A stretch of 18,079 bases of DNA from Octopus sinensis (taxonomy: Eukaryota), in contig NW_021824525.1 in the NCBI RefSeq assembly GCF_006345805.1, forward strand, positions 1 through 18,079, in the 5' to 3' direction. The notes under the pieces are model-generated. The model did no database searches. It saw only the letters and a program-made list of their open reading frames with translations, and was not told the origin of the DNA. Position 1 is the first letter of the stretch, and each line of letters opens with the position of its first letter. Positions 1-18,079 of the stretch are shown here, piece after piece. The translations under genes were made by a program, and so were the position numbers.

Positions 1-74
1 CTCCTCTCCTCGTTCTAGCCCTTTTTACTTGCGTATAAAATGTGTCCTAATACCGTGAGGCCAACTCATTATGA

Positions 75-205
75 GTATATACATACATACATACATATAT
101 ACATACATACACACACACACATATATATATACATATATATATATACATATACATATATATATGTATATATACATACATACATACATACATACATACATAC
201 ATACA

Positions 206-239
<34 letters not shown>

Positions 240-271
240 CATACATACATACTTATGTGTGTGTGTATATG
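75..271. repeat. compound (TACA)n/(TA)n/(CA)n microsatellite
   Basis: Directly visible tandem repeats; they explain the YIHT/MYVC ORFs. Confidence 0.95.
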
Positions 272-296
272 TAGACATATATTCATACTTACACAT

Positions 297-443
297 GACG
301 GGCTTCCACACAGTTTTATATTTACTAAATTGAGTCACAAGGCATCGGTTCTACCCGGAGCTAATGGAGAAAAACATTGACAAAGGGATCGAGCCCATAG
401 CCTTGTGAGTGCAACGCGAACTTATTAACCACATAGACATACC
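297..443 (-). mobile_element. old, diverged 5' half of SINE family A
   Basis: GACGGGCTTC...TCACAAGGC...TTAACCACATAGACATACCT aligns in reverse to the head of the younger copy at 6596-6750. Confidence 0.7.
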
Positions 444-712
444 TAGTGAAAAAAAAAAAAAAAAAAGAAGAGCGGTATGAACTCGGCGCTTTTTCCGTCG
501 TTATATATAAATACATAATAACAAAACTATTAAATTACAATACCTGAAGCAGGTGTGAACTCGCACTGACATAACCTTTCACATAAAGAGGTACGTATTC
601 TATTTTTCAATCACAGACACATTGGCATACGCACGTATGAACAGAGTAAAAAATTACGAACACCAATTTACTGCTCTTTTGCCTTTCTTTTGTATCTCTC
701 TCTTTCCGAGAG

Positions 713-807
713 TGTGCATACATGTGTGTGTGTGTGTGCGTATGTGTAGTGTATATATATGTATATGCATACATAATGTTATACACACACGCACACACAC
801 ACATATC

Positions 808-847
<40 letters not shown>

Positions 848-955
848 AAGAGAGAGATACTTATATATAATACACATATATATATATTATATATATATAT
901 ATACGTGTATATATACATATGTATGTATATCTACATTAGTATTATATATAATATA
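713..955. repeat. compound (TG)/(CA)/(TA)/(GA) microsatellite
   Basis: Directly visible. Confidence 0.9.
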
Positions 956-1339
956 TTACTCTTTTACTCTTTTTACTCTTTTACTTGTTTCAGTCATTTG
1001 ACTTTGGCCATGCTGGACCACCGCCTTTTAGTCGAGCAAATCGACCCCGGGACTTATTTTTTGTAACCCTAGTACTTATTCTATCCACCTTTATTGCCGA
1101 ACCGCTAAGTTACGGGGACGTAACACAGCAGCATCTGTTGTCAAGCGACGTTGGCAAGACAAACACAGACACACAAACGTACACACACACACACACGCAT
1201 ACACACACACACACACACACACACACGTATATATATACACATATACGACGGGTTTCTTTCAGTTTCCGTCTACCAAATCCACTCACAAGGTGCCACGCAT
1301 GTGGTTGGTAAGCAAGCTACTTACCACACAGCTACGCCT
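956..1339 (-). mobile_element. SINE family A (tRNA-derived, internal microsatellite, (TAAAAGAG)n tail) with two internal deletions
   Basis: Reverse complement of the 6596-6982 copy. The tail (CTCTTTTA)n is at 956-984. Deletions of 43 bp and 21 bp fall at 1290/1291 and 1299/1300. Confidence 0.93.
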
Positions 1340-1454
1340 ATATGTATGTATATGTATATAATATATATTATATATATATATAGATATATATATATTATAT
1401 GTATGTATATATATATTATATATATATATATGTATGTATATATTATATATCTAT

Positions 1455-1510
<56 letters not shown>

Positions 1511-1522
1511 CTATATATTATA

Positions 1523-1553
<31 letters not shown>

Positions 1554-1590
1554 TGTATGTATGTATATCTATATCTATATTAGTATTATA
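1340..1590. repeat. (TA)n/(TATG)n microsatellite
   Basis: Directly visible. Confidence 0.95.
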
Positions 1591-1698
1591 CGAGGGCGAG
1601 TCAAAAGTAATGCCACTTTGTTTAGGATAGGTATAATTACCAACACCGGAACATACATCATACATCAAAATGAAGTTGGTCGTCTGTGGATCACATCC

Positions 1699-1890
1699 CT
1701 ATTTCTCAACATAGTCACCGTTTCTCTCAATAGCAATGTTCCACCATCGAATAAGAGCATGTATCCGTGTCCCGTAAAATTCTGTTAACTTTTCTTTGAG
1801 CCACTTCTTCACAACAGTTTTCACTACCTCGTCGCTGGAATAATGTTTGCCTCTCAAAGCTTCTTTCATGGGGTCGAAGAGATGATAGTC
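1699..1890 (-). pseudogene. mariner transposase C-terminal fragment
   Basis: DYHLFDPMKEALRGKHYSSDEVVKTVVKKWLKE...FY..RIHALIRWWNIAIERNGDYVEK* is the canonical mariner C-terminus that follows the YSPDLAPSDYHLF motif. Confidence 0.92.
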
Positions 1891-1905
1891 CAGTGACGGT
1901 GATAG

Positions 1906-2034
1906 TCCAGTGACGAGGAAGTGAAAACTGTTATGAAGAAGTGGCTCAAAGAACGGGGCAGGGATAGGATACATGCTCGCATTCGAAGGTGGAACATTAC
2001 AAAAGAGAGAAACGGTGGCTATGTTGAGAAGTGA
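1906..2034 (+). pseudogene. second (inverted) copy of mariner transposase C-terminus
   Basis: SSDEEVKTVMKKWLKERGRDRIHARIRRWNITKERNGGYVEK*, 4 codons shorter than the left arm. Confidence 0.88.
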
Positions 2035-2143
2035 AGACGTGATCCACAGAGGACCAGCTTCATTTTGATATATGATATATGTTTCTATGGTGGTAAGTAT
2101 ACCTGTCCTAAACAAAATGGCATTACTTTTTGACTCACCCTCG

Positions 2144-2489
<346 letters not shown>

Positions 2490-2616
2490 GGTATTTATGC
2501 CTGCTTATATATTTCTTAAAACCAACGGTCAAATGTTTCGACTAATTACCTGATTTCAGTCCATTCCAAGGTAGAGTAAGAGTATATAAAGAGACTTCCA
2601 AGAAAAAGCCCGGTTC

Positions 2617-2621
2617 ACACA

Positions 2622-2705
<84 letters not shown>

Positions 2706-2732
2706 ATACACACATACAAATACACACACATA
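2617..2732. repeat. (CA)n microsatellite
   Basis: Directly visible. Confidence 0.95.
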
Positions 2733-2784
2733 TGAATATATAAAACGTATATACAAAGTTAGAATATGTTATATGTATATATAA

Positions 2785-2823
2785 TATTGGTTTGAAATCT
2801 TGACACAAGGCCAGCAATTTCGG
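2785..2823 (-). mobile_element. short 3'-tail fragment of a family-B-like SINE
   Basis: Reverse complement CCGAAATTGCTGGCCTTGTGTCAAGATTTCAAACC resembles the tail CCAAAATTTCGGGCCTTGTGCTTAGAG at 17014-17040. Confidence 0.5.
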
Positions 2824-2825
2824 CC

Positions 2826-2913
2826 GTTTCAGGTGACTCCTTTAATTGATTAATGAAAATATTGCAAATTGATGTAATGTTTTCATTAATCAATTAAAGG
2901 AGCCGCTTGAAAC
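2826..2913. repeat. 41-bp-arm hairpin (6-nt loop)
   Basis: 2826-2866 vs reverse complement of 2873-2913: 36/41 identical. Confidence 0.95.
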
Positions 2914-3322
2914 TTATACATCTTTGTTACACATTTATATTCCGTTCACCCAACTGGGAATCTGCACTTCGGAAATACTATAGAAAGCACCTTTATAAAA
3001 TTACATATCCGAATTACTAAGCTGGGTTTCGTTGACTGCACACACGGCAGCAATATCAGGTACAAATACCACTGCACGGAGTCCTGATATTCAATTTTGA
3101 ATTAATATTGTTTGGGTGTGCGGATTATGCCGACCTAGCAAGGAGCCCCAATTCATGTATCTAATTCAACTGAATCTTAATTATATATGAATGCATATAT
3201 ATATATGTACACATGCTTATATGTATATATATGTATAATATATGTACTTATACATATATTGATGTATATATGTATAATATATGTACTTATACATATATTG
3301 ATTAATATATATATATTGATTA

Positions 3323-3353
<31 letters not shown>

Positions 3354-3378
3354 GTGTATAGAGAGAGAGAGAGAGAGA

Positions 3379-3785
3379 GATCAATAAGAAAGTGGAGGGG
3401 ATCAATGGGTGGTGCATCAACTTTTAGACATTATATTATGTCAACTTATTTATTTACTAAACTGACAATTACAAGAATATACATACATGTATAACATATA
3501 ATGCTTTACATATAAAATATGTATATAAAAGACACCAGTAATTATTAGAATATAACATACAGGAATAAAAGTTGATGAACCACCTATTGAGATTCTCCAT
3601 TTTCTTATTGCTCACTAAATTAATGGTAAAATATCTCTTTACCTTTACCCATTTAGTTCACTCGGTAATATAATTGCAATGCAATAAAAAACACTAGTGT
3701 ATTAATAATTGGGTATTCTACCAGCAGTATATTGGATAGATATTATCCCTTAGTTGGTTGGATTCACAACCTCTAACTTTCTTAG
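3379..3785. mobile_element. inverted-repeat element, Penelope-like pLTR remnant (48-bp IR at 3379-3426 / 3566-3613)
   Basis: Arms are 40/48 identical and the element runs into (TA)n at 3786. The architecture resembles 4470-5103. The PLE assignment is inference. Confidence 0.5.
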
Positions 3786-3844
<59 letters not shown>

Positions 3845-3900
3845 TGCACATACGTATGTGTATATCTGTAAATATGCATACATATGCATACACTAATAAA

Positions 3901-4237
3901 TATATGTACCTTTCTTTTGCTGGGCTCAATTTTCACTTGCAGACCCATGAAAAACGAACCTCCAATAACTACTCTGCCTATTTATCTGTGTACACTTTTC
4001 ATATTGTGTATACCATAAGATCTGCAAATCTAACGGAGGCCTCAAAAGACATTTTAAGATCCACAAAGATCAGAACTTAACTGCAGCTCTTGGTGGTCCA
4101 AATTAGATATGCAGTCTGTGTGGGTGTCTTTTCAATACGTTGTCTGCTTTAAAAAGCCACTTCAGATGCCATGATGGATCTAAGTTGTAGGTACATAAGG
4201 TAATCAGACTCTGCATAAGGAGTAGACAACCGCCATA
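3901..4237 (+). mobile_element. decayed 3' end of a LINE (probably RTE clade) ORF with three C2H2 zinc-finger remnants, short 3' UTR and (TA)n tail
   Basis: Finger remnants are YLSFAGLNFHLQTH (3907-3948), YCVYHKICKSNGGLKRHFKIH (4002-4064) and a perfect CSLCGCLFNTLSALKSHFRCH (4110-4172). There is a frameshift near 4000, an in-frame TAG at 4104, a stop at 4188-4190 and a small ACTCT..GGAGT hairpin in the UTR. Confidence 0.7.
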
Positions 4238-4238
4238 A

Positions 4239-4277
<39 letters not shown>

Positions 4278-4278
4278 A

Positions 4279-4309
<31 letters not shown>

Positions 4310-4336
4310 GTGTGTGTGTGGTGTGTGTGCGTGTGT
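4239..4336. repeat. (TA)n/(TG)n microsatellite
   Basis: Directly visible. Confidence 0.95.
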
Positions 4337-4469
4337 AGAATATAAAGGGTTTTGTACACTGGTGATCTAAACGAATAGGTACGCTGTGTAAGTGCTAGAA
4401 TTGGTCATCCGTTATGTTCACAGCTGAGGTTGGAGCTAGAGATCCGTAGTAGGGCTCCGAATTAACAGG

Positions 4470-5103
4470 TATATAATACAGGAAAAAGGACATCAAAAAC
4501 CAAGTTAGGACGAGTATCTCAAGTCATTTAAAATATTTAATTAAAGTAATGTCAATTTGAGGTAATTAATTAGTTAACTAATCAATTAACTATTGGATGT
4601 CTTACAGCTGTTTCTGGAACATCCCATGTGATAGGTTAGCATCTCCATACACTGGGTATTTCATCAGAGACAAGGAGAGTATGTATGAAAGTTCAAGACA
4701 CGGAATTCACAGTTTATAAAGGAATAAAATGGTAGATAGAAGAATACAGACAGGAGAATAACGTTCACGCCTAATCTTCTTCCAGATAGTATGGAAGTTG
4801 GTCCGTACTTCTGTGAAGGTCCTTAAGTATAATCTTAGGTAAATCCAGGCTATATTTTGGTAGTATTTCGAATGTTACGTTTATACTAAAGGAGTAGATC
4901 AAGTGGTTAGCTAACCCAGTGTATGGAGATGCTAACTTATCACTTGAGGTATCCCAGATACAGCTGCAAGACATCCAATAGTTAATTAATAAGTTAAGTT
5001 ATTAATTAATTACCTCAGATTCACCTTACTCTAATTAAATATTCTAAACGACTTGAAATACCCGTCCTGCTTTGGTTTTCGTTGTCCTTTTCCCTCTTAT
5101 ATA
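4470..5103. mobile_element. Penelope-like element remnant with ~190-bp inverted pseudo-LTRs
   Basis: 4470-4657 is the reverse complement of 4914-5103 (about 80% by eye). The right arm is truncated inside the hammerhead, and both outer ends abut TATA tracts. Confidence 0.75.
4598..4672 (-). ncRNA. type I hammerhead ribozyme motif (canonical core, imperfect stem II base)
   Basis: Minus strand reads UGUCU-CUGAUGA-[46-nt stem II]-GAAAC-AGCU-GUA-AGACA. Helix I is UGUCU/AGACA and helix III is the palindrome ACAGCUGU. Confidence 0.75.
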
Positions 5104-5162
5104 TATGTACATATATATATTTGTGTGTGTTTGTGTGTATGTGTGTGTATACATACATACAT

Positions 5163-5203
<41 letters not shown>

Positions 5204-5206
<3 letters not shown>

Positions 5207-5398
5207 GAAAGTTTACGAAAATAAACAAAAAACGAAGGCAGGTGGAGTACAAACAAACAAATGTATTAGTATAGCGCTCAGGAATTGATAAAGTCTTTTA
5301 CGTTTCGAGCCTACGCTCTTCGACAGAAAGATACACAGAAAAAACAAGGAGAGAAACAAGGAGAGAAAAAATGCGTGTAGTAGCTAACGATCTATCAT
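5204..5398 (-). mobile_element. ~190-bp dispersed repeat with hammerhead-like motif (PLE-derived/retrozyme-like)
   Basis: Full-length homology to 17050-17237 (+), with the same 5' start ATGATAGATCGTTAGC and the same 3' end at (TA)n. Confidence 0.8.
5294..5331 (-). ncRNA. minimal hammerhead-like motif with variant core CUGUCGA
   Basis: UCUUU-CUGUCGA-A-GAGC(GUAG)GCUC-GAAAC-GUA-AAAGA. Helix I and stem II are perfect; helix III is the palindromic ACGU. Confidence 0.6.
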
Positions 5399-6160
5399 GT
5401 ATGCATATATGTCTATATACATACATACATACATACATACATACATACATACATACATAACATACATACATACATGTGTGTGTGGGGGGTCTGCATGGGA
5501 TTGCAGTTCAATTAAAAGGACACGGGAAAAGAATTTGAACATGATCTGCATGAAAACGAAATAGTAAATCATGCTAAAAGATTTAAATTAATAAAAGATG
5601 GAAACTTAATTAAAATCAAATTAATAAAAAAAATAGCATGTATATAGCTCACTGGCGAGTGATCTTAATTTTACACCTCTGAAAGGCGGTCAACTAGTAT
5701 AATCTTTACATTGTTGGGAAAATCTTTTGCGGTTCTTTTGCAATGCATTTGCATTTTGATTTCAAATCCTGTACATATAGGCTTTCGAGTTTTATAAAAA
5801 TACATCCCATTCATATATTAGGTTATATTCAGTGAATATAGATTTTGTACAAATCTAAGGCCTTTTGTCGATACAATGAATCGATGACACGCTTTTCTGT
5901 TATGGCCATGTATTGAAGCAGAATTGACGCATTAAATGTTTAACCTATTTTTGTAAGTAGCTATATGGATTTATACTGAAACAGATGGTACTGAGTCATG
6001 TCAATAAAATAGCAATCCTATACAGCTCTGAATAACTGAGGCCCATTGCTCTTACGCCTAGGATTCTCGTGCTGTGTCTGTCACAATCCTCGTAGACCTC
6101 ATCTGAAATAAAGCCATCTAGCTTGTTGGCAAAGACTCAGTAGCACTCACATTTCATAAC

Positions 6161-6497
6161 CTGATGCAACAGACGTGTGGTCTCCTTACTCTGTCTTTTA
6201 ATCGTTACTACAAACGTTTCTGTTCCTTATGATCTTGTTAACGATATAACACCACAATCCTATGACATCTAGCACACTCGTTTTCTAGTGAGGTAACTCC
6301 AGATAATATTTCATCCAATGGAGCTCTTCTCGTATTTGTCGAGCTAATATTACTCGAGATCGTAATTCCCGTATATTACTGAAGGTAATACATAAATATC
6401 CCTGAAAATCAAAATTTTACCTCTAACTTACAGTCACAAGTGCATTGTCTAAATATATTTACATTCAAAGTTTCATGTGATTTAACTTTTCCTATCG
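6161..6497 (+). repeat. local direct duplication, copy 1 (empty site)
   Basis: Near-identical to 8289-8597 plus 9081-9108. Confidence 0.95.
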
Positions 6498-6595
6498 GCC
6501 CGTCCGTAACACTTTTGGTTTTGTGATACAAACTTTCTATTTTAAAGCAATCTAAATTTAATTAGTCCATCAGAATTTTACGTTAATTTACTCCC

Positions 6596-6982
6596 GGCTG
6601 TGTGGTAAGTAGCTTGCTTACCAATTACATGGTTCCAGGTTCAGTCCCACTGCGTGGCACCTTGGGCAAGTGTCTTCTACTATAGCCTCGGGCCGACCAA
6701 AGCCTTGTGAGTGGATTTTGTAGACGGAAACTGAAAGAAGCCCGTCGTATATATGTATATATATGTATGTGTGTATATGTTTGTGTGTCTGTGTTTGTCC
6801 CCCTAACATCGCTTGACAACCGATGCTGATGTGTTTACATCCCCGTAACTTAGCAGCTCGGTAAAAGAGACCGATAGAATAAGTACTAGGCTTACAAAGT
6901 CCTGGGGTCGATTTGCTCGACTAAAGGCGGTGCTCCAGCATGGCTGAAGTCAAATGACTGAAACAAGTAAAAGAGTAAAAGA
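6596..6982 (+). mobile_element. SINE family A, near full length
   Basis: A-box-like GGCTGTGTGGT, B box GGTTCAGTCCC, CORE-like CACCTTGGGCAAGTG, internal (TA)/(TG) tract and GTAAAAGAGTAAAAGA tail. Many homologues occur in the window. Confidence 0.95.
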
Positions 6983-7237
6983 ACACCAGTTTAAGTAGTG
7001 ACAAAAGAAATTTTAGTATGAGCTTCATTATCTTAAATTTTAAAGGAATCGAAGTTAGAGTAATTTCAACAGAATTATGGCAGGTAAAGAGTTTCCATGT
7101 GAATACAGAGGTTAGAAAATAATATAATTCAAAGTAAAAAAAAAAAAAAATTAGAATCTACATAAAAACATATTGATTTTAACGTTTAACTTTATTATTA
7201 GCAGAAATTACGATTTTTCTGTCACTTTTCATTCAAA

Positions 7238-7315
7238 CACACCTGTGGTATCATTCCCGCTCATAGTGTCACTCGGTGCAGTACGCACCCTGTACCTCTC
7301 CTTTTGACGCCGTTG
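7238..7315 (+). mobile_element. solo 3' end of a hAT-like MITE
   Basis: GTGTCACTCGGTGCAGTACGCACCC...TGACGCCGTTG resembles common hAT MITE ends (...TGACGCCACTG). No partner end was found. Confidence 0.35.
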
Positions 7316-7368
7316 CTTTCATTTAACTCCGTTTCAACTATGAATCTTATGTATAGGTTTGAATTAAT

Positions 7369-7408
7369 TTCTAAGATTTCTTTTCTCACCAATTCTACCT
7401 TTATACTT
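7369..7408 (+). repeat. 40-bp direct repeat (partner 8244-8283)
   Basis: TTCTAAGATTTCTTTTCTCACCAATTCTAC(C/G)TTTATACTT, 39/40 identical. Confidence 0.9.
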
Positions 7409-7790
7409 GATTTCTATTATCTGTTCTTAAAAATATTTCAAGTATTTGCTATTTTTAGTCCTCTTATGTTACTGTCTTTATTTAGTTCTTTTTGTTCAGA
7501 AAATATCGATCATATTTCTGATTAAGAACAAGGTCAGTTTTCCTAAGGAATAACTTTAGACCACTCAACACACCTCAGTGTGTTGCTCTTGAACATTTTG
7601 TGCATGGTTCTTCGGCGATTGCTGTGTTGAGCCAACTCCAACAGAATGGGAACTCCGAACGTAAAGACTACCATCAATTTGGTTGAATTTTCTATCTACC
7701 AGCAACCGCAACACAACAATAATACTGTTGAAGAGTGATGTTGACAATAACAACAATGACGTGCAAATTTATAGATAAATTAGTCTATCG

Positions 7791-7866
7791 AGGACAGAGA
7801 GAGAGAGACAGAGACAGAGAGAGAGACAGAGAGACAGAGACAGAGAGACAGAGAGACAGAGAGAGA
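7791..7866. repeat. (GA)n/(GAGACA)n microsatellite
   Basis: Directly visible. Confidence 0.9.
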
Positions 7867-8288
7867 TACGCTAGAAGATAAATGATTCATCCTAAAGATA
7901 ATATTTTGGAAACCCAGTAAGGACAGTATCAGTTTGAGGAATGGTATAATGTGTACAACCACAACACAAAAACGCACACCGTAATCCCACGCTTAGACAG
8001 ATAAGCATACACATAGAGAAATAATAATGCATACAAATCAAGTAATTTATACGCACATGCACTAAATAAACTAAGCCAACCTAGATACATAAACACGCAT
8101 ACATACACAGTGTTAAATATAGTACATATATCTTCCTACTCAAGTTAAAAATAGTACACACGCACAGACACATAGAAAAACATCTTACGGGTGCCACAAC
8201 GTGCATATATGTTATATGTACATGTTCACCAGCTCAGTACTAATTCTAAGATTTCTTTTCTCACCAATTCTACGTTTATACTTTTATA

Positions 8289-9108
8289 CTGATGCAAACA
8301 GACGTGTGGTCTCCTTACTCTGTCTTTTTATCGTTACTACAAACGTTTCTGTTCCTTATGATCTTGTTAACGATATAACACCACAATCCTATGACACCTG
8401 GCACACTCGTTTTCTAGTGAGGTAACTCAAGATGACATTTCACCCAGTGGAGCTCTTCTCGTATTTGTCGAGCTAATATTACTCGAAATCGTAATTCCCG
8501 TATATCACTGAAGGTAATACATAAATATCCCTCAAAATCAAAATTTTACCTCTAACTTACAGTCACAAGTACATTGTCTAAATATATTTACATTTAAGGC
8601 GTCGATCTAGCAGAAACATTAGCACGCCGGATGAAATACTTAGCAGTATTTTGTCTGTCTTTACGTTCTGAGTTCAAATTCCGCCGAGGTCGACTTTGTC
8701 TTTCATCCTTTCAGGGTCGATTAAATAAGTACCAGTTATGCACTGGGGTCAATATAATCGACTTAATCCGTTTGTCTGTCCTTGTTTGTCCTCTCTGTGT
8801 TCATCCCCTTGTGGGTAGAAAAGAAATACGTATTTCGTCTGCTGCTACGTTCTGAGTTCAAACTCCGCCGAGGTCGACTTTGCCTTTCATCCTTTCGAGG
8901 TCGATTAAATAAGTACCAGTTACGCACTGGGGTCGATATAATCGACTTAATCCGTTTGTTTGTCCTCTCTGTGTTTAGCGCCTTGTGGGTAGTAAAGAAA
9001 TAGGTAATACATAAATATCCCTGAAAATCAAAATTTTACCTCTAACTTACAGTCACAAGTCTAAATATATTTACATTTAAAGTTTCATGTGATTTAACTT
9101 TTCATATC
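8289..9108 (+). repeat. local direct duplication, copy 2 (interrupted by SINE B)
   Basis: Matches 6161-6497 once the SINE and one TSD copy are removed. Confidence 0.93.
8598..9001 (+). mobile_element. SINE family B, tandem dimer (full unit 8598-8829 plus 5'-truncated unit 8830-9001), ~86-bp TSD
   Basis: B box GAGTTCAAATTCC and central GCCTTTCATCCTTTCGAGGTCGATTAAATAAGTACCAG, which resembles the Meta-SINE domain. TSD at 8512-8597 / 9002-9080. Confidence 0.93.
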
Positions 9109-9173
9109 GTGTAAAAGACAAATAAAACAAAAAAAAGTTATTCATTTAATCCTCAGTCCTCAGCATATTACAG

Positions 9174-9723
9174 CAGGGACGTGCCGCCTAGGTAGGCAAG
9201 ATAGGCAGTGCCTACCTTGAATAAGATAGATCGATTGCAACATTTTCCTCTCATGGCAACATATGTACCTAATTCGATAAAATTATGCACCTAATTCAAT
9301 AAAATTAGTCAGATTGTGTCTGGGGAGAGTCATTTTCTTTTTGTGCCTTATAATGTAATGCACTCACCGGTGAAATTTCCACTTATTTCATATTTTTATT
9401 TTCCTAAAATTTTCAATAGCCTTTTCAATAGTCTGATTACTATGCATAAAATATAAAATGTTTTCTTTTTTTTTTTTTTGCTTTTTGTAGATTAGGTAGG
9501 CATAATTTGCCCCTGCTTTTCAATCTCAATATTCAAGCTACGCATAGTACTGCTGTAGTACACGTACTGCGTATATTTCTACAATACCGTTTTCTTTAAG
9601 GGCTATAAAATAGATCTGTCTTCAACTCAGTCGTGCGCCTGTGTTTCGCTTATTTTGTGTGTGTTTTACTAGATAAAGGTCACCAACTGCCTTCCCTGAG
9701 CAATTAATGATGGCACGCGCTTG
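9174..9723. mobile_element. hAT-superfamily MITE
   Basis: Perfect 8-bp TSD TATTACAG (9166-9173, 9724-9731), imperfect TIRs CAGGGACGTGCC / GGCACGCGCTTG and subterminal TAGGCA repeats. Confidence 0.85.
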
Positions 9724-9864
9724 TATTACAGGTATATTTCTGAATCAACATCGAATCTATTAGCTATATATTACGATATATCAACTAATGAACCTCCAAT
9801 ATATTTCTCATATTTAATATTTGTGGGTTAATGTATTAAGAATATGATACTAGCAGAATACTAG

Positions 9865-10145
9865 AGGAAGGCGCCTGATCTAGTTGTTAGAGATATTTCG
9901 GCTCACGATCGGAAGGTCGTGAGTTCGATTCTTAGCAGTGCCTTATGTCCTTGAACAAGACACTTTTATTTCGCGTTGCTCCATTTCATTCAGCTGGTAA
10001 AAATGTGTCACGCTGAATCTCTCTGAGAACTACGTTAAGGGTACGCGTTTCAGTAGAGTACTCACCCACTAGCATGTTAATTTCATGAACAGGCTGTTCT
10101 GTTGATCAGATCAACTGGAACACCGGCTGTCGTGAGTGCTAGTTA
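9865..10145 (+). mobile_element. SINE family C (tRNA head, CORE-like TGTCCTTGAACAAGACACTT)
   Basis: B box GAGTTCGATTC and TSD AATACTAG (9857-9864, 10146-10153). The 3' half is shared with 13300-13447. Confidence 0.88.
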
Positions 10146-10160
10146 AATACTAGTATTGTA

Positions 10161-10788
10161 CAAGGTGTTCAAAAAGTCTATCCGCAGTGAATTTTTTTTT
10201 TCATTCTGCGCATACGCAACTTGGCTATTACTGCGTGGGCGGCCGGGTGTCAGCCATTGTCCCTCAGTCATTATGTATCCTTCAGCGTGTCGACATGCTA
10301 ATCATTAAAGAACGTACGTTATTAGTTGAATGGGTGCTTCGAGCTGGAAACAAATACACAGATGCTGCGAAGCAGAAGTACAGGGAAGCTTTTCCAAATA
10401 CAGTTGCTCCACATTGTGACACTGTGCGAGATTTGTTAAGAAAATTTAGAAACACAGGATCAGTGGAAGACGTAGCAAGAAACGGTAGGCCTACCGTTCT
10501 TTCAGACGAAACTTTCTCTAATATTTCTGATAAACTGTTGGCAAGCCCATCAAACCCCTTACGCAAATTGTCACAGGAAACGGAAATCAGCCTAGGAAGT
10601 GCTCACACGGCAATAAAAAAGAAATTAAATTTTACGTATTCAAAATGAAGGACGACACTTTCAACATCTCTTATAAAGTTTTTTAAAGTCTGTGAAGTTT
10701 TATGTATTATTTTGTAGTCTTATACCATCTTATAAATATTTATTTTGCAATAAAATACTTACTGCGGAGAGACGTTTTCAACACCCTG
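10161..10788 (+). mobile_element. internally deleted Tc1/mariner-superfamily transposon (DUF4817-type N-terminus)
   Basis: TA TSD and 28-bp TIRs CA(A/G)GGTGTT..AAA.GTCT.TCCGCAGT (24/28). Transposase N- and C-terminal pieces lie inside. Confidence 0.92.
10295..10648 (+). pseudogene. truncated transposase ORF, 117 aa, DNA-binding region only
   Basis: KFRNTGSVEDVARNGRP and SPSNPLRKLSQETEISLGSAHTAIKKKL match Tc1/mariner bipartite HTH and linker motifs. The out-of-frame QNEGRHFQHLL* (10641-10676) is the transposase C-terminus, and the DDD/E domain is absent. Confidence 0.85.
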
Positions 10789-10825
10789 TAATAGTGATGT
10801 ATTTGTGGTGAATATTACAGAAGTA

Positions 10826-11075
10826 GTTATGGTTGAGTAGCTTCGCAGTTAGATCTACAATCATGAGATGTGATGTTCCAACTTACTATAAGGTATCCAG
10901 GGTAAGTCCGTTTTCTTTTTCCCCCCATAGCCTTGGTAAATCCACACCATGTGAATGAAATTGGATAGACAGAAACAACATGAAAACCCGTTGGATTTAA
11001 TGATCCGGTCATGAATGTCCACGTGTCTGAGGAATACTCAACCACGTACAAGCAAATTTAATAAACTTAATAGTT
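10826..11075 (+). mobile_element. old diverged SINE, A-like head with C-like 3' part
   Basis: GTGAATGAAATTGGATAGACAGAAAC..GAAAACCCGT resembles family A; ACGTGTCTGAGGAATACTCAACCAC resembles the family C tail. Confidence 0.45.
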
Positions 11076-11191
11076 TAAGTGAGCGAACCCCAGAATACTC
11101 ATGGACGGAAATTCTATTTATGGTTCTTTTTATTGATCATTGTTATATTAAAGGTTTATAAAAAATATATCAGCAACAGCAGCAGCAGCAG

Positions 11192-11392
11192 TATCGTCGT
11201 CATCGTTTTCGTTTTAACGTCCGCCTTACCTTGTTTGTATGGGTCAGGCCGAATCGTTGAAGCAGATTTTCTATGACCGGATACCCTTCCTGTCGCCAAC
11301 TCCCACTTTTGTTTCCATGCAAAATAATATACTTCCCCCATGGTCAGACATGCTTTCATAGAAGATTGGAAAGGACGCCGTTTGTCTGATGA
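11192..11392 (-). mobile_element. SINE family D fragment with (GAT/GAC)n tail
   Basis: Reverse complement contains GTTGGCGACAGGAAGGGTATCCGGTCATAGAAAATC and ends GCGGACGTTAAAACG...GATGACGACGAT, a familiar SINE 3' module. Confidence 0.55.
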
Positions 11393-11461
11393 TGTGTATG
11401 CGTATGTACGTGAGTATGTGTGTGTGTGTGTGTGTGTGTTTGTATATGCTTACGCTCTTCC

Positions 11462-11657
11462 TCCACCATCATCGCCTGCCAACCAGTGGCGGATTGTTTA
11501 CGATCCCAATAGTTGGCGATTCGGCAAAATACTCCGTCAGAATAAGTAGCATTTTAAGATAATAATAATAATAATAATAATAATGAGTAATGAGGTCGAT
11601 TCGACTAAATCCTTCAGGGCTATATCCTAGATTGGCCGAAATCGAATGACTGAAACC
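11462..11657 (+). mobile_element. old 3' half of SINE family A with an internal (AAT)n expansion
   Basis: TTCGGCAAAA..GAATAAGTA..GGTCGATTCGACTAAA..AATGACTGAAAC match the family A tail. Confidence 0.7.
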
Positions 11658-11669
11658 ATTATTTATTCA

Positions 11670-11974
11670 CACCCACCCACCCACACCACACACACATTTG
11701 CACACGCACACACACGCGCACATGTATATATATATATATGTATATATATATGTATGTATATAAATATATATGTATAAGTATAGATGTATGTACATATACA
11801 TATGTATGTATATAATAATATATATATATATATATATATTTGATATATATATATATATGTGTGTGTGTATATATATATATAGATAGATACATACATACAT
11901 ACATACGTATATGTACAACTTACATCTATACATATACATATACATATATATATATATATTAATATATACATATG
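11670..11974. repeat. compound (CA)/(TA)/(TACA) microsatellite
   Basis: Directly visible. Confidence 0.9.
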
Positions 11975-12404
11975 TGGGCACAGGACGTCATGATATGTGT
12001 ACAACAAAACAAACAACATACATAACGTTCATTCATCAGTTGTTTGTTGCACAAAGGGGACAGTGAAAACAAGCAGGAAGGGCTGCTAAGCCTAAATGAG
12101 GTTGTTGGCGAACGCGTAAATCAAACTAGAACAGGAGACAAACAAGAACACATCTTCCTTGTTCCAGTTACAACGGAGAGAAAGAAAGATGGCCAATGAT
12201 CACATGGGAGCCACATGAGCAAGGGAAGAGGAGTGAGGGAGAGAGAGTGACAGAGTAATAGGATAGAATAGTGGGAGAAGAAGTGATAAAAGAATAAGGG
12301 AGAGAAAAAGGGAGAAAAATGAAAGAGCAAAAGGATCGTATAGAGTGCGCATCAGAATTATTAAGATAAAAGTTACTAGGAAGAGGATGCGTGGCGTTCA
12401 ATCT

Positions 12405-12439
12405 ACATATGTATACATACATACATACATATTATGTAT

Positions 12440-12512
<73 letters not shown>

Positions 12513-12551
12513 CATAAATATATATACACATATATATATGAATATACATGA

Positions 12552-12626
<75 letters not shown>

Positions 12627-12636
12627 ATGCATGTAT
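12405..12636. repeat. compound (TACA)/(CA)/(TA)/(TG) microsatellite
   Basis: Directly visible. Confidence 0.9.
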
Positions 12637-12716
12637 GGATTGATGTCATAAAATTTGGGAGAACGTAAAATCATTCACTTTGGAACAGTGGGTCTCCAAT
12701 CTCATAAATCTACAAT

Positions 12717-12940
12717 TGGTTCCGGGTTCAGTCCCACTGCGTGTCACAATGAGCAAGTGTCTTCTACTATAGCCTCGGGCCGTCCCCGTAATTAGCGGTT
12801 CGGTAAAATAGACCGATAGAATAAGTACTAGGCTTACAAAGAATAAGTCCTGGGGTCGATTTGCTCGACTAAATGCGGTGCTCCAGCATGGCCGCAGTCA
12901 AATGACTGACACAATTAAAAGAGTAAAACAACAAAAGAGT
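12717..12940 (+). mobile_element. SINE family A, 5'-truncated, large internal deletion at ~12782
   Basis: GCCTCGGGCCG is joined directly to TCCCCGTAA. Confidence 0.9.
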
Positions 12941-12952
12941 ATATATATGTAT

Positions 12953-13288
12953 AACCACATGGTTCCGGGATCAGTCACACTGCGCGGCACCTTGGGCAGG
13001 AGTCTTCTACTATAGCTTCGGGCCAACCAAAGCCTTGTGAGTGGATTTGGTGAACGGAAACTGAAAGAAAACCCTCGTATATATGCATATACTTGTCTGT
13101 ATGTGTCTCTGTTTCTCCCTGTGCCTTGCTTGACAACCGATGCTGGTGTGTTTATGTCCCCGTAACTGAGCGGTTCGGCAAAAAAAGACCGGTAGAATAA
13201 GTACTAGGCTTACAAAGAATAAGTTCTGGGGTTGATTTCTTCGACTAAAACCGTTTATAACTGAGCTCCAGCATGGCTGCAGTCAATG
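12953..13288 (+). mobile_element. SINE family A, 5'-truncated
   Basis: Aligns to 6620-6957. Confidence 0.92.
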
Positions 13289-13299
13289 TATATTCTTAT

Positions 13300-13630
13300 C
13301 GTGGCACCCCGTTGGTCACGACGAGGAGGGTTCCAGCTGTTCCGATCAACGGAATATTGTGCTTGAGAAATTAATGTGCAAGTGGCTGATTATTTCACAG
13401 AAACGTATACCCTTAACGTAGTTCTCGGGGAGATTCAGTGTGGCACAGACAGAAACAGTGAGAGAAATTTGTGGTGAAAGAGTACAGCAGAGTTCGCCAC
13501 TGCCGGAGCCTCGTAGAGTTTTAGATGTTTTCGCCCAATAAACACTCACAATGCTCGGTCTGGGAATCGAAATCGCGATCCTACCACCACGAGTCTGCTG
13601 CCCTAACTACTGGGTCATTGCGCCTCTACC
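13300..13630 (-). mobile_element. SINE with family C tail but different head/body (C2)
   Basis: Perfect 10-bp TSD ATATTCTTAT (13290-13299, 13631-13640) and a tRNA-like head GAGGCGCAATGACCCAGTAGTTAGGGCAGCAGACTCG...TTCGATTCCC. Confidence 0.88.
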
Positions 13631-13969
13631 ATATTCTTATAGTCAGAAATGAAATGTAATCAGACATACGAAAAAGCAGACAAAAAGTCGCACAGAAAGA
13701 ATAAAGACGCAAATACAAGTACAAGACGTTTTGCGTAGTCACAAACTCGCTAACTAATAAATTCGTTTCAAATATCTACTATTTCAATGAAAGTACATAA
13801 TACACGACCTAAATCTGAGAACCTGGATACTCGACAAAGACAGGTTGTTTTTTTCTTTTTGTCACAGCTAAAAATGAATTACGTCTGTTGATTACCTACT
13901 TACTATAATCAATCATCTTGGAGTCGCTTTATATATGTGTGTGTGAACGCTCGAATGTATATATATGAG

Positions 13970-14125
13970 GGATGTGTGGTAAGTAGCTTGCTTACCAACC
14001 ACATTGTTCCGGGTTTAGTTCCACAGCGTGGCACCATGGGCAAGTGTCTTCTACTATAGCCTCAGGCCGACCAAAACATTGTGAGTGGATTTGGCAGACG
14101 GAAACTGAAAGGAGCCCGTCGTATA
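13970..14125 (+). mobile_element. SINE family A 5' half, running into microsatellite (to ~14293)
   Basis: Aligns to 6596-6750. Confidence 0.9.
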
Positions 14126-14138
14126 TATGTATGCATGT

Positions 14139-14192
<54 letters not shown>

Positions 14193-14500
14193 CATCTGTG
14201 TGTGTGTACATGTACATGCGTATGTGTGTATGTATGCATATGTATCTATGTATATATATGTATACATGTATGTATGTAAATATATATATACATATATATA
14301 TGTATGTATGTATAATTTCTTTTATGCAAAAGTATCGTAAGTCCAGAATGTTGCTTTTTTTCAGAAAACGAAGGAAATAGTTTCACCATACCATAGCAAA
14401 ACGTTGTACTACACTTTGACAATTTTTGATATCGCGGCATCTGATGCAGACAGAGATACGATAGTTTGGCCAAAAGAACCATGCGCGCTTACGCAAATAC

Positions 14501-14932
14501 TTTTTTACTTTTATTTTAAAACTGTTTCACTCATTAGACTACGGCCATGCTGAAGCAAGGCCTTGAAGAAATTTTAGTCGAATGATTCGACCTCAGTACT
14601 ATATTTTGTTAAGCCGGCTACTACTCATCCGCTCTCTTTTGCCGAACCGCTACGTTACGGAGACGTAAACACACCAACACTAGTTGTCAAAGTGGTTTGG
14701 GAACAGATGCAGACGCAAAGACAGGCCAGCACACACACCACACACACACACACACACACGTACACATGAAAGGGCTTCTTTCAGTTTCTGTTTACCAAAT
14801 CCACTCACGAGGCTTTGCTCAACCCGAGGATATAGTAGAAGACATTTGCCCAAGGTGCTGTATAATAGGAATGAATCTGGAACCTCGTGGTTAGGAATCA
14901 AACTCCTTACCACAGAGCCATGCCTTGCACCT
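14501..14932 (-). mobile_element. SINE family A, older full-length copy
   Basis: Reverse-complement match to both the head and the tail of family A. Confidence 0.88.
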
Positions 14933-15240
14933 ACACACGCACACACACACACACACCACACACACGCACACACACACATACACACACACACACATACACA
15001 TGTAAATATATACATATATTTGTGTGCAGAGATATGTGTGGGTGCATGGATAGATTTAAATATAGATATGTATCTATGTCTATGTATGTGTGTAGAGACA
15101 TTCAAACAAGTTCAACAACATGACATCTCCAAACAATACCCTGTTTTCACTGAAAACACAAACAATAACAACACCATCATCATCATCATCAACAAACAAG
15201 AAAACAATAGCAGCAACAACAACAACAACAACAGTAGCAA
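14933..15240. repeat. (CA)n, (TA)/(TG) and (CAT)n/(CAA)n simple repeats
   Basis: Directly visible. Confidence 0.85.
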
Positions 15241-15828
15241 AACCCAAGAATCTTACCAGCTTTATGTAAAAATATATCTTACGTGAAAAAAAAGTTTTCT
15301 GTTTCTTTTTTCGTGGTCTTTTCATTATTGTATCTATTTTTTTAATGTTTTTTTAATGCTTTTTTTTTTCAATGTTTCTATTTCTTTCATGTTATATTAT
15401 TCCTTCTAAAGAAATAACCATTAAGAAATAGTGTAAGAGACAGAACAGGGAGGAGGGGGGGGGAGAAAAAGAAAAAGAACAACAACAGCAGAGCAACAGC
15501 AACGAGAACAAGGACGACGAAGAGAAAAATCGTGACATTCTGTGGTATTGTTTTGCGAGAGAATAGAATAGATAGGGGGGAGTGGTCGAAGGGAAAGTAG
15601 AAAATTAGGTAGGATTAAGAGGTGGTATTTTCTCCCCTTATGTGTGTGTGTGTGGTTTGTGGTGGTGATTGTGGTGGTTCAATATAATGTTTTATTGGTT
15701 TGTTTCATTGGTGTAGAAATACAATAGAAATCAAACTATGGAGCCAAAAATGGGTTCACGTGATTCCATACACACATTTATGTTAAAGCGTAATAAAAAC
15801 GAAGTCATAAGAATTATAAATGGTTAAT

Positions 15829-16495
15829 CTTTCATCTTTTATTACCTAATTCTTTCGGGTACGGGACTATCACCATGCTGGGGAACCGAGATCTTTTCGG
15901 TTTGACCGGCAGTTTTTTCTAGCGGTGTCATATGAAATTGTCACCCATAATTATGACCCTAGTATCGATCTATTGCATTTCAATCTATTTTACGGATAGG
16001 GTTGTTAGGCTTAGTTAGGGTTAGGGTTAGGGGTAGGGGGAAGGGTATCTTTTTTTCTTCACAAATGTAAATATACCCAATCTGTTTCTTAAACGGCACA
16101 GAATGTTGCTTACCTTAATGGACGTCAGTGATTGGTTGAAGTTGCAGAAACGGAAGAAAAAAAAAACAACAAATATCTTACAAACTACAGAATTTTCTCA
16201 ATAAAGTCAAGAGAAAAAGATGTTTTATAAACACATTCCACCAGTATACGAAGTTTAAAATTTTTTAGTTACCTAGAAATTATGTTAAAAACTGACGCTC
16301 AAACCGAAAAGATGCGGGAACCGCGTTGAAGAGTTTTAGTCAAACAAATTGACCGCAATACTTATGGGTTTTTTTTTTTTTTTTGCAAGTTTCATTTGCC
16401 GAACCCCTAGGCTAAGGGAGCGTAAACAAACCAACATTGGCAATCGACAGGTGGTAGGGATAGGAAAACACAAGCACAAAGACGCACAGACACTT
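15829..16495 (-). mobile_element. old family A SINE 3' half split by a MITE insertion
   Basis: CCATGCTGGGGAACCG | CGTTGAAGAGTTTTAGTC...TTTGCCGAAC...CGTAAACAAACCAACA rejoin into the family A tail. Confidence 0.7.
15889..16315. mobile_element. non-autonomous DNA transposon (MITE), 29-bp TIRs, 8-bp TSD, internal TTAGGG repeats
   Basis: TIR core ATCTTTTCGGTTTGA.CG.CAGTTTTT (25/29) and TSD GGGAACCG (15881-15888, 16316-16323). Confidence 0.9.
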
Positions 16496-16569
16496 AGATG
16501 TATGCATAAACAGACGAACGCGCATACATGGAGGCGAGCACCGATGTTGCATGTGACAGGCTCGATAAT

Positions 16570-16800
16570 TGTTAAGGGATTTCTCTCTTAACATGAAACT
16601 AATGGTAGCCTTAACCCATAAGTAAATTTTATCCACCAAATAAACACTCATTTTCATTGCTTTTCTTGAATTTTTTCCTTCTCTGAACCTTTCCTTTCTT
16701 CTATTTCTGGCGAAGACCTCGGCTCGAAGCGTAAAAAACTCTTTTTTCCACCTTTACTTAACGTCAAGCAAATACAATCCATGTTTTTAATGCTCGATCT
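16570..16800 (+). mobile_element. old PLE-like repeat with decayed hammerhead-like motif (16704-16737)
   Basis: UUU-CUGGCGA-A-GACC(UCG)GCUC-GAAGC-GUA-AAAA; the downstream sequence resembles 17149-17190. Confidence 0.5.
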
Positions 16801-16837
16801 AACTACATATATATACCTATATCTATAATATACAGAA

Positions 16838-17049
16838 GGCAACGAGCTAGCAGAAACGTTAGTACACCGGGTGAAGTGTTTGGCGGTATTTCGTCACTCT
16901 TTACTTCTGAGTTCAAATTCCATGAAGGTCGACTTTGCCTTTCGTCCTTTCCGGGTGGATAAATTAAGTACCAGTTGCGTATGGGACAGATCTAATCGAC
17001 TGGCCAACCTCCCCCAAAATTTCGGGCCTTGTGCTTAGAGTAGAAGAGA
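16838..17049 (+). mobile_element. SINE family B, alternative 3' tail
   Basis: Head and central domain match 8598-8765; the tail CTCCCCCAAAATTTCGGGCCTTGTGC differs. Confidence 0.9.
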
Positions 17050-17237
17050 ATGATAGATCGTTAGCCACTACACACATTTTTTTCTCTCCTTGTCTCTCTC
17101 CGTGTTTTTTTCTGTGTCCCTTTTTGTAGAAGAGCGAAACGTAAAAGACTTTTTCAATTCCTGAGCGTTGTATAATACATCTGTTTGTTTTGTACACCAC
17201 CTGTCTTCGTCTTTTGTTTTTTTCGTAAACTCTCCCT
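17050..17237 (+). mobile_element. ~190-bp dispersed repeat (second copy), hammerhead stem II deleted
   Basis: Homologous to 5204-5398. TTGTAGAAGAGCG|AAACGTAAAAGAC lacks TAGGCTCG. Confidence 0.8.
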
Positions 17238-17349
17238 AATATATATATATATTATATATATATATATTATATATATATTATATATATATATTATATTTAT
17301 ATGTATGTATGTACGAATGCATATATGTATTTATGTATATATATATATG

Positions 17350-17384
<35 letters not shown>

Positions 17385-17394
17385 TCTTTTTTTT

Positions 17395-17726
17395 CTTCTT
17401 TTTACTTGTTTCAGTCATTTGACTGCGGCCATGCTGGAGTACCACCTTTAGTCGAGCAAATCGACACCAGGACTTATTCTTTGTAAGCCTAGTACTTATT
17501 CTATCGGTCTTTGGGCCGAACCGCTAAGTTTCGGGGACGTAATCACACCACTATCGGTTGTCAAGCGATGTTGGGGTACAAACACAGACAAACGTCTACC
17601 AAATCCACCCACAAGGCTTTGGTCGGCCCGAGGTTATAGTAGAGTACTCTTGCCCAAGGTGCCAAGCAGTGGGACTGAGCCCAGAACCATGTGGTTGGTA
17701 AGCAAGCTACTTATCACGCAGCCACT
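17395..17726 (-). mobile_element. SINE family A, internal microsatellite deleted
   Basis: Reverse-complement match; ACACAGACAAAC is joined to GTCTACCAAATCC. Confidence 0.92.
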
Positions 17727-17780
17727 ACGCAGTGTTCATTCCAAGTTCACTAACAACGTAATAGTCGGTAGAAGGTTACA

Positions 17781-17878
17781 ATAGAAGGCACTTACCCAAG
17801 GTGCCGCATATTGAGACAAAACCTGAAACAGCGTTGCTGCAAAGCGAGCTTCTGAACCACGTAGCTATGTCTGCGCCT
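17781..17878 (-). mobile_element. old SINE family A head fragment
   Basis: CACTTACCCAAGGTGCCGCA...AACCACGTAGCTATGTCTGCGCCT. Confidence 0.7.
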
Positions 17879-18079
17879 GTTATGTAAGATAAATAAAATG
17901 AAATGAAACAAAAATGCAAGAGCATAAAACAAACATAATAAGTTAATAAAGGTGAAGTAATAATAAACAAAAGATAGACTATTATGAATTAATCAAGTAC
18001 ATCGAATAAACTTGACCCCAAGAGTCGAATGTCTGAGGGAATAAAAACAACAACAAAAGCAACAGCAAAATTAAATGAC

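What the first reader, a model, noticed from the sequence alone, without database searches (positions are those of the whole stretch)
5294..5331. Minimal hammerhead family with a non-canonical core (A6 replaced)
Helix I, stem II, GAAAC and GUA are perfect, but the core reads CUGUCGA rather than CUGANGA. The sister copy at 17124-17130 also has U at this position (UUGUAGA), and the more distant relative at 16707-16713 has G (CUGGCGA). The U shared by two independent insertions suggests the variant was present in the actively amplifying master element. That would mean either a natural A6U hammerhead variant or a ribozyme fold retained for a non-catalytic role such as RT recognition. Helix III is only the palindrome ACGU, implying dimeric folding.
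Basis: partly seen in the sequence, partly recalled or inferred. Interest (0 to 1): 0.78.

Follow-up and report, generated by a model that had tools for sequence, protein, structure and literature searches.

The report
Hammerhead variant fixed in Neptune retrotransposon
A Penelope-type jumping gene with over 13,000 matching copies in this animal genome (likely an octopus) carries a hammerhead-shaped RNA motif in which one core letter that is normally A is U in about 97% of copies while the rest of the motif stays conserved; it likely works as a slowed, protein-helped self-cutting RNA (cutting untested) and would let one test whether these elements need to cut their RNA at all.

Summary
The motif is real (minus strand 5294-5331) and U6 is a family trait, not decay. 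It lies in the tail (pLTR) of a 5'-truncated Neptune-type Penelope-like retrotransposon. Genome-wide, 12,899 of 13,349 exact matches have U6. Copies fetched without using the core give 90 of 102. Young tandem copies with a long RT-GIY-YIG frame carry U6 in both pLTRs, and runs of four other organism labels show 98-99% U6. Across five U6 subfamilies only 2 of 36 motif columns differ (positions 7 and 17, which hammerheads allow to vary), against 51 of 127 flank columns, so the motif stayed under selection after A6 was lost. Sister families in the same genome keep A6 on the same scaffold. Corrections: the 17124 copy lacks stem II; the 16707 copy is a decayed A6-family member, so its G is uninformative; the palindromic helix III and dimer folding are standard for these elements. 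Cleavage is untested. Best reading: a slowed, dimeric, protein-assisted ribozyme (0.5); rival: a non-cutting fold kept for protein binding (0.3). I found no natural A6U report in the library, but the main paper on small Penelope hammerheads was not held.

The parts
5204..5400 (-). 5'-truncated tail (pLTR end, 197 nt) of a Neptune-type Penelope-like retrotransposon, C7 subfamily
   Evidence: 39 other genomic copies at 93-97% identity among 40 scored of 3,120 candidates; longer copies of the family carry a GIY-YIG frame upstream
5294..5331 (-). minimal type I hammerhead motif with U6 core (helix I 5 bp, extra A, stem II GAGC/GCUC with GUAG loop, ACGU palindrome)
   Evidence: sequence; pattern counts
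5323..5323 (-). core position 6 = U (A in canonical hammerheads)
   Evidence: 12,899 of 13,349 exact genome matches; 90 of 102 core-blind copies
5298..5299 (-). predicted cleavage site after GUA (position 17); cutting untested
   Evidence: hammerhead numbering; position 17 is A or U in all five subfamily majorities
5171..5203 (.). (TA)n microsatellite at which the element's 3' end lies (likely insertion target)
   Evidence: the 3' ends of most family copies run into (TA)n
17051..17238 (+). second copy of the U6 family (A7 subfamily), decayed: C3U and an 8-nt deletion removing stem II
16674..16785 (+). decayed copy of the A6 sister family (3-nt loop II); its G6 is likely an A-to-G mutation

Best explanation
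The motif is the minimal hammerhead of a Neptune-type Penelope-like retrotransposon whose lineage fixed U in place of core A6 and kept the rest of the motif, and it likely acts as a slowed, dimer-forming, protein-assisted self-cleaving RNA (cutting untested). Shown: U6 is fixed across five subfamilies up to the youngest, both pLTRs of tandem copies carry it, and only positions 7 and 17 differ between subfamilies. Inferred: two motifs of a tandem transcript (about 4.3-4.5 kb apart) pair through ACGU/ACGU; the element's RT-endonuclease protein would help folding, as shown for the anole element; U6 would lower the rate. Inferred, least certain: a slow cutter would be tolerated or favoured because the motif lies about 125 nt upstream of where copies end and reverse transcription likely starts, so fast cutting would separate that site from the coding part, and the upstream motif lies about 750 nt before the start codon.
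For: 12,899 of 13,349 exact matches U6. Core-blind retrieval: U 90, C 8, A 3, G 1 of 102. U6 at 97.8-99.4% of contig depth in runs of organisms B-E laid on a natural A6 copy, where position 7 shows all four letters and the only other letter listed at position 17 (1% threshold) is T. 2 of 36 motif columns vary among five subfamilies against 51 of 127 flank columns, Fisher p 3.5e-5. C3-G8, U4, G5, A9, G12, A13, A14 and A15.1-U16.1 are all kept. Helix I has a C-G/G-C swap between the U6 and A6 families. A natural A6C variant keeps low, Mn2+-preferring activity (PMC3088659 section 8; PMC7151607). The anole element's hammerhead cuts only with its protein (PMC11167929).
Against: No cleavage data. 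In a published pairwise scan all CUGA-turn mutants except the C3-G8 swap had low activity and none was rescued (PMC9901934, passages). Anole hammerhead cleavage was dispensable for insertion in vitro and no RNA ends were found at its cut site (PMC11167929). No pile-up of copy 5' ends at the cut site, though the A6 family shows none either, so that test does not discriminate. Stem II and the GUAG loop are frozen in sequence, with no covariation, which catalysis alone does not require. The NUH argument rests on two states in five related subfamilies. The subfamilies form a ladder, so the columns in the Fisher test are not fully independent.
Confidence: 0.5

Rival explanations
1. The U6 motif no longer cuts; the fold and sequence are kept as a binding or dimerisation element for the retrotransposon protein near the start of reverse transcription.
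For: Position-6 changes lower activity strongly (PMC3088659, PMC7151607, PMC9901934). Stem II is identical even in A6 sister families whose 3' flanks differ at 34-41 of about 90 columns, which suggests sequence-specific recognition. C6 is enriched in the oldest subfamily (6 of 27 against 9 of 216 at other T positions, p 0.003), as if position 6 were released. Naiad elements spread without hammerheads (PMC8557442, passages).
Against: Every other catalytic base is kept over 20-50% flank divergence, and the two columns that vary are the two that an active core tolerates (chance 1 in 630 for exactly these, 0.024 if the four loop bases also count as free). In the anole element the minimal template lay downstream of the core (PMC11167929).
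Confidence: 0.3
2. The 36 bases are held by a primary-sequence constraint unrelated to the RNA fold (pLTR promoter element or splice acceptor after the pyrimidine tract), and U6 serves or is neutral to that.
For: The motif follows a long pyrimidine tract; stem II shows no covariation; pLTRs hold the promoter, and in Drosophila Penelope an intron ends at helix I (PMC6765202, PMC4209133).
Against: An AG directly after U6 exists only in the A7 subfamily. The pattern of free and fixed positions and the helix I pair swap follow the hammerhead structure. No splice joint was listed in the one guessed-RNA run laid (contigs only, weak).
Confidence: 0.13
3. U6 is plain decay of a useless ribozyme, either in these copies or hitchhiking in one master.
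For: Hammerhead cleavage may be dispensable (PMC11167929, PMC8557442); the window's second and third copies are decayed.
Against: U6 is the majority letter in all five subfamilies and in 19 of 19 young copies; the rest of the motif did not drift while the flanks did.
Confidence: 0.04

Closest known systems
Minimal type I hammerheads (min-HHR) of metazoan Penelope-like elements (Cervera and de la Pena 2014, PMC4209133)
   Same: Position in the pLTR, short helix I, extra nucleotide between 9 and 10.1, G10.1-C11.1, palindromic helix III remnant, two copies per tandem element. The Acropora Neptune motif there has a near-identical scaffold.
   Different: All 56 representatives in its Fig. S3 have A6 (the search descriptor required the core, so U6 families would have been missed). 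The core variant reported there is U3-A8.
Natural A6C hammerhead of phage Bcep176 (Perreault 2011, PMC3088659; Naghdi 2020, PMC7151607)
   Same: Natural pyrimidine at core position 6 with the rest of the core intact.
   Different: C rather than U; a single phage sequence, against more than 12,000 copies kept through successive retrotransposon subfamilies; activity measured there, not here.
Anole Poseidon element PAc hammerhead (Frangieh 2024, PMC11167929)
   Same: pLTR hammerhead a short way upstream of an internal reverse-transcription start.
   Different: Poseidon clade; its motif overlaps the start codon, and its start site is not homologous to the target. Here the motif lies about 750 nt before the ATG, and the element's own UA tract matches the (TA)n target.
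Neptune clade of endonuclease-bearing Penelope-like elements (PMC8557442)
   Same: One frame with RT then a CxxxxCxxC linker then a C-terminal GIY-YIG; partial tandems; microsatellite targets.
   Different: Placement by motif only; no tree with named Neptune or Nematis proteins was built.

Membership tests
Penelope-like elements (EN+) | single ORF with RT and C-terminal GIY-YIG endonuclease | tested here: met
   L124 holds a 1,009-codon stop-free frame with RVT_1 (E 1.3e-7, above cut-off) and GIY-YIG (E 0.008, below cut-off); Atlas neighbours at 0.98 carry the same domains; one frameshift near codon 88 in that copy
Penelope-like elements (EN+) | partial tandem structure with pLTRs | tested here: met
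   3 of 21 long loci (L123, L124, L130) have 96-98% identical pLTRs with a motif in each, 4,336-4,508 nt apart
Penelope-like elements (EN+) | RT groups with telomerase RT in a phylogeny | not tested
   no reference proteins at hand; the PDB sequence search gave 0 hits
Neptune clade | CX2-5CxxC linker between RT and endonuclease; microsatellite targeting | tested here: met
   CSRPRCRTC before IIYCISC...YIGQT; 3' ends in (TA)n. Nematis shares the linker, so the clade name is not settled
minimal PLE hammerhead | helix I, stem II with G10.1-C11.1, extra nucleotide 9a, palindromic 15.2-16.2 | tested here: met
hammerhead ribozyme (canonical core) | CUGANGA with A at position 6 | tested here: not met
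   U6 in 96.6% of 13,349 matches
hammerhead ribozyme (canonical core) | remaining core bases C3, U4, G5, G8, A9, G12, A13, A14, A15.1-U16.1 and H17 | tested here: met
   majority letters in all five subfamilies
hammerhead ribozyme (canonical core) | self-cleavage after NUH | not testable with these tools
   only assembled contigs were offered, no raw RNA reads; copy-end test uninformative
non-LTR retrozymes | short non-coding tandem repeats with a hammerhead per unit | tested here: not met
   dispersed 5'-truncated tails of a coding element; no tandem array of the unit in the window

The most novel reading that the evidence does not exclude
A retrotransposon lineage has run for roughly 20 million years on a hammerhead that lacks a supposedly essential core base: either a natural A6U ribozyme whose missing contact is supplied by the element's own protein or a different metal, or a ribozyme turned into a non-cutting protein-binding fold. 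The A6 sister families in the same genome are the matched control.
Probability: 0.4. Interest if true: 0.72.

Novelty: new variant of a known kind. Interest (0 to 1): 0.55.

Why it matters
What hammerheads do in Penelope-like elements is an open question. A successful, recently mobile lineage that fixed a change at a core base while keeping the rest, beside sister families with the normal base on the same scaffold, is a ready-made natural comparison. If U6 cuts, the accepted core is too strict and descriptor searches miss whole families; if it does not, the fold has a second, non-catalytic job.

Tried and rejected
Rfam scans: no hammerhead hit in the 81-nt stretch; the whole-window list (150 of 240 rows shown) was dominated by microsatellite/miRNA artefacts. 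Single-strand folding is not better than shuffles, and unconstrained cofolding of two copies did not give the hammerhead dimer. Copy 5' ends at the cut site: by my hand tally about 20 of the first 100 of 116 listed U6-family rows start within 0-2 bases of the site (about 4-5 possible positions), against about 4 per position at neighbouring positions, so no excess; the A6 family showed about 8-10 of the first 100 of 122 rows, also no pile-up. RNA: no RNA holder listed on record, contigs only. One search was uninformative because position 7, known to vary, was not listed either; it was redone on an A6 copy. A C6 sub-lineage in the old subfamily was not supported by the tree or by linked flank sites. 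No match to the family pattern in metagenome contigs. No PDB sequence relative. The frame of the A6 sister family was not recovered beyond one 57-residue piece at 61% identity, so no protein tree. A-to-I editing was considered and dropped: it cannot turn U into A (own knowledge). Lunse et al. 2017 (PMC5785218) was not held.

Full report
Observation. The motif lies on the minus strand. From 5331 to 5294 it reads helix I (UCUUU), core CUGUCGA, one extra A, stem II GAGC/GUAG/GCUC, GAAAC, GU, A17, helix I (AAAGA). It is a single match in the window, with none in 200 shuffles. It folds no better than shuffles (z -0.34) and Rfam does not see it. Of the two other copies named, 17124 has U6 but has lost stem II by an 8-nt deletion, and 16707 belongs to a sister family with A6.

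Genome. The window is contig C996 of a 2.72-Gb assembly in 13,516 contigs. That it is an octopus is my inference from size and repeat landscape, recalled, not named by any search.

U6 is a family trait. A 29-place pattern with positions 6 and 7 free has 13,349 exact matches (reversed control 0); with position 6 not T it has 450, so 12,899 (96.6%) have U6. Among the first 100 non-U rows I counted 69 C, 22 A and 9 G, and the A6 copies on the GUAG scaffold sit on the flanks of different U6 subfamilies, as scattered later mutations would. Position 7 takes all four letters: U 12, A 9, C 6, G 3 in 30 loci taken in chromosome order. To avoid selecting on the core I fetched copies with the 3' flank only (29 each after dropping the self-hit) or with the coding region (19). 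Four of these 106 had no mappable motif; the other 102 give U 90, C 8, A 3, G 1. Contigs of four runs labelled organisms B, C, D and E, laid on a natural A6 copy so that any bias favours A, read T at position 6 at 99.4, 98.6, 97.8 and 99.2% of depth; position 7 again shows all letters and position 17 only A or T at the 1% threshold.

The element. Longer copies lead upstream through a pyrimidine-rich spacer into a GIY-YIG frame. In 21 long loci, three are partial tandems with 96-98% identical pLTRs and a U6 motif in each, 4,336-4,508 nt apart. L124 has a 1,009-codon stop-free frame with RT, a CxxxxCxxC linker and GIY-YIG, and one frameshift near codon 88. These young copies were chosen as the best matches of one copy and differ by 0.7% from their majority. 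The C7, G7 and old subfamilies also have the endonuclease upstream. This is the anatomy of a Neptune-type Penelope-like element (PMC8557442, passages); the window copy is a 197-nt 5'-truncated tail ending in (TA)n.

Selection after the change. Majority letters of five U6 subfamilies (young U7, C7, A7, G7, old U7) differ at 2 of 36 motif columns, positions 7 and 17, against 22 of 40 columns in the 5' flank and 29 of 87 in the 3' flank (Fisher p 3.5e-5). Caveats: the A7 group (9 copies) was pattern-selected, the subfamilies form a ladder, and the flanks are low in complexity. Old-subfamily copies differ 7% from their majority (biased low); on the calibration in PMC13282606 (0.065 = 18 million years; passages) that is on the order of 20 million years, if it applies. 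Sister families with the same core and stem II but a 3-nt loop have 3,909 exact matches, 97 of the first 100 with A6. On a flank-only tree of 64 rows they lie outside all U6 copies (100/100, midpoint root). With A6 in all 56 published representatives, U6 is the derived state. Helix I shows one C-G/G-C swap between the U6 and A6 families; stem II never varies (covariation score reached by 9 of 500 shuffles, which is weak for related sequences).

How it likely works. Shown: architecture, fixation, conservation pattern. From the literature: minimal PLE hammerheads cut weakly and as dimers (PMC4209133, parts 1-2 of 4 and supplement file 2 parts 1-2 of 3; file 1 not searchable). A natural A6C variant loses one or two hydrogen bonds, cuts slowly and prefers Mn2+ (PMC3088659, section 8 and passages; PMC7151607, parts 1-2 of 4). 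CUGA-turn mutants have low activity and are not rescued by second changes (PMC9901934, passages). The anole element's hammerhead cuts only with its protein, and cutting is not needed for insertion in vitro (PMC11167929, parts 1-2 of 4). Inferred: the two motifs of a tandem transcript pair through ACGU, the protein assists, and U6 slows cutting. The cut site is about 125 nt upstream of the common 3' end, where the element's own RNA carries a short UA tract matching the (TA)n target, so fast cutting would separate the likely priming site from the coding part. I give this 0.5, a non-cutting binding fold 0.3, a primary-sequence constraint 0.13 and decay 0.04.

Against my reading. Nothing here shows cleavage. 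Copy 5' ends do not pile up at the cut site, but neither do those of the A6 family. Stem II and the GUAG loop are frozen in sequence, which points to recognition by something other than catalysis. C6 is enriched in the oldest subfamily (6 of 27, p 0.003) without forming a clade. No revertant A6 subfamily spread: the 280 A6 matches with a 4-nt loop compare with 16,322 for a similar pattern with position 6 free. So U6 may be tolerated rather than favoured.

Novelty. Searches of the held library: hammerhead + A6U gave 3 papers, 2 listed, neither on this by title or abstract start (listing only); hammerhead + CUGUNGA gave 0; searches showed no U6 family in their listings; the 11 text supplements of PMC3088659 had no hit for A6U or U6 cores (its figures may be images). 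Lunse et al. 2017, the large survey of small Penelope hammerheads, was not held; its text and supplement could already contain such families. Also seen: PMC6765202, PMC12192606, PMC11014351 (passages) and bioRxiv 10.64898/2026.07.22.740005 (part 1 of 5). Verdict: a new core variant of a known kind of motif, real and well supported as sequence, untested as a ribozyme. Interest 0.55.

Noticed in passing
L123, L124, L130 (upstream pLTR end; L124 about 3960-3972): The element's own sequence has a short TA tract exactly where all copies end in (TA)n, suggesting that reverse transcription starts internally at a target-matching UA tract, unlike the non-homologous start reported for the anole element.
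   Followed up: partly
old subfamily, L201-L229: C at position 6 in 6 of 27 copies, more than at other T positions (p 0.003), but no linked flank sites.
   Followed up: partly
genome-wide; L140-L169: Sister families with canonical A6 and a 3-nt loop II on the same stem II, 3,909 exact matches: a matched control for assays.
   Followed up: partly
L012 and L002: A further minimal hammerhead-like family with a longer stem II and A6.
   Followed up: no
window 1592-2144: Element with 164-nt inverted arms (85% complementary) flanked by TA, resembling a non-autonomous Tc1/mariner-type MITE (label recalled).
   Followed up: no
window 4470-5105: Inverted arms of 123 nt (80% complementary) 390 nt apart, next to the same microsatellite as the finding; likely another MITE.
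   Followed up: no
window 6596-6743, 12810-13069, 13970-14100, 14772-14919, 17400-17723: Several dispersed copies of a SINE-like repeat in both orientations (label recalled).
   Followed up: no
G000:C18:4.30-5.38 Mb: Eleven near-identical altered A6-family copies clustered on one contig, likely segmental duplication.
   Followed up: no
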